Part shown: piece by piece, positions 1 to 64,000 of the stretch | How positions within the stretch are numbered: position 1 is the first letter of the stretch | How the letters are laid out: every line of letters starts with the position of its first letter | Assembly (NCBI GenBank): GCA_964353645.1 | Contig: CAYGWR010000001.1 | Span: 7,091 to 71,090, forward strand | Reading direction: 5' to 3' | Length of the DNA: 64,000 nucleotides | Origin: an uncultured Dehalococcoidia bacterium | GTDB taxonomy: Bacteria; Chloroflexota; Dehalococcoidia; SZUA-161 | Program-made: the position numbers and the translations under genes | Notes under the pieces: generated by a model | The model's database searches: none | Seen by the model: the letters and a program-made list of their open reading frames with translations, nothing else | What the model was told of the DNA's origin: nothing

Positions 1-2
1 AT

Positions 3-494
3 ATGATGGTAATTGAATTCGCGCGCCACGTGCTGAAGTCAGTTGAGCCTAATTCCACAGAATTCGATAAGGATACTCCTCATCCTGTTATCGACCTCCT
101 ACTCAATCAGCGGGACGTAAAGGCAAAGGGAGGCACGATGCGTTTGGGGCTCTATCCCTGTCAGTTGGTGCCTGGCACTCAGGCTGCTGCTGCCTATGAC
201 TCGTCCCTGGTCTACGAACGGCATCGTCACCGCTTTGAGTTCAATAATAAGTACAGAGAGGTTTTGGGCAAGGCTGGCCTTATTGCCAGTGGCATTTCGC
301 CTGATGGCAGGTTGGTTGAGATAGTCGAGCTCGCAGGGCATCCCTGGATGGTGGGGACGCAGTTTCACCCAGAGTTTACCTCTCGCCCCAACCGCTCCCA
401 CCCTCTCTTTCGCGACTTCATTGGAGCAGCTAAAATGACTTTGAAGTTGGGCGATCAGCGTCCTTTACCGTTGGAACCCACAGTGAACAATTGA
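3..494 (+). CDS. pyrG: CTP synthase, C-terminal glutamine amidotransferase part (5' end truncated by window edge)
   Basis: The translation contains [25 protein letters not shown], which is typical of the class-I GATase domain of CTP synthases. The ORF runs in from the window start. Confidence 0.85.
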
Positions 495-558
495 CTTGTT
501 GTATATACAAAGTTGTATAGACAAAATCGTTAACTTATGCTATAGTCAAGAGGACTAG

Positions 559-1215
559 ATGCGAATTTTCCTGGATACCGCCAATATCGATGAGATTCGC
601 CAGGCAGCAAAGTTAGGCGTGGTCAGCGGAGTCACTACTAATCCATCTCTGGTGGCCAAGGAAAAGCGGGCGGATATGAAGGCGGTTATCCGGGAGATCT
701 CCTCCATAGTCGATGGCCCCATCAGCGCTGAAGTACTCAGCCTGGAGCCACAGGCTATGATCCGAGAAGCAAGAGAAGTCTCCTCTTGGTCGCCTAATGT
801 AGTGGTCAAGATCCCGATGTCGGCGAGCGGTTTGGAAGCTATCTCGGTTCTTTCCAAAGAGGGGATTCGAACCAACTTAACGCTTTGTTTTTCTCTTAAT
901 CAGGCAATATTAGGCGCGATTGTGGGGGCAACCTACGTCAGCGCGTTCGTGGGCAGGCTTGACGATGCCGGCCATGATGGAATGCAGCTTGTTGCTGAGA
1001 TCGTAGAGGTATTCGATCACTATAAAGAGAGACTGAAGACTCAAGTGATCGTTGCCAGCATACGTCACCCCCTGCATGTTGTTGCTGCTGCTAAAGCAGG
1101 GGCTCATATAGCGACTGTACCTTACAATGTACTTATGCAGATGGTCAAACACCCGCTAACTGATATTGGCATATCCCGCTTTGCTGAGGATTGGCAACGC
1201 ATCTCAAAGGCATAG
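559..1215 (+). CDS. tal: transaldolase / fructose-6-phosphate aldolase family (short ~218 aa form)
   Basis: The N-terminus is [13 protein letters not shown]...GVTTNPSL, the hallmark of short transaldolase/Fsa proteins. It is preceded by an AT-rich leader. Confidence 0.8.
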
Positions 1216-1291
1216 GGCTACAATCCACAACTATGGCACTGAGGCAAGCACCTTTTATAGATTCTGTTCAATCTAATTATGGAGTAGGACC

Positions 1292-2554
1292 ATGAATATC
1301 ACTGAACTAGAAGTCAAGACCAAAGATGAACTTATGACCATGGCCAAGGAGCTCGGCATAACTGGCATCAGCGCTCTGAAGAAGGAGGACATTGTATTAC
1401 GGCTACTTCAGGCAAATGCCGAGCAGCACGGTTACTCCTTCAGAGGAGGCATCCTCGAGATTATGAATGAGGGCTACGGGTTTCTGCGCCAAGCTGATCT
1501 CCATCCCAATGCCAACGACATCTATGTATCCCAGTCCCAGATTCGTCGCTTTGCTCTTCGGACCGGAGATATCGTCAGCGGTCAGGTGAGGGCTCCCAAG
1601 GACGGTGAAAAATATCATAGCCTGCTTCGTGTAGAGACAGTCAACAATATGGATCCTGAGGCGACTAAAGATCGTCCATTATTCGAGCATAAGACGCCTA
1701 TCTTTCCCAATAAGCTGATTAACCTTGAGACTACTTCCAACAATCTATCGCAAAGGCTCATCAATCTTATAGCTCCCATTGGTCGTGGTCAGCGAGGACT
1801 TATCGTTTCTCCGCCAAAGGCTGGAAAGACCATGTTGTTGAAGCATATCGCCAATGGCATCATTGCTAACTACAACGATATACATCTTATGATCTGCCTT
1901 ATTGGGGAGCGGCCTGAGGAAGTTACTGACTGGAAGAGGTCAGTTAAGGCGGAAGTGATTGCTTCCACCTTCGACGAGCCTGTTGAGGAACATACCAGGG
2001 TGGCTGAAGTGGCACTGGATCGCGCCAAAAGGTTAGTTGAATTGGGCATGGATGTGGTCATCCTGCTCGATAGCATCACTAGACTAACTCGTGCCTATAA
2101 CCTGGAGATGCCATCAAGCGGACGCACGCTTTCCGGAGGAGTTGACCCGGCTGCCCTCTATTCTCCCAAAAGGTTCTTCGGTGCAGCCAGGAACACAGAG
2201 GAGGGGGGAAGCCTGACTGTCATAGCTACCTGCCTTATCGATACTGGCAGCAGGATGGATGACGTGATATATGAGGAATTCAAGGGTACTGGTAATATGG
2301 AGCTTCATCTCGAGCGCAAGCTCGCTGAGCGCAGGATTTTCCCTGCTATAGACATCCAGCGCAGTGGTACCAGGCGTGAGGAATTGCTTCTCGATGAGAA
2401 TACCTTGAAGCAGGTCTGGGTAGTACGTAGGATGATTACTCTTATGAACACTAACTCACCGAACTCTACTGAAGCTACTGAGCGCGTGCTGGAGAGATTA
2501 TCCAAGACCTCTACAAACGCTGAGTTTCTCGCTACTCTCACTAAAGAGTTTTAA
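1292..2554 (+). CDS. rho: transcription termination factor Rho
   Basis: The protein is 420 aa. It has an N-terminal RNA-binding region and an ATPase core with [15 protein letters not shown] (Walker A), and it carries the [18 protein letters not shown] motif. Confidence 0.9.
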
Positions 2555-2624
2555 TCTTCCCCTGTAAAGCAAGGCTCATCGTTGTTACCGCTTTACTTCG
2601 CTGCTATAATAGGAGCGATTTGCC

Positions 2625-3737
2625 ATGAATTATCAGCGCATTGTGGTTAAATTAGGTACCAATCTACTGACTGCTGGGAGCGATCGCCTTAGCCTTGAGA
2701 CCATGGCTTCCTTGGTGGGACAGATATCTAGGCTTCATAAGGAAGGCTTGGCCATAATTGTTGTTACCTCAGGAGCGATCGCTGCCGGTAGACATCGCCT
2801 GGGGATTACTGAAGGGCACAAGGAAATCACCTCCAGGCAGGTTTTGGCCGCAGTGGGGCAGAGTCGGCTTATGGATGCCTATGATCAGCTCTTCGGTTGG
2901 CATGAGATAACTATCGCACAGACGTTGCTTACAAGGGCTGACCTCTCAGACCGTCTCAGATACCTCAACGCCCGTAACACTTTGACGGCGCTTCTGGAAC
3001 TTCGCGTGATACCCATAATCAACGAGAACGATGTTGTTGCAGTGGAGGAAATCCAGGAAACCGTATTCGGTGACAACGATAATCTGTCTGCTATGGTAGC
3101 TAATCTTGTTGATGCCGACCTTTTGATGTTGCTTACTGATACCGCTGGCCTTTACACTGCTGATCCCCATCGGGATTCTAATGCCAAGCTTATCGAACGG
3201 GTTGATAAGATAGATGCTTCCATCGAGAGCCTGGCAGGTGGAAGCTCGAGTGGGAGGGGCACTGGTGGCATGGCTACAAAGATAGAGGCAGCGAAGCTGG
3301 CTATTGCCTCGGGGGTGGCGGTGGTCATTGCTAACGGGCGAGAGCATGATGTCATTGTCAGATTGGCTAAGGGTGAGGCTATTGGCACTTTCTTTCAGCC
3401 GGTTGCGTCCAGGCTAGAAAGTCGCAAACGCTGGCTGCTGAGCCAGCTCTCTAAAGGGAAGATTTACGTTGATGCAGGAGCAGCGACAGCTTTGAGAAAG
3501 CAGAACAAGAGTCTGCTCCCTGCAGGTGTTACCAAGGTTAGCGGTGAGTTCGAGAGAGGGGATGTGGTAAATATATTTGATAGTAAGACTGGTGAAAAAA
3601 TAGCCTGTGGCATCTCCAACTACAGCTCAAGTGATATCGCTGTTATTAAAGGGGCTCGTTCGGATAGAATCACTGAGCTTTTAGGTTGCGAATATGGGGC
3701 TGAGTTGGTACACCGCGATAATCTGGTGGCGCTTTAG
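2625..3737 (+). CDS. proB: glutamate 5-kinase with C-terminal PUA domain
   Basis: It has the amino-acid kinase fold motifs (VVKLGTN, GGMATKIEAAKLA) and a PUA-like C-terminus. It lies directly upstream of proA. Confidence 0.9.
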   Translation: MNYQRIVVKLGTNLLTAGSDRLSLETMASLVGQISRLHKEGLAIIVVTSGAIAAGRHRLGITEGHKEITSRQVLAAVGQSRLMDAYDQLFGWHEITIAQTLLTRADLSDRLRYLNARNTLTALLELRVIPIINENDVVAVEEIQETVFGDNDNLSAMVANLVDADLLMLLTDTAGLYTADPHRDSNAKLIERVDKIDASIESLAGGSSSGRGTGGMATKIEAAKLAIASGVAVVIANGREHDVIVRLAKGEAIGTFFQPVASRLESRKRWLLSQLSKGKIYVDAGAATALRKQNKSLLPAGVTKVSGEFERGDVVNIFDSKTGEKIACGISNYSSSDIAVIKGARSDRITELLGCEYGAELVHRDNLVAL

Positions 3738-3755
3738 TTCTAAAAGGAAGAGATC

Positions 3756-5030
3756 ATGCAATCCGCTACGAATGAGGTTGAAATTAAGGCTAAAGCGGCG
3801 AAAGCCGCCTCTAAGAAGCTTGCATATCTGAGCACTGCGGTCAAGAACAAGGCCTTGCTTGCTATCGCTGATGAGCTTATGGCCAAAGAGAAGGATATTC
3901 TGGCTGCCAACCGCCTGGACTATGCTGAGGGTGAGAAGGCAGGTATGAGCACCGCTATGCTTGACCGCTTGCTGCTGAACGCTGAGCGGATTAAGGGTAT
4001 AGCAGGCGATGTGCGCACTGTTGCTGCATTACCTGACCCGGTGGGGGAGACTTTCGAGATGCGTACCCTACCCAATGGACTTCAGGTTGGCAAAAAACGT
4101 GTTCCTCTGGGAGTGATCGGGGCTGTCTATGAGAGCCGACCCAATGTTACTGTAGATATCTCTGTCCTCTGTCTTAAGTCAGGGAATGCTATCATTCTGC
4201 GCGGCGGCAAGGAGGCTGTACACTCCAATTCGGTTCTGGCAAAAATAATACAGGGTGCCGCATATCGTGCCGGGGTTCCCGAGGGAGCGGTGCAGTGCAT
4301 CGAATCAACTGATCGCGCCCTGGTAGGACAAATGCTAAAAATGAGGGATTACATTGACTTGGTGATCCCTCGCGGTGGGGCTGATTTGATTAATTATGTG
4401 GCTCAAAATGCCGCCATGCCTGTGGTTACGGGGGGGATCGGCGTCTGTCACACTTACGTTGATAGGAGTGCAAACCTCGAAAAAGCAGTAGCCATCGTCT
4501 ATAATGCTAAGGTGCAGAGACCTACTGTCTGTAACGCATTGGATGCTATACTGGTTCACGCTGAGGTAGCGAAGAGCTACCTGCCGATGGTTGCCAAGGA
4601 ATTGGCCAGGGCCAATGTGGAGTTGCGCTGCGATGAGCGAGCTCTGAAAATCCTTAAACCTTTGACCTCGATCAAGGCGGTTCCCGCTACTGAGAAGGAC
4701 TGGGGCAAAGAGTTCCTGGCTCTGGTTGCCGCTGTAAAGGTGGTAGATTCCCTGGAGGAGGCATTAGAGCATATCGAGCGTTATGGCTCGGGGCATTCCG
4801 AGGCCATTGTGACCGAGGATTATTCAGCAGCGATGAAGTTCTTGGATGAGGTGGATGCAGCTTGCGTCTATGTCAATGCTAGTACTCGCTTCACAGATGG
4901 CGGCCAATTTGGGCTGGGTGCGGAGGTGGGAATAAGCACACAGAAGTTCCATGCCCGGGGCCCAATGGGCCTTAAGGAACTCACTACCTATAAATGGATA
5001 GTGCTGGGCAGCGGACAAGTTCGTCCATAA
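3756..5030 (+). CDS. proA: gamma-glutamyl phosphate reductase
   Basis: It is a 424-aa aldehyde-dehydrogenase-fold protein in the canonical proBA arrangement. The motif VCNALDAILVH contains the catalytic-Cys region. Confidence 0.9.
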   Translation: MQSATNEVEIKAKAAKAASKKLAYLSTAVKNKALLAIADELMAKEKDILAANRLDYAEGEKAGMSTAMLDRLLLNAERIKGIAGDVRTVAALPDPVGETFEMRTLPNGLQVGKKRVPLGVIGAVYESRPNVTVDISVLCLKSGNAIILRGGKEAVHSNSVLAKIIQGAAYRAGVPEGAVQCIESTDRALVGQMLKMRDYIDLVIPRGGADLINYVAQNAAMPVVTGGIGVCHTYVDRSANLEKAVAIVYNAKVQRPTVCNALDAILVHAEVAKSYLPMVAKELARANVELRCDERALKILKPLTSIKAVPATEKDWGKEFLALVAAVKVVDSLEEALEHIERYGSGHSEAIVTEDYSAAMKFLDEVDAACVYVNASTRFTDGGQFGLGAEVGISTQKFHARGPMGLKELTTYKWIVLGSGQVRP

Positions 5031-5036
5031 GGAGGA

Positions 5037-5342
5037 TTGATAATGGCAGAGTATCGGTTTGAAAGAGAATGCCGCACTGCACACTCTGAGGCTTATCTCA
5101 TAGTTGCTAGTGACGAGCAAGTGGGCAAAGTGGATATTCATTTCACCCCTTCGATAGTCTACGCTACCCTGTGTATCGGGGAAAATATGACCCAAGATGA
5201 AATTCAAGACCTTATTGATACCATTGACGAAGATTTGGTGATGTCGGCTGACGTTGCCCGCGATGATTTCATCGTGACTGTGTATCAGGGGCGAGAAGTC
5301 GGCGTCTTCAGCGATGAGGAGTTTGAGGAAGAGGAAGAATAA
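5037..5342 (+). CDS. hypothetical small acidic protein (poly-Glu C-terminus)
   Basis: The ORF follows proA with a 6-nt gap. I recognised no motifs. Coding status rests on position alone. Confidence 0.35.
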   Translation: MIMAEYRFERECRTAHSEAYLIVASDEQVGKVDIHFTPSIVYATLCIGENMTQDEIQDLIDTIDEDLVMSADVARDDFIVTVYQGREVGVFSDEEFEEEEE

Positions 5343-5355
5343 GTCCCAGGTATGG

Positions 5356-6294
5356 TCAAGCTCGCTTCTTGAGGATTAGAGAGCGAACAGCGCTCTCTAT
5401 ATCGACTGCGGTTAGCCGGTGTCTTTTTAATAGCTCCTCAGCTTTTCCGGATTTGGCATAAATATCGTTTATGGCGATGAAGGACATAGGAACTGGCCGC
5501 TGTTCAGCTACAATCTGAGCCACAGCGCTGCCCAGTCCGCCCCGCCGCAAGTGCTCCTCTGCAGTGACAATGGCACCTGTCTCCATAGCTGCCTTTACGA
5601 TAGCATCTCTGTCCAGTGGCTTGAGTGTGGACATACTAAGCACCCGGCAGTCGATTCCATCTAGCGCTAGGTTTTGGGCTGCTCCCAGGGCGGAAGCCAC
5701 CATAATTCCGGTGGCAATCACAGTGATGTCCTTCCCTTCTCTCAAAGTTGCTGCTTTCCCCAGAGTAAACTTGTAGTCCGACGCATAGACCAGAGGCGTT
5801 TTGGGACGGCTAAGCCTTATGTAGAATGGTCCGTAGGTTTGAGCTGCTACCTTCACGGCCTGGGCTGCTTCTGTGGCATCAGCAGGGACAACCACGGTGA
5901 AATTCGGGAGGGGGCAAATCAAAGCCAGGTCTTCGATGGCATGATGAGAGGTGCCATCTTCCCCCACAGTGATCCCGCTATGGGTCGTCACGATTTTAAC
6001 GTTCAAGCCAGGCTGTGCAACGCTCATTCGAATTTGGTCGAAGCAGCGTCCGGGAGCAAACACTGCAAAAGTGCTGACAAACACTGTCTTGCCTGAAGCA
6101 GCTAGGCCAGCAGCAATTCCTATCATATTCTGTTCAGCGATGCCGCAGTTGAAAAATCGCTGGGGGAACTCTTTGGCAAAGAGGCTGGTCATTGTAGACT
6201 TTGATAGATCAGCATCAAGGACAACTATGTCAGGGTTCTGTCTGCCCAACTCAACGAGGGTTTTGCCGTAGGCTTCCCTGGTGCTCTGCTCCAT
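5356..6294 (-). CDS. transketolase, C-terminal (pyrimidine-binding/TKC) subunit of a split transketolase
   Basis: A 312-aa protein with the pyrimidine-binding and C-terminal transketolase domains. It abuts the N-terminal subunit gene with a 2-nt gap. Confidence 0.85.
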   Translation of the reverse strand: MEQSTREAYGKTLVELGRQNPDIVVLDADLSKSTMTSLFAKEFPQRFFNCGIAEQNMIGIAAGLAASGKTVFVSTFAVFAPGRCFDQIRMSVAQPGLNVKIVTTHSGITVGEDGTSHHAIEDLALICPLPNFTVVVPADATEAAQAVKVAAQTYGPFYIRLSRPKTPLVYASDYKFTLGKAATLREGKDITVIATGIMVASALGAAQNLALDGIDCRVLSMSTLKPLDRDAIVKAAMETGAIVTAEEHLRRGGLGSAVAQIVAEQRPVPMSFIAINDIYAKSGKAEELLKRHRLTAVDIESAVRSLILKKRA

Positions 6295-6296
6295 AA

Positions 6297-7220
6297 CTAC
6301 TTCAATTCCTCAAGAGCCTTTTCCATTTCATCAGGGGTAGGAGCCTTGCCGTGAAAATCTACATTGTTTTCCATGAAGCTGACCCCTTTGCCCTTGATGG
6401 TGTGAGCGATGATGGCGGTGGGCTTTCCCTTAACCCGCTTTGCCTCATCGAATGCGGCTATTAGCTGAGATAGGTCATGTCCATTGACCTCTATGGGGTG
6501 CCAACCGAATGCCTTCCACTTCTCAGGTAAGGGCTCAAGGTTCATCACATCGCGGTTCCAGCCATCGATTTGCAATTCATTATGGTCAACGATTGCAACA
6601 AGGTTGTCGAGTTTGAAGTGGGCTGATGCCATCGCTGCTTCCCAAACCTGACCCTCATCGCATTCCCCATCACCCAAAAGAACATATACTCGATAATCCC
6701 GGGCATTGAGGCGCCCAGCTAGCGCGATGCCGATGCCGAAGGAGAGGCCTTGCCCCAGTGAACCCGAGGACATCTCTACCCCTCGTGTGGCGGTCATGTC
6801 GCAATGCCCTTGCAGACAGCTACCCAGAGTCCTCAGAGTAGCAAGTTCCTCTCCAGGGAAATAGCCTCTTTCAGCAAGAGCTGCATAGAGGATGGGAGCA
6901 GCATGCCCTTTACTGAGGATAAATCTGTCGCGCTCTGCCCAGCGTGGGTTGGCTGGGTCGTGTCGCAGAACCTTGAAGTAAAGTGAGGTGATGATATCAG
7001 CAGCGGAAAGGGAGCCACCCGGGTGTCCGCTGCCTGCTTTGCCAATCATTGTAATAACATGACGGCGCAGCTTTTTCGCCGTTGCCGCCAGTTCTTCCAG
7101 GGACAATGAAGGAGCCAACGCCAACTCTTTGCGCGGGGAAGCAATAGCCTCGGCTTTAGTATCTGCCGAGGCTTCAGGATTTATTCGTTCTTTTTTAGCT
7201 CCTTGGCCGGACGGAGACAC
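6297..7220 (-). CDS. transketolase, N-terminal (ThDP-binding) subunit
   Basis: It carries the GHPGGSLS and GDGECDEGQVWEA thiamine-diphosphate binding motifs. It is 307 aa, matching the N-terminal half of a split Tkt. Confidence 0.85.
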   Translation of the reverse strand: MSPSGQGAKKERINPEASADTKAEAIASPRKELALAPSLSLEELAATAKKLRRHVITMIGKAGSGHPGGSLSAADIITSLYFKVLRHDPANPRWAERDRFILSKGHAAPILYAALAERGYFPGEELATLRTLGSCLQGHCDMTATRGVEMSSGSLGQGLSFGIGIALAGRLNARDYRVYVLLGDGECDEGQVWEAAMASAHFKLDNLVAIVDHNELQIDGWNRDVMNLEPLPEKWKAFGWHPIEVNGHDLSQLIAAFDEAKRVKGKPTAIIAHTIKGKGVSFMENNVDFHGKAPTPDEMEKALEELK

Positions 7221-7252
7221 TCGTACCTCCAGTAGGCAATTATATATTATCC

Positions 7253-8131
7253 TTGTCTCCTCGTCTATACCTTGTTATAATTCTGCTGATGATTGTGGAT
7301 TTTCATACCCATATCTTGCCACCCGGGTTGCGGGGGAATCGCGATCGCTATCTGGGGCGTGACACTTGTTTTGACCTTCTATACAACGACCCTAAAGCTA
7401 AAATCGCTACTGCCGAGGAACTCGTTGCTAACATGGATGGAGAGGGTATTGATGTATCGGTAGTGCTCAACATCGGCTGGTCGAGTCACGAGCTTTGTCG
7501 CGAAACCAATGACTATATTATGGAAGCGATAGCCCGTTATCCGAGAAGGCTGGTGGGCTTCTGCGCTGTGCAGCCCCTCGCTGGTGAGAAGGCTGTGGTT
7601 GAGCTTGAGCGTTGCGTCAGGGGTGGCGTTAAGGGGATCGGCGAGCTGAGATGCGACACGCAGGGGTTTGATTTTGCTGACAAGGATATTATGGGAGCAA
7701 TAGCTCAGGCTGCGATGAAGCATCGGCTGATTATACTTACCCATGCTTCTGAGCCGGTGGGACATTCCTATTCTGGTAAGGGGAATATAACTCCTGGTCT
7801 TCTCTATCGCTTCATAACCAATTTCCCTGATTTGACCTTGGTGTGTGCCCACTGGGGTGGAGGATTGCCCTTTTACGCTTTGATGCCAGAGGTCGCTAAA
7901 GCATTATCCAATGTCTATTTTGATACGGCTGCCTCACCCTGGCTTTACCGAGACGAGATATTCAAGCATGTTACGGAGATTTTGGGGGCAGAGAAGGTGC
8001 TTTATGGCAGCGACTACCCGCTTATGAAACAAAGCAAGCTTGTTAAATCGATCCGAGCACTCAGCCTTTCTGAAGAGGCCAAAAGCATGATCTTGGGAGG
8101 AAATGCTCAAAGACTATTGTCTTTAAGTTGA
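7253..8131 (+). CDS. amidohydrolase-2 family metal-dependent hydrolase (TIM barrel)
   Basis: The N-terminal VDFHTHILPP motif and His residues distributed along the sequence are typical of the ACMSD/amidohydrolase_2 superfamily. Confidence 0.7.
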   Translation: MSPRLYLVIILLMIVDFHTHILPPGLRGNRDRYLGRDTCFDLLYNDPKAKIATAEELVANMDGEGIDVSVVLNIGWSSHELCRETNDYIMEAIARYPRRLVGFCAVQPLAGEKAVVELERCVRGGVKGIGELRCDTQGFDFADKDIMGAIAQAAMKHRLIILTHASEPVGHSYSGKGNITPGLLYRFITNFPDLTLVCAHWGGGLPFYALMPEVAKALSNVYFDTAASPWLYRDEIFKHVTEILGAEKVLYGSDYPLMKQSKLVKSIRALSLSEEAKSMILGGNAQRLLSLS

Positions 8132-8724
8132 GCTTTGTCATGGAACCTATACGCGCATTCATTGCCATCGAATTGCCCAGTCAGATTAAGGCAACCCTTT
8201 CTCAATTTCAGGATAACCTCAGAACAAGCAAAAACGCTTCGGTGAAATGGGTTGGCCCTGAAGGCATTCATCTCACCCTCAAGTTCCTGGGCAACGTCGA
8301 TGAGGCTGAAATACCGGCGCTAACTAAGGCGCTCTCTGAAGCTGTCAGAGGGGTTGCTACTTTTTGCCTTGAACTGGGTAATCCTGGTGCTTTTCCTAAT
8401 CCCCAAGCCCCCAGGGTAGTCTGGGTTGGTGTGGGGGGAGAGATAGAGCTGCTACGTGCTTTACATAACAATATAGACCTTGTTCTTACTCCTCTGGGGT
8501 TTCCCCCGGAAAAGCGGGCTTTCTCGCCTCATCTCACTTTGGGGAGGGTTCGGGAGGAGGCTTCACCTGGAGAGAGGCGGCGTTTAGGGGAGAATATTGC
8601 TTCGCTGAAGACGGAGGCGAAGTTATCCTTCAAGGTTGAGTCCCTCAGCCTGATGAGGAGTAAATTAACCAGGGAGGGTGCGTTATATAGCCGTCTCGCT
8701 TCCTTTGCATTATGTGGTAGTTAA
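8128..8724 (+). CDS. thpR: RNA 2',3'-cyclic phosphodiesterase (2H / LigT family)
   Basis: It has two H-x-T-x motifs (HLTLKFLG and HLTLGR) about 85 aa apart and is 198 aa long. Its start overlaps the upstream gene by 4 nt. Confidence 0.8.
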   Translation: MSFVMEPIRAFIAIELPSQIKATLSQFQDNLRTSKNASVKWVGPEGIHLTLKFLGNVDEAEIPALTKALSEAVRGVATFCLELGNPGAFPNPQAPRVVWVGVGGEIELLRALHNNIDLVLTPLGFPPEKRAFSPHLTLGRVREEASPGERRRLGENIASLKTEAKLSFKVESLSLMRSKLTREGALYSRLASFALCGS

Positions 8725-8772
8725 GCTAGTGGTGCAACTGCATTAGTCCCGGGCTTCATGCTAATACTAGGA

Positions 8773-9171
8773 TCAAGGAACCTCTGTTTGCACAGTCGGC
8801 GTCCAATCTCCACCCTTCCACTTGAGGGGGAACACCAGCTTTACAGTCTGCGCTGATCCTGACGTCAGGTAGACAGGCATCTCGTTCTTCTGGGTCTGTC
8901 CAGCTTGAGTGATGCTTGCGACCACGATCACGACACCATCGGCGCCCTCATTTCTAGCGGTGATATTGAGGATGGCGTAGTAGTTTTCGAACATGCCAGC
9001 GGTGGTGGCGTTCACTAACAACACTGTTGGTCTTGGTTTGCTGATATCAGATGCTGGTACAGAAGTAGGTTGTGGGTTTGTGTTAGCGCTGCCACCGCCG
9101 CCGCAAGCAGAAGCCATAACGGCTGCGATTGCTATCAGTATGAGAACTCCTGCTAACTTCGTACATTTCAT
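8773..9171 (-). CDS. small secreted lipoprotein, unknown function
   Basis: Its signal peptide ends in the lipobox ASAC, followed by a Gly/Ser-rich linker. The start was chosen at MKCTK, which lies inside the longer ORF 8773..9207. Confidence 0.5.
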   Translation of the reverse strand: MKCTKLAGVLILIAIAAVMASACGGGGSANTNPQPTSVPASDISKPRPTVLLVNATTAGMFENYYAILNITARNEGADGVVIVVASITQAGQTQKNEMPVYLTSGSAQTVKLVFPLKWKGGDWTPTVQTEVP

Positions 9172-9236
9172 AGTGGCTTCCCTCCGCTCGATGCTATCCT
9201 TTAGCAATCATCTTCGGTTTGGCACCTGTCTCACTA

Positions 9237-11087
9237 TCAGGCTAATACCGTAGCAGGTTGAAGACGTCCCAACTGTCTTATGTTTTTCTCGGCAGTAGCA
9301 GGCTTGTCTGATCCGAACCACCCCTGTGCTCTGTGGAAGAGGCCGCGCTTGGCTGCAACAGTCTCTGTCTCGGATTGAGCATGGGGATATGATGCCTGTG
9401 GAGCTTGGGGCCTGCCGAACATGCTCCACTCACCAGGCCTATAGAACAGGCCCCAGTTAGCTGCTACCTTCTCGCTCCGAGTCTGGGGCTCGGCCGTGGT
9501 TGCTTCAGTAGCTAGTGGTCTATCGAATTGTGCCCACCCTCTTGGTTGATGGAAGAGCCCCTGGCTGGTTGCTACGGGATCACTCTGGCTTTCCGAGGGC
9601 GATGCTTCAAAGCCCTGGGGCTTGCTGAACATGGGCCATTCCCGCTGTCTGTAGAACAACCCTCGACTGCCTGTAATAGGCTCGGTATCATCTTGCACGG
9701 CAACTGCTTCCGGTGCCATCGGCCTGCCGAAGCGTATCCACTCGTTTGGCCGGCGTAGTAGAGCTTGTCTGTGCATTACAGTCGGTGCTACTGCTGTCAC
9801 CATAGCAGGCTCGTTTAAGCAAGAGCGCATTGTTCCCCGCACTTCCTTTAGTTTAGGGAACATGACCATTGTCAAAGCAAGGCGAAGTACACCGGAGAGC
9901 ACGAATAGTGCCAGTATGTTATGACCCAGGACAGGTCTCACAACGCTGAGAAGATAAACACCAGCCAGTGCACCCAGCGCCATAAATAGCGTGGATAGAG
10001 CTTTGTGATAAGCTATATACTTCAGCCGTTTCCCTGGGGGTGCAGCTTCGTAGATGAAATTGCCGCTGCACAGGTCGAATCCTGCCCAGCATGCTCCGGA
10101 GAACAACTGAACTAATACAAGATATGCGATATTAGGCGACGCTAGCCAAAGAAGCGGAACAAAAGGAATCCCTAGGCAAACTATTCTCATGACTTTGAGG
10201 TTGCCTGCCTTGTCAGAGTATCTGCCCCAGAATGTCACAATAAGAACTTTTGCTACGAATTCGGTAGAGAAAATCATGGCATAGAACATGTAGCTGAAAT
10301 GCAAATCGCGCAACATGTATATCGCAAATAATGGGGAGGCTAAATACACAGTGAACTGGAATAAGGCGACAAATAGTATGAATTTACCCAGGTTTCTTCT
10401 TCTCGTCTCGCCCAAAAAATCGAAGAAACCGAAGTCTGTGTCTTTCTCAACTGCCATGTTGGTATTATGTATTCTGGTATAGATGAGAAAGGAAACAATC
10501 GTAACTACGAAAGAGATAAGGAAGATGACTGCAAAGCCGATAAGTATCTGGCCGTTGAAAAGTTGCAGCACATAGCTCATGACATAGAAGGAGACTAGAT
10601 AAACAGCGCCTGATATAGCAGACCTCAGGGAGAAGTACCTGCCTCTGGTAGCAGCAGGGACCAAGTCGGCTAGCCAGCTACTGCGAGCAGGTTGATACAA
10701 CATCCCTGGTATCAGGTTAATTATCCAGCAGGGTATGAGCCAGAGCGGATTCATAGGTTTAAGGAATAACAGAATTATGATGAGTGGGAGCCAGCTGATA
10801 GCATCCAGGAAAGCTAAGATGAGAATGGCTTTCTTTCTAGAGCCTAGTCTTTGGATGACAGAGGGAACTTTTGTGTATAACAACGCTGCCACAAAGTTGT
10901 TCAAGGAGCTTAGCAGCGCCACCATACTATCTCCGGCACCGGCAGCTATCATTGAGGCTGGCGCGTAGGCATTACATGACTCTTCGATAGCCCCAGCTCC
11001 GGCCTCACCGTGGAAATATTTAAGGCTCTTTTTCTTTTCTAATTCTTCATTGTTCTGTTCATTCTGCTTATTCCGTTGCTTGCTCAT
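9237..11087 (-). CDS. MFS-type transporter with ~200-aa repetitive cytoplasmic C-terminal tail
   Basis: About 12 hydrophobic helices span residues ~60-420. The tail carries at least four copies of the motif GLF[YH]R..(E/G)W.(M/Q)F(S/G/D)(K/R)P. Confidence 0.7.
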   Translation of the reverse strand: MSKQRNKQNEQNNEELEKKKSLKYFHGEAGAGAIEESCNAYAPASMIAAGAGDSMVALLSSLNNFVAALLYTKVPSVIQRLGSRKKAILILAFLDAISWLPLIIILLFLKPMNPLWLIPCWIINLIPGMLYQPARSSWLADLVPAATRGRYFSLRSAISGAVYLVSFYVMSYVLQLFNGQILIGFAVIFLISFVVTIVSFLIYTRIHNTNMAVEKDTDFGFFDFLGETRRRNLGKFILFVALFQFTVYLASPLFAIYMLRDLHFSYMFYAMIFSTEFVAKVLIVTFWGRYSDKAGNLKVMRIVCLGIPFVPLLWLASPNIAYLVLVQLFSGACWAGFDLCSGNFIYEAAPPGKRLKYIAYHKALSTLFMALGALAGVYLLSVVRPVLGHNILALFVLSGVLRLALTMVMFPKLKEVRGTMRSCLNEPAMVTAVAPTVMHRQALLRRPNEWIRFGRPMAPEAVAVQDDTEPITGSRGLFYRQREWPMFSKPQGFEASPSESQSDPVATSQGLFHQPRGWAQFDRPLATEATTAEPQTRSEKVAANWGLFYRPGEWSMFGRPQAPQASYPHAQSETETVAAKRGLFHRAQGWFGSDKPATAEKNIRQLGRLQPATVLA

Positions 11088-11104
11088 GGTGGTCTGTCCT
11101 GATT

Positions 11105-12601
11105 CTAGCTTTTCACTACTTCAACATTGCGGCCAGGGCTGCGGGGGCGAATGGCAAACTGGTTCAATAGTGGCCCCGCCCGGCTGAACAGTCCCACCAT
11201 CTCGTCTGCCAGCGCTTCGGCGTCAGTCCCACATTCTTTGAGCAGTTGTTGTTTAGCCCAAACGCTGAACAAGTACCAAGCGCAACGCTTGTCATCTCTT
11301 TCTGATGATAGGAAGTCGGTGTGCAACACGTTGATCTTGACAGCATTGCCCCCATTATCACTCCATGTCCTTAATTGTGACCTGCCCTCTGGAGGCATAC
11401 AAAGGTCGGCTTGCAGGAAAGACAGTTGGTTGCTCCTTGGGGGACGGCTGCTAACGGGAACCCTCGTGCCAGGCCTTACGGGAGGCAAATCAATCTTCTG
11501 TATAAGATCGGGAGTTATCTGGTCACTGGTGACGATCTTCCTTCTGGGTATCTCATCCGTTTCTTTATAACGCAGGAAGTAGCCGATGAATCTATCCACC
11601 CTGCTCATAATCTCAACCAGCCGGTTCTGGCGATATTCTTGAGTAACCTGTCTGATTTTCTCTGTTATCTCGGGCTCTAGCCTATGCAGAGCCTCAGCCA
11701 GTGCCTTGTAGACTTCGTCCTGAACTACAGCAGCTTTGTCTGCAGTACCCCGGAACTTGTCGCAACGCACAGAGCCCTCAAGCCTTTGTCCGAGCCAGGG
11801 TTCCTTTTTGAATTCCTCGACATCGGTGAGGGAGCAGAACCGAATGCCGGCCCTGCCACAGAGGTCAATATTTGCCCCTTCGGCCTCGAAAGGAAGTGTA
11901 TATAGCTGTATGGAAGCATTACCGAGAGAACTAAGGCTGATATTAGTGCTCAAAGTAGGTACGCCATTGAAAATTCGGGGCTCAACAGCATCATAGCCGT
12001 GACCATCACTAATTTGTATAGTGTAGATGTTTCGTCTTAAGTCATTAGCAAACTCGCGGCTCAAGTACTGTTTTAGCCGCCCTTTGGTAAGCTGGGGGGC
12101 GATCTCAGGCAAGATACCTATAAGATGAGCCCTGGTTCCAGGCTTGCTCAGACGGTGCTGTGGACATTGTTCGATTATCTGAGCTCTGCCCTCTCTCAGC
12201 CACTCTCTCCTCAGAACGAGGCAGCTCGGCGTGTGGCCCCCGTTGAGTGAAGACAGATGTAGCTCGTCTGCTATGAGTGCGAAGGCTAGAATGCCCACAC
12301 CCTTCTCACCGCGAAGTACATGCTGTAATTTCTCAGAGTTGCCGATGTTTTGAAGTATATGGCTCATCTTCTCAGAGCCGATGCCGATGCCGTTGTCTTC
12401 GACTACTATCTGTGGTGGCCTGTTTTGCTGGTCTGAGGAATGGTCGAGGCGAACGCGGATACAGCCATCGCTTTTGCCTGCCTGTTCTACGGCGTCAGCC
12501 CCGTTCTCCACGAACTGCTTCAATGCTTCCATTGGACTGTGGCAAAGGTATGCTAAAACCTCGAACACACGGGTCCCTGTCTGAAGTTTTATCTCAGCCA
12601 T
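11105..12601 (-). CDS. GHKL (Bergerat-fold, HATPase_c-like) ATPase with uncharacterised 380-aa C-terminal region
   Basis: An N box (FVENGADA), G1 box (VEDNGIGIG) and G2 box (GEKGVGILAF) are all present within the first ~110 aa. There are no TM segments and no receiver or HisKA domain. Confidence 0.65.
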   Translation of the reverse strand: MAEIKLQTGTRVFEVLAYLCHSPMEALKQFVENGADAVEQAGKSDGCIRVRLDHSSDQQNRPPQIVVEDNGIGIGSEKMSHILQNIGNSEKLQHVLRGEKGVGILAFALIADELHLSSLNGGHTPSCLVLRREWLREGRAQIIEQCPQHRLSKPGTRAHLIGILPEIAPQLTKGRLKQYLSREFANDLRRNIYTIQISDGHGYDAVEPRIFNGVPTLSTNISLSSLGNASIQLYTLPFEAEGANIDLCGRAGIRFCSLTDVEEFKKEPWLGQRLEGSVRCDKFRGTADKAAVVQDEVYKALAEALHRLEPEITEKIRQVTQEYRQNRLVEIMSRVDRFIGYFLRYKETDEIPRRKIVTSDQITPDLIQKIDLPPVRPGTRVPVSSRPPRSNQLSFLQADLCMPPEGRSQLRTWSDNGGNAVKINVLHTDFLSSERDDKRCAWYLFSVWAKQQLLKECGTDAEALADEMVGLFSRAGPLLNQFAIRPRSPGRNVEVVKS

Positions 12602-12676
12602 AGCTCCCTCCTTCTTACAGCTTTTGGTTCAAAACACGTGATTAATTATAGGAAGTGCTCTGTTTGCATTAGAGCA

Positions 12677-12904
12677 CTAGACTGCTATTCTTTGGCCAGC
12701 CGGCTTAATGTCTGTAACGTAACCATCTTGTAACATACACACTACAGGCTGACCCATATTCTCGAAAACCCATTGTAGGGAGAGATCGAGTTCTTTCCGA
12801 GGGTAGACTTTAATTTCGCCAGTGCGGAGCTGAATGCTGACCTTGTTCTCTTCAAGGCCGGCTAAACGTCCTGAAATTATGCTTTGCATTTCTCTATCCT
12901 CCAA
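12677..12904 (-). CDS. hypothetical small protein
   Basis: A 75-aa ORF between the GHKL ATPase and ftsZ on the same strand. I recognised no motif. Confidence 0.3.
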   Translation of the reverse strand: MEDREMQSIISGRLAGLEENKVSIQLRTGEIKVYPRKELDLSLQWVFENMGQPVVCMLQDGYVTDIKPAGQRIAV

Positions 12905-12951
12905 GGGGGAGGGCCGAGAAAAGCGACCCTCCCCCCATCAAGCTAGTTTTG

Positions 12952-14118
12952 TTAAGGCCTGGGCGATGTCTTGAACTTGTTAGGAGCCGCTGCTCGTGAG
13001 TCACTGTTTTGAGCGCGAGATAACATCTGCTGCCTGCGATTCTGAATGGGATTGCGCAGGAAGGCTGGTATATCCATCTGGTCCTCATCCAGCAAGTACT
13101 TACGTAGCTCCTTCATTTCCTTTTCCATGGCTTCCTTGTTTAGCTTTCCTGGTTTGGAGTTGAAGCCAGTCGCGATTAGCGTTATCCGGACTTCGTTGGA
13201 CATCTCAGGAGCGTAGTTCATGCCGAAGATGATGTTGGCACTTGGATCAGCCGCCTTGCGGATGATCTCTGCAGACTCTTGTATCTCAGCTAAGGTTAGG
13301 TCCATACCAGCTGTAACAGTGAACAGTATGGCGGTCGCACCTTCTACCGAGGAATCGAGCAGAGGACTGGTGATACAAGCCTTTGCAGCTTCCACAGCCC
13401 TATTCTGACCACTGGCGGTCCCTATGGATAGCCAGGCTTGCCCCATACCCTTCATCACCGCTTTCACATCGGCAAAGTCCAGGTTGATTTCACCAGGAGT
13501 GGTAATGACCGAGGATATAGCCGAGACGCCCTGGTACAGGATATCATCTGCCAGCTTGAAAGCGCTATCTGCGGCTGTCCTGCGGTCGCAGAGATTTAGT
13601 ATGCGGTCGTTGGGAATAGTAATGAGGGTGTCACAAATCGGCACCAACCTCTCGATACCTTGCTCGGCCTGGTCACGCCGATGCTGTCCTTCGAATGTAA
13701 ACGGGCGGGTGACTATGGCGATTGTGAGAGCCCCAGCCTCCCTGGCAATGTCTGCCATAACCGGGGCAGCACCCGTGCCTGTGCCCCCACCCATCCCAGC
13801 CGCAATGAAGACCATATCAGCGTCGCGCACAGCTTTGCGCAGTTCTTCTCGACTCTCCTCGGCAGCCATGGTGCCGAGCTTTGGGTCACCACCTGCTCCC
13901 ATGCCTTTGGTTACCTTGGGGCCGATTTGGATTGAGGTGATTTTATCCTCGGACGTGGTGGTGTATGCCAAAGCCACGGCGTCGGTATTTACCGCATAGA
14001 GCTCTACTCCGGTTAATTTTCCTCTCGCCATGCGGCGCACAGCATTCGAACCGCCACCGCCCATGCCAAAGACTTTGATCTTAGCCGGAGGAGTTGATAT
14101 CATATTACTTTCTGCCAT
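12952..14118 (-). CDS. ftsZ: cell division GTPase FtsZ
   Basis: It has the tubulin signature GGGTGTGAAPV and a typical N-terminal GTPase domain. It lies downstream of ftsA. Confidence 0.95.
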   Translation of the reverse strand: MAESNMISTPPAKIKVFGMGGGGSNAVRRMARGKLTGVELYAVNTDAVALAYTTTSEDKITSIQIGPKVTKGMGAGGDPKLGTMAAEESREELRKAVRDADMVFIAAGMGGGTGTGAAPVMADIAREAGALTIAIVTRPFTFEGQHRRDQAEQGIERLVPICDTLITIPNDRILNLCDRRTAADSAFKLADDILYQGVSAISSVITTPGEINLDFADVKAVMKGMGQAWLSIGTASGQNRAVEAAKACITSPLLDSSVEGATAILFTVTAGMDLTLAEIQESAEIIRKAADPSANIIFGMNYAPEMSNEVRITLIATGFNSKPGKLNKEAMEKEMKELRKYLLDEDQMDIPAFLRNPIQNRRQQMLSRAQNSDSRAAAPNKFKTSPRP

Positions 14119-14180
14119 CTTTATTACCTCCTTTAATCTCTATCTTTTTAATTTTTATTATTAGTCGCTAGTTCAAATGT

Positions 14181-15446
14181 TTATGTCCTGCCCCAGGGAA
14201 CAAGCTGCCTGACAGACTTGACTCTATCGAAAACCTTGTCTCGTAATCCTGCCTCACTTCTTATCCAGCTCTGTTCCTGCCGCCAACTTTTTCCACTACA
14301 GAGCAAGATGCCGACACTGCTGGCGTAGGCGGCATTGTGAAGCTGGTCAGCCAGGCCGGACATAGCAGGGGGGATTCCTACGCGGGTGGGAAGCCCCGTG
14401 ATCTCTTGGGCAAGAGTCCTTATCCCACCCAGATTAGCGGTGCCTCCGGTCAATACCAGACCCGCAGGAAATTCGGATACGTAGGCAAGGTAGCTCTGAG
14501 ATTGCACCCGCTGCACTAATTGGGAAACGATCAGTTTTATGATCTCATCTACACGTGCCTTGACGATATCGCTGATGTCCTTCTTGTATATCTTCCCTAC
14601 ACCATCGAAGTTGACCTGTATCGCTGGCTCTTCTTTTGCGTCGGGGTCATCCTTTTCCGCCAGATTGCAGTGTTCCTTTTTGAGCTGTTCCGCCATCTCA
14701 ACAGGTATTCCCAAACCAACAGATAGGTCTCTTGTGATCTGATTGCCGCCTACGGGAAGGACAGCAGTGAGCAGTAGGTTGCCATTCTTGTAGGCAGAGA
14801 TGCCTGTAGTGCCAGCACCGATGTCTGCTAGCACGACGCCGGCATCGGTCTCGTCAGGATGGAGCACCGCTTGAGCACTTGCCAAACACTGAAGGACTAG
14901 TCCCTCAATAGTCAGTCCTGCTTTGTGAGCACATTTGGTTATGTTTTCGGCAGAACTCTGTGGTATGGTAACAATGTGCGTGTCCAGATCCATCCTGAAG
15001 GCGTGCATGCCTTTGGGGTCCTGCACGCCAATCTGAGTATCAAGGGTGTACTGTGTCGGGATCACGTGCAGTAGCCTTCTCTCCTCGGGAACGTTGATTT
15101 CGCGTGCAACTTTTAATGCTCTTTCAACATCCCCCTGGCGGACGGTGCGGGCATTTCTGCCTACACTTACTGAGGCACGATTGCCCTGGGAACTAATATT
15201 GCTTGCGCTAATCCCCAGATAGACAGAGGTTATGCCCTCTCCGCTGGTCTGCTCGGCCCTTCTTACAGATTGCCGAATCGATTCGCTGGCTTGATCGATA
15301 TCAGCCACCAAACCTTTGTGTATACCGGCAGAGGGGGTTACGCCAATGCCTACTATCTGGATAGAACCTTCGGCATCGACATTTGCCAGCAGGCTGCAAA
15401 TTTTGGATGAGCCTACATCCACAGCTGCCACCATTTTTTGCTTCAT
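14181..15446 (-). CDS. ftsA: cell division protein FtsA (actin-like ATPase)
   Basis: A 421-aa protein with an actin/Hsp70-like fold (MVAAVDVGSSKI...). It sits immediately upstream of ftsZ. Confidence 0.9.
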   Translation of the reverse strand: MKQKMVAAVDVGSSKICSLLANVDAEGSIQIVGIGVTPSAGIHKGLVADIDQASESIRQSVRRAEQTSGEGITSVYLGISASNISSQGNRASVSVGRNARTVRQGDVERALKVAREINVPEERRLLHVIPTQYTLDTQIGVQDPKGMHAFRMDLDTHIVTIPQSSAENITKCAHKAGLTIEGLVLQCLASAQAVLHPDETDAGVVLADIGAGTTGISAYKNGNLLLTAVLPVGGNQITRDLSVGLGIPVEMAEQLKKEHCNLAEKDDPDAKEEPAIQVNFDGVGKIYKKDISDIVKARVDEIIKLIVSQLVQRVQSQSYLAYVSEFPAGLVLTGGTANLGGIRTLAQEITGLPTRVGIPPAMSGLADQLHNAAYASSVGILLCSGKSWRQEQSWIRSEAGLRDKVFDRVKSVRQLVPWGRT

Positions 15447-16069
15447 TTTTTTGGTTGTCCCCCTTCCTTTCCTTAGTCTATGTCTATTAATACTTCTCGC
15501 TCTTTAACTTTTTTGCCGGGAATATGTCCTTCTTTTTACTAATTTTCTTCACATAACTTTCAGCAGCGTCAAATCTATAACCTGACAGACAGGGAGCATT
15601 CCGCTTGCCCTCTGGGCCTGGCAGACGTGCCCTTCGCCTCCTTTCCAGCTTTGAAAATTGCTCGATGACAAGTATTCTGATCAGCTTGGATTAATGAGGA
15701 ATAGCAATATCCTAATTGCCCTAGGGGAGGGGTCAAGTTTTTTTCCAGCGGACAAAGAAATGGCAAAAGGACGATAAGCTATTATCCTTTTGGCAAAAAA
15801 TATTTCCCCTGGAAAACCCCATGTTGGACAGGGAATTGCAGCACTGTTCTTTGCCCATGGATAATGGGCCTGAAAAAACGTTATCAGGAGAGTGGTGCGA
15901 TACTATTAGCAGGATAACCAGAACCTTCTGGTTCTTCGGAATAGCGCTTGACTTTCTGAGAGATGGCATTACAGTTGGGAGAGCGCCAAGCTTTCAAACT
16001 GGGAAGAAATCTTTGCAGTCAGTCGGGCAGAGGAAGATATTATTCAGGAGGAAATAGGTTGTCCAACTA

Positions 16070-16837
16070 TTGCTTTTTTTATCCGGACATGATATGCTCC
16101 AGCCCGACATAGCTTCCGTCGAAGGGGGACATGTGCAGGGCAAACAGAGAAGGTTGACCGAGGAGAGACTGCCCCCTTATTTATCTTACCGGGAGTGGCA
16201 GAAGTTGCTCAGTGAGTTGTCCGTACATAATCCGCCCTCGCGCTTTGATTCCAGCTACTTTGATGCCCTGAAGATGACCAAGAGCTGCCGGTCTATGTTG
16301 AAGGGCACGCTTCTTTTCTTGGACTTGATGTCTGCCGACGGCATTCCTTCACCCAGATTACATCAGTTGGTCAAGTCGGACGGGGAATCGCGACGAGCAG
16401 CCCTAGCGGAAATGGTGCGGAATGCCTATGGGCCCTTGTTCACAGAGGTAGATGTAGCGCGAACCACCCAGGCGCAGATGAAGGAATATTTTGATAGCCA
16501 GGGGGCCAGTGGCGACATCGGGCGTAAATGCTTGAGCTTCTTCTTCGCTATTTCTGCCGATGCTAACATACCGCTTTCTCCACACCTCAGGAAATCGGCT
16601 TCTAGGGGGAGAGGGAGGAAGAGTGTCATCGGTGAGGTGCTCAAGCCCAGGGTTAGCAAGTCGGCTGACTCAAGTGGTAATGTGGAGTGGGAAAGGATGT
16701 TGCTCGAAAAATTCCCCAATTTCAACCCGGAATGGTCAGACGAGCTTAAAAAGAAATGGTTTGATGCCTTCAAGTTTTTGAAGAAAAGCCTTGAGATATC
16801 CGCTCCCCGAAGGAGAGCCTCCACCTCCAGGCGCTGA
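16070..16837 (+). CDS. hypothetical protein, basic C-terminus
   Basis: An ORF transcribed divergently from ftsA. No motif was recognised and the true start is uncertain. Confidence 0.35.
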   Translation: MLFLSGHDMLQPDIASVEGGHVQGKQRRLTEERLPPYLSYREWQKLLSELSVHNPPSRFDSSYFDALKMTKSCRSMLKGTLLFLDLMSADGIPSPRLHQLVKSDGESRRAALAEMVRNAYGPLFTEVDVARTTQAQMKEYFDSQGASGDIGRKCLSFFFAISADANIPLSPHLRKSASRGRGRKSVIGEVLKPRVSKSADSSGNVEWERMLLEKFPNFNPEWSDELKKKWFDAFKFLKKSLEISAPRRRASTSRR

Positions 16838-16858
16838 GCCTAACGAACTTCCTTGATA

Positions 16859-17869
16859 CTATTCTGTAGTGGCCCCTGGAGTCCTCACCAGCAAGAGTGG
16901 GGTATTTCCAGCTCGCAGGACCCTTTCTGCTACGCTCCCCAGGGCCCATCGGCTGACGCCGGACCGTCCATGTGTCGTCATGGCAACCAAACTGGCATTG
17001 GTCTGATCGGCGAAATTTATGATCGCTTCGGCAGCGGTGCCGAACATAATCTCTGGCTTTGCGACTACCTCTCTCTGCTTTAGCCTGGCACTAACCCCCT
17101 CAAGGTAATCTCTGGCAAATTTCTTCATCGATTCTATTTGTTGCTCCGCGTAGATACCGTACTCAGGACCACCGGCGGCGTAAATATGGTAGTCTGGTGC
17201 TATCACCTGGAGGAGGATGATCTCAACTTGTAGCTTGGAGGCGAGTTCCTCGATATAAGGGATTACCGCTTCACTCTCCTTCGAGCCATCAAGTGTAACA
17301 AGTATCTTGCTTAGTATACTCCTCTCACCAAGCATATCTGGTCGGGCACCTTTAGCCCTTATGATCGCCATTGGCTGCTTTGTAGCTCTCAGCACCTTTT
17401 CAGCTACACTGCCCATAGCCCATCGCTTAATGCCGGAACGGCCGTGAGTTGACATAACAATCAGGCCGATATCTTCTTTGCCAGCATAGTCCACAATCTC
17501 CTCAGCAGGGTCGCCGACCAGGATTACTGAATCCACTTTGATTGTTCTTCCCTCTCGTTTATCGAGATACCTTTCGGCGTTTTGCTTTGTGGCCTCAACC
17601 ATTTGCTGGAGGTAGAACTGATGCATGTGGTGATACCGGTCATCGGCTGATTCACTAATATATATAAGGATTATCTGAGAACCTAGAACTCCGGCCAGCT
17701 TCTGGGCGTATGGTAGAGCTATTTGAGCTAACTCAGAGCCATCCAGCGGAACAAGTATTCTCTCATACAAGGTGTTCAACCTCCGTGCAAAACCGCTATT
17801 TGTCCAGACATCTAAGATTGTAGCTTGACTCGTGGGAAAGAGCAATAGATATCGCGGGCGGTTCAGCAA
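16859..17869 (-). CDS. universal stress protein, tandem UspA domains
   Basis: Two ~150-aa Usp-like halves, each ending in the ATP-binding-type motif (GS..E.V.R.....LLV / AMGSVAEKVLR, G.HGRSG). Confidence 0.8.
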   Translation of the reverse strand: MLNRPRYLLLFPTSQATILDVWTNSGFARRLNTLYERILVPLDGSELAQIALPYAQKLAGVLGSQIILIYISESADDRYHHMHQFYLQQMVEATKQNAERYLDKREGRTIKVDSVILVGDPAEEIVDYAGKEDIGLIVMSTHGRSGIKRWAMGSVAEKVLRATKQPMAIIRAKGARPDMLGERSILSKILVTLDGSKESEAVIPYIEELASKLQVEIILLQVIAPDYHIYAAGGPEYGIYAEQQIESMKKFARDYLEGVSARLKQREVVAKPEIMFGTAAEAIINFADQTNASLVAMTTHGRSGVSRWALGSVAERVLRAGNTPLLLVRTPGATTE

Positions 17870-18030
17870 TGGGTGTACCAGGATGCGGAGTCACTTTTGA
17901 AAGAGTATGGGGGTAGTGGTTTGAAAAGCATTTCCAATTACTCTTCAAGTTGCTCTTGACTTTATTTGCTGTCTTGCTTATGCTGAGAGAGGGAATATGG
18001 TTTGCTAAGGGCGCCAAATCTAGATTTGTC

Positions 18031-18059
18031 TTGACACATCATAGACACTGGTTTACAAT
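18031..18059 (+). promoter_or_regulatory. sigma70-like promoter (TTGACA - 17 nt - TACAAT) upstream of the Cys-rich mini-protein pair
   Basis: TTGACA lies at 18031-18036 and TACAAT at 18054-18059, separated by a 17-nt spacer. An AGGAGGTG RBS follows about 30 nt later. Confidence 0.45.
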
Positions 18060-18100
18060 CACCTGCAAACAGTAACGAATATTAAGGAGGTGGATGAATA

Positions 18101-18388
18101 ATGGCTCCTGAAAAGTTGCCCAGGGTAGTTTGCTACGATTGCGTCAATCGCCATCATCTAGTGGCTGCATGTCCTAAGTGTGATACCGGGGTTTTGGTGA
18201 CAACTTGCCCGGAGGACTTCAACGGCATCACGGAAGCCGTCTGTAACGACTGCAATGCGACCGTCGGCTTCTATGTGGTTATGAAAGAGCGTAGGGCTTG
18301 GCTTCTGGCAGAGCCTGTAGAAGTCGTGAGCTCTAAGCCGAAAAAACCAAGCCGCAAGACTCCAGAGCAAGAAGCCTCCTCAAAATGA
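18101..18388 (+). CDS. small Cys-rich (zinc-ribbon-like) protein, paralog 1
   Basis: Cys pattern CxxC-x13-CxxC...C...CxxC. It has a strong RBS and a paralog 120 nt downstream. Confidence 0.55.
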   Translation: MAPEKLPRVVCYDCVNRHHLVAACPKCDTGVLVTTCPEDFNGITEAVCNDCNATVGFYVVMKERRAWLLAEPVEVVSSKPKKPSRKTPEQEASSK

Positions 18389-18511
18389 GGCGCTGCTGAC
18401 ATGCCCTGCCACGGCCATATACATATAGGTAGTATTGCAGTACTACAGTGATCGGCCTGAATTTTATAATATTCCTGCAAGCAAGAATGAACATGAGGAG
18501 GTAGAGGAATA

Positions 18512-18757
18512 ATGAGCCCTGAGAAATTGCCGAAGGTAGTTTGCTACGATTGTGTTAACCGTCATCACCTGATAGCCAGGTGTCCCATGTGTGCTACTGG
18601 AACCATCATGACAACATGCACGCAGGACTTTAACGGCGTCACGGAGACTAATTGCACGGAGTGCAATGAAGCCATAGCCCTCTATGTGCTTATGAAAGAG
18701 CGCAGGGCTTGGATACTGGCACAGTCTATAGAGATGGTAACCAAGCGAGTTACTTAA
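18512..18757 (+). CDS. small Cys-rich (zinc-ribbon-like) protein, paralog 2
   Basis: About 60% identical to the 18101..18388 product. It has the same Cys spacing and an AGGAGGTAGAGG RBS. Confidence 0.55.
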   Translation: MSPEKLPKVVCYDCVNRHHLIARCPMCATGTIMTTCTQDFNGVTETNCTECNEAIALYVLMKERRAWILAQSIEMVTKRVT

Positions 18758-19061
18758 GAGCGGTCAGCAATTATCCAGTTTTATTAACTAGTGGAGTTAG
18801 CAACTCACAGGAGTGGCTAGAGACTAGGAATGGTCTCTTCCGCTCCTGTATAGCTTTAGTGACTTAGTCCTCATGGGCTGTGTTCTTAGCTGCATGGCAA
18901 GAGCCGCTACTATTTACCGGTCCCACTATAGACCAATCGGCATATGCTTAGAGTCTCAGCATTCGATGTGCAATAGTGTAGCTCCTAACTCCTATTCTAA
19001 TTTACAGGGCTTATGAGCTATGTTATAATAACTAGCCTGTTGGATAAAATGGGGTGATTAT

Positions 19062-19328
19062 ATGATAGAGAGAGAAAAGAAACTTGCTACCGTCCGCCAA
19101 TATCAGCTTCATGAAAAGGACAGTGGCTCAGCTGAGGTTCAGGTTGCCCTGCTCACCGAACGGATAAATCAGATGACCGAACACTTAAAGGTTCATGAGC
19201 ATGACCATCACTCCCGGAGAGGTCTCTTGAAGCTGGTGGGTCAGCGGCGCCGTCTCTTGACATACCTCAGTAATAATGATGTGAAGCGCTATCGGCAGTT
19301 GATAGCAAGGCTTGGTCTCCGCAAGTAG
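19062..19328 (+). CDS. rpsO: 30S ribosomal protein S15
   Basis: An 88-aa protein containing [39 protein letters not shown], which is typical of S15. It lies upstream of pnp as in most bacteria. Confidence 0.95.
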
Positions 19329-19370
19329 GAGAATTTTCTAGTGGGGCAATAGTAGGGAGGTTAAATTCTG

Positions 19371-21554
19371 ATGGCATATTCTTTCCAAAGAGAGATCGGG
19401 GGGAAGCCCCTGGTCATCGAAACAGGAGCACTGGCCGAGCAGGCTAACGGCGCAGTCACAGTTACTTACGGTGAGACTGTGGTTTTGGTTACTGCGTGCA
19501 TCAGCGCCGAACCTAGAGAAGGGCAAGATTTCCTGCCGCTTACTGTAGATTATGAGGAGAGGCTTTATGCTGCGGGGAAGATCCCCGGCAGTTTTTTCAG
19601 GAGGGAAGGTCGGCCCAGCCAAGAGGCTGTGCTAACAAGCAGGCTCACCGATAGACTTTTGCGGCCGCTTTTTTCCAAGAGCCTGCGCAACGATGTTCAA
19701 GTTATGGTAACTGTTCTTTCTGCGGACCAGGAGAACCCTCCTGATATTTTAGCTAGCTGCGGTGCCTCTGCAGCTCTGGGCATCTCCAAAATCCCGTTTG
19801 GGGGGCCAGTGGCTGCTGCCCGCGTTGGTTATATAGATGACGGATATGTGCTCAATCCTACCTTCACGCAGCTTAATCAAAGCAGGCTGGATTTGGTTGT
19901 AGCGGGAACCAAGGATGGAGTGATAATGGTGGAGGCAGGCGCGAAAGAGGTGGCTGAGGATATTCTTCTCGGAGCTCTCAAGTTTGGGCAGGAAGCAAAT
20001 CTGGAGGTAATCAAGCTCCAGGAGCAGCTTATCCAGGCTTGTGGCAAACCCAAAGTGGAGTTTAAGGGGAAAGAGCTAAGCCCAGAACTGCAGGTAACGG
20101 TTTCTAGCATTATCCGAGATAAGATAGGTCAGGGGCTTATCTGGAAGGATCGAGCAGATAGAGAAGTGGTTCTGGCCAAGCTCAAGGAAGAGATTTTAGA
20201 AAAATTAGGAAGCAGCTACTCTTCCCAGGAGATCAGCGCTGCCTTTAATTCAGGGTTGAAGGAGGCAGTGAGGTCTCTCATCTTGGAAAAGGGTATCCGC
20301 CCAGACGGCCGCGGCGTAACCGATATTCGCCCAATTAAATGTGAGGTTGGGCGTTTCCCTCGCACTCACGGCTCGGGATTGTTCATCAGGGGACAGACCC
20401 AAGTGCTGACTATTGCTACACTTGGTTCTCCGGGCGAGGAGCAGAAGATCGATGGGATTGGGCAGGAGGAAAGTAGACGCTATATGCACCACTATAACTT
20501 CCCGCCGTTTAGTACCGGCGAGGTTAAGCGTATGGGCGGGCCAGGGCGCCGTGAGATCGGACACGGGGCACTAGCAGAACGGGCCTTAGTGCCTGTGCTT
20601 CCTAGCGAGACGGATTTCCCCTACACTATTCGTCTGGTCTCCGAGGTGCTTAGTTCCAATGGCAGTACTTCCATGGCCAGTGTATGTGGCAGTACCTTGT
20701 CCTTAATGGACGCTGGCGTACCTATCAAGGCACCTGTGGCTGGGATAGCCATGGGGCTAGTGATGGGAGCAGACGGAAAGTATGCCATACTTACCGACAT
20801 CGAGGGCTTGGAGGATGCTCTGGGCGATATGGACTTTAAGGTGGCAGGAACTGCCGAAGGAGTAACGGCGCTCCAGTTGGACCTTAAGGTGAAGAACGTA
20901 GACTATGATATTATGGAGAAAGGGCTGATCCAGGCAAGAAATGCTCGCCTGTTCATCCTGGAGCGGATGAAAGAGACCATTGGTACTAGCCGACCGGAGC
21001 TAAGCAAATACGCACCTCGGCTTACCAAAATAACCATTGATCCTGAAAAAATCCGCACTGTAATTGGCTCTGGAGGCAAGACGATAAGGTCGATAATGAG
21101 TGAAGCCAAGGTTACTATTGATATTTCGAACGATGGCACTATCCTTATTGGCTCACCTGATGAGGATGCAACTAAAAAAGCGATAAAGATTATCGAGGAA
21201 CTGACCCGGGATGTTGAGGTTGGTGGGATGTACAATGGGCGTGTAACTCGTGTAACCAGTTTCGGTGCCTTTGTCGAAATCCTCCCAGGCAAGGAGGGAT
21301 TGGTGCATCTGAGCGAGTTGGCCGACTATCAGGCACCCAGCGTTGAAGATGTGGTTAAGGTGGGTGACGAAGTGATGGTTATGGTCACTGAAATCGACCG
21401 TCTTGGCAGGATAAACCTTTCCCGCCGTGCGGTGCTTCAAAAGATGTCCCAGGTACCAGGTGCCCAAGCGGGCACTGAGCAGAAGGAGTCCTCGGATTAC
21501 CCCTTCAAAAAGCATACAGAATCCCGGCCACCTCATCGCCACCAACGAGGGTAG
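19371..21554 (+). CDS. pnp: polyribonucleotide nucleotidyltransferase (PNPase)
   Basis: A 727-aa protein with two RNase PH domains plus KH and S1 domains. Its N-terminus is FQREIGGKPLVIETG. Confidence 0.95.
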   Translation: MAYSFQREIGGKPLVIETGALAEQANGAVTVTYGETVVLVTACISAEPREGQDFLPLTVDYEERLYAAGKIPGSFFRREGRPSQEAVLTSRLTDRLLRPLFSKSLRNDVQVMVTVLSADQENPPDILASCGASAALGISKIPFGGPVAAARVGYIDDGYVLNPTFTQLNQSRLDLVVAGTKDGVIMVEAGAKEVAEDILLGALKFGQEANLEVIKLQEQLIQACGKPKVEFKGKELSPELQVTVSSIIRDKIGQGLIWKDRADREVVLAKLKEEILEKLGSSYSSQEISAAFNSGLKEAVRSLILEKGIRPDGRGVTDIRPIKCEVGRFPRTHGSGLFIRGQTQVLTIATLGSPGEEQKIDGIGQEESRRYMHHYNFPPFSTGEVKRMGGPGRREIGHGALAERALVPVLPSETDFPYTIRLVSEVLSSNGSTSMASVCGSTLSLMDAGVPIKAPVAGIAMGLVMGADGKYAILTDIEGLEDALGDMDFKVAGTAEGVTALQLDLKVKNVDYDIMEKGLIQARNARLFILERMKETIGTSRPELSKYAPRLTKITIDPEKIRTVIGSGGKTIRSIMSEAKVTIDISNDGTILIGSPDEDATKKAIKIIEELTRDVEVGGMYNGRVTRVTSFGAFVEILPGKEGLVHLSELADYQAPSVEDVVKVGDEVMVMVTEIDRLGRINLSRRAVLQKMSQVPGAQAGTEQKESSDYPFKKHTESRPPHRHQRG

Positions 21555-21652
21555 CGGGCATGAAGGCAGAAGACCACTTGGGGGCGTTCCCCCCCGAAAA
21601 GGCCGCCTGTTAGCAGGTGGGCTGCTACAAGCAGGGATGAATCGAGGAGCAA

Positions 21653-22453
21653 ATGGAGCGGCGGGTAAAGGTTTTGGTGCATGGTGTGTTGGGGAAGATG
21701 GGGCAAGAGGTGCTCAGCGCCGTATGTCGTGATCCCAAGCTTGAGGTAGTAGCTGGTGTAGATACAAAGGCGGCGAAAAAAGAAATCCTATTGCCTGATG
21801 GGTCAAGCTCGCTTCCATTGTCCAAAGATTTAGAATCAGTTCTTCATAGTTGTCATCCTGATGTTCTGGTGGACTTCACTACTGCCGAGGCCACGATGCC
21901 TGCGGTGCGAACTGCGGTAAAACATGGTGTTGCCCTTGTTATTGGAACTACAGGGTTGTCTGATGCAGACCTAAACGAGATTAAAAGCCTGTGCAAGAAA
22001 AAGGGGGTGGGGGCGGTAGTTGCCCCCAACTTTACCATAGCAGCAGTGGTGATGATGCACTTGGCAAAAGTATCGGCTAGGTTTTTCGATTATGCTGAGA
22101 TCATCGAGATGCACCACGAGCAGAAACTAGATGCTCCCTCTGGAACCGCCCTGGCTACGGCAAGGGATATGGTTCAAGCCAGGGGCAGCAACTTTGTTCA
22201 TGTCTCTGCTAAAAAAGAGAGCATTGCCGGCAGTCGTGGTGGTGATTTGGGAGGGGTAGCGCTACACAGCGTGCGAATGCCAGGGCTGCTTGCACACCAA
22301 GAAGTTATTTTGGGCGCAGCGGGGCAGACGCTAAGGATACGCTTGGACCAGATAAACCGGGAGGCCTTTATGCCCGGGGTCACCTTAGCGATTAAGAAGG
22401 CAGCCGAACTTAAGGAGGCAGTTTTTGGTCTTGATAAGCTTCTGGGCCTTTAG
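21653..22453 (+). CDS. dapB: 4-hydroxy-tetrahydrodipicolinate reductase
   Basis: A 266-aa protein with an N-terminal Rossmann fold (KVLVHGVLGKMG) and the EMHHEQKLDAPSGTAL motif. Confidence 0.9.
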   Translation: MERRVKVLVHGVLGKMGQEVLSAVCRDPKLEVVAGVDTKAAKKEILLPDGSSSLPLSKDLESVLHSCHPDVLVDFTTAEATMPAVRTAVKHGVALVIGTTGLSDADLNEIKSLCKKKGVGAVVAPNFTIAAVVMMHLAKVSARFFDYAEIIEMHHEQKLDAPSGTALATARDMVQARGSNFVHVSAKKESIAGSRGGDLGGVALHSVRMPGLLAHQEVILGAAGQTLRIRLDQINREAFMPGVTLAIKKAAELKEAVFGLDKLLGL

Positions 22454-22459
22454 GGGGAA

Positions 22460-22773
22460 CATTGCTAATAAGGAAGTACCGTGTTGCTATCGTCGGGGCT
22501 ACTGGTCTAGTAGGCCAGGAGTTTATCAAAATCCTGGAGCAGAGGGATTTCCCATTATCCTCAGTCCATTTTTTTCGCTTCCGATAGATCAGTAGGGAAG
22601 AAGCTGTTTATCAATCATCGAGAGATCGAGCTTAAGGAGCTTACGACCCATTCGTTCGATCCGGTAGATATCGCCCTGTTCTCCGTTCGCAAAGGCGTTG
22701 CTCTTAATGCAGTCCAAATTGCTAGCACCTTATCTCTAAAGGGTGGATATAAGCGATTTCAAGGAGGTGGCAA
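22460..22773 (+). pseudogene. asd: remnant of aspartate-semialdehyde dehydrogenase (asd): N-terminal ~100 codons with at least one frameshift, then truncated
   Basis: The translation KYRVAIVGATGLVGQEFIKILEQRDFPLSSVHFF reads as the N-terminal NAD(P)-binding region of Asd. A stop follows a T7 homopolymer. The Asd-like sequence (ASDRSVGKKLF...DPVDIALFS) continues in another frame and then degenerates. Only 320 nt are available before dapA. Confidence 0.5.
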
Positions 22774-23667
22774 TTGGAGGAATTAGGTCGTCTTCTCACT
22801 GCAATGGTTACTCCTTTCGATGGCAAGGGAGATGTAGATTATAAGCAGGCGAAAAGGCTGGCCCTGGCACTGCTTAACTCAGGTAGTGACGGGCTGGTTG
22901 TTTCAGGGACCACCGGTGAGTCGCCGACTCTCAGTAAAGAGGAGAAGCTGCGTCTTTTAGCCGAGGTGAAGTCGGCAGTAGGCGATAGAGGAGCAGTGGT
23001 GGCCGGCACTGGAAACTACAATACTAAGGAAAGCATAGAGCTTACCAGGGAAGCGGAGAAGATCGGCGTTGATGCTGCACTGTTAGTAGTGCCATATTAC
23101 AATAAGCCGACTCAACAGGGGCTAAAGGAGCATTTTAAGGCAATTGCAGGTAGTACCTCACTTCCCTGTATTCTATACAATGTGCCCAGTCGCACCATTA
23201 CCAGTCTCACAGCGGAAACGGTTATCGAGTTGAGCAGGGTCGATAATATCGTGGGGTTGAAGGAAGCTAATGGCGATTTCGTGCATATGGCCAAGATACT
23301 CGATGGGGCAAAGAAGGGTTTTTTGCTCTACAGCGGCAACGACAGCGATACTTTCCCCATGCTTTCTATAGGTGGCTATGGGGTTATCTGTGTCACTTCT
23401 CATCTAGTAGGGATTCAGATGAGCGATATGATCTCGAAGGCAGTCAGCGGCAAGGCAGCTAAGGCCGCTGCCATCCATCGCAATCTATTGCCTTTAATGA
23501 ATGTCCTCTTTATTGTGGCTAATCCTATGCCTATTAAATACGCCTTGAACTGCGTGGGATTTAAGGTGGGTAAGCCACGTTTGCCTCTTACACCACCAGA
23601 TGAGAAGTCGGCAGCAGCAATAGAGGATATGCTAAAGAGGTACAAGATAGATTTACCTTTGGGCTAG
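22774..23667 (+). CDS. dapA: 4-hydroxy-tetrahydrodipicolinate synthase
   Basis: It has the GTTGESPTLS motif and a Schiff-base lysine region, and is 297 aa long. Confidence 0.9.
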   Translation: MEELGRLLTAMVTPFDGKGDVDYKQAKRLALALLNSGSDGLVVSGTTGESPTLSKEEKLRLLAEVKSAVGDRGAVVAGTGNYNTKESIELTREAEKIGVDAALLVVPYYNKPTQQGLKEHFKAIAGSTSLPCILYNVPSRTITSLTAETVIELSRVDNIVGLKEANGDFVHMAKILDGAKKGFLLYSGNDSDTFPMLSIGGYGVICVTSHLVGIQMSDMISKAVSGKAAKAAAIHRNLLPLMNVLFIVANPMPIKYALNCVGFKVGKPRLPLTPPDEKSAAAIEDMLKRYKIDLPLG

Positions 23668-24945
23668 ACCTTTAATATGCTCGGTCTTGGGCAGCCCCTG
23701 GAGTGCCCAGGGGCTTGTTTTGTTAACTTCAATATTAACTAGCTGACCGGGGCAATCATCGTCCTTCTCGAAGAATACCAGCTTATCTGTCCTGGTGCGG
23801 CCATACCATTTCGCCTTCTTCTTCCCTTCAACTAGGACTTCCAGGGTATGGCCCAAGAGTCGGGCATTGATCTCTGAGGCTATTTTGCTCTGTAATTCCT
23901 CAACCTCTTGCAGCCGCCTCCGCTTTTCGGAGAGGGAGACATTGTCCTTAAGCCTTTTCGCTGCCAGCGTGCCAGGCCGCGCTGAGTAGGCGGCGATATG
24001 AACGGTATCGAATCTGAGGTCGGAGAGAAGATCGATAGTTCTTTGGAACTGCCCCTCGGTTTCCCCGGGAAAGCCTACGATGATATCGGTAGCAAGAGCG
24101 ACGGTGGGGATGGCAAAGCGTATTTGTTCGACCAACTCCCGATAAGACTGCACGGTGTAGCCTCGCCCCATTGCTCGTAGGATTTCATCGTCGCCACCTT
24201 GAACCGGGAGGCTGATGTGCTCACAAACCTTTTCCAGCGAGGCCACAGCCTGGATAAGCTTCCGGCTCATATCCTTGGGGTGGGAGGTCAAAAAGCGAAT
24301 CCGTGTTAACCGCTCGATGGAGTTCAGTTCCTGCAATAAATCAGCTAAGCCGGGCTTATTAGGGAGATCATGCCCGTAAGAATCAACATTTTGCCCTAGC
24401 AGGGTGATCTCTTTCGCTCCCCGCTCCACAAGGCGCTCTACTTGGCAGCGCAACTCAGCAATGGGGTGGCTTTTCTCCCTTCCCCGCCGGTAGGGGACGA
24501 TGCAGTATGAGCAGAAGTTATCACAGCCCTCGATGATGGTTACGAACGCTGTTGGTGAAAGTGTGGGGGCCGTGAAGCTGTCTGATGCCTCCGGAGCCCG
24601 TGCTTTTGCCAGTTCCAGAAGCTCGTTAAATTGCCCTGGCTTCAGGAAGAGGTCAACATGGGGGAAACGGTGTTTCAGTTGGTCAACCTCCGAGTCGACC
24701 ATACAACCGGCAATGGCTACTACAGTATCCGGGCTGAGCCTCTTAAGCTCTTTCAGCGAATCCAGCTTACCGAGAACACGGTTCTCGGCGCTTTGTCGCA
24801 CCACGCAACTGTTGAGCACTATGAGGTTGGCCTTCTCTATGTCATGAGCAGACTGGTAGCCCAACCTCTCAAGGCTGGCTGCCAGTTGCTCAGAGTCAGC
24901 TTGGTTCATCTGGCAGCCTATGGTCCATATATGGTAATACGCCAT
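23653..24945 (-). CDS. miaB: tRNA-i6A37 methylthiotransferase (radical SAM, MiaB-type)
   Basis: It has the N-terminal MTTase domain, the radical-SAM CxxxCxxC motif (CDNFCSYC) and a TRAM C-terminus. Confidence 0.9.
   Translation of the reverse strand: MAYYHIWTIGCQMNQADSEQLAASLERLGYQSAHDIEKANLIVLNSCVVRQSAENRVLGKLDSLKELKRLSPDTVVAIAGCMVDSEVDQLKHRFPHVDLFLKPGQFNELLELAKARAPEASDSFTAPTLSPTAFVTIIEGCDNFCSYCIVPYRRGREKSHPIAELRCQVERLVERGAKEITLLGQNVDSYGHDLPNKPGLADLLQELNSIERLTRIRFLTSHPKDMSRKLIQAVASLEKVCEHISLPVQGGDDEILRAMGRGYTVQSYRELVEQIRFAIPTVALATDIIVGFPGETEGQFQRTIDLLSDLRFDTVHIAAYSARPGTLAAKRLKDNVSLSEKRRRLQEVEELQSKIASEINARLLGHTLEVLVEGKKKAKWYGRTRTDKLVFFEKDDDCPGQLVNIEVNKTSPWALQGLPKTEHIKGLAQR
23693..23724 (+). 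terminator. candidate intrinsic terminator for dapA (9-bp GC-rich hairpin + T-rich tail), overlapping the 3' codons of convergent miaB
   Basis: The stem AGCCCCTGG pairs with CCAGGGGCT around the loop AGTGC, and TGTTTTGTT follows. Confidence 0.45.
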
Positions 24946-25101
24946 GATATCCCTTTTGCTCTTTGAATATAATTCTTCCTTATTATATCAGATATGCTTT
25001 CGCTCTCAGAACTAAGAAACAGCTTATTCTGACATTACTGCAATCGAACGTCCTTTATCCCAGACCGAGACAAATGATGATTCATCAAGCACTTGATTGA
25101 G

Positions 25102-25131
25102 TTGACAATAACTGAAGTTGTAGCCTAACAT
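25102..25131 (+). promoter_or_regulatory. possible sigma70-like promoter (TTGACA - 18 nt - TAACAT) upstream of the methyltransferase gene
   Basis: The hexamers sit in an AT-rich stretch about 60 nt upstream of the ATG at 25190. Confidence 0.3.
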
Positions 25132-25189
25132 TCTGTGATGGTCGGTATATCCCAAGACGATTGGAGCACTGAAGGGTAGGGCAGGGCAC

Positions 25190-26104
25190 ATGTTTTCTAA
25201 CACTCTAGTGGCACTTAATCATGCTTGCTATGCTTTCGGTTGCAGAATTTTCAAGAGAGTGGAAAAGGCAAGGGCTTGGCCCGAGGCTGAGTTTTTGATT
25301 GACAATGTTCCCAATGAGATTTGGGGGGAGGTGGGAGACAACTATACTAACTGGGTTTATCAACAAGGATTTTTTGCAGCCCTGATAAAGTGCTGCACTA
25401 AAAATGAGTCTTTAAAGATAGTTGATTTTGGCTGTGGCCATGGGAAACTAGCTCCAGTAAGTGTATTCTTTACTCATCCGGAAGGTGGGTACTTGGGAAT
25501 AGATATACAAGAGGACTACATTAATTATTGCAGGCGTAAATATTCTCAATTGCCAAGAGTTAAATTCCATGTTTCAAAAGATTACAATCCTCTTTATTCT
25601 CCGCAACAACAAAGCGCTGTCGCTGGCAGTAAATCTTATGGGGAAGACTGGCCTGTTATTGCCGAGTCCATTGATGTCGTAATAGCAATCTCTGTTTTTA
25701 CTCATCTGCGGGAAGCGGATGCCTTCGGGTATATCAAGAAAATACATGATATCCTAAAACCCAACGCTTTAGCTATCTTAACCTGCCACATTGTTGAGGA
25801 ACCAAGGAAACAGCCCGGTTTTATATTTAAGTATAATCCGTTTCTCGTCAGCTTGTTTAAATTTCCCACACCGTTGCCAACAAGCTACAGCTGGTTTACG
25901 AGCAACACAGCATTACCTGAATCAGGTATAGCTATAAATATGGCAGGGTTGAATAGCTTGATACAAGGAAAGTTCAAGGTGGAGCGTATCATGAGAGGTT
26001 CTGCAACGGGGGGTAATGATCCTCTGCCTCAAGATGTTGTTGTGTTAAGGAAATTGACCTTGCAAATTGATAAGGTCCAGGAGACCATTGATATACCGCT
26101 TTAG
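25190..26104 (+). CDS. class I SAM-dependent methyltransferase
   Basis: A glycine-rich motif I (VDFGCGHGKL) sits in a Rossmann-like context. The gene looks AT-richer than its flanks. Confidence 0.6.
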   Translation: MFSNTLVALNHACYAFGCRIFKRVEKARAWPEAEFLIDNVPNEIWGEVGDNYTNWVYQQGFFAALIKCCTKNESLKIVDFGCGHGKLAPVSVFFTHPEGGYLGIDIQEDYINYCRRKYSQLPRVKFHVSKDYNPLYSPQQQSAVAGSKSYGEDWPVIAESIDVVIAISVFTHLREADAFGYIKKIHDILKPNALAILTCHIVEEPRKQPGFIFKYNPFLVSLFKFPTPLPTSYSWFTSNTALPESGIAINMAGLNSLIQGKFKVERIMRGSATGGNDPLPQDVVVLRKLTLQIDKVQETIDIPL

Positions 26105-26263
26105 AATCTTTGCAGAAATAAGGCTCGGTATTGGGTCAACACGTAATTCTTTTCGCCATTTTTCCATTCGTCTTAATACTCACTGCCTGAGAGAAGAAGG
26201 TTTTCACTTTGAGAGAGAAAGGGGAGGAGAAAGTTCAATGACGAGCAGAAGATTTTAACAAAC

Positions 26264-26355
26264 TGGCGGAGGGAATGGGATTCGAACCCATGAGGGAGGT
26301 TTCCCCCCCTAACCGCTTAGCAGGCGGCCGCACTAGACCACTATGCGATCCCTCC
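26264..26355 (-). tRNA. tRNA-Ser (anticodon GCU), type II with long variable arm, CCA encoded
   Basis: The reverse complement reads GGAGGGATCGCATAGTGGTCTAGTGCGGCCGCCTGCTAAGCGGTTAGGGGGGGAAACCTCCCTCATGGGTTCGAATCCCATTCCCTCCGCCA. It has a 7-bp acceptor stem, the anticodon loop CUGCUAA and a GGTTCGAATCC T-loop. Confidence 0.85.
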
Positions 26356-26600
26356 TACCTACGACCCTATTATAACCACAAAAGTTCGTTTTTCCAACCA
26401 CGAAAACATATCAGTCTGGAGGTTTCAATAGATAATTTTCTCCGCAATAAGTAGTCTATTTCAGGGGAAGGCATACCGAGGAGATCACCGAAAACATATT
26501 GATTGTGTTCTCCAATCCCCCGGTATACAATTAGTTTGGACACCTTAACTTAATGCAATCAGCGACTCAAATCCCAAATAAATCCCTGGAGGACAATTGA

Positions 26601-28091
26601 ATGCTTAACTTGAAACAGATTTTGTGCTTGGGCTCAGGAGGCTTCGCAGTAGGCGTAGTAATTGCATTAAGCACTGGTGTTGGACAGCTTGCACTCAAAC
26701 TGCATACCAGTTCTACGCTCCTGATTGGAATAGTTATTGGAATAGGTTGGTTTTTTGGAGTGATACTTCCCCCGGTAATAGGAATACTCAGTGACAATAC
26801 CCGTACCAGATTTGGAAGAAGAGTGCCATACCTGATGGTTTTTGTTCCCCTCACAGCAATAGCGATGCTTTTCATGGCATTTTTTGTGGGAGGGGGTACA
26901 GTAGGAGTAAGCAGTGAAGGAGTTAATGAGGAGTACTTTGTAAAAGTAACCGATGTGGTCCCAGGCGAGGAAGGCAAGTATGCTGTGAATCTATTATTGG
27001 GCAGCTATAAAGATGTGAATATTAAAGAGATGAAGATAACTTTAGATAAAGATTTTGAAGAGGCAGAGTGGGAGCCCTATAGCAATACAAAGACCTTGGT
27101 GGTATCAAACTACGAACAGGGTCAGACAGTTTATGCCAAATACAGGATTTATAGCGGCTTTGCCCCGGAATGGGCAATACTATTTCTTATTGCTGGTTTT
27201 ATCATCACCGCCCTTTTTTACAATATCTGGAATGCACCATATTGGGCACTGATGCCTGACATTACGAAGCCAGAAGAGAGAGGAAAAGCCAGCGGTGCTA
27301 TGCAAGCTTTCAACATAGTGGGGGCAATTGTAGCAATGGGTGTTAGCGGCGTTCTCTGGGATATAAATCCCGCCTATGCTTTTTATCTTTTCGCCGTGCT
27401 AATTCTTGTTACGGGCACAATTACTGCTTTCGGAATAAAGGAAAGAGAGCTGGTTAGAAGAAAAGGCGTTGAGATCGAGGAAGAAAAGAAGGTGAAGTTC
27501 CGTGAGATGATAAAGGATTTCTTCGAGGCGAAAGAATTTGCCAAATTTGCCCTTGTGACCAATTTCTACTGGTTTGCCATGGGGACATTCTCCACTTTCT
27601 TTGTGCTTTATGCCACTGAATATCTCCATATGGAGGAAGGCGCTTCGCTGATCCTGATGGGCATCTTTAGCATAATTATGGTTCTCTGCGCTGCCCCTTT
27701 AGGCATCTTCGCTGATAAGATCGGCAACAAAAAGAAGGTCCTAATTCTCGGCATGCTGCTCGGAATTTGCAGCATGCCTTTTGCCTGGTTTGTTACCGAC
27801 GTCGTTCAAGCTTACCCCATAATGGTCATGAGTGGTATTACGTTTGGAGCAATCACTGTTTGCGGTTATGCTATACAGACAGACCTATTACCACCGGGCA
27901 AGGAAGGGGAGCTTTTGGGTATCGGAACTATCTTTATGGCCTTGCCCATGATGCTCGCTTCATTTATAGTGGGGGCAATTATTGCAGCTTTAGGTAACGA
28001 CTATAGAGTGATGTGGATAATAGCTCCTTTCTCATTGTTAATAGCGTTGCTCATTCTTACGAAGGTGGATACTACACCGATCCACAAATAG
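26601..28091 (+). CDS. MFS transporter with ~90-aa hydrophilic insertion after the first helix pair
   Basis: Hydrophobic helices are spread across all 496 aa. Residues ~100-190 (VSSEGVNEEYF...YAKYRIYSG) are soluble and non-repetitive. Confidence 0.65.
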   Translation: MLNLKQILCLGSGGFAVGVVIALSTGVGQLALKLHTSSTLLIGIVIGIGWFFGVILPPVIGILSDNTRTRFGRRVPYLMVFVPLTAIAMLFMAFFVGGGTVGVSSEGVNEEYFVKVTDVVPGEEGKYAVNLLLGSYKDVNIKEMKITLDKDFEEAEWEPYSNTKTLVVSNYEQGQTVYAKYRIYSGFAPEWAILFLIAGFIITALFYNIWNAPYWALMPDITKPEERGKASGAMQAFNIVGAIVAMGVSGVLWDINPAYAFYLFAVLILVTGTITAFGIKERELVRRKGVEIEEEKKVKFREMIKDFFEAKEFAKFALVTNFYWFAMGTFSTFFVLYATEYLHMEEGASLILMGIFSIIMVLCAAPLGIFADKIGNKKKVLILGMLLGICSMPFAWFVTDVVQAYPIMVMSGITFGAITVCGYAIQTDLLPPGKEGELLGIGTIFMALPMMLASFIVGAIIAALGNDYRVMWIIAPFSLLIALLILTKVDTTPIHK

Positions 28092-28175
28092 CCGGGGTTT
28101 CTCAATAGCTGGATGGGATCGTGCTATTATATCGGATTGCCCATATCAGATATTCAGATATAAGGAGGTTTTTAA

Positions 28176-28958
28176 ATGGCAGCAAAAGGTATCCTTAGCG
28201 GTAAAGCAGCCATAATCACTGGGGCAGCATCTGGAATTGGACGTGCCACTGCGATTTTATTTGCTAAAGAGGGCGCCAAAGTGGCAGTGGCTGACATAAA
28301 CGATGGTGGAGGAAGGGAAACGATCAAACTTATACAAAAGGGAAAGGGAGAAGCCTTTTTTGTGCGCACAGATGTTTCCAAAGCTTTCGATGTGGAGAAC
28401 ATGGTTCAAAAGATTTTGGCCCACTTTGGAGGGATAGATGTTTTGGTCAATAACGCCGGCATAGTGTTGGTCAAGCCGCTGACAGAGACTACAGAAGAGG
28501 ATTTTGAAAGAGTGGTCAACACGAACTACAAAAGTGTGTTTCTCTGCACCAAATATGTGGTGCCGCATATGAAAAGGGGCGGTTCTATCGTCAACATCGC
28601 CTCTATATCCGGGCATGTAGGCCAGATCGATCATGCCATTTACGGTGGGACCAAAGGGGCGATAATTTCCTTAACCAGAGCACTCGCCTGGGAGCTGGCT
28701 CCTTTGGGCATCAGGGTCAACAGTATCAGTCCTGGCTCTGTGGAAACCTCAATGCTTTTGGGCGATGTTGAGATCGAAGCAAAGAGGCGAGGAGTATCAA
28801 TAGATGTTATTCGCAAGGAGAGGTCGGATATCGGGGCACTGAGAAGATGGGCTTCCCCTGAAGAAATCGCTCATGCTATAGCATTTCTGTCCTCGGATAA
28901 GGCGTCCTATATCACAGGGATCGACCTGCTGGTGGATGCCGGCTGGGCAGCTGGATAA
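28176..28958 (+). CDS. short-chain dehydrogenase/reductase (SDR) family oxidoreductase
   Basis: TGAASGIGRA cofactor motif, NNAG motif, and a catalytic Y(x)3K implied by YGGTKGAI. Confidence 0.85.
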   Translation: MAAKGILSGKAAIITGAASGIGRATAILFAKEGAKVAVADINDGGGRETIKLIQKGKGEAFFVRTDVSKAFDVENMVQKILAHFGGIDVLVNNAGIVLVKPLTETTEEDFERVVNTNYKSVFLCTKYVVPHMKRGGSIVNIASISGHVGQIDHAIYGGTKGAIISLTRALAWELAPLGIRVNSISPGSVETSMLLGDVEIEAKRRGVSIDVIRKERSDIGALRRWASPEEIAHAIAFLSSDKASYITGIDLLVDAGWAAG

Positions 28959-28964
28959 AACAGG

Positions 28965-29780
28965 TTAGCCTATACCTATCATCTTCCTTGCCTCTGCAGG
29001 AGTGGCAACCTCTCTGCCCATCCCTCTGCTGATATTCACTATCTTCCTGACCAGCTCGGCGTTGTCCTTTGCCAATATCCCTTTCTTAATATAAGGGTAG
29101 TCCTCTGTACCTATCCTCATGTGGTACCCTGTGGCGATGGCAAGGGGCAATATCAGGTTTTGCTTTGGCCCCATTACGCTGGTGGAACATAGGCAATTTG
29201 GAGGAAGATATCTCATCCGGTGAAAGAACTCGTCGGGCGTGGCAGGCGACCAGGTGCCTCCAGGCCAGTCAAAAAATTGGGTAAGGAAGTAGGGCCTTCC
29301 CACCAGATTTCTTTCAATGAGATAGTTCAAGTTCCATATGGACCCATAGTGCCAGACTTCAAATTCAGGCTTGATGCCAGTTTCCTGGCATAGCTTGCAG
29401 TATTCTTCCAATTCGTTACGAGGGTGTAACCGGTTTACCTCGATCTGGTGAAAATACTCATCATGATGGTTCAAAATTATGGACATCATGTCGGGTTTCG
29501 CTTCAAAGACCTCACGTCGCTCCTCTAAAGGCTCGCTGGACATGCCTATCTGCACAATGATATCGCACCTCTCCCTGATCAACTCGATAGTTCTAGAACA
29601 TGCGCCTTTGGGCGCATGAATGTGTGCGATGCTGGCGCCCTCTTCACAGCATCTACACGCCATTCCCGCGATCTCTTCCAGAGTTTGGGGGTAGTTATTT
29701 GCTTCGGGATATATCCAGGGGTTAGCCAGGGTCACGGTGACAATAAGTTTCCCTTTAGCAAGCCCTTTAGCACTTTTCAT
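28965..29780 (-). CDS. BKACE family enzyme (3-keto-5-aminohexanoate cleavage enzyme-like, DUF849)
   Basis: The TIM-barrel N-terminus (VTVTLANPWIYPE...IAHIHAP) carries the conserved HxH metal site typical of Kce/BKACE. Confidence 0.7.
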   Translation of the reverse strand: MKSAKGLAKGKLIVTVTLANPWIYPEANNYPQTLEEIAGMACRCCEEGASIAHIHAPKGACSRTIELIRERCDIIVQIGMSSEPLEERREVFEAKPDMMSIILNHHDEYFHQIEVNRLHPRNELEEYCKLCQETGIKPEFEVWHYGSIWNLNYLIERNLVGRPYFLTQFFDWPGGTWSPATPDEFFHRMRYLPPNCLCSTSVMGPKQNLILPLAIATGYHMRIGTEDYPYIKKGILAKDNAELVRKIVNISRGMGREVATPAEARKMIGIG

Positions 29781-29946
29781 CCTTCCCCTTTATGTCGTAG
29801 TGAAGTTGACGAATCATTCGGAACTTGTTATAAGTTAGTCAATTATCTTTTCCTTGTATGTCGGGTATGCTAGCATATTTCTTTGAAATGCTCAATGTGG
29901 TGAGCAATGTCAGCCCAAATAAAAGTCTCAAGAAAGGAGTCATAGT

Positions 29947-31068
29947 ATGGAACCTGTAGGTTTTGACAAAAAGAAGATCTCGGAGGTGATGCAGAGAAGG
30001 AGTATCGATTTCATAGTCACTTCGTCCCCGGAGAACGTATTCTACACCTGTGGCTTACCAGTAAGGCATATGGAAAATAATCCCATACTATTCGTTCTTT
30101 CCAATCAATACCCCACAATAGTAGTGATACGACAAAATGGCGAGGAAAGTGTTATTGCCTGGGGATTATTTGATCCTGCTCTGACCTGGGTAAAGGACTT
30201 TCGGGGGATTATGACCAGGGGGGACGCCGTAAACGCTGTAATTTCCCTAATGGAGGAAGCTAAGCTTTCCAAGCCAACCATAGGGGTGGAGAGCGCTATG
30301 CCTTTCTACCAATTTGAGGGTCTCAAAAAGGCCTTTCCAAAGGCTATTTTTAAAACTATAGATGATATCTTTCTGGAGATGAGGCTCATCAAATCTCCTG
30401 AAGAGATCGATCGAATAAGAAAAGCAACTATCATAGCCGAAAAAGCGATACTGGCTATGTTTGAACAGCTCAGGGAGGGTGTAACCGATATAGAGCTTCT
30501 GAAAGTGGCCAAGAGCACGGTGGTGAAGGAAGGGGCTTTTGGGTGGGACCATATAACTATGAGTCTGGGGTCGAGTGACCCGGAGGCACCCGGAACGGGT
30601 GTTAAGATGAAGAAAAATGAGCTGGCCCGTTTTGATGTAGGGGCAATTTACAAAGGATATTGCTCCGATGTCAGCCGGCATGTCGCCTTGGGTAAAATTC
30701 CCTCAGGGGCAAAGAAGATCATCGCTCAAATAGTGGATGTGCAGCAGAAATGTGCCGATGCCATTGTGCCTGGCGTAAGCGCAACAGAAGTAAGTAGAAT
30801 AGGACAACAGGCTTACGAAAGGACGGGCCAGGAGTTGCCATTTTTTATAACCTGCCACGGCCTCGGTTTACAAACGGAGGAATTCTATTTCTTCAGTCCC
30901 ATGACTGGGCCATCTGAGATAGTTTTTCAGCCCGGCATGGTCTTCGATCTTGAAATTTGGGCGCCCTTTGATCCCTACAGGCTTATCGGCATGGAGGACA
31001 CCTATTTGGTCAATCAGTCGGGATGCCAAAGAATATCGACTCTTGACAGGACTTTATTGGTTAAATGA
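29947..31068 (+). CDS. M24 family metallopeptidase (Xaa-Pro aminopeptidase/creatinase-like)
   Basis: It has a creatinase-like N-domain and a pita-bread C-domain with metal ligands (DVGAIYKGYCSD, HGLGL, E...E). Confidence 0.8.
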   Translation: MEPVGFDKKKISEVMQRRSIDFIVTSSPENVFYTCGLPVRHMENNPILFVLSNQYPTIVVIRQNGEESVIAWGLFDPALTWVKDFRGIMTRGDAVNAVISLMEEAKLSKPTIGVESAMPFYQFEGLKKAFPKAIFKTIDDIFLEMRLIKSPEEIDRIRKATIIAEKAILAMFEQLREGVTDIELLKVAKSTVVKEGAFGWDHITMSLGSSDPEAPGTGVKMKKNELARFDVGAIYKGYCSDVSRHVALGKIPSGAKKIIAQIVDVQQKCADAIVPGVSATEVSRIGQQAYERTGQELPFFITCHGLGLQTEEFYFFSPMTGPSEIVFQPGMVFDLEIWAPFDPYRLIGMEDTYLVNQSGCQRISTLDRTLLVK

Positions 31069-31093
31069 AAGAATTTATGCAGGAGGCGATCTG

Positions 31094-32107
31094 GTGAGAA
31101 AAATCGGTGTTGGCATAATAGGCCTGGGAGTCGCGGGCTCCTTACATGCAGCTTCCTATGCTGCGATTCCGGATAAAGCAAGGATTGTGGCCATATGTGA
31201 TAGGAATGAGAAAGCTCTCAAAACGGCCGTCTCGGTTTATGGAGGTAAAGCATACACGGATTATCATGAACTCATTGCTCGCAACGATATAGAAGCTGTA
31301 GATGTATGCCTTCCTCATTGGCTCCACGCTGAGGCGACGGTGGCGGCGGCTGAGGCTGGAAAACATGTCCTGGTGGAGAAACCCATCTCTACCACCTTGG
31401 AGGATGCCGACAGGATAATTGGGGCAGCACGCAAAGCTGGTGTGAAACTGATGGTGGCAGAAAATCATAGGTTTACTCCTGCGCATCGCCTGGCCAAGGA
31501 ACTGGTGAATCAGGGCAAAATCGGACGCATTTTTGCGGCCAGAGCCTATGAGCTTTGTAATGATGTGCCTACCGATCCCGGAGGTTGGAAGGCAAGGCCT
31601 GAGGCAATGGGAGCCCTGTTAGACATGGGTGTACATAAATTTAACGTCTTAAGGTGGATAGTGGGCGAAGTCGAGAGCGTGTTTGCGGTGGCCAGAAAGT
31701 TAGTTTGCTCGCTGCAAACCGATATCGATGATAATGCTGTGATTCTGCTTGAGTTCGCCAATGGAGCACTGGGTGAAGTATTCGTAACTTCCTCGGTTGT
31801 TCATGAACCGACAAACAGGCTCGAGCTCTATGGGACAGAGGGAACCATCATTGAAGAGCATTCCTGGAAGCGTCCCCTGATGTACTATTCCCAGAAGGCA
31901 GGCAGGTGGGTGAGGCCTCGGGTGGAGCATGCCCCTTTCCCGGGCTATTATGAAATATCGTTCAAAAAGGAAGTGGAGCACTTCGTAGATTGCATTTTGC
32001 AGGACAGGCAACCCGAAGTGACTGGTGAGGATGGCAAAGCTGCGTTGAAACTGGCCTTGGCTGCATACAAATCAGCGAAGACAGGCAAAATCCAGAGAGT
32101 GGGTTAA
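31094..32107 (+). CDS. Gfo/Idh/MocA family NAD(P)-dependent oxidoreductase
   Basis: Rossmann N-terminus VRKIGVGIIGLGVAG after an AGGAGG RBS, plus the EKP motif (LVEKPIS). The ORF 30950..32107 extends into pepP, so I moved the start to the GTG at 31094. Confidence 0.85.
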   Translation: MRKIGVGIIGLGVAGSLHAASYAAIPDKARIVAICDRNEKALKTAVSVYGGKAYTDYHELIARNDIEAVDVCLPHWLHAEATVAAAEAGKHVLVEKPISTTLEDADRIIGAARKAGVKLMVAENHRFTPAHRLAKELVNQGKIGRIFAARAYELCNDVPTDPGGWKARPEAMGALLDMGVHKFNVLRWIVGEVESVFAVARKLVCSLQTDIDDNAVILLEFANGALGEVFVTSSVVHEPTNRLELYGTEGTIIEEHSWKRPLMYYSQKAGRWVRPRVEHAPFPGYYEISFKKEVEHFVDCILQDRQPEVTGEDGKAALKLALAAYKSAKTGKIQRVG

Positions 32108-32360
32108 TCCTTTGAGCCGGGATTCCCCATTTCAAATCGTAGTGAGGCATATCACCTGGGGAAGGCCCCCATCTTCTGGCTCTATCGCCTTCACTCGGCT
32201 TCTCGATCTTTATTAGCTCGGCACCAAGGTCGGCCAGCAGCTTGGCGCAGTAAGGGGCAGCCACAAACTCGGCATACTCCAGCACCTTGACTCCTGCAAG
32301 TGCCTTTTTACTTTCGATATTGCTCTTTTCTCTACGGTGTCTCTGATTCCTGTTAGCCAT
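32107..32360 (-). pseudogene. N-terminal fragment of a CaiB/BaiF-family (class III) CoA-transferase
   Basis: VKVLEYAEFVAAPYCAKLLADLGAELIKIEKP matches the conserved family-III CoA-transferase N-terminus. Similarity is lost after ~85 aa, and the reading frame then runs into the 3' end of the convergent oxidoreductase gene. Confidence 0.4.
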
Positions 32361-32564
32361 TACTCTTAGTCAGTTTGTTTTTTCAAGGATCGGATTTCTC
32401 ATGACTATTTTACTACAGAATAGCGCAATAATGGGTGGGCAGGGAGCGAAGGGCAATCATAGAAAAGCACGAAATCATAATCCGTGCGTAGGGGGAAGGT
32501 GTTCAATTCAGGCTAAGCAGTTTGAAAAGCTGCGCAAGCCCAGTTTTGGATATTCAGCCTACAG

Positions 32565-33274
32565 CTAACTCGGAGTGACATTCCCAGAATCGGAGGGTTG
32601 ACTCTGGTCAGGCTGTGTTTCCTTTTTCTTTCTGCTGAACAAAGATATAACCCACATAAAGGCTTGAGTCTCCTTTGTCAGTATCGTCATCACGATTGGG
32701 ATGCTCATTATCTTGATCACTACCTTGTTGCCCATCATCTTCATCAGCAATCTATCTCTCCAGCTCATATCTGCTATTTCCTCCTTGATATTTTCGGCGG
32801 GCCTGCTTGGCCTCTTCTGATAACTTGTTCTTCATCTCTGCAAATTTGATCTTCCAGTCTGTTTCCTTCTGCACATCGACCTTTATCTTGAACTTTATAA
32901 TCTGTAACCGTATGGCGGTATAAATGCTGACGAGCAGGCCTCTCCACTTGTCATAAATCCATCCGATAAACCTGAGCTCCAATACCAGTATACCCAGATC
33001 GATAGGAGGGAAAAAGGAGGATGGGGAAAACGATCAGCAGCAAAAGCAATGTAGCATGAAGTAATACAGAAGCAAGGATAATCAATAGCACAGCCAAGAG
33101 AATCAAGGGTTGCAAGTTCTCGGGTCGGGCTGCCCACGCCGCAATTTTTCGCAGCCAGGGGTAAAGGTGGCTCACGGCGTAGATAAAGAAGGTAAGGAAG
33201 AGTAATTCCCAAAGACCACTGATGACCAGTACTACGAGTACGAGGGCAAAGAGTAAAATTGTAATAATATTCAT
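32565..33274 (-). pseudogene. possible frameshifted membrane-protein gene (three consecutive ORFs in different frames)
   Basis: ORFs 32951..33274 (hydrophobic, at least 3 helices), 32752..32982 and 32565..32768 are collinear on the minus strand. The first two overlap, and all three are in different frames. Confidence 0.25.
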
Positions 33275-33494
33275 TTTTTACCTGATGAATGATAGGGTGT
33301 GACTAACTACTTGCTGAGATGCCCTTTTAATAGGCTATGATAGCATAATGCCTCGATTTGTCAAACCTGGTGGGTAAGGTTAAGATAAATAAGGAAATTG
33401 CTCAAAAAATGGGACTTTTAGGTCTTGAAAATATTGTGGAAAGAGGTTAAAATCCGCCAGGTTAAAAGAAGTCCGAGATTTTATTGAGGTAGCG

Positions 33495-34340
33495 ATGGTA
33501 TACTATCAGTTAAGTGAAAAGGCCAAACTGAGACGGCATCGTACGAATGAGGCTATCGCCTTGGCTATGCAAAGCCGGTGGGAAGAGGCTGCTGCCGTCA
33601 ACAAAAGTATAATTGAGATGTTCCCTGATGATGCTGATGCCTACAATCGACTGGGCAAAGCATTAACCCAGATGGGGAAATATGCCGAGGCCAAGGAAGC
33701 TTATAGACGTGCCCTTGAGATTGAGCCCGCTAATAGTATCGCTAAGAAGAATCTCGACCGATTGTCACATCTTAGTGAAACTGGGCCTGGTCAAAAAGGG
33801 GGGAAGCAGGTTAGCGCTCACCTTTTCATTGAGGAGACGGGTAAGACGGAGGTGACTAATCTTCATCAAATCGCTCCCAGGGGAGTGCTGGCGAAATTGG
33901 CTGCCGGTGATCCCGTCTATCTTAAGGCTAAGAGACAAAGGCTGATTGTGGAGAGCGGAGACGGCGAATATATTGGTGAGATTGAACCTAAGCTAGGACT
34001 GCGTCTTATTAAGTTAATGGAAGGCGGCAATAGGTATACGGCAGCTATTGCTCGCATCTCAGAGGATAAGGGCAAGGTGATGATTAAAGAGATTTACCAG
34101 CATCCCAGCCAGGCAGGGCGTCCTTCATTCCCGGCGCGAGTTACTGATGACTTCAGACCATATGTCAAGAACACCGTGCTTAGATATGAGCTAGAGGATG
34201 AGGAGGAAGCTTTTGATGAGGAGGCTGGTGAATGGGAGGGAGAAGAACCCTTGCGGGAGGATGCGACTCAGCTCGGTGACGTTGTCGCTTTTGCAGATGA
34301 AGATGGTGGCGAGAGCGGGTTTGGAGCGGCGGAGAAGTAG
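33495..34340 (+). CDS. TPR-repeat protein with acidic C-terminus
   Basis: It has an N-terminal Ala/Tyr/Asn-rich TPR helix pattern (AYNRLGKALTQMGKYAEAKEAYRRALEIEP) and a C-terminal E/D-rich tail. Confidence 0.65.
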   Translation: MVYYQLSEKAKLRRHRTNEAIALAMQSRWEEAAAVNKSIIEMFPDDADAYNRLGKALTQMGKYAEAKEAYRRALEIEPANSIAKKNLDRLSHLSETGPGQKGGKQVSAHLFIEETGKTEVTNLHQIAPRGVLAKLAAGDPVYLKAKRQRLIVESGDGEYIGEIEPKLGLRLIKLMEGGNRYTAAIARISEDKGKVMIKEIYQHPSQAGRPSFPARVTDDFRPYVKNTVLRYELEDEEEAFDEEAGEWEGEEPLREDATQLGDVVAFADEDGGESGFGAAEK

Positions 34341-34480
34341 AAGCGATTCAGTATAGATAGAGAATAGATAAAGGGGAAAGCCGAGGCAATTGCCTCGGCT
34401 TTCCTATTGTTTTGTGCCTAAATTGAGCTATTACTGATCGAGCCTTTAGCTATCTGCGGCGGCTTGTCAAAAACCTCCGC

Positions 34481-34738
34481 TTGGTATATACTGTGAATGT
34501 CATTCTATGGCGGGAGGTGGCTCTAGTGGAGAACATCGTTTTCCCCAAATGCCAGAAATGCAATACTGGCGACTTGGTGCCTCTATCGGATTTTGGAAGC
34601 CAAGGGGCACCCATCCACTACAAAGTCTGGGTTTGTACCAATCCCGAATGTGGCTTTAACATAAAGATCCGAAATGGTGATATCTATGTTAACGAGCCGA
34701 TATTGAGCGGAGCAGTGCATAGTAACCGCTATCGCTAG
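34481..34738 (+). CDS. small zinc-ribbon protein
   Basis: Two Cys pairs (CQKC...CTNPEC) are separated by ~30 aa. Confidence 0.4.
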   Translation: MVYTVNVILWREVALVENIVFPKCQKCNTGDLVPLSDFGSQGAPIHYKVWVCTNPECGFNIKIRNGDIYVNEPILSGAVHSNRYR

Positions 34739-34797
34739 CAAGTGCGGTTTCGTTTTTGGTGTCTTGCTGGTCGGTGTTTAAAAGAGGAAAGTTCACT

Positions 34798-36414
34798 TTA
34801 CTCCAGGTAATCTTTCAGCTTCTTTGATCTGCTGGGGTGGCGTAGCTTACGAAGCGCTTTAGCTTCGATCTGGCGTATACGCTCCCTGGTAACGCCGAAT
34901 TCTTTCCCGACTTCTTCGAGGGTGCGACTGCGCCCATCTTCAAGGCCGAATCTCAGTTGAAGCACACGACGCTCTCGTGGGGTAAGAGTGGAGAGCACTT
35001 CCTCGACTTGATCTTTGAGCAAGTTAAGGGAAGCAGCTTCGACTGGGGGCATGGTGGAGCGGTCCTCGATAAAGTCACCCAGGTGGCTATCTTCCTCTTC
35101 CCCGATAGGCATTTCCAACGACACCGGTTCCTGAGATATTTTAATAATCTCCCTTACTTTTTCAGGGAAGATACCCATTCCCCTGGCGATTTCCTCTGAG
35201 GTCGGCTCACGACCATATTCTTGTGATAAGCGCCTACTTGTTCGGATAAGTTTGTTTATAGTCTCTACCATATGAACTGGTATGCGAATGGTGCGGGCTT
35301 TGTCAGCTATATCTCTGGTGATAGCCTGGCGGATCCACCAGGTGGCATAGGTGCTAAACTTGTACCCTTTTCGGTAGTCGAATTTCTCTACTGCTCGAAT
35401 TAGCCCTATATTGCCCTCTTGAATGAGGTCGAGGAGGGACATACCCCTCCCGATGTATTTTTTAGCTATGCTGACCACAAGGCGAAGGTTGGCTTCAATC
35501 AGGTGTCGTTGTGCTTTAGCGCCTTCTTCCTTTACATGCTCCCAATGCTCTCGCAGTCGGGGCTCCAGGGGTTCGATGGTTTTGCGAAACTCTGGCTTAG
35601 AGAGCAGGCTGTTCAGTTCGAGGAATGAACATTTATCGCCAATGAGGCGGAGCAGGCCCGTTGGTATAATAGCGATAAGGAGCGAAAAATCCTTCAGGGC
35701 TCGTTCTATTTCGCCTGGGTCAGTAGCAGTTTTCTCCCCCACTGCTTTCGCTAGTTGCTGCTGGATCTCGTTATCTATAGCATTCCGTAATTTTGGATCG
35801 GAAACTAGCTGACTCACGCTGGGCGACCGCGGCAGGTTCAACTCTTCTTGCAGAGCAGTTACGAAATTAGAAGCCTGACCTAGTCTGGTTAACAGGGCGA
35901 TTGCAATATCGGTAGTAGAAGGTAACTGTCCGTTCTTGTTTAGCCACTCCCCTTCAATCCTTTTGATGTATTTGCCCTCTTCCATCCTTCTCGCCAGAAG
36001 CTTTTCTTCTCTAGCGCTAAGCAAGGAAACCCGCCCCATCTCGCGAAGGTACATCCTTACGGGGTCATCGATCATCTCCTCAAGTTCCAGCCCTGTCTCC
36101 TCCAGCACTTCAATTTCAGGCTCTGCCTCCCAGATATCAGCTTCAGTGGGTTCCTCAGGTAAAATCCCTAAATCATCCGCCACTTCAGACTTGCCCTCGG
36201 CAAGGGGTACAAAGACATCGTCCTCATGCTCTATTTTCCCAGTGAGCTTGGGCACAGAAGCGAAGATGTCATCTCCGTGCTCTACCTCTTCTTCAAGCTT
36301 GGGCACAGAGGCGAAGATGTCGTCTGTTTTTACCCCAGAGACAAAGATATCCTCTGGTAAAAGATCACCTTGTTCATAAAGAAATTCTTCGAGTTCTTTT
36401 GATTCGTCTTTCAT
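34798..36414 (-). CDS. rpoD: RNA polymerase primary sigma factor (sigma-70 family) with extended acidic repeat-containing N-terminus
   Basis: Regions 1.2-4.2 are present ([11 protein letters not shown], the region 2.4 motif [12 protein letters not shown], region 4.2 [15 protein letters not shown]). The gene is in the rpoD-dnaG arrangement. Confidence 0.9.
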
Positions 36415-38237
36415 TGATCCTCTCTATGGCTGGAAGTTATCTGCATTGTGTTTTCAAAGTTCTCTTTCAGCTTCAAGTTAATCTCCACTCCTCTTTGCTG
36501 CAAGGCAGCTATATCTTGACTCCTTCCCTCGGATTCGGCATCGGAAAGGAGTGATTCCTCTTGGATTTTCAGGCTTATCAATCGCCTCTCCTCCAGGCGG
36601 CGTATGCAATCAGCCAATGCCTTTTCCCAGTCTCTCTCTCCTGCAGGAGGCAGAGTTTTTCCACGCAGTGCTTTAGCATGCTCCTGAAGGTCTATATTAT
36701 CAATTATATATAGTAATTCCTCAGAGTTTAAGGTGTTGCGCCAGGCGATGAATATCTCCCTGTTCTCAATGCGCTCGAAGTGTTCTGGCTCAAGCTCTTT
36801 AGCCTTATCCCTAAGCTCAGGATGCTGCAGCAACAGGCAAAGGCAGTACTCCTCTAGTTTGTCGCCGAAATATGCAGGGGCAATAGGCTTGGTTTGCGTC
36901 TTGGAAGCCTTTTCACTCCGAGTGCGATGCAGACGGGCTGCCATTCCTACAAGCGTTTTATCGCTAACTCCCAATAAACTAGCTAGCTTACCCAAATATA
37001 ACTCGCGCTGTATGTCATCATCTAGCTCGGCGATCAAGGGTAGGAGTTGTTCGCTTGCTCGTGACCTTTCCTCCGGCTTGGTCAGATCCGCTTTTGATGC
37101 AGCTACTGTCAAGAGGTGGTCCATTAAAGGCAAAGCATTGTCAACCAGTTGTTGCCATGATTGTGGGGCATCTCTAATCACTAAATCGGGATCCTTGCCT
37201 TGGGGAAGGGGAATTATTTTCATCTCTGCTCTGAGCTTAGAAGTGGTTCCTAGCCATGTAGGCATCTCCAGATCTTCTCGTTCCAGTGAGCGGCGAGCGA
37301 CCTCTATAGCACGCAAGGTTGCGGCATTGCCAGCAACGTCAGGGTCGAGGGCAAAAGCTAGTCTCCTCGTCAACCCCTTCAGGACTTTTATCTGCTTCTC
37401 GGTAAGTGCAGTGCCCATCGAGGCTACTACATTGGTGAAGCCGTACTGGTGAGCGGTGATAACATCCATATAACCCTCAACGATAACCGCCAGCCCTTTT
37501 TCTTTAATAGCTCCTTTGGCGCGGTCTACAGCGTAGAGAATGCTGCTCTTATCGAAAATCGCTGTTTGCGGTGAGTTTAAATACTTAGGCAGGGAATCGT
37601 CCAAAGCCCGGGCACCAAAGCCTACAACTCTTCCCTTGATGTCTCGGATGGGGAACATCAGCCGATGCCTAAAGAGGTCATATACCCTGCCCTCTTTTTC
37701 TCCCAGTAGTCTTACCGCTAGCAGTTCCTTCTCGTTATAACCTCTCTCTAAGAGATGTTTTTTGAGGCCTTCCCCGGGGCTGAATCCTAACTGGAAGTCA
37801 TCAATAGTTTTGGAATTGAGACCCCGTTTCTTCATCACATAATCACGCGCCCCCTCAGCCGCCGGAGCGTGAAGCAGCAAATCGTGGTAGTATTGCGCTG
37901 CAGTCTCATTTATCTGATAGAACCTATCTGTAAGCTTGCTCTCAACCGTCTCCTTTTTACGCTCTAGTGATACTCCTGCTTTATCAGCGAGCATTTTAAG
38001 CGTCTCGCCGAAGTCAGCCCCTTCCTTTTTCATCACGAAGGAGAACAGATCGCCACCGGCACTGCAGCCAAAGCATCTCCAGGACTGACGCTCGGGGAAG
38101 ATGAAGAATGAAGGCGTCTTCTCCTGGTGAAATGGACAAAGCGCCTTAAAGTTACGCCCTGCTTTCTCCAGCTTGAGGTAACTGCTGATGACGTCTACTA
38201 TATCCAACCTTTGCTTTATATCATCGATGGTGCTCAT
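36411..38237 (-). CDS. dnaG: DNA primase
   Basis: It has an N-terminal zinc-binding domain ([11 protein letters not shown]...CFGC) and a TOPRIM core (EGYMDV), and is 608 aa. Confidence 0.9.
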
Positions 38238-38247
38238 TCTGTGAACC

Positions 38248-39300
38248 TTAATAGTTAGAGGTTAAGGCACCCAATTCGCTGGCCAGACTCAAGGCGTAGT
38301 TATCGGTCATTCCGGCAATATAGTCAACTACCCCACGCTCCGCTTCATCGCTACTTGCGAATTCTTTGGGTAGTTTATCAGGATTGTTTACAAAATAATA
38401 ATATAAAAAGCGGACGACTTGTATAGCCCTTTCTGTTTCCTTCCTCGATACTTGAACTTCATATACCCTCTGAAATAAGAACTGACGTAGGTTGTTCGCT
38501 GCTTCTAGAACCCCAGGGCTCATTGTAATTATCGGGGTTTTCTTGGTATCGTCTATCCCTGTAGCCGACCACGACTGGTCAATGATATCACAGACCATAG
38601 TGTCAATCCTTTTTGAGTGCGACTTACCCAGAACAACTATCGCTGATGGGGGCAGGTCATCCTCGGTAATAAGCCCGGCCCTTATAGCGTCGCCGATGTC
38701 GTGGTTGATATAAGCTACCGAATCTGCGATTCTGCATATCTGAGCCTCCAAAGTAGTCGGAGGGTCCCACATATCACCAAGTATATCTTGCTTACTACTC
38801 TTGGAGTGTTTCAAGATACCCTCTTTTACCTCGCAGGTCAAGTTCAGGCCGTTTCCATCTTTCTCCAGGCAATCGACAACCCTCAGGCTTTGCTCATTGT
38901 GTCTGAACCCTTTAGGATAAAGCTCGTTAAGCACTTCTTCTCCCACATGCCCAAAGGGGGTATGGCCCAGGTCATGGCCCATTGAGATGGCCTCAGTCAG
39001 GTCCTCATTCAGATTCAGAGCTCGGGCGATGGAGCGCGCTATCTGAGATACTTCCAGGGTGTGGGTGAGCCTTGTGACATAGTGATCACCGAGTGGGGCA
39101 ATGAACACCTGAGTCTTGTGTTTTAGCCGTCGAAACGCTTTGGAGTGGATGATGCGGTCGCGGTCTCGCTGGAACTCAGTGCGCATCGGCGAAGGTGGCT
39201 CGGCCTTTGCTCTACCACGACTCAGCCTGCTTTTCGCCGCATAGGGCGATAAGCTTTCCTCCCGCTCCTCCAGCCGCTGGCGGATCTCCCCGTGTATCAT
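38248..39300 (-). CDS. dGTP triphosphohydrolase-like HD-domain protein
   Basis: HD motif (HSLEVSQIARSIA...GHDLGHTPFGH), 350 aa. Confidence 0.8.
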   Translation of the reverse strand: MIHGEIRQRLEEREESLSPYAAKSRLSRGRAKAEPPSPMRTEFQRDRDRIIHSKAFRRLKHKTQVFIAPLGDHYVTRLTHTLEVSQIARSIARALNLNEDLTEAISMGHDLGHTPFGHVGEEVLNELYPKGFRHNEQSLRVVDCLEKDGNGLNLTCEVKEGILKHSKSSKQDILGDMWDPPTTLEAQICRIADSVAYINHDIGDAIRAGLITEDDLPPSAIVVLGKSHSKRIDTMVCDIIDQSWSATGIDDTKKTPIITMSPGVLEAANNLRQFLFQRVYEVQVSRKETERAIQVVRFLYYYFVNNPDKLPKEFASSDEAERGVVDYIAGMTDNYALSLASELGALTSNY

Positions 39301-39315
39301 AAAAGCCTTCGTTAG

Positions 39316-41580
39316 CTATGTCGTTTTGGCCAATCTCTGCTCTGCAGCAGCGATGATCCCCCTGGTTTTTTCTAGCACATCCGGGTTCACCGAAACCGAG
39401 GTGATCCCCCATTCCACAAGCTTTTCTGTGAGCTCAGGGTAAACCGAAGGTGCTTGTCCGCAGATAGAGCTGGTGACTCCTCTTCTAGCTGTTGCTTTAA
39501 TTACCTTCTCAAGAGCCATAAGCACTGCTTCATCTCGTTCATCGAATTGCTCGGCTAGCTTCCGGCTATCTCGATCGATACCCAGGATAAGCTGCGTTAA
39601 GTCATTGGAACCGATGGAGATGCCATCGATTCCTACATCGAGGAACTTATCAATGAGAAAGACATTTGACGGTACCTCGACCATCATCCAGATCTTGAAA
39701 TCTCGTGACTGGCGCAACCCCTCATCGCTCAGCAAGTTCTTGACTCTAGCCATTTCGGCTGCAGTGCGCACGAAGGGAATCATCACCCACAGATTCTTAT
39801 ACTTTTCCCTTACTCTCTTGATTGCCTCTATCTCGAGTTTGAAGATATCGCGTTCTCTGACATAGCGTGAGCATCCCCTGTAGCCCAGCATGGGGTTCTC
39901 CTCGGGCTCCTCGTACTTTTGCCCTCCTTTGAGATTTCGGTATTCGTTGGTCTTGAAATCTGTAGTGCGATAGACGACAGGCCTGGGGTTGAATGCTTTA
40001 GCAAATGTGGTCAAACCTTGGGTGAGCTTGGCTGCGAACTCTTCGCCTCTTCCTTCCTCGATCATGTGCCTGGGGTGTTCCCCGATCTCGGCTATCATAA
40101 ACTCAGCCCTGAGAAGCCCTACACCATCGACGTCGCGGGCAGCTACATTATCAGCCAACTCCGGTTCTGCCAGGTTGACATAAACTCTTGTGCGGGTCTT
40201 GACCTTCAACTTAGAAGCTGGTACAGCGGTTTCTGTTACCTTGGCTGCGACCTTGCCTTCGTAGACTTTTCCCCGCGAGCCATCTACAGTCACTATTTGC
40301 TCAGACTTCAGCTTCTGCGTAGCATCTCCGGTACCCACAACGCAGGGTATACCAAGCTCTCTGCTGACGATGGCAGCGTGGCAGGTTCTACCACCTCGGT
40401 CTGTAACAATACCTGCTGCCCGTTTCATCGCAGGCACGAAATCAGGGGTGGTCATTTCTGCTACCAGGATGTCCCCCTTTTTCACTTCATTTATGTTGGC
40501 GGCATCCAGAACAATCCTCACAGGACCACAGCCGAGCCCGGGTCCTGCCGGAGAACCGTTTAGGATAATCAGGGCTTCTGATAACTCGTCAACCTGTTCC
40601 GCTTCGAGCATTTTTAGCGTGGTAATAGGACGGGTCTGGACAATGTATAGCTTACTGTCATCTCTGGCCCACTCGATATCCTGGGGGAATTGATAGAGCT
40701 TCTCTATCTTTGCACCGAGCTTGGCCAAAGCGATGATCTCTCTATCGCTAAGTTTCTGTTTACCTTGGAGCGCCTCTGAAATGGGGAGCTTGACGTTGGT
40801 ATCCTCGATGTCCTTGGTTCCCTTAGGTCTTTTTGTCAGTTGCCATTCTTGCCTGGCTATCATCTTGTGTATGATGGTGAAGCTTTTCTTGTCCACCAGA
40901 TAAAGGTCAGGGGTCACTCCACCGGAAACGACAGCCTCGCCCAGACCATAAACAGCTTCGATAGTGATCTTCTCTTCATTGGTCACTGGCTCTCTGGTGA
41001 ACATGACGCCGGACCTCTTTGATTGCACCATCCTCTGTACCACCACAGCAATACCTACTTTGAGATGGTCGAGTCCAAGCTGCTCCCTGTACCAGATAGC
41101 TCTGGGCTCAAACAGGGAAGCCCAGCATCCCTGGACAGCGGTGACAACTTCTCCTTCCCCTTGAATATTGAGGAAAGTGCGTTGCTGTCCGGCAAATGAG
41201 GCTTCGGGGAGGTCTTCAGCGGTAGCTGAGGAACGTACTGCGACCAAGCCCCCCAGATTTTCGTATGCCTCTTTTATCTCATTTGCAATCTGTCGGGGCA
41301 TCTTGGCATTGGTAATTAATTCTTTAATTCGTGTCGCAGACTTCTCAAGTTGTTTACCGTCATCCGGGTCCAATTTCTTCAAAATCTCCCTGATCTTCGT
41401 GCGGAGTCTCGATTCGTCCAGGAAGTGAAAATAGCTCTGGGTGGTAACTATGAACCCAGGGGGCACCGGGATCTCTAATTTGGTAAGCTCTCCCAGATTT
41501 GCTCCTTTTCCCCCGACTAGTGGTAAGTCTTCCTTGTCAACTTCTATGAACCAGACAACGTCCGTGCGTTTCTTTTTCAT
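39316..41580 (-). CDS. ppsA: phosphoenolpyruvate synthase (pyruvate, water dikinase)
   Basis: It has an N-terminal PPDK_N ATP-grasp domain (LVGGKGANLGEL), the phospho-His region (GGRTCHAAIVSRELGIPCVVG) and a PEP-utilising C-terminal TIM barrel. Confidence 0.85.
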   Translation of the reverse strand: MKKKRTDVVWFIEVDKEDLPLVGGKGANLGELTKLEIPVPPGFIVTTQSYFHFLDESRLRTKIREILKKLDPDDGKQLEKSATRIKELITNAKMPRQIANEIKEAYENLGGLVAVRSSATAEDLPEASFAGQQRTFLNIQGEGEVVTAVQGCWASLFEPRAIWYREQLGLDHLKVGIAVVVQRMVQSKRSGVMFTREPVTNEEKITIEAVYGLGEAVVSGGVTPDLYLVDKKSFTIIHKMIARQEWQLTKRPKGTKDIEDTNVKLPISEALQGKQKLSDREIIALAKLGAKIEKLYQFPQDIEWARDDSKLYIVQTRPITTLKMLEAEQVDELSEALIILNGSPAGPGLGCGPVRIVLDAANINEVKKGDILVAEMTTPDFVPAMKRAAGIVTDRGGRTCHAAIVSRELGIPCVVGTGDATQKLKSEQIVTVDGSRGKVYEGKVAAKVTETAVPASKLKVKTRTRVYVNLAEPELADNVAARDVDGVGLLRAEFMIAEIGEHPRHMIEEGRGEEFAAKLTQGLTTFAKAFNPRPVVYRTTDFKTNEYRNLKGGQKYEEPEENPMLGYRGCSRYVRERDIFKLEIEAIKRVREKYKNLWVMIPFVRTAAEMARVKNLLSDEGLRQSRDFKIWMMVEVPSNVFLIDKFLDVGIDGISIGSNDLTQLILGIDRDSRKLAEQFDERDEAVLMALEKVIKATARRGVTSSICGQAPSVYPELTEKLVEWGITSVSVNPDVLEKTRGIIAAAEQRLAKTT

Positions 41581-41931
41581 AATAAGCGCTACTCCAACTC
41601 TTTATTGATAGTGAAGCCTTGCCCCGATGCCTTAGAAGCCTAGCTATTATACCATGCTAGCTGAACAATAAGTCAAGAAAACTTTTTAACGGCTTAGCGC
41701 CGCTTCGGCACCTGACTCCAGTCGCCCCAGACAATCTTCTCTGTGTCTTTGACCAGCCCTTTCTCTTTAGCAAGGTCTCGGATTTTTAGCAGGGTCGCAT
41801 TAACCTCGGGGGTGAGAAACACCCAACCTGAACTTGTGGGTATCCAATACGGCGAACTGATGCGCATTACCTGGCACTTCTTTGTGTTGAGGTAGATCCC
41901 GAATTTCTCTTGTTGCATGATATCCTCCTCG

Positions 41932-42783
41932 TTAATGTTTTTTCTTGTCGCTTCTTTTTATCTTGAGTACTACTTCATCAATGACCTCATCCGGGGTAGA
42001 GGCTCCCGCCGTAACGCCAATGAGGCGTTGTCCCCGAACCCAAGAAGAGTTAAGCTCTGCTGCGGTCTCGATGAGATGGGTGATGACACCGGCCTCTGCG
42101 CAGATCTCAGCTAGGCGCTTGGTATTGGCGCTATCCTTGCCACCGATTACTATCATCAGGTCTGCCCTTTGGGCTAACTCAAGAGCTGCCGCCTGGTGTT
42201 TACGTGTGGCGTCGCATATTGTATTGAAGATGCGTAGCTCGGAGAATTTAGCAGTATCAGAGGCAATAATCCTGGCAACGAAGTTAGCGAAGCGCTCCTG
42301 ATTCTGGGTGGTCTGACAAAGGATGCCCAGACGTTTAGGCTGGGCAGTGAACTGAGGAATCTCCAGAGAGGCACTTGCATTCTTCCCGGCCCAACCAAGG
42401 ACAGCTTGAACCTCGGGGTGAGAGGCGTCGCCGAAAACCTGCACTGAAAAACCTTCTTTACCTAGCCTCTGAGCAACAACCTGAGCCTTGCGCACAAATG
42501 GACAGGTAGCATCGATGACCTCGAGTCTCCGAGCCTTTATTAGCTTCGTGACCTCTGGCCCTACACCATGAGAGGCGATGGCGACGATGTCACCTCGTAT
42601 TTCATCTAAACTCGATGCGATGCCCACTCCACACTCTGCGAGCTTGTCCACAACCTGCCGGTTGTGGACAAGGGCACCTAGTGTCTGGAGTGGGCCACGT
42701 TCTTGTGCTGCCTTCTCCACAAGCTCGATAGCTCGCCTCACGCCGAAGCAGAATCCCATCTCAGCAGCCTTTTCAATTTTCAT
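41932..42783 (-). CDS. ispH: 4-hydroxy-3-methylbut-2-enyl diphosphate reductase
   Basis: MKIEKAAEMGFCFGVRRAIE is the canonical LytB N-terminus, and the conserved Cys and His residues are present. The start was taken at this Met rather than the longer ORF start at 42825. Confidence 0.85.
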   Translation of the reverse strand: MKIEKAAEMGFCFGVRRAIELVEKAAQERGPLQTLGALVHNRQVVDKLAECGVGIASSLDEIRGDIVAIASHGVGPEVTKLIKARRLEVIDATCPFVRKAQVVAQRLGKEGFSVQVFGDASHPEVQAVLGWAGKNASASLEIPQFTAQPKRLGILCQTTQNQERFANFVARIIASDTAKFSELRIFNTICDATRKHQAAALELAQRADLMIVIGGKDSANTKRLAEICAEAGVITHLIETAAELNSSWVRGQRLIGVTAGASTPDEVIDEVVLKIKRSDKKKH

Positions 42784-43405
42784 TGCTGCTCCTTGGGTTG
42801 TTCTGGAAACTGTGGCTGCCTCCATAACTCTGAGGCAGAAGCTCAGCGATGCGCTCCATAATCAAGTCGGAGTATCGAGTTAATCTAGAACGATTCGGTT
42901 TGTTGTTCTCGCCCGATGGAAGGGTAAAGGGACGGCCGATTCTCACAGTAATACGTGGCCGACGCACAATAAAGCCGATTCCTTTGACCTGTTCGCTGCC
43001 GCTGATGCCGACGGGAATTATGGGAACCCCAGAGCGCGCGGCGATGAACGCAGTGCCGGGTTGCATTTCCTGCAACTGGTAGGGGAAGCTCCTCTTCCCT
43101 TCAGGGAACATGCCAAGTACCTCCCCTTTATTGAGTACTTCGAGCGCATGACGCACTGCCTCTCTATCCAACCTATCTCGCCTTACAGGGAAAGCGCCGT
43201 AGGCGCGCACCACAAAGGCCATTAGCGATGGGCGGAATAGCTCCTGTTTTGCCATAAAGGTTATCCTGCGGGGAACGCTAGCACTAAGTAATGGCGGGTC
43301 TACATAAGTCATGTGGTTGGCCACCACTATCAGGGGCCCCTTTCTGGGAACATTTTCTTTCCCTTCCACCCGCCATCTGGTGAGGGCGATGAGCAAGATT
43401 TTCAT
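42773..43405 (-). CDS. plsC: 1-acyl-sn-glycerol-3-phosphate acyltransferase
   Basis: HX4D acyltransferase motif (VANHMTYVDPP), and FPEG and PIIPV motifs. Confidence 0.8.
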   Translation of the reverse strand: MKILLIALTRWRVEGKENVPRKGPLIVVANHMTYVDPPLLSASVPRRITFMAKQELFRPSLMAFVVRAYGAFPVRRDRLDREAVRHALEVLNKGEVLGMFPEGKRSFPYQLQEMQPGTAFIAARSGVPIIPVGISGSEQVKGIGFIVRRPRITVRIGRPFTLPSGENNKPNRSRLTRYSDLIMERIAELLPQSYGGSHSFQNNPRSSNEN

Positions 43406-43488
43406 GGCGGTATTGGCAGCGCAATAAAACAATCTCATCCTAAACCTAGATTATAAATTATATCCCACCGTGAGCGGTAGCGCAAACC

Positions 43489-46413
43489 TCAGCTCTGCCT
43501 TTTCAACCAAAAAACAGCAGCAAAGAGGGTTAATCCTATTAAGAATAGGAAGGCTGGAATCCTTGTATGTATCCAGGGTTGTGCTTGGCTGGCTGATGGG
43601 GAGGTTGTTAGGTTCGGCATAGGCGTGAGCTTGGGTGTGAAGTCGGGAGTAGGAGTGATGGCGGTGGGGGTTGGTGTGGACAAGAATGGGGATCTTGTTG
43701 TGGGTGTAGGCGTGGGCGATGGTGGGGGACCTGACGTCGGTGTAGCAGATGGCAGGCCGTAGCCTGGGGTGGGAGTCGCATTGTCCACAAAATCGCCGGC
43801 TTGGTTGGTATCCAGTCCAGCGGGTCGTCGCTCCAGTGAGTGGCCTTCGGGCACATACCTGCAAGGTGGTGACATTATGGTATTGTCGTCGCCGTAGGAG
43901 AGTGCGTCGATGATCTTACCTGTAGGGTCTAGAAGGGTGAGTCGATCCCCGGTGTTGCTTAATCCGTTGCCTATACTGCCATCATTTAGAAAGACTATGT
44001 TGCCGCTGAAGCTGGGAAAGTTGGTGTAGAAGTCAGCTCTGGCGGCGACCACGGCGAAACCACCCGGAGGCAGAGTCAGGGAGGGGATAGGGTCAGTCTC
44101 ATAGTTGTCGCCGATTCTCCAATCGGTCAGGTCAACTGTCCGGCTAGTGCGGTTGAAAAGTTCCACCCACTCAAACGCAGACTCTACACCTGTCTGAGGG
44201 GGGTCATATTGAACCTCGTTGATTACGATGTCGCCTTCATTTGCCGGAGTTGGGTTGGGTGTCAGGGTAGGTACTGGCGAAGGAGCAGGCGATGGGGTTG
44301 GTGTGGGCATGGGGGTGAATGTAGGCGAGGGCGTTATGGTAGGTGTAGGTGTGGGGGTAGGGGTTGGAATAGGCGTTGATGTGGAAGGGGGTGTAGGTGT
44401 GGGTGTAGGTGTGGGTGTAGGTGTGGGTGATGGTGTGGGTGATGGTGTGGGTGATGGTGTGGGTGATGGTGTTGGCATCTCTGTAGTAGATGGCAAGCCG
44501 TAACCCGGGGAAGGAGTCGCATTATCCACAAAATCGCTGGCCTGGTTTGTATCCAGCCCAGCGGGTTGACGCTCCAATGAGTGACCTTCAGGCACATCTT
44601 GGCAAGGCGGCAACATTATGGTGTTATCTTCGCTGTAGGAGAGTGAGTCGATAATCTTCCCCGCTGGGTCTACAAGGTTGAGTCGATCCCCGGTGTTGCT
44701 TAATCCGTTACCTATGCTGCCATCGGCCATAAAAACTATATTGCCGCTGAAGTCGGGGAAGTTGGTGTAAAAGTCAGTTCTGGCGGCGACCACAACAAAG
44801 CCACCTGGAGTCAGAGTCAGGGTGGGGAGAGGATCGGTCTCATGGTTATCGCTGATTCTCCAACCAGTCAAATCGATTGTCTGCCCTGTGCGGTTTAGAA
44901 GCTCGACCCACTCGAAAGCTGTGTCTGTACCTTCTTGTGGGGGGTCATATTGGATCTCGTTAATTACGATGTCACCTTCGTTTGTCGGGGTAGGGATGGG
45001 CGTAGCGGTTGGTGCCTGGGTGGGAATTGGTGTGGATGTAGGTGTTGGCGTTGGCATAAGAGTCGGCGAGGGCATTGGGGTGGGGGTGGGTGGCGGTGAC
45101 GGGCTAGGCGTGCGCGTGGGAGTTGGCCTTGGTGTAGGCCTGGGCGTGTGCGTAGGCGTTAGGGTCGGCGTTATGGTTGGCGTTGGGGTAGGGGTAGGTT
45201 CTAAAGTGGGTGTAGGAGTTGGGGCAACCGTAGGAGTGGGAGAAGGTGTGGAGGTTGGGCCGGTAAAGCTGAAGTCATCAAAATAGACGGTGGCAGGAGT
45301 TGCAGAATGAGGAACCACCATAGCCTTAACCCTGGCCGAGTGTGCGTTTGGCGGTGCAGTTACCTCGCTAGTGGTCAGGGGGCTGTACTGGCACTGGTCA
45401 TACGTCAAGGCAGCCAGTGAATCATTGTGAGATAATTCCGGTCCGAAGCCATCGTCGCTATCGTACCAGGAAATTCGCAGAAAGACGCTGTCAATATTAG
45501 GGTCGTTTTTCAGTGCATAACCACAAAGTGTATAGGTTTCTCCTCCTTGTATCGGAACGGTTTGATACACCCAGATTGTGCTTACAGTACTGGAGTTCAG
45601 GGCCGCAGCGTAAGCCCCGCTCTGGACAGGAGATTCAACTACGGAAAGAAAGCCTCCATAGGTTAACCAGTTGGCAGTGCCATCCTCGAAGCCCGGGTTT
45701 GTGAGGAGCAAGTTTGGGGCGCAGGTAGGGTTAGAAATAGGTATTGTTTCGATAAAGCTCATGTCGTCGAAGTAGGCAGTGACAAATTGCCCAGGGTTAG
45801 CGAGTCTCACTATGCCCTTCACTTTTGCTGAATGGGCGTTGGCTGGGGTAGTGTGGGTGCCCGTAGTAAGAAAGCGGTAATCAATAGGATTATCAGCAAA
45901 ACTGTCGGACTCATTGCGTTTGATCTCGCTGCCGGTCCCGTCCTCACTTTCATACCATGAGATCCGCAAGGAGATATTGCCTTCGTAGATGCTGTTCTTA
46001 AATGCCCATCCGCTAAAAGTACAACAGGATCCGGGTGACACATGAACTGTCTGAGAGATGTAGGCCTCCGCTTCGCTCGCAATAAGGACAGCAGCTCGAC
46101 TTCCACCATGAACGGGATTATCTATGTAAGTCAGAATGCCACCGTACCATTGCCAACCATTTGTACCATCCTCAAAGCCTGGGTTCTGCAAAAGGTTAGG
46201 CGCGTCTGCGGCGTGGAGGGAATTCGTGGAAATGCTCAAAATTATGATAAGGATGATGAAGATTATTATTTGGGAATTTTTCAATTCAAAGGAGCACTTT
46301 CTTGGAAGATGCTCATATATTAGAGGTTTGGGGAAATTAGTCAAGTCTTCAAAGCAACGACAGCCTGCAAGGGCAGGTTGGGAACCCGACCTACCCATTT
46401 TATCGCCGTCCAT
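43489..46413 (-). CDS. large cell-surface protein: signal anchor, 2x CBM_4_9-like domains, 2x lamin-tail domains (LTD) separated by Pro/Thr-rich linkers, C-terminal TM anchor
   Basis: Two domains begin N(L/P)[10 protein letters not shown] (aa ~70-225 and ~230-385). Two LTD copies begin GDIVINE(I/V)QYDPPQ...FEWVEL.NRT (aa ~479-640 and ~727-890). Linkers are rich in PTPTPT. The C-terminus is [22 protein letters not shown]. The start codon is uncertain. Confidence 0.8.
43720..44980. repeat. intragenic tandem duplication (~740-bp unit, ~85% aa identity) encoding LTD + PT-linker modules; PT-linker microsatellite-like (ACC/CCA)n tracts
   Basis: The two LTD copies are near-identical over ~160 aa. 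The low-complexity linker DNA also produces spurious antisense ORFs encoding GVGVG and HPHHHP. Confidence 0.7.
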
Positions 46414-46587
46414 GGTTCGACAGGCTCACCACGAACGGCATAAGTCTATTTTCAAAGCAATGCTTGCAGTCTTACGTGCTGAAAGGACTGTGCGTATTGT
46501 TGAACATAGTGACAATGGTGCTATAATAGAGCCAACGAAAGAGCGGGGAGGTCAATTCTGGAATCTGCGGAGATAGCCAAGAAGGCT

Positions 46588-46902
46588 ATGGAGGCTGCCC
46601 TCGATAAACAGGCTGTTGATATCCTGATGCTGGATATCAGACAGGTGACTTCTTTTGCTGACTACTTCGTTATCTGCAGTGCTGACAGCGACCGCCAGAT
46701 CAACGCCATCTGCGATGAAATCGATGGGGCATTGAGTAAGGAAGGTATCAATATCTATCGCCGCGAAGGTAACGCAGATTCAGGCTGGGTGCTCCTCGAT
46801 TTCGGCCCGGTTATAGTGCATGTCTTCGCCCAACCCCAGCGAGAATATTATGATCTGGAGCAGTTGTGGGGCAAGGCCACCCCTGTAATCAGGATTCTCT
46901 GA
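46588..46902 (+). CDS. rsfS: ribosomal silencing factor RsfS (Iojap)
   Basis: The core [21 protein letters not shown]...[15 protein letters not shown] is typical of RsfS. Confidence 0.85.
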
Positions 46903-47341
46903 TCCACGGCTCTACCTGTCGCTCATAGCTTACTATTTCCTCAGGCGAAAAGAACAGGCTAATCTCCTTTTGTGCGTTCTCCAGCGAGTCCGAGCCGTGC
47001 ACCACGTTGCGCCCTATATCCAGTGCTAAATCGCCTCTGATTGTGCCTGGTGCTGCCTTGACGGGGTCTGTTGCTCCCATCGTCTTGCGTACAACTTCAA
47101 CTGCACTCTTGCCCTCGAAAACGGCTGCGATGAGAGGACTTGAGGTGATAAAGCACACTAATCCGTCGAAGAAGGGCTTGCCTTGATGGATTGCATAATG
47201 TTTTCCTGCCATCTTCCTGTCTATCTGGAGCATCTTCAGGGCCACGAGCTTGAGCCCGGTCCTCTCAAGGCGTGAGATTATCTCGCCTATCAACCCCCGC
47301 TGCACACCATCAGGCTTGACTAAAACAAGAGTTCTTTCCAT
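46889..47341 (-). CDS. ndk: nucleoside diphosphate kinase
   Basis: [24 protein letters not shown] and the active-site NVVHGSDS are present. Confidence 0.95.
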
Positions 47342-47414
47342 TTTTCCATCCTTTACAAGTTAAAGTAATGTCTTTTTAAGCTAAGCTAAGAGCCACTGAG
47401 ACCCTTCGCTCTGC

Positions 47415-47945
47415 TCAGGGTGACAAAGCCCCAATCCAAGCCAGCACTTGATTGACCACCTCATTGCGATTAAGCCTGGTTACCTTTATTATCTCGACAT
47501 CCTGGCGTGCTTTTATTTTATCAGCCCAGGGATGAGAGGCAAGCATGATTGTGCCCAGCACCTTCTTTTCGCTCTGCAGCGCCTCTATCACAGCATTCTT
47601 GAAGGATGGCGAGAACAGCTCCATCTTACCGATCTCGTCGATTACTATAATATCCTTGCTTTGTATCGCCTGCTTTAAAGCCGGCACTGCCACTTTGTCT
47701 ATGCTGTCTGTATCTACACCATACTTGCTGACGCGATGCGGGCTGCGTACACTGGTGTGGGCAAGTACGGCACTTTTGCCATCGAGGGTGACGATCTTGA
47801 ATCCTTCCCGCACACCCTGGCTGCGTATCTCCTCGGTGTAAAAGCCCCCGGCGCTTTTATTCACTTTGCTCAGCACTTCCTTAATAATAGTGGTCTTGCC
47901 ACTGCCGGGCTCGCCGCTGAGAAGACAGGCCTTTTTCATAACCAA
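47415..47945 (-). CDS. P-loop NTPase (THEP1/NTPase_1-like)
   Basis: Walker A GEPGSGKTT, Walker B IIVIDEIG, 176 aa. Confidence 0.65.
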   Translation of the reverse strand: MVMKKACLLSGEPGSGKTTIIKEVLSKVNKSAGGFYTEEIRSQGVREGFKIVTLDGKSAVLAHTSVRSPHRVSKYGVDTDSIDKVAVPALKQAIQSKDIIVIDEIGKMELFSPSFKNAVIEALQSEKKVLGTIMLASHPWADKIKARQDVEIIKVTRLNRNEVVNQVLAWIGALSP

Positions 47946-48041
47946 TCAACTTTACATAAAGTACAGGCTCTACGTTCACAGAGATGGTTACCTTTATAGA
48001 AAACGAAGTAACTCACAGTCCGGGTAGCAGATTTCTATTCG

Positions 48042-48731
48042 TTAATGTTTCACCTTGTGGCTAACGGTAATTGCTGGCCTTCTCAGGTATAGCGGCTCCA
48101 AAGTAGGGGAGTGGTCGAAGTCGCCGACCTTGAGCCTTCTCCAGCCCAGCTCAGCGAGGTAGCCAGCCCGACGCAACCCTGCTGCGCCGTCGACAATCAA
48201 GGCTTTTCGCTTCAGCCTTTCTCTGAGTTGCAACGCAATTTCTTGGGGAATTCTGCCGCAGAAGATGGTTCGGTGCTTTAGCTCAGGTAGCAGGGCTTCC
48301 ACCGTTGTTATATGCTCCTCGACCAGGCGGCACCACTTTCCTCTTTTAGTCTGGAAAAGGGCGGTGGCGATCTCGCCGCGTCCGGCATTCTGTATTGGAC
48401 AGATAGGTAAGGTGGTAGCGGTGTAGGGGAAAGCTTCTACCTCAAGGGTACTGATCCCCACCAGCGGGATGTTTAGAGCTAAGGCAAGACCTTTAGCTGT
48501 GCTCATCCCCACTCTCAACCCGTTGAAGCTGCCGGGCCCTTTTGCTACGATAACGCCATTTATATCTTTAAGGTTCAGCTTGGCTTGTTCCAGAATGCAG
48601 ATGAGGTTTGGTATCAGATCAGTGGTGTGATTCTGTCCGGCGTGCCAGGTAAGCTCGGCAATTATCTCGCCATGTGACGATAGTGCGATGCTGGCAGTCT
48701 CGGTTGAGGTGTCGATAGCTAGCTCCATCAT
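48042..48731 (-). CDS. tsaB: tRNA t6A37 threonylcarbamoyladenosine biosynthesis protein TsaB
   Basis: It has a YeaZ-like inactive Kae1 paralog fold (MELAIDTSTETASIAL) and sits in an operon with tsaE. Confidence 0.85.
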   Translation of the reverse strand: MMELAIDTSTETASIALSSHGEIIAELTWHAGQNHTTDLIPNLICILEQAKLNLKDINGVIVAKGPGSFNGLRVGMSTAKGLALALNIPLVGISTLEVEAFPYTATTLPICPIQNAGRGEIATALFQTKRGKWCRLVEEHITTVEALLPELKHRTIFCGRIPQEIALQLRERLKRKALIVDGAAGLRRAGYLAELGWRRLKVGDFDHSPTLEPLYLRRPAITVSHKVKH

Positions 48732-49265
48732 TTACTTCCTGGTTCTACGACATGCGCTATTCAATTTAGATAGCATCTCCAAATATCTGGTGCCTTTAGG
48801 TATAAGTTTGAGCTTGCGTTTCATCGGGGAAACAATTTGCATTTCGATGAGCAGGTGCTCCTCGGGAAGCACGCTCAATCCCTTATCTGCCCATTCCACC
48901 ACACATACCCCGTTGCCATAGAGATAGTCATCGAGACCCAATTGTGTCACTTCTTCAATCTTGTCGAGGCGATAAAGGTCTATGTGGTACAAAGGCATCT
49001 TGCCCCGATACTCTCTGACTAGAACGAAGGTGGGGCTTGCAGTATATTCATCTATATCCAGTCCCCAGGCGATACCCTGGGTGAGACATGTTTTACCTGC
49101 ACCGAGCGGGCCTACTAGAAATATGACATCGCCTGAGGCTGCCAGCTTGCCCAGCTTCAACCCTATCTTACGGGTTTGCTCTGCGCTGGTGCTGACTATC
49201 TCCAGCGATTTCACCGTTTCCCTCGCCCGGGTGACTTGAAGTGGTCCCATCCCCCTTCGTCCCAC
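48732..49265 (-). CDS. tsaE: tRNA t6A37 biosynthesis ATPase TsaE
   Basis: Walker A LVGPLGAGKTCLTQGIA and the YHIDLYRL motif. Confidence 0.85.
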   Translation of the reverse strand: MGRRGMGPLQVTRARETVKSLEIVSTSAEQTRKIGLKLGKLAASGDVIFLVGPLGAGKTCLTQGIAWGLDIDEYTASPTFVLVREYRGKMPLYHIDLYRLDKIEEVTQLGLDDYLYGNGVCVVEWADKGLSVLPEEHLLIEMQIVSPMKRKLKLIPKGTRYLEMLSKLNSACRRTRK

Positions 49266-50212
49266 TTGACTGCTTTCCCTTGCTCATCTAGAAGGGTAAC
49301 TTGCCCCGGATCATCACTTACTATCTCGCCGATCACCGTCACCGGGCTTGACATAATCTCTGTGAGCTTAGCGATAACCTCACTTCTGGCTGTGAACAGG
49401 AGCTCGTAATCCTCTCCTCCGGAAAGCGCCAACCTCAGCGATTCCTTCTTGAAGGCAGCCTTTAGCAGTGCGTGTATGGGTAGCTTGTTTGTCCATAATT
49501 TGGCTCCAACGCGGCTTGCCTTGCAGATATGGGTCAGGTCGCTGAGCAAACCGTCGCTGAGGTCTATGGCTGCTCTCACGCCGTGCTGCACCAGGATTTG
49601 CCCCTCGGCTACCCTGGGGCGCGGTCGCAAATGGGCTTCTCTGAAAAAGGCGGTCGTTTTCGAGCTGAGTTTGCGCCCTGATTTCAGCAACTGGAGACCG
49701 GCTGCTGACAGCCCCAGATAACCGGTTACAGCGATTTGATCGCCGGGCACTGCTGCCGAGCGGGTGAGCAGGGCATCTGATGCTTTTCCTATCAAACTGA
49801 CATCTATGATGACTACAGGGGCTCTGCTGATATTCCCGCCGACGATATCTACATCGAACTTCGACGCTATCTCCTTCATGCCGCGGTAAAGCTCGACAAC
49901 ATTATCTACCTCGGTCTCCGGTGGCAAGCCCAGCGAGACCAATGCGAAGCTGGGCGTCCCCCCCATGGCAGCGATGTCGCTTATATTCACCGCAAGCGCT
50001 TTCCAGCCAAGCTCTCTCCATGTCGCAGTGCTCAGGTTGAAATGGATATCCTGTATCAGGATGTCGGTGGTGCCGAGCTGGATGGATTTATCAGTGTGCC
50101 AGGCTGCAGCGTCATCGCCGATGCCTATGACGAGGTCTTGTCTCGAAGCCTTGCCCACAGTCTTAGTGATGAGTTCGATCAGGCCGAATTCACCCAGTTC
50201 CCCAACCTTCAT
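49211..50212 (-). CDS. thiL: thiamine-monophosphate kinase
   Basis: AIR-synthase-related fold. The N-terminus MKVGELGEFGLIELI and GIGDDAA are characteristic of ThiL. Confidence 0.85.
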   Translation of the reverse strand: MKVGELGEFGLIELITKTVGKASRQDLVIGIGDDAAAWHTDKSIQLGTTDILIQDIHFNLSTATWRELGWKALAVNISDIAAMGGTPSFALVSLGLPPETEVDNVVELYRGMKEIASKFDVDIVGGNISRAPVVIIDVSLIGKASDALLTRSAAVPGDQIAVTGYLGLSAAGLQLLKSGRKLSSKTTAFFREAHLRPRPRVAEGQILVQHGVRAAIDLSDGLLSDLTHICKASRVGAKLWTNKLPIHALLKAAFKKESLRLALSGGEDYELLFTARSEVIAKLTEIMSSPVTVIGEIVSDDPGQVTLLDEQGKAVKWDEGGWDHFKSPGRGKR

Positions 50213-50292
50213 GGCTAGTGATTATAGCTACTTTAGGTTAAGTCCACAACCGATGGTCAAATACGGTGAAACCTGATATATTAGCTTGTAAC

Positions 50293-51030
50293 ATGCGCTA
50301 CGCAATCATCTCCGACATCCACAGCAACCTCACCGCTTTCCAGGCTGTGCTCGAGGATATTGAGGCGAGGGGGGGATTCGAGCGTATTTGGTGCCTGGGG
50401 GACATCGTCGGTTATGGCCCTGACCCCAAGAAGTGCATCGAGCTGCTTCGTCAATATGACCATATCTGTGTGGCTGGAAACCACGACTGGGGCGCGATAG
50501 GTAAGATAGGTATCGACGATTTCAACCCTGAGGCTGCTATGGCCTGCCGCTGGACGGGGCAGCAGTTGGAGCAGCAGGATGTAGATTACCTGGCTAATCT
50601 CCCACCGGTAATCAGCGAAGGCAATTTCACATTGGCGCATGGCAGCCCTCGTGAGCCGATATGGGAGTACCTGGTTTCCATACACGTTGCCCAGGTTAGT
50701 TTCAATTACTTTCAGACCAAGTTCTGCCTAGTGGGACATAGCCACGTACCGCTAGTTTTCGAGTCACTTGCTCCTGACGATGATTGTTTAGTCCATGAGT
50801 TTCCCACGGATACCCCTCTTACCCTTGACCGAAACCGTCTAATCATCAATCCCGGAGGCGTGGGTCAGCCCCGGGACAGCGACCCCCGTGCCAGCTACGC
50901 TATCTACGATAGTGAGCATAATGTAATCTGGCATCACCGCGTGCCCTATGATGTTGCCAGCACACAGCATAGGATGAGAGAATACGGGTTACCTTACGGG
51001 CTCGTGGCAAGGCTGAGCCACGGCTGGTGA
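50293..51030 (+). CDS. calcineurin-like metallophosphoesterase (YfcE-like)
   Basis: MRYAIISDIHSN, GDIVGYGP and GNHD motifs. The start was taken at the ATG at 50293, inside the longer ORF 50266..51030. Confidence 0.75.
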   Translation: MRYAIISDIHSNLTAFQAVLEDIEARGGFERIWCLGDIVGYGPDPKKCIELLRQYDHICVAGNHDWGAIGKIGIDDFNPEAAMACRWTGQQLEQQDVDYLANLPPVISEGNFTLAHGSPREPIWEYLVSIHVAQVSFNYFQTKFCLVGHSHVPLVFESLAPDDDCLVHEFPTDTPLTLDRNRLIINPGGVGQPRDSDPRASYAIYDSEHNVIWHHRVPYDVASTQHRMREYGLPYGLVARLSHGW

Positions 51031-51130
51031 GAGTTGAATTTACGGCAATAGTATGATATACGGGTCGGTTCAGTGGTACTCTTGTTGTTTGGGTTTATAA
51101 TTCCATTTCTGTCTCTGTTCCTGAGCAATT

Positions 51131-51817
51131 TCAGCCCTGCCATAGCCTGTGAGCTTCCTCAAGGTCACCAGGAAAATCGATATCGGACCAGGGGCGGTCC
51201 GTGGCCAGCACATTCACAAATAGACCGCTGTCAACCAGGCCTTGGATGAGTTGAGGGAATGTGGTGCCCAAATTGGTATGGGCAATCTGTTCAAGCTGAC
51301 TAACTAGTGCCGGAATGGCATTTTTAGGGAACATGGCCACACCAATGAACTCTCCAAACGGCTTAGTCACGTCTTTACCTATAGCTTTTACAAGCCCGTT
51401 CTGCAGGACGACTTTCTCGGCCTCTCTGTCCATGCTTCTCGGATCCACGACTAAAAGGATATCATTCCCTCTACTCACAACCTCTTTAATCAGATTAGCT
51501 TCAAATAAGATGTCATCGTAGATCAATAAGAAGCCTGAACCCAACTCCTTTCTCACCAGCCAGAGATGCATTGCCACATTGCATATTTCGTAAAATGGAT
51601 TGAAAACACAAGACGCCCTTCCTGTGCAAAACTGCTCCACTTGGTCAGCCCCGAAACCAGTTATCACCAGTCGATCGCCGACACCGGCTTGTTCCAGTGC
51701 CTCAATCTGGCGGGCCAGGATAGCTTTGCCCCCCACCTCCAAGAGGCTGACTGGTTTGTGCTTGGTGAGTGGCAGCAACCGAGGACTTCTCGCTGCCGCA
51801 GTTATAATAGCCCTCAT
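51131..51817 (-). CDS. LicC/IPCT-like sugar-phosphate/phospho-alcohol nucleotidyltransferase paralog 1 (degenerate signature loop)
   Basis: MRAIITAAARSPRLLPLTKHKP aligns with the (G)xG(T/S)RL loop of the other two copies but reads AARSPRL. A shared C-terminal motif WSDIDFPGDLEEA is present. Confidence 0.65.
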   Translation of the reverse strand: MRAIITAAARSPRLLPLTKHKPVSLLEVGGKAILARQIEALEQAGVGDRLVITGFGADQVEQFCTGRASCVFNPFYEICNVAMHLWLVRKELGSGFLLIYDDILFEANLIKEVVSRGNDILLVVDPRSMDREAEKVVLQNGLVKAIGKDVTKPFGEFIGVAMFPKNAIPALVSQLEQIAHTNLGTTFPQLIQGLVDSGLFVNVLATDRPWSDIDFPGDLEEAHRLWQG

Positions 51818-51819
51818 TT

Positions 51820-52662
51820 TTAGCTTACTACTCCTGTGATAAGGCGCATGCGTATAAAAGCGCTTATACGATCAATGCAAATTACTGCGATGACCATTAC
51901 AAGTATAACAGTCAAGACTGCCGGGTTGTCAAAAAGGCGCGTGGCGTTGATGAGTTCAACTCCAATGCCGCCGGCTCCTACGAATCCTAATACGGTGGCA
52001 GCCCGGAAATTGTGTTCAAGGTAGTATAAAGTATAGCCAGCAAATAGAGGCCTTACCTGCGTCAGGATACCGTAGTAAATCGTCTGGATACGATTGGCAC
52101 CGGTTGAAGCTACGGCTGTGACTAGTTCGGCGTTTGTGGCTTCGATGGCCTCCGAAAAAAACCTACCGAGAGCGCCGATGTTGTGAACTGTCAGAGCTAG
52201 AACTCCAGGAAACGGACCAAGTCCCACCATAGAGACAAATACCAAGGCCCAGATTATCTCATTGATGCCTCGACAGAGGTCGAAGAATGTACGGGTAGCC
52301 TGGTAAACAGGCCAGTAAGGCATTACATTGCGGGCCGCTAGAAATGAAAGCGGCAGAGCTATTATAGCGCCAAACGTAACGCCCATTATAGCCATCTGGA
52401 TGGTCGTACCCAGCGGGCCCATAAGTCCACCGAGTATGCCCATATCCGGAGGGAACATGCGCTTTACATAGTCATACACGTAGGGCATGCCACGGAAGAA
52501 AGTAACTGGATTGGACTCAGTGCCCCTAATCGCCCATACATAAATGGCGACAATGGCCACCATCAAAGTGATATGGCGGAGCTTAGTTCCTAAATGCTCA
52601 ACAGGTATCTTTATCCTAGAATCCCCTCTTGCCATAGAGAATCCAATCCTCCGTCTCGCCAT
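51820..52662 (-). CDS. phnE: phosphonate-type ABC transporter permease
   Basis: A 280-aa permease with about six helices and the EAA-like loop (ALGRFFSEAIEAT). It is adjacent to the phnC and phnD homologs. Confidence 0.8.
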   Translation of the reverse strand: MARRRIGFSMARGDSRIKIPVEHLGTKLRHITLMVAIVAIYVWAIRGTESNPVTFFRGMPYVYDYVKRMFPPDMGILGGLMGPLGTTIQMAIMGVTFGAIIALPLSFLAARNVMPYWPVYQATRTFFDLCRGINEIIWALVFVSMVGLGPFPGVLALTVHNIGALGRFFSEAIEATNAELVTAVASTGANRIQTIYYGILTQVRPLFAGYTLYYLEHNFRAATVLGFVGAGGIGVELINATRLFDNPAVLTVILVMVIAVICIDRISAFIRMRLITGVVS

Positions 52663-53428
52663 AGATGTCTATTATATCCTTATCTGTAAGCTCAGCGGGG
52701 GTGTTATCGAAAACGATCTGCCCTTCCCTGATTCCAACCAAGCGAGTTGCATATGCTATGGCCATCTCGAGGAAGTGGAGGCTGGCCACTAGAGTCATGT
52801 CATGCTCCGTGCAGATATCCTTGATGAGGTCCATGATCTCCTTCATCAACTTTGGGTCCAAGCTCGACACTGGCTCGTCTGCAAGGAGGATACTGGCACG
52901 TTGCGCCATAGCCCGGGCTATCGCAACCCGCTGCTTTTGTCCACCACTCAAGTCGCTGACCCGTTTATTAGCGAACTTCTCAAGCCCTACTCTTCTTAGG
53001 CAGTCAGTAGCTGTAGCAATATCTTCTTCGCTGAATCGCCCAACTATACTCTTAAATGTGCCCACATACCCAAGCCTGCCCACCAATACGTTCTTTAGCG
53101 ATGTCGCCCCATCAATCAGGTTGAAATTCTGGGAGATCATTCCTATTTGGCGACGAACCAGCTCGACCTCTTTCGTGGGCAGACTGGTGATTTCTTTTCC
53201 ATCAATGAAGACCCTGCCTTTGGTGGGCTTGATGGAAAGGTTTGTACATCGGAGCAGTGTGGACTTGCCAGACCCACTTGAGCCCAGAATCACCACGCGC
53301 TCACCTTTGCTGACCTTCAAGTTGATATCCTTGAGGGCAGCCTCTGTCTTTTTCTTGCCATCGGAGCCGGAAGAGCCTGAGCGAGCCCTTATTGGATAGT
53401 TATGACTGAGTTCCTCTAACCTTATCAC
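52616..53428 (-). CDS. phnC: phosphonate-type ABC transporter ATP-binding protein
   Basis: Walker A GSSGSGKST, ABC signature LSGGQKQRVAIARA and Walker B ILLADEP. Confidence 0.85.
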   Translation of the reverse strand: MIRLEELSHNYPIRARSGSSGSDGKKKTEAALKDINLKVSKGERVVILGSSGSGKSTLLRCTNLSIKPTKGRVFIDGKEITSLPTKEVELVRRQIGMISQNFNLIDGATSLKNVLVGRLGYVGTFKSIVGRFSEEDIATATDCLRRVGLEKFANKRVSDLSGGQKQRVAIARAMAQRASILLADEPVSSLDPKLMKEIMDLIKDICTEHDMTLVASLHFLEMAIAYATRLVGIREGQIVFDNTPAELTDKDIIDIYGETEDWILYGKRGF

Positions 53429-53444
53429 CTCTTCTACCTCTTGT

Positions 53445-54326
53445 CTAAAGACCCAGTAAGTCGCGCGTTTCCCGAATGATATCGTAGTCGGAAGGTGTTA
53501 CCTTCACGTACTTCGCGATGTCTCCCCAGCCTTGAACTGTATAAATAATCTGCTGATCCATGTCAATAAGTGCTTGCTGTATTTTGTCCTTCAGATCCTG
53601 AGGAAGATCTCCTCTGACCACAATAGGCGAACCAGGTATCGGTGATGACTCGTAGATGATAACGTTAACATTTGGGTCAATCTGGCCCGCTTTGACCATG
53701 AGGTTGTACGAAGTATCGCTGTCAGCCCCAGCGTCTACGCTGCCGTTCTTAACGGCAAGCTCAACTGCATTGTGAGTGCCTGCGTAATACGAGGTTGAAA
53801 AGTCTTTCTGGATGTTGATTCCATTATCCAGCAGTATTTTCTTTGGTATCAAACACCCCGATGTAGAGGCTGGGTCTACGAATGCGAATGAGTGGCCCTT
53901 AAGATTATCAAGCGTTTTTATGCCCGAATCTGCTTTGGTGACGAAAACGGTCTTATAGGTCGAGAGGCCACTGTCCCTCCTCACACCGACTACTAGCGGC
54001 TCTGCGCCAGCTTCATCAGCCGCCAATACGTATGTGAAAGGCCCAAACCAAGCGATATCTATGTGCTTATACCGCATGGCCTCGACAGCAGCGGTGTAGT
54101 CGCTGGTTACTTGGAGTGTGACCTCCATATCGAGCTTCTGTGAGAGGTAATCAACCACCGGTTGATATTGGCGTAACATTGAAGCAGCGTCGTCTGCAGG
54201 AATAAGACCCCATCTAAGGACTTTTATCTCACCTTCTCCTTTTCCACCACAGCTCGTCCCACCCAGTGACATGAGAACCAATACAAGGGCAATCACCATA
54301 TACAATACTTTACTGGCCCGTTTCAT
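53445..54326 (-). CDS. phnD: phosphonate/phosphite-type ABC substrate-binding lipoprotein
   Basis: It has a signal peptide plus lipobox (GGTSC) and a PhnD/SsuA-like periplasmic binding fold (DIAWFGPFTYVLA, TSGCLIP). Confidence 0.8.
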   Translation of the reverse strand: MKRASKVLYMVIALVLVLMSLGGTSCGGKGEGEIKVLRWGLIPADDAASMLRQYQPVVDYLSQKLDMEVTLQVTSDYTAAVEAMRYKHIDIAWFGPFTYVLAADEAGAEPLVVGVRRDSGLSTYKTVFVTKADSGIKTLDNLKGHSFAFVDPASTSGCLIPKKILLDNGINIQKDFSTSYYAGTHNAVELAVKNGSVDAGADSDTSYNLMVKAGQIDPNVNVIIYESSPIPGSPIVVRGDLPQDLKDKIQQALIDMDQQIIYTVQGWGDIAKYVKVTPSDYDIIRETRDLLGL

Positions 54327-54437
54327 CGTACGTCTCCTTTTTAAAATTGTAACTTAATCCCATCCTAATATCGCAGTACCGCAACGCGTGCTATCTACAA
54401 AACAGAACTCAAAGATTATTTTAAGAAGACCAGTCCT

Positions 54438-55196
54438 TTAGCTGCTATCGGCGAACTTTCTTCGCGCTTCCTCTAAGTCCTGAGGCGTGTCGATCTCTAT
54501 CCAACCTCCTTTGATATCAACAGTCGTAATTCTGCGCCCTGTGTCCATAAGTTCCTGTAGCATATCGCTTAGATAGGCGCCATCGAGTGATAGGGAGCGA
54601 TGAAAGGGGGCTGCTGGGCGTTCTTTGGCCACCCTGTGGTAGGCATCTCTCATCTCTTGGCTACCCACTCTGCTGAATTTGGCTAAACCTATGAACTCTC
54701 CATAGGCGTTATCAGGTTTAACCACCCCCTTACCTATTGCCGTCACTCTTCCATTATCGACATTGACGAGCTCAGCCTCCGAGACAGGATGCTTGTCGCG
54801 ACCCCTATAGCGCTTACTCCAGTCAATATCTACAGTGAGAACTGAGTCTGCATTCCCACCGTCAAGGAGCTTTGCGACAGTGTCGCTACTATAGATAATA
54901 TCGGAGTATGAGATGATGAGGTCATCATTCATCTCACTTTGGGCGCAGAACAACGATCTCAGTATATTGGTTTTTGCGTAATTAGGGTTCTCGTAGTATG
55001 TAATATCGGGATAGTTAATAAGGTTGCTGTGATAACCTCTTACCACTGCAATCCTGTTAATACCATTGGCCCTAAGAGCATCCAGGGCTCTCTGAAGGAT
55101 CGTCTTGCCGCCAATCTCAAGAAGACATTTTGGCTTTTCATTGGTGAGAGGCCTGAGGCGAGTGCTGGGACCGGCAGCAACTATGATAGCCTTCAT
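54438..55196 (-). CDS. LicC/IPCT-like cytidylyltransferase paralog 2 (canonical signature)
   Basis: MKAIIVAAGPSTRLRPLTNEKPKCLLEIGGK matches the nucleotidyltransferase G-x-G-(S/T)-R-L loop and K of the LicC/GlmU/RmlA fold. It has the C-terminal WIEIDTPQDLEEA. Confidence 0.75.
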   Translation of the reverse strand: MKAIIVAAGPSTRLRPLTNEKPKCLLEIGGKTILQRALDALRANGINRIAVVRGYHSNLINYPDITYYENPNYAKTNILRSLFCAQSEMNDDLIISYSDIIYSSDTVAKLLDGGNADSVLTVDIDWSKRYRGRDKHPVSEAELVNVDNGRVTAIGKGVVKPDNAYGEFIGLAKFSRVGSQEMRDAYHRVAKERPAAPFHRSLSLDGAYLSDMLQELMDTGRRITTVDIKGGWIEIDTPQDLEEARRKFADSS

Positions 55197-55217
55197 GGCA
55201 GCACCTCTAATTACTGA

Positions 55218-56264
55218 CTATTCAACCTTTAGTATCGAATGCAACCGTCTGCTTACCCTGTTGAAATCTTCCAAAGTGTCGATCTCTGCCCAACCACCGT
55301 GAATGTCGATGTGGCGTACCGGATATCCCTGGTCTATCAACTCCTGGATCAGGTCGGTGAAATATGCCTTGTCAGTCGAAGGCGATGTATGAAAGGCCTT
55401 TGACTGGTAATTCTGAATAGCCCAATTGTGGATTGTCTTTAGCGTTTCTGCACCGCTTTTTCTGAATTTTGCCAGCCCGATGAACTCACCATGGGCTTCA
55501 TTGGGTGGTACGAGGCCCTTTCCAATCTTTGTTATTCGGTCTCCTTCAACTCTAACTAATTCAGCATCGGAAACTGGATGCTGGTGGCGTTTGAGGTAGT
55601 GGTTTTGCCAATCGATGTCCACCACAAGCGAGATATCAGACTGGTCCCTGAGCAGCAATTCCAGCACTCCCTTAGTGTATAAAATGTCCGCATAACAGAA
55701 TATGAAATCGTCATCAATCTCGTCTTTGGCATAGAAGAAGGACTTCAAGATACCGGTATTTTTGTAGTCGCTGTTTTCGTAGTACCTGATACCGGGGTAA
55801 CTTATCTTGTCCCCCTGGTATCCCCGTACTAACACGATGTCATATATGCCGCATGCCCTAAGGTTTTCCAGTTGCCTGCTGAGGATGGTCTTATTCCCGA
55901 CCTCCAGAAGACACTCTGGCTTATCCTTGGTAAGGGGCAGCAGGAGGTTACTCTCCCCGGCAGCTACAATGATCGCTTTAATCTTCGGGAATATAGCCAG
56001 TGAGCTGAGGTCGAGCCCGCGCCGAAGGATTTCGTCCAAATAGGCATCCCAAACATCTTGTCCCCGACTCTGGATAATAGCTTCGGCGAGTCTGTCAGCT
56101 AGCTTATCGCCAAGATGATTTAGAATTTTGCGGTGTAACTGTCGGCCGAGTATGGTTGTTATTGTCTCGTCAGCGGACTTAGAAGTTCCATGGCGTAGAC
56201 GCTTGTGTCCCGCCAGACCCTGCGTGGTCTTGAAAATGCCCCCACAGATTTCGCATGTAAACAT
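55218..56264 (-). CDS. C2H2-type zinc finger fused to LicC/IPCT-like nucleotidyltransferase (paralog 3)
   Basis: The N-terminus CEICGGIFKTTQGLAGHKRLRH is a C2H2 finger. After a ~90-aa linker comes IKAIIVAAGESNLLLPLTKDKPECLLEVGNK and a C-terminal WAEIDTLEDF. It is ~45% identical to paralog 2. Confidence 0.7.
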   Translation of the reverse strand: MFTCEICGGIFKTTQGLAGHKRLRHGTSKSADETITTILGRQLHRKILNHLGDKLADRLAEAIIQSRGQDVWDAYLDEILRRGLDLSSLAIFPKIKAIIVAAGESNLLLPLTKDKPECLLEVGNKTILSRQLENLRACGIYDIVLVRGYQGDKISYPGIRYYENSDYKNTGILKSFFYAKDEIDDDFIFCYADILYTKGVLELLLRDQSDISLVVDIDWQNHYLKRHQHPVSDAELVRVEGDRITKIGKGLVPPNEAHGEFIGLAKFRKSGAETLKTIHNWAIQNYQSKAFHTSPSTDKAYFTDLIQELIDQGYPVRHIDIHGGWAEIDTLEDFNRVSRRLHSILKVE

Positions 56265-56639
56265 GAGTACTGAGTATAATACTGAGTTACTGGAAAAATG
56301 TCAATAGTCATTTACGTCTCTTGACAAATGGCGGTGGATAGTGTACCTAAAAAGCACCAGAAATACGGATACAAAGAGAGGTATTTAAGATGAAAAATTG
56401 TTTGAGTTTGGCAGCGATGTCTGTTTTGCCTTCCTTCTACTTGATGTCCCGCGATATGACAGATGCAGCTTTTAGTCACGGAAATGGAATTACGGCCCTT
56501 CAGCTAGCTATCGCTGTGCTGGTAGGAGCGCTTTATACAGCTAATCACTTCAAAGGCAGAATCAAGACGTTTTTTAAGTACTCGTCCTCTAAAAGTAGGA
56601 AGGGGTGAGGGAACGAAAGGCTAGCAGAATAGAATTTGT

Positions 56640-57251
56640 TTATCTATAAATGCTTCGTACATAGCGCACATACTTGATTACGTAGTACAGGGAAACCAGG
56701 AACGTAGCAAGGAGAACAATCTCTGCATAACGCCAGTCGATAATGTGTACCATAATCGTGGGATAAACAAAAGCAGCCAGAAGGTTTGTATCCAGGTGCG
56801 GTATCGTAAAACCGCCTTTCTTCTTTGAGATAAGCCCTACCACAAGAAGTGCAAAAGCTATCAATATCAATCCTGCTGCAAGCAGCCAGTAAGTTTCGAA
56901 CTTAATAGCGAGGCCAACTATTGCGGTATAAACCAGAACGAAATCGGCCAAACCGTCAAAGGTTGCTCCGTAGGTAGTGGTCTTTTTACTTCTCCTGGCA
57001 AAATATCCGTCAAGCAGGTCGGTTATCGCGGCGGCAGCGAAGAGGTAATAGGCAGCATCCGTTCTATTAGAGAATATGAGCCATACAACTACAGGGGCTA
57101 CAACAATCCTGGAGCCGGTAAGAACGTCTGCCAATCTCAAAGCTTTGATGGGCCTTCTCTTCGTTTTCTGAGCAATCTTTGATTCTAGACCCAGTGTTTC
57201 CGGGAACGTGATATAATACCTGACACAAGAAAGAATTGTTGAATCGAGCAT
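56640..57251 (-). CDS. CDP-alcohol phosphatidyltransferase family membrane protein
   Basis: The signature D(x)2DG(x)2AR(x)8G(x)3D(x)3D appears as DLLDGYFARRSKKTTTYGATFDGLADF. It has about six TM helices and is 203 aa. Confidence 0.75.
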   Translation of the reverse strand: MLDSTILSCVRYYITFPETLGLESKIAQKTKRRPIKALRLADVLTGSRIVVAPVVVWLIFSNRTDAAYYLFAAAAITDLLDGYFARRSKKTTTYGATFDGLADFVLVYTAIVGLAIKFETYWLLAAGLILIAFALLVVGLISKKKGGFTIPHLDTNLLAAFVYPTIMVHIIDWRYAEIVLLATFLVSLYYVIKYVRYVRSIYR

Positions 57252-57319
57252 CAGGTAGTTTACACGAGTATAGTGGCAATGTTTTCATGTTGTCAAGATG
57301 TGCAGCTAACGTATAGCAT

Positions 57320-58231
57320 GTGGAAAGCGATCTAGAAACGGATGGTAATATGAAAAAAGATAAACCAAGCGCTACCGCAGAGGCCAACGCTGCTTTCAGG
57401 GCTGCGGAGTTGCTGAGACCAAAGAACGAGCAAGTTTGTGAAGACCGGTTCGCAAGACGTTTCCTCGGCCTGAGATTCGGTATCATAGCCCGGAGCAGAT
57501 TACTTACCGGGATTGCGCGGTGGTACGTTGAGCGAATTATCCCCGGTGCTGCCAATAGCGTGGTGGCTCGAACCAGATATATCGATGATTACTTGAAGCA
57601 GTGTATTGACGCTGGCATAGAGCAACTGGTTATTCTGGGTGCCGGCTATGATTCCAGGGCCTACAGATTTGATGGACTTAAGGCAAGGGTCAGGGTCTTT
57701 GAAGTGGACCATCCCAACACACAGAGGGTTAAAATACAGAAAGTCAAAAAGATATTTGGCTCTCTTCCGAGCCACGTGGTCTATGTCGGGCTGGACCTCG
57801 ACGAAAAGAAGCTCGGGGAAGGGCTTCTGGAAAGCGGCTATGACAAGGGTAAGAAGACCCTTTTCATCTGGGAAGGCGTCACTGTGTACATTATCCCGGA
57901 GGCTGTGGATGAGACCCTGGCTTTTGTGGCTGAGAACTCAGGCAAAGGTAGCTGTATCATTTTCGACTACGCGTTTCAGTCGGCTTTCGATGCAGCTTCA
58001 GAGAGTGGTGACGCCAAGAAGTGGCGGGAAGCTTATGAGCGCAGAGGTGAGCCTCCTAAGTTTGCCTTGAAAGAAGACGCTGTCGGTGATTTCCTCTCTA
58101 AGAGAGGGTTTTATCAAGTGAAAAGTGTCAGCCTGGAGTCGATAAAGAAGACCTACTTCAAAGGGCCTAACGCGAAGAGAAATGTGACGAACCTGGGGGG
58201 GATTGTTCAGGCGACTGTGGTACGCAGGTAA
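57320..58231 (+). CDS. class I SAM-dependent methyltransferase, LCM/TcmP-like family
   Basis: QLVILGAGYDSRAYRF and the EGVTVYI motif are typical of the Ppm1/TcmP O-methyltransferase family. Confidence 0.7.
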   Translation: MESDLETDGNMKKDKPSATAEANAAFRAAELLRPKNEQVCEDRFARRFLGLRFGIIARSRLLTGIARWYVERIIPGAANSVVARTRYIDDYLKQCIDAGIEQLVILGAGYDSRAYRFDGLKARVRVFEVDHPNTQRVKIQKVKKIFGSLPSHVVYVGLDLDEKKLGEGLLESGYDKGKKTLFIWEGVTVYIIPEAVDETLAFVAENSGKGSCIIFDYAFQSAFDAASESGDAKKWREAYERRGEPPKFALKEDAVGDFLSKRGFYQVKSVSLESIKKTYFKGPNAKRNVTNLGGIVQATVVRR

Positions 58232-58326
58232 TAGGCGGTTCCTGGGCTGGCCAGCCGTATTGACTGAACTGCCTTCAGTTGGTATATTTGAACAGGTTGA
58301 AAATTACCTGCAGAGAAGGAGTATAA

Positions 58327-59184
58327 ATGGCAATCAAGAAAGTCGGTGTGGTAGGTTGCGGCATAATGGGCGGCGGCATCGCCCAGGTCTGCGCTCAATC
58401 CGGCTATAACGTTACAGTGTCGGAGATTAACGATGAGCTGTTGAACAAAGGGTTGAAGGTGATCAAGGGCAATCTGGCTAAGAGCGTGGAGAAAGGCAAG
58501 CTGTCGAAAGAGGAAGAGGCGGCCATCGTGGGTCGGCTCAAAGGCACCACCAAGGTCGAGGACTTCGGCGATTGCGAACTGGTAATCGAGGCTGCCACAG
58601 AGAATATGAATTTAAAGAAGAAGATTTTCGCTGACCTCGACAGGGTCTGTGCCCCCAATGCGGTTATGGGTACTAATACTTCGTGCCTATGTGTAATCGA
58701 GGTAGCGATGGCGACCAAAAGGCCGGACAAGGTAATCGGGACTCACTTCTTCAACCCTGTGCCCGTGATGAAGCTGCTGGAGATTGTGACTACCATTGTA
58801 TCCAGCGAGGAGAGCCTCAACACGGTGAAGGCCTTCGGTCAATCGCTGGGCAAGGTAATCGTCATAGCCAAGGATACGCCTGCTTTCATAGCAAACCGCA
58901 TTGCGGTGCCCATGTTCATAGAGGCGATGAGAGTGTACGAGGCGGGCCTGGCTACAAAAGAAGACATAGACAATGCTCTGGTTCACGGCTACAACCACCC
59001 CATGGGACCCCTGGCGCTGGCTGACCTGGTGGGACTGGATACTCTGCTCTATGTATATGAATCAATGTACGCTGAGTTCAAGGACCCCAGATGGGCACCT
59101 CCGATACTGCTAAAAAGGATGGTTACGGCAGGGCATCTGGGAAGGAAGACAGGCAAAGGGTTCTACGACTATACCAAGAAATAA
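58327..59184 (+). CDS. hbd: 3-hydroxyacyl-CoA (3-hydroxybutyryl-CoA) dehydrogenase
   Basis: The N-terminus KVGVVGCGIMGGGIAQV and 3HCDH_N/C domain motifs (the region with FFNPVPVMKLLEIV). Confidence 0.85.
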   Translation: MAIKKVGVVGCGIMGGGIAQVCAQSGYNVTVSEINDELLNKGLKVIKGNLAKSVEKGKLSKEEEAAIVGRLKGTTKVEDFGDCELVIEAATENMNLKKKIFADLDRVCAPNAVMGTNTSCLCVIEVAMATKRPDKVIGTHFFNPVPVMKLLEIVTTIVSSEESLNTVKAFGQSLGKVIVIAKDTPAFIANRIAVPMFIEAMRVYEAGLATKEDIDNALVHGYNHPMGPLALADLVGLDTLLYVYESMYAEFKDPRWAPPILLKRMVTAGHLGRKTGKGFYDYTKK

Positions 59185-59517
59185 GCAGGTATTTAGTTGA
59201 CATAACATTAGACAAGGCCTGAGAACAGGCTGTAGCAGGCGGTGCTACCATTCGGGGTTTACGTGCCGCGTTTCTTGTACTCAGGGCAAGAGGTGGCATT
59301 GGGACGAGCCGGATTGTGGCAAGCGCTGCGCCAGTCCCATTTGCAGGTGTCGCAGAGAATGGGGTTTATCCCCAGGAATCTCTTGATTCTCAGGCTCAGC
59401 CTGTCTCTCCAGTTTGGCCTCATGTGAATACTCCATTTTGATTTGAGCCTTGGGGGCTCTAACATCTTTATTGTATCACCAGCGTTGCGATGTAACAAAT
59501 GTGGGAGGTAATTCAGC

Positions 59518-59715
59518 ATGCCTATAATCAGGATCGAGATGTGGACAGGCAGGACTCATGCTCAAAAGGCGGAGCTGGCTCGCGTTATCACCGAGGCCAT
59601 GGTAACCATAGCCCACACCACGCCGGAGGCGACCACAATTGTCTTTGAGGATATCGCAAAAGAGAACTGGGCTACCGGCGGCGTCCTGGCGTCCGATACC
59701 AAAGCCAAGAAATAG
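59518..59715 (+). CDS. 4-oxalocrotonate tautomerase family protein
   Basis: N-terminal Pro1 (MPIIRIEMW...) and a 65-aa length are typical of 4-OT family monomers. Confidence 0.7.
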   Translation: MPIIRIEMWTGRTHAQKAELARVITEAMVTIAHTTPEATTIVFEDIAKENWATGGVLASDTKAKK

Positions 59716-60722
59716 CTCCTGTTGAACCTGCAAAGCCCCTTAGTCGAAAAATAGGGCGGTGAAAGCGCTGGCGGGTATTTTATACGTCCCGGACGGTGAT
59801 TTTCCCAGCGAAATGCCCCGCAGGCCTTCAATGGTTTGCGGGGATAGCTTTTACCAGTCTATGGTCGCACTATATATCTTATGTAGAGTTGACAGCTTTG
59901 ATTTTGGCAGGTTTTTTGACCTGGCCTGTATGGACTTTTAGATACGTTCGGAAATGAGTCTGCTCTGCTTCCCCCAAAATACGAAAGTCCGTTTTGCGGT
60001 ATCAGCGTTTTCTGTGATATGCCGGCGGTTATAAAATCTATGGGATATGATTTTTGGAGAAAAACCCTGGGGATATTTTAAGGGGTGGTTAAGGTGGGCT
60101 GTCAATAAGAAAATGTCGCACCCCCCGAAAATCGGCACCCGAAAGCCTGAAAACCCGGCTCTGCGTCCTCCGCGGTCTCTGCGGTGAACTCAGGCCGTAT
60201 TCACGAAGCCCTAGAATTGAAATCCAGGCGTCTGGCGAGGCAAACCTGACCTTTTCTACCTGCTGGCAACCAGGTCAACCCTGAAGGCTCACTTTTCAGG
60301 GGCACTTTTTGTGGGAATTTTTGTCGGCCGGTTTTTGGGTAACCCTTACCAGCGCCGGGGTCGCAGCACCTCGACATAACAAGATACGGGGGCTTGACCA
60401 TTGATAAAATTTTGGGTTTTGGGCATGTTGATCCGATTAGTCTTTGTCAGTTTTTATCGTCAGTGTTTTTTTAATTTGATTTGTGGTTGATGTGGCGTGA
60501 GGTACTGAGATTGCTAGACACCTCGCACCGTAAAGCTTTAAGTAACGTTATGTAAAGTTGTTAAATAGTAGAGGGTTAATAGGGTGAGGTGGCAATGGAA
60601 TCCAGTGGTTTCGTGCTTGAGACGAAACGAGAAGACAGAGCGGGATTAACAAGAAAAGGCTTTGTTGAGATTAGTTTGAGCCAGATTTTTAGAGGAAACA
60701 AAAATTAAGGAATGTCACCTGA

Positions 60723-61640
60723 GTGGTGGTCATTGACAAGCAGCTGATGCTAGTTCAAGATACACGTAAGCGCATATTAGGGAGAAGGAAAACCCAGGGA
60801 ATTTTTCAATCCAAGCTATTAAGAGGAAGGTGCTTGAAACATCTTGACTGGCTTAAGGATACAAAAGAGAGACTAAAAACGGTTGACGGTAAGATTGTGC
60901 AGGTACTCGAATTCCGTTACCAAAAAGACGACGGTATCCTCTCAGATTGGGCAAAGCATTTTAGGAATCATTATTGCTCAGACAGCGAAATAGACAGTCT
61001 GATAAGAGGCACCAAATATACTCGGGCAGAATATTTAAACCGAATAAAGTTCCCCGATGCTTCAACAAAGCCAGGTCCAAGCATCCGTGCCGGCGACTTC
61101 GGTGAAGTTTTGATAGCGGATTACCTTGAATATATTTTAAAGTACTGGGTTCCACGTACTCGATATAATGATAAGGCTATACGTAATGAATCTACAAAAG
61201 GTTGCGATATCATAGGGTTTAAAATCCTAAATGAAGAAAAGGACTCAACAAAAGATACAATGGCCATATTTGAATCGAAAGCCCGCTTTACAGGAAGTAA
61301 ACCCCAAAATAGGCTTCAAGACGCAGTGATCGATTCTGTAAAGGATGTTACAAGAAAAGCAGAGTCATTGAATTTTATCAAGCAAAAATTGATTGACAGA
61401 CAACAAATCAAGGACGTACCTAGAGTGGAAAGATTTCAGAACCCAGAAGATCGACCTTACAGAGAAATTCCCGGAGCTGTGGCACTATTCTCAACAGAGT
61501 GTTACGACGCGAATTGTGTCTCAGAGACCGATGCATCAATTCATCCGAACGCACGAAATCTGATGCTTATCGTAATTCATGGGAATGATATGATGAAACT
61601 CGTCAACGAACTTTATCGGAGAGCTGCAGATGAAGCCTGA
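60723..61640 (+). CDS. HamA-like protein: candidate PD-(D/E)xK nuclease (DUF1837-like) partner of the downstream helicase
   Basis: Ordered acidic/lysine motifs consistent with a restriction-endonuclease-like fold are present: GDFGEVLIADYLE ... GCDIIGF ... IFESKAR. Its stop overlaps the helicase start (ATGA). The start could be GTG 60723 or ATG 60744. The region is AT-rich. Confidence 0.5.
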   Translation: MVVIDKQLMLVQDTRKRILGRRKTQGIFQSKLLRGRCLKHLDWLKDTKERLKTVDGKIVQVLEFRYQKDDGILSDWAKHFRNHYCSDSEIDSLIRGTKYTRAEYLNRIKFPDASTKPGPSIRAGDFGEVLIADYLEYILKYWVPRTRYNDKAIRNESTKGCDIIGFKILNEEKDSTKDTMAIFESKARFTGSKPQNRLQDAVIDSVKDVTRKAESLNFIKQKLIDRQQIKDVPRVERFQNPEDRPYREIPGAVALFSTECYDANCVSETDASIHPNARNLMLIVIHGNDMMKLVNELYRRAADEA

Positions 61641-64000
61641 AACTAGATCTCAGACTCTCTTAAGCATCACACGTTCAAAGGCAAAAATGTATGAATATGG
61701 TGTTCCGCAGGAATACCATATTGCTATTCCAATTGACCCCGCGAGATTATTCAGCCTCTCGATAGGTTTACTTGGAGACCTTGCAGCACAAACAAATTCG
61801 AGATCATTTAGTGAGGAATATCTGAAAGAACTTAGAGAAAATCTACAATTCTCGGCTCGCTTCTTTGATGCTTATCTACAGTCACGTTTGAATCAGCATC
61901 TTGACCCTTATCTAATACTATTAGCGTCTGCCTCTTACTACTTGTGTGGATTACCTGGTAGCTCACGTATTCTTGCGAGACACCTTAATGAAGACCATAT
62001 TGATTTAAATTGCTTAGGTTTGGAATCCCTGCTTCTCTGGCTCCTTCGGGGGAATATATCGAACTACACCAATGTGCAAAGTGAATTATATGGAGAACAC
62101 ATTAATGACATTTCAAGTAGTCTAATTGAATTCTATAGAAGTGGTAGTGGCAAGGACGACCTTTTTGAGAATGCTTCTAAGCTAAGAAGAAAGGCATACG
62201 ATGTTGGGACACCGCGACAATTGCTTTTTGCAGACGTGATCTGCGCCATAGTAAAGAAATTTGTTGATAACTCTGCTTGGTTTTGCTTGCCGCAATACTC
62301 TGACATTCCCGTAGAACAATGGTCAGATGTGCTAAGGAAAACTACTTTCATGAGAGAGCTTTGGCCTGCTCAACAACTACTGGGAGAAAAGGGTGCATAT
62401 AAAGGGAAGTCAGCAGTGGTACAGATGCCCACAAGTGCGGGAAAAACACGAGCAACTGAAATAATTATACGGAGTGCATTCTTAGCTAATCGAACGTCTT
62501 TGGCTGTAATTGTGGCTCCTTTCAGAGCCTTGTGCCACGAAATCAGAAATAGCCTTTCAGGAGCCTTTCGTGGAGAGCCGGTAAATATTGATGAATTGAG
62601 CGATGTTCTGCAAAGCGATTTTAATATAAATGAATTGCTTGGACAGAAGCAGATTCTGGTGATTACGCCTGAGAAACTTGTCTATGTTCTCCGTCATAAT
62701 CCTGAAATTGCTGAACAAATCGGTTTGTTGATTTATGATGAAGGACACCAGTTCGACACAGGAATACGTGGCATTACATATGAGCTTCTGGTTACTTCTT
62801 TAAAATCGATGGTTCCTAAGGGGATCCAGACTATACTCATCTCAGCCGTAATAATGAATGCTGATTCTATAGGTAAATGGCTCTACGGAGATGATTTTGA
62901 GTTAGTTTACGGCACTAAATTGATACCTACTTATCGTACTATTGCTTTCACAAGTTGGTTGGAAAGACGGGGACGACTTGAATTTATAAATCCAGAAGAC
63001 CCAGATAAGGGCGAATTCTGGGTTCCAAGAGTTATAGATCAGCAGAGACTAAATCTAAAAGGAAAAGAAAGGAAAGAGAGAGAATTTCCAAACAAGGAAG
63101 ATGGTCAAACCATTGCACTATTTTTGGGATTGAAGCTAGTTGCTAATGGAAGCATTGCAATTTTCTGTGGTAGAAAGGATAGTGCAGAAAACTTATGTGA
63201 GAAAGTAGTAGATGCTTATGATAGAGGGTTAACCATAAGGAAACCTATTGAGTTTTCCGATAAGGACGAGGCCAAACGACTCTGGTATCTCTACAGCCGT
63301 AATCTTGGCGATGAAGCTGCGGCTACCAGAAGTGCCTATTTAGGCGTCTTCACCCATCATGGTAATATGCCCCATGGGATTCGCCTTGCTGTCGAACACG
63401 CAATGAAGAATGCCAGAGTCGGGTTTGTTATCTGCACGTCCACCTTAGCTCAAGGTGTCAACTTACCTATTCGCTACTTATTAGTTACTGGTATCTATCA
63501 AGGGGTCGAGCCAATTAAAGTTCGCGATTTTCACAATCTGCTAGGACGTGCTGGTAGAGCAGACCAACACACTGAAGGAAGCGTGATATTCGCAGATCCG
63601 GATATCTATGACAATCGAAATACGCGGGAGGGAAAATGGAGGTGGAGAAAATACAAAGAACTTCTTAATCCAGATAATTCCGAACCTTGTATAAGTAGCT
63701 TGTTGTCAATTTTTGACCCTTTGTACAGTCATGATGGCGAGAGTCGCCTCCAGATTGGGGCTGTGGATATAGTTGCTGCGTACGTTAACAACACATTAGA
63801 TGAGTTCATGGGGAAGTTGTCTTCGCAATACGAACAGATTGGATTTACCAAAGACGTACTTGAGAGCCAGATCACAGAGAAAACAAATATCTTCTCATCA
63901 ATCGAAAATTACTTAATGGCTCATTGCGACGAATCTAAGGCAAAGGTAGACAGTGGAGGCGCAGAACAATTGGCGGTGGAGACCCTTGCGTATTTCCTGG
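61637..64000 (+). CDS. HamB-like superfamily-2 helicase (DEGH box), 3' end beyond window
   Basis: A continuous ORF of more than 788 codons. Motif I is MPTSAGKT (~62431), motif II is DEGH (~62741), motif V-like is TSTLAQGVNLP, and motif VI is LLGRAGR. A ~260-aa N-terminal domain precedes the RecA core. Confidence 0.6.

Follow-up and report, generated by a model that had tools for sequence, protein, structure and literature searches.

The region under study occupies positions 51131-57251 of a 64,000-nt stretch (the window) of contig CAYGWR010000001.1 (GCA_964353645.1), from an uncultured Dehalococcoidia bacterium. As the preliminary description held, seven genes lie here on one strand, each open reading frame being found at its expected minus-strand position (Table 1), and a kinase domain is absent from all seven. 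In the window they are surrounded by housekeeping genes, ThiL, TsaBE, Ndk, RpoD and DnaG among them. Spacing is tight in places, with NT1 starting 2 nt past phnE and 111 nt separating the end of NT2 from phnD. An assembly artefact can be dismissed, because Logan ERR3804374 and JGI 3300048652, assembled independently, both carry NT3-NT2-PhnD-PhnC(-PhnE-NT1) at 99-100% identity. Synteny in relatives, suggested earlier as a check, was also found: the order NT3-NT2-PhnDCE-NT1 recurs in eight species-level genomes and a CDP-OH/LCM/NT3/NT2 block in at least ten. This recurrence shows that the arrangement exceeds chance. A promoter-like site before NT3, a consensus match only, is a candidate that would drive NT3-NT2-phnDCE-NT1.

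Table 1. Features of the locus, in window coordinates.
Feature	Position	Strand	Characteristics
NT1, LicC-fold paralogue	51131..51817	-	Degenerate signature AAARSPRL...KPV
PhnE, ABC importer permease	51820..52662	-	TIGR01097, 285.1 bits (cut-off 216.7)
PhnC, ABC importer ATPase	52616..53428	-	TIGR02315, 292.6 bits (cut-off 266.1)
PhnD-family lipoprotein-type substrate-binding protein	53445..54326	-	PF12974, 241.5 bits
NT2, predicted catalytic cytidylyltransferase (PntC-like)	54438..55196	-	R13, K23, K156 intact
NT3	55218..56264	-	N-terminal C2H2 zinc finger, helical linker, LicC/PntC-fold domain
Promoter-like site	56276..56304	-	TTGACA-17-TATTAT, 11/12 consensus matches; 12 nt upstream of NT3 start codon
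72-aa ORF, two hydrophobic segments	56390..56608	+	Convergent on transferase
CDP-OH_P_transf, predicted head-group transferase	56640..57251	-	PF01066, 70.4 bits
Promoter-like site	57267..57296	-	TTGACA-18-TATACT, 11/12 matches; upstream of CDP-alcohol transferase
LCM/TIGR00027-type SAM methyltransferase	57320..58231	+	Divergent from transferase

The three nucleotidyltransferases all match PF12804 and have LicC, PntC and IPCT as their closest relatives, not the sugar-1-phosphate enzymes RmlA and GlmU, which bears out the LicC/IPCT-like fold first attributed to them. To call all three cytidylyltransferases was an overstatement, since the essential Lys is absent from NT1 and from NT3, as from every orthologue of either; the label remains a fair prediction for NT2, the only paralogue with the full signature GXG(T/S)RX4-8PK. 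The best solved relative of NT2 is Treponema denticola PntC (6pd1; E = 6e-14 from the single sequence, 3e-17 from the family profile), LicC is nearly as close and IPCT comes third with the profile. Equivalents of Arg15, Lys25 and Lys153 of Tde-PntC, whose mutants have activity below 10% (PMC6697681), are kept in 68 of 68 NT2 family members. NT3 is 50% identical to NT2; the catalytic Lys is missing from its domain, and the window copy has no Arg either. It may be a ligand-sensing regulator or a non-catalytic partner. Its conserved zinc finger (CxxCx12Hx4H, residues 4-25) had no place in the preliminary description. Wherever the gene past phnE is readable, NT1 accompanies PhnDCE.

The importer had been described as of phosphonate/phosphite type. 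For PhnC and PhnE this holds, both lying above the NCBIfam equivalog cut-offs and resembling the PhnCDE/PtxABC/GpxABCD systems (PhnT family, TC 3.A.1.9); the binding protein, at 261.0 bits against a TIGR03431 cut-off of 261.1, fits neither specificity well. It keeps every head-group residue (Y47, Y93, S127, T128, S129 and H157, E. coli numbering) and has a distinctive tail pocket, with Ser at position 205, where PhnD has Asp, PtxB its Tyr cap and GpxB the glycerol-binding Thr247, and Thr (Thr or Asn) at position 177, where PhnD has Glu. Its best solved relatives are the PtxB phosphite binders, yet the Tyr cap is missing, as is the E177/D205 pair that binds the 2AEP amine in E. coli PhnD. With both absent, neither phosphite recognition nor classical AEP recognition is indicated, and a polar, uncharged tail pocket makes an aminoethylphosphonate site of the E. 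coli type slightly less likely. Judged by sequence, nothing marks the protein as one that binds only phosphate or phosphite.

In the CDP-alcohol transferase the motif D-x2-D-G-x2-A-R-x8-G-x3-D-x3-D is complete ('DLLDGYFARRSKKTTTYGATFDGLAD'), as was claimed. Homologues measure 166-171 aa, so translation probably begins at 57140 and yields a 166-aa protein. Identity as an ordinary PgsA or PssA was considered and rejected, the scores (42 and 28 bits) falling far under the respective cut-offs (109 and 107); on sequence grounds the protein is a member of a small separate family (140 hits). Its nearest models are nevertheless lipid enzymes, PgsA and ClsA, and its neighbours in relatives include lipid genes (two FabH-like, KS, ACP, SDR, WS/DGAT-like and PlsA-like). 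The family also occurs in the order PF01467 cytidylyltransferase, OPA-MFS, CDP-OH in two loci, L091 and L093. In the complete genome L089 an LCM-CDP-OH pair stands with no NT or transporter nearby, which shows that the transferase can occur apart from the other cluster genes. The LCM methyltransferase is kept beside it in 11 loci and has a possible role in the pathway. The 72-aa open reading frame has homologues beside the transferase or beside NT2 in 15 loci, the distant L089, L091 and L093 among them, and its product may be an accessory membrane subunit. The divergent intergenic region common to transferase and methyltransferase holds the second promoter-like site, again a consensus match only, of a kind no commoner in the region than in shuffled sequence.

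The strongest evidence for the reading given below comes from comparison of the supply genes among relatives. At the chromosomal position occupied in the window by PhnD-PhnC-PhnE-NT1, L013 and L014 carry, after NT2, EamA (phn_DUF6-like), rSAM/SPASM, a PEP mutase (Ppm)~NT fusion and phosphonopyruvate decarboxylase (Ppd). The assignments of the last two rest on score and motif (Ppm, Pfam E = 1e-61, motif EDKRFPKVNS; Ppd, TIGR03297, 317.6 bits, cut-off 312.5), and in L013 the module is followed by metallophosphoesterase-ThiL-TsaE-TsaB-THEP1-Ndk, the flank that the window, too, has at 46.9-51.0 kb. L015 matches the window in LCM (89%), CDP-OH (86%) and NT3 (93%), then continues with NT2, EamA and rSAM. 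In these biosynthetic relatives the Ppm-fused NT domain is Lys-less, and no obvious AEP transaminase, Fe-ADH or ALDH acting past phosphonoacetaldehyde was seen. Other relatives have, in place of PhnDCE, a GlpT-like organophosphate:phosphate antiporter of the GlpT/PgtP family, to which AepP, an experimentally shown 2AEP permease, belongs (PMC8316502). Among 69 species-level genomes with NT2 homologues, this MFS lies within three genes in 31 and PhnD in eight; 39 of the 69, spread over Bacteria and Archaea, thus pair NT2 with an importer of phosphorus compounds. The 40 NT2-linked MFS proteins all retain R269 of GlpT, and R45 too except for Lys in five; all differ from GlpT at K80 (Gln), N162 (Gly), H165 (Tyr), Y266 (Asn; Asp in one) and E299 (Pro), the first four of which we take to line the substrate site. 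In a neighbour-joining tree the Dehalococcoidia NT2s intermingle whatever their cluster type (ABC, MFS or Ppm), which suggests a single substrate class. As Ppm/Ppd module or antiporter replaces PhnDCE-NT1, the pathway draws its input either from synthesis, in the form of a phosphonate, or from uptake. These exchanges support two earlier proposals, namely a logic of import, cytidylyl activation and CDP-alcohol transfer, and a cargo that already bears phosphorus.

Several known systems can be compared with the locus. With the Pnt pathway (Rice et al. 2019, PMC6697681; PDB 6PD1/6PD2) NT2 shares fold, full signature and the Lys153 equivalent; its orthologues stand beside Ppm~NT and Ppd, as PntC does, and Pnt clusters, too, typically hold two or more NTs. 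In contrast, identity is low (the alignment with Tde-PntC covers residues 2-187), an invariant Tyr occupies the position of the amine-binding Glu104, NT2 has an extra conserved basic/aromatic insert (D123...W126...Y130.GR..HP), and the substrate comes from an importer. The Burkholderiales 'CDP-OH' (group 1) clusters (Li & Horsman 2022, PMC8942020, and Yu et al. 2013 cited therein), whose product is predicted only, likewise bring together a free-standing PntC-like NT, another NT (Ppm-fused there, NT1/NT3 here) and a CDP-alcohol phosphatidyltransferase. Their predicted phosphonolipid core of CDP-OH transferase, PntC, Ppm~NT, Ppd and AEPT (PMC8942020) is present in L094, in an order (transferase ... 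PntC, Ppm~NT, Ppd) paralleling that of the Dehalococcoidia biosynthetic relatives. Here, however, Ppm, Ppd, AEP transaminase (AEPT), 2OG oxygenase and the LPG-synthase-like membrane protein were all absent from the 64-kb window, the two transferases have only the catalytic motif in common, and NT2 is 28% identical to the PntC of the Burkholderiales. The Lic system (LicB/LicA/LicC/LicD), Treponema LicCA with CPT and the eukaryotic Kennedy pathway also proceed from import through LicC-fold cytidine activation to transfer, the last step in Treponema and eukaryotes being by a CDP-alcohol phosphotransferase, as predicted for the window; the cluster differs in having no kinase, LicB-type permease or LicD. 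IPCT/DIPPS similarly joins a LicC-fold cytidylyltransferase to a membrane CDP-alcohol transferase, but the window proteins are unfused, score 62 bits against an NF041135 cut-off of 580, and have no inositol-phosphate synthase with them.

Taken together, we favour, at a probability of about 0.55, a phosphonate-salvage version of Pnt/Kennedy logic. The PhnD-type lipoprotein would take up an extracellular phosphonate for import by PhnCE, and membership of the importer in the phosphonate ABC family implies that the cargo bears phosphorus on arrival. It may be 2-hydroxyethylphosphonate, 2-aminoethylphosphonate, methylphosphonate or a related compound; 2AEP, the commonest natural phosphonate, does not appear clearly favoured because the binding protein lacks E177/D205 and NT2 has Tyr for Glu104. 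NT2, by its PntC/LicC signature and Ppm-linked orthologues, would convert phosphonate and CTP to CMP-phosphonate and pyrophosphate. The 166-aa transferase, possibly transcribed from its own predicted promoter, would then shift the phosphonyl head group from CMP to a membrane-bound hydroxyl, most likely of diacylglycerol or an ether-lipid analogue, yielding a phosphonolipid. No cytidylyl transfer is expected of NT1 or NT3, since both lack the essential Lys; NT3 might regulate the operon by sensing ligand, and NT1 might serve the supply module as a non-catalytic partner, like the Lys-less NT fused to Ppm. On this reading the cluster is an import-fed variant of the predicted, uncharacterised 'PntC + CDP-OH' phosphonolipid clusters. 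The gene combination, first described as uncharacterised, does have some precedent, for 'PntC + Ppm~PntC + CDP-OH transferase' clusters have already been catalogued as predicted phosphonolipid clusters (PMC8942020). If this phosphonate reading is true, and provided that no ppm gene lies elsewhere in the genome, beyond the 64 kb, C-P bonds could be displayed on the surface of a cell that is unable to form them.

The same logic could serve a phosphate ester (glycerol-1/3-phosphate, phosphoethanolamine or phosphocholine) in a Kennedy-type salvage giving PG-, PE- or PC-like lipids, a possibility we consider unlikely though worth keeping in mind. The transporter that stands in for PhnDCE is a GlpT/PgtP/UhpC-family protein; a G1P/G3P-binding PhnD-family protein, GpxB, is known (PMC12718374) and its Thr247 is matched by Ser here; TagD-like PF01467 enzymes adjoin the transferase in L091 and L093; and LicC is almost as near to NT2 as PntC. 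The first three of these fit glycerol phosphate as well as a phosphonate. Yet the window protein has nothing equivalent to Arg223 of GpxB, the four GlpT site residues are replaced in 40 of 40 MFS proteins, and PF01467 is also the other Ppm-fused phosphonate cytidylyltransferase family, with Fom1 and PhpF among its members, so that its presence beside the CDP-OH family supports a phosphonate too. A phosphate-ester cargo would also leave unexplained that Ppm and Ppd replace the importer at the same locus. Somewhat more doubtful is a non-glycerolipid acceptor for an imported and activated phosphonate or phosphoester, whether polyprenol-linked glycan, S-layer glycoprotein precursor or soluble alcohol as in DIPP synthase, leading to surface decoration or a solute. 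DIPPS is indeed a membrane CDP-alcohol transferase with a soluble product, the Aerophobus transferase (L003) is closest to AIP, DIPP and PIP synthases, STT3/AglB oligosaccharyltransferases are encoded close to it in the clusters of L004-L006, L026 and L033, and characterised bacterial phosphonate decorations are mostly on glycans (PMC6697681, PMC8942020). Against these stand the lipid character of the transferase's nearest models and neighbours, and the absence of a nearby inositol-phosphate synthase or phosphatase.

It is very improbable that the genes are unrelated neighbours, with PhnCDE scavenging phosphite, or phosphonate to be catabolised, as a phosphorus source, the NTs making nucleotide sugars and the transferase a housekeeping phospholipid synthase. 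The housekeeping surroundings, the kinship of the binding protein with PtxB, and the transferase's own promoter-like site and NT-free occurrence in L089 would fit such an idea. It conflicts with the NTs' affinity to LicC/PntC, the transferase's failure at the PgsA and PssA cut-offs and the missing Tyr cap. The operon appears tied to anabolic genes rather than to PhnWX or PtxD, and the gene after phnE is NT1, where ptx operons have ptxD; C-P lyase was sought in the window and not found. Finally, the close spacing within the operon, the order conserved in eight genomes and the pairing of NT2 with importers all point to genes that belong together.

Blocks of the cluster recur in relatives, a comparison that the preliminary description had suggested making. 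We gathered 80 species-level loci (labelled L003, L013 and so on) around homologues of NT2, one of the three LicC-fold nucleotidyltransferase (NT) paralogues of the cluster, and compared gene orders by our own ORF calling and BLAST. In Dehalococcoidia the left part is constant: a divergent SAM methyltransferase gene (LCM), then the CDP-alcohol phosphotransferase (CDP-OH; hereafter the transferase), NT3 and NT2. Downstream of NT2 come three interchangeable forms, here called ABC, MFS and Ppm (see Table).

The Ppm form carries the beginnings of phosphonate biosynthesis. Its PEP mutase (Ppm) matches Pfam with E = 1e-61 and contains the diagnostic EDKRFPKVNS motif, its phosphonopyruvate decarboxylase (Ppd) scores 317.6 bits with TIGR03297, over the cut-off, and the nearest model to its EamA protein is 'phosphonate utilization associated membrane protein'. 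Beyond the Ppm form, L013 continues with the metallophosphoesterase-ThiL-TsaE-TsaB-THEP1-Ndk flank of the window. In L015, where it is readable only through the EamA and radical-SAM genes before the contig stops, LCM, transferase and NT3 are 86-93% identical to those of the window. In close relatives, therefore, the import module and the biosynthesis module share one chromosomal slot. The most straightforward interpretation is that each supplies NT2 with the same kind of molecule and, since Ppm and Ppd occupy the slot, that this molecule is a phosphonate. PEP mutase adjoins NT2 orthologues in L013, L014, L041, L042, L062 and L077, in syntenic position in the first two. Dehalococcoidia NT2s from ABC-, MFS- and Ppm-type clusters interleave, with no split by module, in a neighbour-joining tree without bootstrap support, which fits action on one substrate class. 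The 64-kb window contains no Ppm, Ppd, 2-aminoethylphosphonate (2AEP) transaminase, 2OG oxygenase or C-P lyase. In the biosynthetic relatives no transaminase, alcohol dehydrogenase or aldehyde dehydrogenase is recognisable after Ppd, that is beyond phosphonoacetaldehyde, only the radical-SAM/SPASM protein.

In the window itself, our ORF reading returned all seven minus-strand genes exactly as first described, and none of them contains a kinase domain, again as described. They are transcribed in the order transferase, NT3, NT2, PhnD, PhnC, PhnE, NT1. A gap of 375 bp separates transferase and NT3, and the intervals from NT3 to NT1 are, in order, 21 nt, 111 nt, 16 nt, an overlap and 2 nt, a spacing that suggests a single NT3-to-NT1 operon. 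A promoter-like site at 56304-56276 (11 of 12 consensus matches) would serve this operon and another lies upstream of the transferase; both are consensus matches only, and promoter- and terminator-like sites are not commoner here than in shuffled sequence. No convincing intrinsic terminator was found within the cluster, and no cis-regulatory RNA was matched by Rfam between 49 and 60 kb (E <= 1). The same operon is found in two independent assemblies at 99-100% identity. The flanking genes are housekeeping ones (Ndk, TsaB/E, ThiL, IspH, PlsC, RpoD, DnaG) and close relatives are Dehalococcoidia MAGs.

Table. Features of the cluster in the window and of comparison loci
Feature	Position or loci	Strand	Remarks
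CDP-alcohol phosphotransferase	56640-57251	-	PF01066 70.4 bits; complete DxxDGxxAR..G..D..D motif
72-aa ORF	56390-56608	+	two hydrophobic segments, basic tail; convergent on transferase
NT3	55218-56264	-	PF12804
NT3 zinc finger	56190-56264	-	residues 1-25
NT2	54438-55196	-	PF12804; intact catalytic signature
PhnD-family binding protein	53445-54326	-	TIGR03431 261.0 bits (cut-off 261.1); TIGR01098 235.7 bits (cut-off 112)
PhnC	52616-53428	-	292.6 bits (equivalog cut-off 266.1)
PhnE	51820-52662	-	285.1 bits (equivalog cut-off 216.7)
NT1	51131-51817	-	PF12804
LCM	57320..58231	+	divergent from transferase
ABC form	window, L007, L010, L016, L018, L020, L022, L024		PhnD-PhnC-PhnE-NT1
MFS form	L004, L008, L009, L011, L012, L029, Aerophobus L003		one OPA-family transporter; best models PgtP, GlpT, UhpC
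Ppm form	L013, L014, part in L015		EamA, radical-SAM/SPASM, PEP mutase with C-terminal NT fusion, Ppd
Lipid-type gene sets	L004:13539-20750, L007:15687-19979, L091:123-4556, L093:3510-8040
N-terminally fused NTs	L027, L030, L031, L033, L035, L052, L091:4725-5825, L041:5102-7042, L028/L032/L036/L037/L039

The three paralogues had been taken for LicC-like cytidylyltransferases. Among solved structures all of them are indeed nearest to LicC or PntC, the best matches being 6pd1 and 1jyk for NT2 and 1jyk for NT1 and NT3, but the full catalytic signature is kept in NT2 and not in the other two. Nor do they group with sugar-1-phosphate enzymes, an outcome which by the preliminary description would have refuted the proposal: the NT2 family profile places PntC (3e-17), LicC (1e-16) and IPCT (1e-13) before the first sugar nucleotidyltransferase (2e-11), and the sugar-nucleotide reading is rejected on these scores. 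In enzymes with the GXG(T/S)RX4-8PK signature, Arg15, Lys25 and Lys153 are required for activity (Rice et al., PMC6697681). NT2 reads 'AAGPSTRLRPLTNEKPK', plus K156, and its R13, K23 and K156 are invariant in 68 of 68 members of a family that is 63-69% identical across Dehalococcoidia, Aerophobetes and others. At the position of the amine-binding Glu104 of Tde-PntC, NT2 has an invariant Tyr. With its signature intact, NT2 is the predicted catalyst of CTP + phosphonate -> CMP-phosphonate + PPi. A plasmid search with NT2 turned up only Cj1416-like enzymes, about 30% identical, beside gamma-glutamyl hydrolases, and these belong to a different pathway.

NT1 has Val at the Lys25 equivalent in all seven orthologues and a degenerate glycine motif. 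All zinc-finger orthologues of NT3 have Glu, Asn, Asp, Ala, Gly or Val at this position; their Arg15 equivalent varies and is Leu in the window copy. NT1, NT2 and NT3 all keep the Mg-binding aspartates, which implies that the fold persists and that a nucleotide or ligand is probably still bound. NT1 comes after PhnDCE at every locus with a readable gene after phnE, and the Ppm-fused NT domains of L013, L042 and L077 also lack the catalytic Lys; a Lys-less NT domain thus accompanies the supply module in both its import and its Ppm versions. The N terminus of NT3 carries, in 17 orthologues, a strictly conserved C2H2 zinc finger of the pattern CxxC-x12-H-x4-H with a helical linker. Other N-terminal extensions occur in the NT2 family: six loci have an RHH-like one, L091 and the Ppm fusion of L041 have HTH_3, and a further one is Asgard-specific. 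The catalytic Lys is kept in some of these fused proteins and absent from NT3. Such extensions suggest enzyme-derived one-component regulators and, because the family is recurrently fused to DNA-binding-like modules, NT3 is a putative ligand-sensing regulator.

The importer was correctly described as of PhnC/D/E type: PhnC and PhnE exceed their equivalog cut-offs, and PhnD is borderline, falling 0.1 bit short and passing its subfamily model. The closest solved relatives of the binding protein are the PtxB phosphite binders (E = 3e-48). We aligned it with Escherichia coli PhnD, whose numbering is used here, and three PtxB-type structures, with residue roles taken from PMC12718374. The head-group ligands Y47, Y93, S127, T128, S129 and H157 are all retained. 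Position 205 is Ser in nine of nine cluster binding proteins; in PtxB it is the Tyr cap over the P-H bond, in PhnD the Asp that binds the amine, and in GpxB, a binder of glycerol phosphate, Thr247 (PMC12718374). Likewise, Glu177, which with Asp205 binds the amine of 2AEP in E. coli PhnD (PMC12718374), is replaced by Thr or Asn in all nine, and the window protein has 'PGSPI' where PtxBs have 'PQYPW'. Because of the residues at 205 and 177, the protein would seem to be neither phosphite-specific nor an E. coli-type 2AEP binder, and its tail pocket is predicted to be polar and uncharged. Phosphite uptake of the Ptx kind is rejected on the missing Tyr cap in the nine orthologues and on the presence of NT1, not ptxD, after phnE.

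The transporters of the MFS form belong to the organophosphate:phosphate antiporter (OPA) family. One signature is common to all 40 MFS proteins adjoining NT2 homologues, from Dehalococcoidia and Planctomycetota to Bathyarchaeia and Asgard archaea. Arg269 of GlpT is retained, as are the surrounding tyrosines and Arg45 (conservatively Lys in five), and the proteins differ from GlpT by K80Q, N162G, H165Y, Y266N (Asp in one, L023) and E299P, at positions which we take to line the GlpT substrate site. As this uniform signature departs from GlpT, they form a dedicated subfamily and are not GlpT proper. An OPA-family antiporter as phosphonate importer has experimental precedent in AepP, the 2AEP permease of Pseudomonas putida (PMC8316502). 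NT2 and antiporter are paired in Dehalococcoidia, Anaerolineae, Planctomycetota, Saccharibacteria, Bathyarchaeia and Asgard archaea. The archaeal pairs lie in Heimdall-/Hodarchaeota (L028, L032, L036, L037, L039) and Bathyarchaeia/Geothermarchaeales (L021, L023), and the Asgard loci also carry a second, divergently transcribed NT paralogue. Planctomycetota have a triad of GlpT-like MFS, NT2 homologue and MetE-like protein (Meth_synt_2, 355-407 aa) in 15 loci (L064-L085, e.g. L064:9690-11526), with neither transferase nor Ppm nearby.

The transferase, whose translation shows the D(x)2DG(x)2AR(x)8G(x)3D(x)3D motif on inspection, as originally noted, is no ordinary PgsA or PssA, which had been held out as a reason to abandon the proposal. 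It scores far under the PgsA, PssA and ClsA equivalog cut-offs (TIGR00560, 42 against 109 bits; TIGR00473, 28 against 107; NF053678, 45 against 240), and its sole PDB match is a weak one to PgsA (7drj, E = 4e-4). The family is small, with 140 detectable homologues of 166-171 aa, a length which implies that the true start is probably at 57140. Outside the Dehalococcoidia arrangement it occurs as [PF01467 cytidylyltransferase][OPA-MFS][transferase] in L091/L092 and L093, PF01467 being the other cytidylyltransferase family found fused to Ppm (PMC6697681). That a non-homologous enzyme stands in for the activating one speaks for a functional link, as opposed to gene order that was simply inherited. 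Because cytidylyltransferases are linked to the transferase in the window, L004-L018, L091 and L093, we infer that its donor is a soluble CMP/CDP head group and not CDP-diacylglycerol. A counter-example is seen in a complete 2.1-Mb Dehalococcoidia genome (L089:7220-8765), where LCM, transferase and the small ORF lie together with no NT or transporter within 8 kb, and with a 2.6-kb stretch without called genes.

This small ORF, of 72 aa in the window, has homologues beside either the transferase or NT2 at 15 loci, the distant L089, L091 and L093 among them, and its product may serve the transferase as a small subunit. Near the cluster in relatives there are also lipid-type genes, encoding two FabH-like proteins, KS, ACP, SDR, a 380-aa methyltransferase, DUF362, SRPBCC, a WS/DGAT-like condensation protein, amine-oxidase-like flavoproteins and a PlsA-like protein of 1430 aa. 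Such gene sets may supply the acceptor lipid.

Taken together, these observations favour a route in which extracellular phosphonate would enter via PhnDCE, NT2 would cytidylylate it and the transferase would move the phosphonyl head group onto a membrane acceptor, most likely a lipid. We put the probability of this phosphonate salvage at roughly 0.55. The more general scheme, in which some phosphorus-bearing head group is imported, cytidylylated by NT2 and transferred by the membrane enzyme, we consider likely. It would also accommodate a phosphate ester as cargo, for instance in a glycerol-phosphate/CDP-glycerol route, an idea prompted by GpxB (PMC12718374) and by the GlpT-like MFS. Arg223 and Thr247 of GpxB bind the glycerol hydroxyls (PMC12718374); comparing by position relative to the His, we find Ser at the Thr247 equivalent (His+48) and no evident Arg at His+24. 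The exchange of the importer for Ppm and Ppd speaks against an ester, as does the uniform replacement of GlpT K80, N162, H165 and Y266 in the NT2-linked MFS, and we have accordingly demoted the glycerol-phosphate route to an unlikely one. The acceptor might be something other than a lipid, but with lipid genes as neighbours in relatives a lipid is favoured and this variant seems quite improbable. That unrelated genes simply happen to be neighbours is hardly credible.

Among described systems the closest are the phosphonyl-tailoring scheme of Rice et al. (PMC6697681) and, more specifically, the 'Burkholderiales CDP-OH' group of predicted phosphonolipid clusters, whose products were never characterised (PMC8942020). 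Its seven-gene core comprises Ppm~NT, Ppd, AEP transaminase (AEPT), 2OG oxygenase, PntC, CDP-OH transferase and an LPG-synthase-like protein; one example, from Mycetohabitans (L094), has the CDP-OH transferase, 2OG oxygenase, LPG-synthase-like protein, PntC, Ppm~NT, Ppd and AEPT. The window shares with this core a PntC-like NT, a second NT and a CDP-OH transferase. When the L094 proteins were run against the window by tblastn, genes for Ppm, Ppd, AEPT, 2OG oxygenase and the LPG-synthase-like protein were all missing. NT2 and the L094 PntC share just 28% identity, and orthology of the two transferases was tested and not found, only the motif being in common. Resemblance to the Lic pathway is limited by the absence of a kinase or LicD domain among the seven genes and their neighbours, and an IPCT/DIPPS reading was rejected (NF041135, 42-62 bits against a cut-off of 580; proteins unfused). 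In a diatom, 2AEP uptake and inferred lipid incorporation via CMP-AEP have been proposed (PMC9765203). The claim that the gene combination is uncharacterised holds in that the searchable literature yielded no import-fed bacterial or archaeal equivalent, but the predicted CDP-OH phosphonolipid clusters (PMC8942020) come close to it. The window cluster is thus a variant, with imported substrate, of a cluster type itself only predicted.

Phosphonate producers are at present counted by the ppm gene, and PhnCDE and AepP importers are usually read as serving catabolism for phosphorus or nitrogen. An importer tied to a cytidylyltransferase and a CDP-alcohol transferase would instead mean that scavenged phosphonates are reused intact as structural head groups, adding a new sink to the phosphorus redox cycle. 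The C-P bond is chemically and enzymatically very stable, and slow-growing anaerobes of sediment and groundwater would gain stable C-P lipids or surface groups without the cost of C-P synthesis. NT2, the binding protein, the 166-aa transferase and the zinc-finger NT3 offer a testable protein set for the long-open question of bacterial phosphonolipid assembly, which the NT2-antiporter pair carries to Asgard and Bathyarchaeia archaea. More speculatively, and with the odds somewhat against it, a Ppm-independent salvage of phosphonates for anabolism may be widespread in cells unable to make C-P bonds, running from PhnDCE or GlpT-like import through NT2 to lipids or surface, with dead NT paralogues alongside and NT3 as a new zinc-finger ligand-sensing transcription factor. 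In that case ppm-based surveys would undercount phosphonate-carrying organisms, and a share of the environmental phosphonate pool would be recycled whole instead of being mineralised.

Several neighbouring observations deserve mention. NT2 homologues of 44-49% identity lie in Ppm clusters (L041:5102-10768, L042:9986-14881, L062:9968-15850) with a Cupin_2/HTH_3 protein (HEPD/MpnS-like), Ppm~NT and Ppd, along with Fe-ADH in L041 and L062 and a Phosphodiest-family protein in L041 and L042. In make-up they resemble clusters for hydroxyethyl- or methylphosphonate, and the last gene in that of L042 encodes a CDP-OH transferase. A Planctomycetaceae Ppm~NT/rSAM/EamA cluster has an APS-kinase-like gene after Ppd (L077:15852-16588), the product of which, by analogy with Cj1415, might 3'-phosphorylate CMP-phosphonate. 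The arrangement matches the 'radical SAM + adenylylsulfate kinase' neighbourhoods noted in Campylobacter (PMC8942020). Elsewhere in the window, a 974-aa protein with two lamin-tail (LTD) domains (43489-46413, minus strand), probably a surface protein, lies in a 2-kb stretch of unusually high GC skew (0.28). Look-ups by exact sequence gave no match for this protein or for the LCM product, probably because start codons are called differently. At the 3' end lies a Hachiman anti-phage pair (60723-64000, plus strand), HamA (PADLOC PDLC00161, E = 2e-114) and, behind it and truncated where the window ends, the HamB helicase (PDLC00188, 1119 bits); GC drops from about 0.50 to 0.42 across this stretch, suggesting an acquired island.

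Follow-up and report, generated by a model that had tools for sequence, protein, structure and literature searches.

In a 64-kb stretch of DNA from an uncultured Dehalococcoidia bacterium (hereafter the window), we identified a gene whose product joins a classical C2H2 zinc finger, a long helix and a nucleotidyltransferase fold (the finger gene and finger protein; Table 1). This gene probably encodes a one-component transcriptional autoregulator that arose from a dead nucleotidyltransferase paralog, in which the finger and helix would bind an operator and the dead domain would sense a ligand. The presence of a C2H2 finger, the loss of catalytic residues and an unusually conserved DNA motif together make it most likely that the protein is no enzyme but a bacterial gene regulator of a new kind. 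DNA binding, zinc binding, the oligomeric state and the ligand are all predicted properties.

Table 1. Features of the finger gene and its surroundings (positions within the window)
Feature	Position	Strand	Remarks
Third nucleotidyltransferase paralog, NT3 (AAARSPRLLPLTKHKPVSLL)	51131..51817	(-)	PK lysine also absent
PhnD-PhnC-PhnE-type ABC importer (PhnDCE)	51820..54326	(-)	Binding protein 53445-54326, ATPase 52616-53428, permease 51820-52662
Canonical short nucleotidyltransferase paralog, NT2 (AAGPSTRLRPLTNEKPKCLL)	54438..55196	(-)	Strong Shine-Dalgarno GAGGTG at 55202-55207
Finger gene, open reading frame	55218-56264	minus	348 aa; finger, helix and nucleotidyltransferase fold
Nucleotidyltransferase-fold domain, residues 95-348	55218..55982	(-)	Leu107 (55944-55946) for Arg15 and Glu117 (55914-55916) for Lys25 (PntC numbering)
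Conserved helical region, residues 26-94	55983..56189	(-)	Core KLADRLAEAI...HG.E; from conservation and model
Classical C2H2 zinc finger, residues 1-25	56190..56264	(-)	Cys4, Cys7, His20, His25; recognition helix TTQGLAGH; mRNA lacks a Shine-Dalgarno sequence
Operator-like element CCAGTAACTCAGTATTATACTCAGTACTC	56265..56293	(-)	Holds -10 hexamer TATTAT (56276-56281); ends at ATG
-35 hexamer TTGACA of the finger-gene promoter	56299..56304	(-)	17-nt spacer to TATTAT
Small hydrophobic ORF, 72 aa, divergent	56390..56608	(+)	Shares intergenic region with finger gene
CDP-alcohol phosphatidyltransferase	56640..57251	(-)	PF01066, E 2.8e-19; conserved upstream neighbour, own promoter

The N-terminus of the finger protein, MFTCEICGGIFKTTQGLAGHKRLRH, matches the pattern F-x-C-x2-C-x3-F-x5-L-x2-H-x4-H (numbered F2-x-C4-x2-C7-x3-F11-x5-L17-x2-H20-x4-H25) and has the classical C-x2-4-C-x12-H-x3-5-H spacing, including the hydrophobic F and L; six-frame translation of the window gave no other stop-free C2H2 pattern. 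AlphaFold predicted a beta-beta-alpha fold for residues 1-25 (strands 2-3 and 10-11, helix 14-25; pLDDT 82-91). Most of the top 50 Foldseek matches of the finger were C2H2 fingers, DNA-bound ones included, superposing at 0.5-1.9 A over ~25 residues, although such a small domain does not reach significant E-values. Pfam scores of this single finger were sub-threshold (zf-C2H2_4, 15.7 bits vs 27; zf-C2H2_6, 13.4 vs 25; E 0.026). A profile of the N-terminal family matched multi-finger zf-C2H2_6/zf-C2H2 proteins, with E-values down to 1e-28, as well as solved C2H2 chains, and the two-finger relative P0273 exceeded the zf-C2H2_6 threshold (34.1 bits).

A search for the same fusion in other genomes found the complete architecture in ~83 ortholog clusters from Dehalococcoidia/Chloroflexota MAGs; the loci compared are MAG or metagenome contigs that are related to each other and are not independent samples. 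No full-length ortholog in the alignment, even at 47% identity, had lost any of the four ligands. Across 24 N-termini, K12, Q15, G16, L17, G19 and R22 were invariant along with the ligands, whereas four-fold sites within the finger codons were only 54% identical. The finger is genuine, translated and conserved. Its conservation and profile matches rule out a chance pattern. A downstream start that would drop the finger was also ruled out: the internal Met raised as an alternative start by the sequence-only reading does not exist, the protein having a single Met, and apart from this Met the only start-type codon ahead of the enzyme domain is a TTG at codon 76. Orthologs of 315 aa that seem to lack the finger are gene-calling errors, as seen in one locus (L154) where finger and upstream element are intact. 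Thus, the C2H2 finger of that reading was borne out by pattern fit, predicted fold, superposition, profile matches and ligand conservation.

Classical C2H2 fingers have been described as almost exclusively eukaryotic (PMC3541406). Other zinc-finger proteins occur in prokaryotes and their viruses, such as Ros/MucR, whose DNA-binding finger has a larger, non-classical fold unlike that of its eukaryotic counterpart (PMC9779718), and the archaeal-virus protein AFV1p06, whose DNA-binding finger lacks the fourth histidine (PMC3541406). However, neither is fused to an enzyme fold, and the finger described here fits the full classical consensus. A parallel is found in plants. The QALGGH fingers of the EPF/ZPT family recognise AGT(G)/(C)ACT cores, preferably spaced ~10 bp apart (PMC3268024). 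They share with our finger the C-x2-C-x3-F-x5-L-x2-H spacing and the Q, L, G and H at equal helix positions (QGLAGH vs QALGGH), and QALGG was the most frequent helix among the top profile matches of the N-terminus. By analogy, the two may also share DNA specificity, although our protein is bacterial and has a single finger per chain, which is joined to an enzyme fold.

The helical linker proposed to follow the finger was confirmed by AlphaFold: residues 26-94 are helical, and residues 30-81 were predicted as a single long helix, which scored pLDDT about 88-95 in a model of its own (88-95 for residues 41-80). Three stand-alone proteins (P0245, P0160 and P0269) have the same finger with a comparable segment behind it. 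The finger and its adjoining long helix are a conserved module. A single finger contacts only ~3-4 bp, and specific binding therefore needs oligomerisation, for which the helix is a plausible dimerisation device. The engineered Zif23-GCN4 protein dimerises via its helix and reads a palindromic site. In this design (PDB 1llm), too, a long helix directly follows a finger, and the N-terminal profile aligns with it over residues 3-47; on the other hand, it is artificial and has two fingers, and dimerisation of the natural helix is only inferred. LicC and one PntC, relatives of the enzyme-fold domain, have been reported to be monomeric (PMC6697681).

The remainder of the protein had been taken for a complete LicC-like catalytic domain. 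The fold is indeed complete. Pfam gave matches above threshold to PF12804 (33.9 bits) and PF00483 (30.9 bits) (NTP_transf_3 and NTP_transferase), AlphaFold modelled most of residues 95-348 with pLDDT >90, and Foldseek recovered the whole nucleotidyltransferase alpha/beta fold (E 5.6e-17 to PntC 6pd1 and 1.3e-14 to 1jyk). These PntC/LicC structures are the best matches in both structure and sequence; they carry no finger or helical extension. The catalytic residues, however, are lost. In place of the signature GXG(T/S)R-X4-8-PK, the finger protein has AAGESNL(107)LLPLTKDKPE(117)CLL, and HMMER alignments to 1jyk and 6pd1 placed Leu107 and Glu117 where PntC/LicC have intact Arg15 and Lys25. The lysine is replaced throughout the finger class (0/83 representatives retain it, vs 31 of the 33 sequences without the extension, whose two exceptions are truncated finger-class fragments). 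Residues of the Arg15/Lys25 type stabilise the CTP phosphates and the transition state. In PntC, alanine at Arg15, Lys25 or Lys153 reduces activity to <10% (PMC6697681).

In spite of this loss, the domain is under strong purifying selection: many pocket residues are invariant among orthologs, and in the same loci it is as conserved as NT2 (67-75% vs 61-68% identity). No NCBIfam equivalog model reached its cut-off against the finger protein.

One explanation is that the protein is still an active cytidylyltransferase for which the finger serves as a tether or localisation device. The complete and confidently modelled fold, the invariant pocket, the catalytic arginine kept in 60/83 finger-class representatives and the name given by NCBI to relatives ('phosphocholine cytidylyltransferase family protein') would agree with it. 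In addition, Lys115 stands two residues ahead of the usual lysine position and might partly rescue catalysis; but canonical paralogs have an equivalent lysine (EKPK, DKPK), and hence it is not a compensating change. A short nucleotidyltransferase paralog adjoins the finger gene in 27/27 intact loci. This paralog, NT2, is 50% identical to the enzyme domain of the finger protein and is fully canonical in every locus checked. Because the lysine is gone in 83/83 representatives, the arginine is gone here as well and NT2 has kept the two in 18/18 loci, the domain is unlikely to activate small molecules as a working enzyme, and we regard the tethered-enzyme explanation as a whole as very unlikely; judged from these residues, NT2 is presumably the active enzyme. 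The finger protein has the look of a dead paralog turned regulator rather than that of an enzyme that is tethered or moonlights. Of the interpretation in the sequence-only reading, a nucleic-acid-binding or regulatory role is thus the part best supported and, with a finger that is genuine, translated and conserved, the part that holds, whereas activation of small molecules does not survive the loss of the PK lysine. Its view of the protein as the third nucleotidyltransferase paralog of the cluster was correct, as the finger protein, NT2 and NT3 make three.

A dead paralog might also act on its neighbour. In GMPPA (PMC11228364) and GalF, a nucleotidyltransferase paralog lacking catalysis stands beside an active enzyme and is thought to sense the activated product; GMPPA binds GDP-mannose, interacts with GMPPB and regulates it (PMC11228364). 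Here, too, the paralog has lost its catalytic residues, has kept its fold and pocket and has been retained beside the canonical NT2 in all 27 intact loci, and the GalF and eIF2B families are among the weak matches. The finger protein may then be a non-catalytic subunit that binds the activated product and complexes with NT2 for feedback, with the finger used for protein contacts or having no DNA role and another factor occupying the upstream element. We consider this rather unlikely as the main function, though it is compatible with autoregulation. GMPPA acts allosterically within a protein complex and has no DNA-binding domain, and a subunit of this type would leave unexplained a retained DNA-binding-type finger with an invariant recognition helix, an enzyme-free finger-plus-helix module beside recombinases and the similar DNA repeats before all these genes.

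The strongest evidence lies outside the reading frame on which the sequence-only reading was based, in the operator-like element immediately upstream of it. The element CCAGTAACTCAGTATTATACTCAGTACTC contains six A(C/G)T triplets and the near-palindrome CTSAGTAT-W-ATACTSAG, with AGT-N9-AGT and ACT-N9-ACT arrangements that resemble the AGT/ACT cores ~10 bp apart of the plant Q-type fingers. Its 29-bp consensus across loci is CCAGTaACTCAGTATwATACTCAGyACTC. In the 31 different upstream sequences compared, the majority of positions between -27 and -2 did not vary, and pairwise identity was 81% for -33..-1, vs 35% for -70..-41 and the 54% noted above for four-fold finger-codon sites. Within the window, the element had a single match at <=3 mismatches, before the finger gene. 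It was present in 18/18 distinct protein-selected loci with an intact gene, where it lay directly upstream of the finger gene only, and was absent from a finger-less locus (L156). In comparison, the heptamer CTSAGTA alone is not enriched in the window (17 matches vs 14.8 expected). A metagenome-wide scan with an 18-mer hit at least 120 loci; among the matches listed, about 20 were finger-gene promoters, and the remainder comprised unrelated matches by chance and elements of other kinds, for example a PadR-associated palindrome in L095. The scan does not suffice to define a regulon, and loci selected by motif were not counted as independent support for the association of motif and gene.

Part of this conservation is ordinary promoter constraint, as the element runs over the -10 hexamer and into the start region. 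Alternatively, the element may be no more than a strong promoter of the housekeeping type, or an unrelated regulator may bind there, with the finger playing a purely structural part. The near-consensus hexamers within or at the element (TTGACA and TATTAT, 11/12 consensus matches; TTGAC found in nearly all orthologous loci) and the look-alike palindrome that serves PadR-type loci on unrelated soil contigs are consistent with this. We nevertheless consider it improbable. The spacer and the positions after the -10 hexamer were invariant to the same degree as the hexamers, other promoters in the same loci, that of the CDP-alcohol phosphotransferase among them, were not conserved, and in one subgroup the -35 box had moved by 3 nt while the element downstream had not. 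Moreover, the motif accompanies the finger module in three additional gene contexts.

Binding of the finger to RNA, for example the gene's own short-leader mRNA, or to single-stranded nucleic acid would mean control of translation or stability and not of transcription. RNA binding is known for some C2H2 fingers, the finger-gene mRNA has at most a very short leader, and relatives gave weak matches to the dsRNA-binding model zf-C2H2_jaz. However, most of the element lies upstream of any plausible transcription start, and in two loci the element keeps to the promoter and not to the ATG (L002, with a 25-nt leader inserted, and likewise L024). An RNA hairpin formed by the palindrome was ruled out, being too weak and mostly untranscribed, and the repeats before stand-alone genes extend 100-270 bp upstream. 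We regard this explanation as highly unlikely. The element is a candidate operator at a putative target promoter, conserved, unique in the window, located over the -10 hexamer and recurring in three further contexts.

These further contexts are the genes for the three stand-alone proteins with the same finger, just 5' of which CAGTGCTSAG(T/C)A-type repeats were found. One locus (L158) had five CTSAGTA heptamers in 300 bp vs two in the other 4.6 kb, a count reached by 0/5000 shuffles. Another (L157) had a 19-bp palindrome, GTCAGTGCT-C-AGCACTGAC, and was marginal by the strict heptamer (266/5000 shuffles), and the third (L159) had several motif copies upstream. The upstream region of P0257 (L160) showed only a vague likeness and was left out of the count. 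In 1.06 Mb of fetched loci, 46 of the 48 matches to CAGT-N1-2-CTSAG(T/C)A were just upstream of a finger gene; the loosened motifs RCTSAGY and CAGT-N-CTSAG were set after the stand-alone loci had been seen. Genes with the same finger and other C-termini (a two-finger WEKVLRLSGFRW family and coiled-coil proteins) had no upstream motif, but most of them lie inside operons and hence its absence says little.

Two of the three stand-alone finger genes are divergent from, and adjoin, large serine recombinases, a typical position for mobile-element repressors. Relatives of the N-terminal module were found neither in IMG/VR viral contigs or plasmids nor, with P0160 as query, in GenBank phages. When the two stand-alone proteins served as queries in a homology search, they recovered nothing but themselves.

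Downstream of the finger gene, the string continues with NT2 and the PhnDCE importer, whose binding protein matched the Pfam Phosphonate-bd family (E 1e-71). An MFS transporter takes the place of PhnDCE in other loci, even where the finger protein is 99% identical. NT3 was restricted to loci with PhnDCE (L017 could not be scored, as it ends inside PhnE) and had Val at the lysine position in 8/8 loci. Upstream, the CDP-alcohol phosphatidyltransferase presumably uses the CMP/CDP-activated product, and the genomic setting resembles that of PntC/LicC, in which cell-surface glycan or lipid loci include a CDP-alcohol phosphotransferase along with an importer of the phosphonate type. The 72-aa ORF in the intergenic region of the finger gene occupied the same position in 14/28 loci examined (35-83% identity by tblastn) and had no match in a Pfam search. 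An Rfam search of the window returned one tRNA and nothing else. The gene content suggests that uncultured Dehalococcoidia take up a phosph(on)o head group, activate it with CTP and use it to decorate their surface or lipids.

Enzyme-derived one-component regulators, or 'trigger enzymes', include NadR (an HTH domain fused to NMN adenylyltransferase), BirA, PutA and ROK-family repressors. As in these proteins, a DNA-binding-type module and a ligand-binding-type domain lie on one chain of the finger protein, a one-component layout as far as architecture goes, and the enzyme fold would sense a metabolite of its own pathway while the candidate operator covers the gene's own promoter. The differences are that trigger enzymes use HTH or RHH domains instead of a classical eukaryote-type C2H2 finger with a long helix, and that the putative sensor here is an apparently dead sugar/phospho-head-group nucleotidyltransferase fold of the GXGTR...PK type.

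The autoregulator may work as follows. The finger protein would oligomerise via its helix and/or its enzyme-fold domain, and the fingers would bind the AGT/ACT cores of the element, which spans both the -10 hexamer and the transcription start, and thereby exclude RNA polymerase. A small molecule would still bind in the dead active site, most likely the CMP/CDP-activated product that the neighbouring enzyme makes or, failing that, the phosph(on)o substrate of this enzyme, and such binding would alter operator occupancy; the direction of regulation and the identity of the ligand are guesses. Regulation would cover the whole string, that is, the regulator, the active cytidylyltransferase NT2, the PhnDCE or MFS importer and NT3. 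The operon would take up and CTP-activate a phosph(on)o head group and supply the CDP-alcohol phosphotransferase that decorates a lipid or glycan. A leaderless regulator gene followed by the strong ribosome-binding site of NT2 would fit a scarce regulator and an abundant enzyme.

In a wider sense, we see about an even chance that Dehalococcoidia and their relatives possess a natural family of modules, each made of a C2H2 finger similar to the plant Q type and a dimerising helix, which read AGT/ACT sites of the CAGT-R-CTSAG(T/C)A type and serve as mobile-element repressors. In one lineage, such a module would have been fused to a dead cytidylyltransferase paralog, giving rise to a previously unrecognised one-component regulator that autoregulates an operon for salvage and CTP-activation of phosph(on)o head groups.

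If the autoregulator is real, bacteria would have a transcription factor whose finger is truly beta-beta-alpha, whose cognate operator is predicted and whose sensor domain is a reused, dead nucleotidyltransferase. Public annotation, which currently names these proteins phosphocholine cytidylyltransferase, choline kinase or PEP phosphomutase, would be corrected, together with the mis-called starts of the 315-aa versions. It would also offer a simple system of one finger and a defined site that bears on the origin of Q-type fingers.

The window derives from a Dehalococcoidia bacterium. Residues 1-25 of the finger protein (MFTCEICGGIFKTTQGLAGHKRLRH) match the full classical C2H2 consensus F-x-C-x2-C-x3-F-x5-L-x2-H-x4-H, and six-frame translation of the 64-kb window revealed no other stop-free C2H2 pattern. 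The sequence-only reading had considered an alternative start at an internal Met. Such a start does not exist, because the ATG, which is the earliest start codon following the in-frame stop, provides the single Met of the protein, and ahead of the enzyme domain the sole other start-type codon is a TTG (codon 76). A database search for the same fusion in other genomes identified ~90 clusters of full-length relatives (340-357 aa), all from Dehalococcoidia/Chloroflexota MAGs or metagenomes; at the closest genome locus (L009, MAG CYF170214_bin_349) the N-terminus is 92% identical to that of the window protein. The Cys/His residues, whose conservation in orthologs had been in question, are kept in all sequences having the N-terminus (C4, C7, H20 and H25; 35-sequence alignment, down to 47% identity). 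Ten positions (C4, C7, K12, Q15, G16, L17, G19, H20, R22 and H25) are invariant among 24 N-termini while four-fold degenerate sites of the finger codons are only 54% identical, so that selection operates at the protein level. These comparisons indicate that the finger is translated and conserved. The 315-aa orthologs that seemed finger-less are gene-calling errors: L154 has an intact finger and an ATG 99 nt upstream of the called start. One decayed copy of the finger gene was observed (L020 5960-6840; protein P0121, 174 aa), with ATA in place of ATG, an upstream GTG as start, an internal deletion in the enzyme-fold domain and a degenerate upstream element (TCTCAGTAATTTACTCAGTG).

AlphaFold modelled residues 1-25 as beta-beta-alpha (pLDDT 82-91), superposing on DNA-bound C2H2 fingers at 0.5-1.9 A, followed by a single long helix (approximately residues 30-81) that was of low confidence in the full-length model and reached pLDDT 88-95 with the N-terminus modelled alone. 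On the window's single finger alone the Pfam models scored below threshold. Of 1.84 billion proteins, 1454 were matched at E<=1e-3 by a profile of the N-terminal 90 residues, the majority being multi-finger proteins (zf-C2H2_6 or zf-C2H2 by Pfam), with solved C2H2 chains also among the matches. Consensus, model and profile matches agree with the original assignment of a C2H2 finger, whose predicted fold is the classical one.

The second half of that assignment, a "complete LicC-like catalytic domain", held for the fold only. Residues 95-348 adopt a confident nucleotidyltransferase fold, with PntC as best match (6pd1, E 5.6e-17), followed by inositol-phosphate cytidylyltransferases and then LicC. 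In the phosphonate cytidylyltransferase PntC, Arg15 is part of the lining of the pyrophosphate pocket and Lys25 is in contact with the alpha-phosphate, and changing Arg15, Lys25 or Lys153 to Ala leaves <10% activity (PMC6697681). We used the family signature GXG(T/S)R-X4-8-PK for the catalytic check; the corresponding region of the window protein is AAGESNLLLPLTKDKPECLL, in which Leu107 pairs with the signature Arg and Glu117 with the signature Lys in HMMER alignments to LicC and PntC. None of 83 finger-class representatives has Lys at the latter position (Ala 33, Glu 24, Asp 10, Val 7, Gly 4, others 5), and 60 keep the Arg; relatives without the N-terminal extension have Lys in 31/33 and Arg in 32/33, the exceptions being truncated finger-class fragments. 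The adjacent paralog NT2 keeps both residues, here as well as in 18/18 further loci. Because the signature residues are replaced, an intact NT2 adjoins and Lys never occurs in the 83 representatives, the description as complete is wrong where it matters. Between loci, identity to the window proteins is 67-75% for the enzyme-fold domain versus 61-68% for NT2; being as conserved as NT2, the domain of this pseudo-enzyme is functional, though probably not as a catalyst. The third paralog, NT3, which was seen only where the PhnDCE importer is present, may be a second pseudo-enzyme, as it has Val in place of the PK lysine (TPVSLL), both here and in 8/8 orthologous loci.

Coordinates of the finger-gene region and of loci with stand-alone relatives
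Feature	Position	Strand	Remarks
NT3	51131-51817	-	nucleotidyltransferase paralog, 31% identical to finger protein's enzyme domain
PhnDCE region	51820-54326		compared with L061 and L119
NT2	54438-55196		immediately downstream of finger gene; 50% identical to finger protein's enzyme domain
Finger gene	55218-56264	-	ORF encoding 348 aa
Finger-gene promoter	56304-56276		TTGACA, 17-nt spacer, TATTAT
Small hydrophobic 72-aa ORF	56390-56608	+	divergent from finger gene
CDP-alcohol phosphotransferase gene	56640-57251	-	near-consensus promoter at 57267-57296
LCM-family (leucine carboxyl methyltransferase-like) gene	57320-58231	+	
Stand-alone finger-plus-helix loci	L157 2876-5408; L158 1-3604		serine recombinase adjoining

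A short canonical paralog adjoins the finger gene in 27/27 intact loci, downstream in 26 and upstream in one (L002). This pair is followed either by PhnD-PhnC-PhnE and NT3 or by an MFS transporter. In L061 and L119 the finger protein is 99% identical to that of the window, yet MFS stands in place of PhnDCE and NT3; very close strains differ by a swap of the transporter module. Usual upstream neighbours are a CDP-alcohol phosphatidyltransferase, a small divergent 70-aa ORF and an LCM-family methyltransferase, and several loci sit inside glycan-synthesis clusters with NeuB and glycosyltransferases. The gene string looks like a candidate pathway in which a phosph(on)o head group would be imported, CTP-activated by NT2 and transferred by the CDP-alcohol phosphotransferase, in line with the scheme put forward for pathways of PntC and LicC (PMC6697681). 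In most loci the LCM-family gene is conserved next to the CDP-alcohol phosphotransferase gene, in divergent orientation. The window's 72-aa ORF, without any Pfam match, has a counterpart at the same position in 14/28 loci examined (35-83% identity, tblastn), and the TTGTCAAG box beside it recurs in several loci, not all.

The key new observation is a conserved cis element preceding the finger gene. Its ATG lies 11 nt past TATTAT with no Shine-Dalgarno between, in contrast to NT2, which has GAGGTG 5 nt ahead of its ATG. Orthologous loci gave 31 distinct upstream sequences, across which positions -29 to -1 form a nearly invariant block (CCAGTaACTCAGTATwATACTCAGyACTC); pairwise identity is 81% at -33..-1 versus 35% at -70..-41. 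Within the block, spacer and post-(-10) positions are as invariant as the hexamers; in one subgroup the -35 box has moved 3 nt with the block position unchanged, and in L002 and L024, whose finger genes have a 25-nt leader that includes a ribosome-binding site, the block remains at the promoter. No comparable conservation between loci was found at the neighbouring CDP-alcohol phosphotransferase promoter. The 18-mer core occurs once in the window with <=3 mismatches allowed and, in protein-selected loci, only directly ahead of the finger gene; the block is absent from the related finger-less locus L156. The CDP-alcohol phosphotransferase promoter itself consists of TTGACA, an 18-nt spacer and TATACT, and since its ATG lies only 15 nt past the -10 hexamer without a Shine-Dalgarno, leaders in this organism seem often to be short or lacking.

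The block is composed of six A(C/G)T triplets (AGT-a-ACT-c-AGT-ATwAT-ACT-c-AGy-ACT) and contains a near-palindrome, CTSAGTAT-W-ATACTSAG, with perfectly palindromic versions in some loci. The cores recognised by plant QALGGH fingers are AGT(G)/(C)ACT, read in either orientation and preferably ~10 bp apart (PMC3268024), to which AGT-N9-AGT and ACT-N9-ACT in the element can be compared. The recognition helix QGLAGH shares Q, L, G and H with QALGGH at equal positions, and QALGG is the commonest helix among fingers of the 150 best profile matches. A plant-like DNA specificity of this finger is a lead by analogy only. The palindrome ACTCAGTATAATACTGAG turns up again in high-GC soil contigs; at the sole soil locus examined (L095 4817-4834), a PadR-like regulator (ORF 4859-5557) and an ABC-transporter ATPase lie downstream. 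It is an unrelated look-alike operator and cautions that the motif should not be interpreted in isolation.

Small prokaryotic proteins sharing the K/R-T-x-QGLAGH finger were also among the profile matches. Three stand-alone relatives (P0245, P0160 and P0269) additionally have a helix resembling KLADRLAEAI...HG.E; P0160 is a Dehalococcoidia MAG protein by its NCBI name. The P0245 and P0160 genes are divergent from adjoining large serine recombinases, as repressor genes of mobile elements typically are; such proteins are candidate repressors of integrative elements. CAGTGCTSAG-type repeat arrays lie between finger gene and recombinase in L157 and L158. Five CAGTGCTGAGTA-like 12-mers and the run GTACTCAGTACTCAGTGCTCAG lie within 110 bp upstream of the P0160 gene. 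The heptamer CTSAGTA, defined in advance from the fusion loci, occurs five times in the upstream 300 bp versus twice in the other 4.6 kb, a count reached in 0/5000 shuffles; at the P0245 locus the strict heptamer is marginal only (266/5000), and a perfect 19-bp palindrome (GTCAGTGCT-C-AGCACTGAC) with related copies lies upstream. P0269 is preceded by CAGTGCTGAG, TACTCAGCACTG, GTGCTGAGTAACTG and CCAGTACTCGAGTGCTCGCAGTACTG. In 1.06 Mb of fetched loci, 46/48 matches to CAGT-N1-2-CTSAG(T/C)A lie shortly ahead of a gene for this finger, which is corroboration and not proof, the pattern having been refined post hoc and many of the loci picked via motif or protein.

Proteins of ~150 aa with two QGL(A/S)GH fingers and a conserved C-terminus (WEKVLRLSGFRW) are encoded in L006-L008 and L025-L029 (e.g. 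L006 1780-2253); in L006-L008 the gene comes after a 288-aa ORF near transposase genes, and the two look like a mobile two-gene cassette. The same finger (KTAQGLAGH) is also present in ~190-aa archaeal proteins (L028 1546-2151 from a Thermoplasmata MAG, P0220 and P0227), which additionally have another finger of a different kind and a C-terminal domain that is conserved. Chloroflexota and archaea have this finger type in common.

The most economical reading of the observed architecture, signature-residue loss, conserved pairing and recurrent cis element, reached by computation alone and in our view reasonably probable, is that the finger protein is a one-component autoregulator. We infer that the protein binds DNA and oligomerises, and likewise infer its ligand and the direction in which it regulates. 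The finger-plus-helix would be a DNA-binding unit, also occurring alone in mobile elements, that in this lineage would have been fused to a duplicate of the pathway cytidylyltransferase; the duplicate would have lost its catalytic residues and now act as a ligand-sensing domain. Binding across the -10 hexamer and start site would repress the operon. Loss of the pyrophosphate-holding and transition-state residues with the rest of the pocket kept would favour binding of the CMP/CDP-activated product over catalysis, much as GMPPA binds GDP-mannose rather than catalysing (PMC11228364). The finger protein may also have a GMPPA-like allosteric role toward NT2, which is compatible with autoregulation and could coexist with it.

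No mention of the QGLAGH motif or of this fusion was found in the literature searched, and the public names of the finger proteins are those of an enzyme. Enzyme-derived sensor domains joined to DNA-binding domains are a known design, of which the autoregulator proposed here would be a variant; what is new, from computation only, is the use of a classical C2H2 finger as the putative DNA-binding module of a bacterium, joined to a nucleotidyltransferase pseudo-enzyme that would be the sensor.

Follow-up and report, generated by a model that had tools for sequence, protein, structure and literature searches.

With regard to the published classification of Hachiman anti-phage systems (PMC11914072), most HamA representatives (86.4%) fall into the type I-A clade. 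HamAB of E. coli DEC14B (PMC11914072) is encoded by two overlapping genes, i.e., a DUF1837-only HamA with an intact PD-(D/E)xK site and an SF2 helicase HamB with the Walker A motif GKT. For E. coli ECOR31 HamAB, structures are available (8VX9, 8VXA, 8VXC, 8VXY; PMC12278908), and 8VX9 shows that an N-terminal helical bundle of HamB binds HamA. The Streptococcus thermophilus system, termed 'type III-B' in PMC13064477, depends on the HamA residues D90, E93, D127, E147 and K149 as well as on the motif I lysine and the motif II aspartate of HamB. AbpAB (type I-B) of E. coli K-12 (PMC11914072, PMC10732053) also combines a DUF1837 protein with a Ski2-like helicase and responds to DNA damage. The published Hachiman mechanisms conflict on one point: HamA is released and acts alone according to PMC12278908, while PMC11914072 and PMC13064477 attribute the nuclease activity to the HamAB complex and describe HamA as inactive on its own.

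Here, we compare these systems with a locus at the edge of a 64,000-nt stretch of DNA (the window) from an uncultured Chloroflexota bacterium. Judged by its sequence, the locus is very probably a complete two-gene type I-A Hachiman (HamA–HamB) system.

The hamA–hamB gene pair

Two co-oriented ORFs are found on the plus strand (Table 1). HMM searches put the first in the HamA/DUF1837 family and the second in the HamB family, in agreement with the initial annotation, which had proposed a Hachiman pair from the letters alone. The overlap of stop and start codon it reported amounts to 11 nt, i.e., the ATG of hamB at 61630 precedes the TGA of hamA (61638-61640).

Table 1. Features of the locus in window coordinates; HamA residues follow the 268-aa numbering.
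Feature	Position	Strand	Basis
Conserved non-coding border block, left flank of the slot	59716..60619	.	Conservation in relatives without Hachiman
Cassette-specific leader of hamA	60620..60833	+	Contains AAGAGGAAGG and the non-conserved 37-codon extension (GTG 60723)
hamA, DUF1837 PD-(D/E)xK nuclease	60834..61640	+	Pfam, PADLOC, residue conservation, AF2/Foldseek
HamA catalytic-type residues	D88 and E91 (nt 61095-61106), D125 (61206-61208), E147 and K149 (61272-61280)	+	Alignment
hamB, Ski2/Hel308-like SF2 helicase, cut by the window end	61630..64000	+	PADLOC, Pfam, PDB search
HamB motif I PTSAGKT	aa 267-273, nt 62428-62448	+	Motif reading
HamB motif II DEGH	aa 370-373, nt 62737-62748	+	Motif reading
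HamB motif VI GRAGR	aa 639-643, nt 63544-63558	+	Motif reading

HamA scores 43.1 bits against Pfam PF08878 (HamA/DUF1837; gathering cutoff 25), and no other Pfam domain was found on it. The PADLOC profile HamA1 (PDLC00161) is matched with 379.7 bits (E = 1.7e-114) over positions 6-270 of 271, corresponding to residues 39-304 of the maximal ORF. That ORF, which starts at GTG 60723, yields the 305 aa initially given for the protein. HamA is probably 268 aa long and starts at TTG 60834: its homologs mostly have 268-272 aa and begin with MKH.DWL, AAGAGGAAGG provides a ribosome-binding site just ahead of the TTG, and the 37-codon N-terminal extension is not conserved among homologs.

The D...D...ExK arrangement described earlier is present, namely in GDFGE (nt 61092), CDIIGF (61203) and FESK (61269). 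The five residues listed in Table 1 are invariant in 38 homologs, and the D/E/K of the motifs are also invariant in a set of 14. E147/K149 correspond to E150/K152 of DEC14B HamA (PMC11914072) and to E138/K140 of ECOR31 HamA (PMC12278908). By motif and spacing, all five residues match the essential ones from S. thermophilus.

A structure comparison points in the same direction. The AF2 model of HamA (pLDDT 91.1, pTM 0.90) has one significant Foldseek match in the PDB, i.e., the solved HamA 8vx9_A (E = 2.1e-06, probability 1.00), with TM scores of 0.59/0.61 over 273 aligned columns, an rmsd of 6.2 Å and 16% identity within the structural alignment. A profile of the HamA homologs also matches 8vx9_A/8vxy_A (E = 8e-05), and the profile alignment to 8vx9_A superposes the GD..E, D and E.K stretches. 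According to the predicted model, HamA carries the fold of the solved HamA with its restriction-endonuclease-like core.

HamB comprises 1038 aa in full and not the 800-900 aa initially expected. The first 790 residues are encoded within the window and the last 248 outside; the full length was taken from a separate public contig (L001) that matches the window without a difference over 3570 nt and places the gene end at the window-equivalent position 64746, 746 nt beyond the window. The PADLOC profile HamB1 (PDLC00188) is matched with 1118.7 bits over positions 1-793 of 1037. Among the profiles for the HamB N-terminus, PDLC00189 is covered completely (1-322 of 322, E = 6.8e-128), PDLC00183 is matched as well, and Pfam reports the domains DEAD, ResIII and Helicase_C. 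The annotated N-terminal extension of ~260 aa ahead of motif I and the DEGH motif II are both there, while motif VI reads NxxGRxGR (NLLGRAGR) instead of QxxGRxGR. The motif I lysine (K272) and the DEGH aspartate (D370) are intact; their equivalents are essential in the tested systems (PMC12278908, PMC13064477, PMC11914072).

Comparison with the known systems shows various degrees of relatedness. DEC14B agrees in its two overlapping genes, the DUF1837-only HamA with an intact PD-(D/E)xK site and the SF2 helicase with GKT; it stems from another host phylum and is compared here by published features. Among solved structures, ECOR31 HamAB ranks first for both proteins (8vx9_B for HamB, E = 3.2e-44, followed by Hel308 with 1.4e-27) and shares the DEGH helicase site, the ExK nuclease site and a HamB N-terminal region ahead of the core. 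It represents a distant subfamily with low HamA identity; its HamB (1174 aa) aligns by sequence over the helicase core only, starting at aa 241 and ending at aa 671 (8vx9_B). The S. thermophilus system is often linked to a repressing PezAT toxin-antitoxin pair, whereas no PezAT genes are found here. Bacillus amyloliquefaciens HamA is 61-62% identical, and five viral contigs hold HamA relatives. Plasmids of Bacillus thuringiensis, Leptospira interrogans and E. coli (e.g., NZ_CP010578.1) encode full-length HamB homologs with 50-53% identity at 99-100% coverage; the gene order is the same, and the adjoining genes are labelled 'Hachiman antiphage defense system protein HamA' or DUF1837. These copies belong to other phyla, while the pair studied here is chromosomal and sits in a slot near a tmRNA gene.

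Base composition and the variable slot

The base composition of the pair is foreign to its surroundings. The GC content is 0.408 for hamA and 0.418 for hamB, while the upstream genes range from 0.50 to 0.55 and the gene downstream has 0.56; the respective GC3 values are 0.37/0.38 versus 0.56-0.68 in neighbouring genes. Both measures change sharply at the two ends of the cassette, and no other 4.3-kb stretch of the window has a GC content as low as the Hachiman region. That is, the GC profile is not flat and the proposed compositional break is real. The cassette extends from ~60620 to ~64786 (about 4.2 kb). The low-GC island contains the hamA–hamB pair only. Its end, some 750 nt beyond the window, is marked by a convergent FAD_binding_2 oxidoreductase gene, which is conserved in relatives and whose stop codon lies 42 nt past the hamB end. 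The suggestion that the island continues with further defence genes is thus not borne out.

The stretch upstream of hamA (59716-60833, 1.1 kb) had been described as gene-free and visibly AT-richer. It is indeed gene-free, i.e., it contains no credible ORF and gave neither tRNA nor Rfam hits, but the AT-rich part is confined to the last ~430 nt (GC 0.40), while 59716-60400 shows a GC content of 0.504. Furthermore, the part from 59716 to ~60620 is a flank and does not belong to the island, because it is conserved in related genomes without Hachiman. This border block is conserved in 15 related sequences, with 70-90% identity in the close relative L002 (Hbd 96% identical) and 13 metagenome contigs; the homology ends at ~60560-60660. 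From ~60620 on, relatives without Hachiman no longer match; the leader is 99.5% identical to a JGI contig (L085) with Hachiman, and the only mismatch to that contig within 1849 nt of the cassette is located in the leader at 60763. The leader presumably contains the hamA promoter.

What lies behind the border block differs among relatives. L002 has no Hachiman at this position and carries a PMT_2 gene instead, and 11 other related contigs show different cargo behind the same block, with hamA–hamB absent. Observed cargo includes HEC-01, a trypsin-like protein, a toxin–antitoxin-like pair, an MBL hydrolase pair and a glycosyltransferase-like protein; recurrent is the pair of an MBL hydrolase and an unknown ~300-aa protein. 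Since fragments of the tmRNA 3′-end (ssrA 3′) are scattered among this varied cargo, the site is a variable slot near ssrA, bordered by the non-coding block on the left and the FAD-oxidoreductase gene on the right.

We also considered an integrase-mediated island at ssrA, which should carry an integrase gene and direct repeats of the 3′ end of ssrA at its borders, and rejected it. No integrase, tRNA or tmRNA was found around hamAB, and no flanking repeats of more than 8 nt. It is plausible that integrases acted at the locus in the past, because the slots of relatives hold ssrA 3′ fragments and, in L002, ssrA follows the FAD gene at a distance of ~150 nt. The present cassette probably arrived via recombination in the conserved flanks rather than by an integrase.

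The border block itself might be a functional element of ~900 nt, i.e., either a regulatory or RNA element or a recombination landing pad with tmRNA-derived sequence that, together with the ssrA-side flank, would let this group of Chloroflexota swap defence cassettes without an integrase. We regard this as unlikely. Three observations suggest it: strains that are otherwise identical diverge in a mosaic manner within the block, homology breaks off sharply at a common point near 60620, and the pair of an MBL hydrolase and an unknown ~300-aa protein recurs in the slot. A tmRNA-like 36-nt segment is found at 60342-60377 (31/36 matches, score 47 compared to a shuffle maximum of 29). With regard to coding potential, no ORF in the block exceeds 83 codons in any frame, each frame contains 8-17 stops and there is no 3-periodicity. 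The folding z-scores are +0.28 and -0.81, and no covariation support for an RNA structure was found in the block. If the landing-pad reading were true, the swapped cassettes would comprise Hachiman, HEC-01, the trypsin-like protein, the MBL pair and the toxin-antitoxin-like pair.

Alternative readings of the pair

The pair could be a Hachiman-derived relic or silent, i.e., intact and recently acquired, yet unexpressed or non-defending in this Chloroflexota host. This would agree with the promoter screen: a search for sigma-70-like promoters gave none ahead of hamA, the sole plus strand site is located inside hamA, and the number of sites does not exceed that of shuffled sequences. Furthermore, the two available copies of the cassette show zero coding substitutions, so purifying selection is not measurable. 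On the other hand, both ORFs are full length with respect to the PADLOC profiles, all catalytic and ATPase residues are intact, and a good ribosome-binding site and the overlapping operon structure are retained. The same cassette is also present in at least three independent datasets, including an identical one in a Logan assembly. We therefore consider a relic or silent pair quite improbable.

Even less probable is another Hachiman flavour that needs extra parts, namely type II with HamC (DUF3223), type I-B/AbpAB, or a system controlled by a toxin-antitoxin pair or by trypsin and MBL proteins. Such variants are published (PMC11914072, PMC13064477, bioRxiv 10.1101/2025.09.03.673762), and trypsin-like and MBL genes occupy the same slot in relatives. 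These genes, however, are alternative cargo of other genomes and do not adjoin hamA–hamB. The interval from the border block to the FAD gene holds just hamA and hamB, and in particular no hamC. AbpA bears an N-terminal Cap4 nuclease domain and a DUF1837 domain without catalytic residues, in contrast to the HamA found here, which has no extra domain and an intact active site. HamB reaches only 96-130 bits against HamB2 profiles compared to its HamB1 score. The initial assignment to type I is thus correct. With neither a third gene nor an N-terminal effector domain on HamA, the system can be placed more precisely in type I-A of the PMC11914072 scheme, which is the majority subtype.

Finally, a housekeeping DNA-repair helicase (Hel308, Lhr or RecQ type) next to an unrelated accessory nuclease has next to no probability: although Hel308-type models top the NCBIfam matches of HamB and structures of Hel308, Ski2 and Brr2 rank after HamB in the PDB list, the NCBIfam scores of 87-131 bits stay far below the equivalog cutoffs of 887-1216 (NF002654, an ATP-dependent DNA helicase equivalog, 130.6 versus 887; the named Hel308 model 86.9 versus 1200; RecQ 21 versus 640; RecG 11.5 versus 796; Lhr-type models also below the Hel308 score), the HamB-specific profiles match with the N-terminal domain included, GC3 deviates from that of the neighbouring genes, and the pair is missing at the syntenic site in L002 and the 11 other contigs. 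Hel308/Ski2 housekeeping helicases share the SF2 core but have neither the HamB-specific N-terminal region nor a partner nuclease. This is in accordance with the earlier view of the helicase as a non-housekeeping one.

Possible mechanism and relevance

For the type I-A Hachiman pair, a mechanism can be proposed by homology with the E. coli and S. thermophilus systems. HamA and HamB would form a heterodimer in which the nuclease is held by the family-specific N-terminal domain of the helicase, and the complex would survey intact double-stranded DNA. During phage infection, DNA that is damaged or exposes a free single-stranded 3′ end may then enter the helicase, such that ATP binding and hydrolysis would turn on HamA-dependent DNA cleavage. 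Both the phage and the host DNA would be degraded, i.e., the outcome would be abortive infection. By analogy, complex formation, trigger, nuclease activity and phage protection may be expected in the source organism as well.

The pair at the window edge is an ordinary and well-described system. For defence biology it is routine: PADLOC and Pfam recognise the system, and NCBI-derived records already label relatives as HamA. A reading of the raw sequence correctly picked out a defence system, and clean gene models of one more Hachiman pair are now available with a 268-aa HamA and a 1038-aa HamB. The modest added value lies in the context, i.e., a slot near the tmRNA gene with differing defence-type cargo across uncultured Chloroflexota genomes. 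This slot is a place to seek uncharacterised systems, e.g., the recurring pair of an MBL hydrolase and an unknown ~300-aa protein, and the related genomes form a natural set for studying cassette exchange.

Gene models and family assignment of the pair

The initial annotation described two overlapping genes at the right edge of the window, which we name hamA (ORF1) and hamB (ORF2), and this observation is confirmed with corrected details. Both genes lie on the + strand and overlap by 11 nt, i.e., from the hamB start to the hamA TGA (61638-61640). Their coordinates are listed below together with the motifs of HamB and the cargo found in the corresponding slot of related metagenome contigs (L082 to L094).

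Coordinates of the Hachiman genes, the HamB motifs and the slot cargo of related contigs
Feature	Location	Strand	Description
hamA maximal ORF	window 60723..61640	+	GTG start, 305 aa
hamB	window, ATG 61630 to past window end	+	790 codons inside window
HamB motifs	PTSAGKT aa 267-273; DEGH aa 370-373; GRAGR aa 639-643	+	read from sequence
slot cargo	L085		same Hachiman pair as window
slot cargo	L090 775-2605		PADLOC HEC-01 candidate pair: AAA_15/21 ATPase and DUF4276
slot cargo	L082 900-1769; L093 3694-4563		trypsin-like protein related to PADLOC candidate PDC-S45
slot cargo	L087 983-3541		BrnT/CopG-like toxin-antitoxin pair (both below Pfam curated cutoffs); 441-aa protein without family match
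slot cargo	L087		also a methyltransferase
slot cargo	L089 1615-4024; L091 3956-6441; L094 1712-3260	motif-plus orientation	MBL/RMMBL hydrolase (456-530 aa) and ~300-aa protein
slot cargo	L092		286-aa protein without assigned family

A homolog search with HamA returned 2384 relatives, of which the best 120 all carry PF08878. The homologs are mostly 268-272 aa long and span about 88% of the 305-aa query. Several of them begin with MKH.DWL exactly at the position of codon 38 of the 305-aa ORF; the others have N-terminal extensions that lack conservation in the alignment. The HamA product is thus likely a 268-aa protein starting at TTG 60834, because several homologs start at this codon and it is directly preceded by AAGAGGAAGG. 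The Logan contig L001 (4629 nt) encodes an identical HamA, matches the window in 3570/3570 common bases and provides the complete HamB of 1038 aa, which ends at window-equivalent position 64746. A 37-aa ORF called on L001 5' of hamA (window 60595-60708) is probably not a gene; the close-relative Chloroflexota MAG L002 has ATA in place of its ATG and the ORF straddles the junction with the variable cargo.

ORF1 passes the Pfam model HamA/DUF1837 (43.1 bits, curated cutoff 25) and covers almost the entire PADLOC profile HamA1 PDLC00161 with E = 1.7e-114. ORF2 shows the Pfam domains DEAD, ResIII and Helicase_C, scores 1118.7 bits against PADLOC HamB1 PDLC00188 (profile positions 1-793 of 1037) and also matches N-terminal HamB profiles, e.g., PDLC00189 (1-322 of 322). 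That is, the profile searches place ORF1 in HamA/DUF1837 and ORF2 in HamB, as had been proposed. The NCBIfam models of housekeeping helicases (Hel308-type, RecQ, RecG, Lhr-like) all remain far under their cutoffs for ORF2 (top score 130.6 bits vs 887). The motifs quoted in the initial annotation are present, i.e., GDFGE, CDIIGF and FESK in ORF1 and DEGH in ORF2. For its QxxGRxGR motif VI this holds for the GRxGR part only, since the sequence reads N-L-L-G-R-A-G-R with N instead of Q.

Comparison with solved structures gives the same assignment. The best solved relative of ORF2 is HamB 8vx9_B from the E. coli ECOR31 complex (E = 3.2e-44), with Hel308 behind at 1.4e-27. ORF1 alone matches HamA 8vx9_A weakly (E = 0.1), while the profile of its homologs reaches E = 8e-05 and lines up in the stretches GD..E, D and E.K. 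AlphaFold2 models the 268-aa HamA with high confidence (pLDDT 91.1, pTM 0.90). For this model, Foldseek finds a single significant PDB match, again 8vx9_A (E = 2.1e-06, probability 1.00, TM 0.59/0.61, full length, 16% identity), such that the suggested structure check also identifies a HamA fold. The only low-confidence part of the model (pLDDT < 50, residues 115-120) contains an invariant R-N-E-S loop (HamA 117-120, window 61182-61193), for which the alignment indicates a position within or close to residues 102-117 of E. coli HamA, where that protein contacts HamB. Given the model, this loop may be ordered only in the HamA-HamB complex.

Catalytic residues, subtype and expected mechanism

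In the numbering of the 268-aa model, HamA residues D88, E91, D125, E147 and K149 do not vary among 38 homologs. Motif and spacing identify them as counterparts of D90, E93, D127, E147 and K149 of S. thermophilus HamA, where alanine at each position abolishes defence (PMC13064477). E147/K149 further correspond to E138/K140 of ECOR31 HamA (PMC12278908) and to E150/K152 of DEC14B HamA (PMC11914072). HamB retains K272 of motif I and D370 of motif II, a lysine and an aspartate whose counterparts are essential in tested systems (PMC12278908, PMC13064477, PMC11914072). Neither a third gene nor an extra domain on HamA was found in the pair. By its sequence, the pair is classified as Hachiman type I-A in the scheme of PMC11914072, i.e., as part of the majority clade that comprises 86.4% of HamA representatives (PMC11914072).

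A mechanism can be transferred by homology. Following PMC12278908, the complex would survey intact dsDNA with HamA held by the HamB N-terminal domain. A 3' single-stranded end entering the helicase would then trigger ATP hydrolysis and activate HamA, such that both phage and host DNA would be degraded, resulting in abortive infection. Contrary to PMC12278908, HamA alone was reported to be inactive and the HamAB complex to be an ATP-stimulated nuclease (PMC11914072, PMC13064477).

Island extent and the variable slot in relatives

The compositional break noted at the pair is reproduced by the GC profile. The methyltransferase, hbd and 4-OT genes have a GC of 0.50-0.55, whereas it is 0.40-0.42 from about 60.4 kb on (hamA 0.408, hamB 0.418); the gene 3' of hamB is back at 0.56. 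GC3 is 0.37 and 0.38 in hamA and hamB vs 0.56-0.68 in flanking genes, and the hamAB stretch is the lowest-GC 4.3 kb of the entire window. The second-lowest patch (24000-26400, GC about 0.45) was considered as another island and rejected, since it holds ordinary genes only (a MiaB-like radical SAM enzyme, a methyltransferase and an MFS transporter); it adjoins tRNA-Ser(GCT) 26264-26355.

The initial annotation expected further defence genes beyond the window. Instead, a convergent gene on L001 (GC 0.56, C-terminus matching FAD_binding_2) reaches its stop codon only 42 nt past hamB. Since this gene directly follows hamB, the expectation of more defence genes fails, while type I Hachiman and its horizontal acquisition are both supported.

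A genome scan using the flanking Hbd protein yielded the uncultured MAG L002 (Hbd 96% identical). Collinearity with the window extends across hbd, 4-OT and the 'gene-free' stretch to about 60621 and resumes at the FAD gene (64786 onward). The place of hamAB is taken in L002 by 1.96 kb with a gene for a PMT_2-type membrane protein, and a complete tmRNA gene (ssrA, L002 16131-16485) is located about 150 nt past the FAD gene. L002 also differs elsewhere: it has only about 313 nt in place of window 51030-58260 (7.2 kb), which has genes for a phosphonate-type ABC transporter (binding protein, permease, ATPase), three MobA-like nucleotidyltransferases, a CDP-alcohol phosphatidyltransferase and an LCM-type methyltransferase. 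We regard this indel as metabolic rather than defence-related.

Scanning metagenomes for a 22-nt word of the conserved stretch resulted in 13 contigs. In all of them (13/13), homology to the border block ends at about 60560-60660, mostly at 60621-60622, and the cargo beyond differs. Because relatives carry differing cargo after a common border block, the Hachiman pair is one among several cargoes that alternate in a variable slot close to ssrA. The recurring combination of an MBL/RMMBL hydrolase with a ~300-aa protein, for which no Pfam or PADLOC match was found in any of its three contigs, may represent an uncharacterised two-gene defence system. Copies of the tmRNA 3' end (30-120 nt) are located inside the variable part of six contigs (L082, L087, L089, L090, L092, L093), and L093 additionally carries a full tmRNA gene. 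Judged from sequence, this is the pattern expected after serial integrations at ssrA.

The conserved border block and the proposed route of acquisition

The stretch from 59716 to about 60620 is conserved in 15/15 related sequences at 70-90% identity, where 22 bases are invariant by ascertainment as they belong to the search word, and it borders the slot on the left in every case. A 36-nt segment (60342-60377) resembles the pseudoknot region of the L002 tmRNA on the same strand (31/36; score 47 vs a shuffle maximum of 29), and a second tmRNA-like segment of 19 nt (about 60081-60099) is non-collinear with it. With this single significant 36-mer, a non-collinear 19-mer and tmRNA models without a match, the block is not readily explained as a tmRNA pseudogene. 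The segments may be relics of rearrangements at ssrA. A structured RNA is not supported either: the RNAalifold covariation term is +1.04 with 7/115 pairs changed on both sides, folding z-scores of +0.28 and -0.81 for the two strands are no better than for shuffled sequence, and Rfam gives zero matches at E <= 1 on 59650-60900. No match to viral or phage DNA (IMG/VR, INPHARED) and no ORF was found, and a coding relic is rejected given 8-17 stops of every type in each frame and absent 3-periodicity.

Next to the island, ARAGORN and Rfam (gathering threshold) show no tRNA, tmRNA or known RNA; the only hit is the tRNA-Ser at 26264-26355. Around hamAB we found neither an integrase nor flanking direct or inverted repeats (the longest word common across the junctions has 8 nt), and between hamB and the FAD gene there is no tmRNA 3' fragment but only chance words of 9-11 nt.

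The window was further compared with the Hachiman-bearing JGI contig L085. Identity is 99.5-100% in hbd/4-OT and the cassette shows 1 mismatch in 1849 nt, while within the border block it drops from 96.8% to 84.4% on approaching the junction (84% in 60301-60619), with a 55-nt indel at 60001-60300. Since there are zero coding substitutions, no dN/dS is given. From this identity mosaic, we infer that the cassette was exchanged by homologous recombination, i.e., recombination breakpoints inside the border block would have swapped it via the conserved flanks. Alternatively, the same pattern could reflect a mosaic metagenome assembly. A cassette dropped into a diverged background is ruled out, as hbd/4-OT are near-identical as well and the border block alone is diverged.

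Beyond this proposed exchange by recombination, the subfamily is clearly mobile: full-length HamB homologs (50-53% identity) adjoin annotated HamA/DUF1837 genes on plasmids of Bacillus thuringiensis, Leptospira interrogans and E. coli, and HamA relatives (44-52% identity) are found on five IMG/VR contigs.

Overall, the pair is an ordinary Hachiman system: its family is well characterised, and existing profiles capture it. Only the ssrA-proximal slot, with the differing cargoes and the conserved border block, merits a further look.
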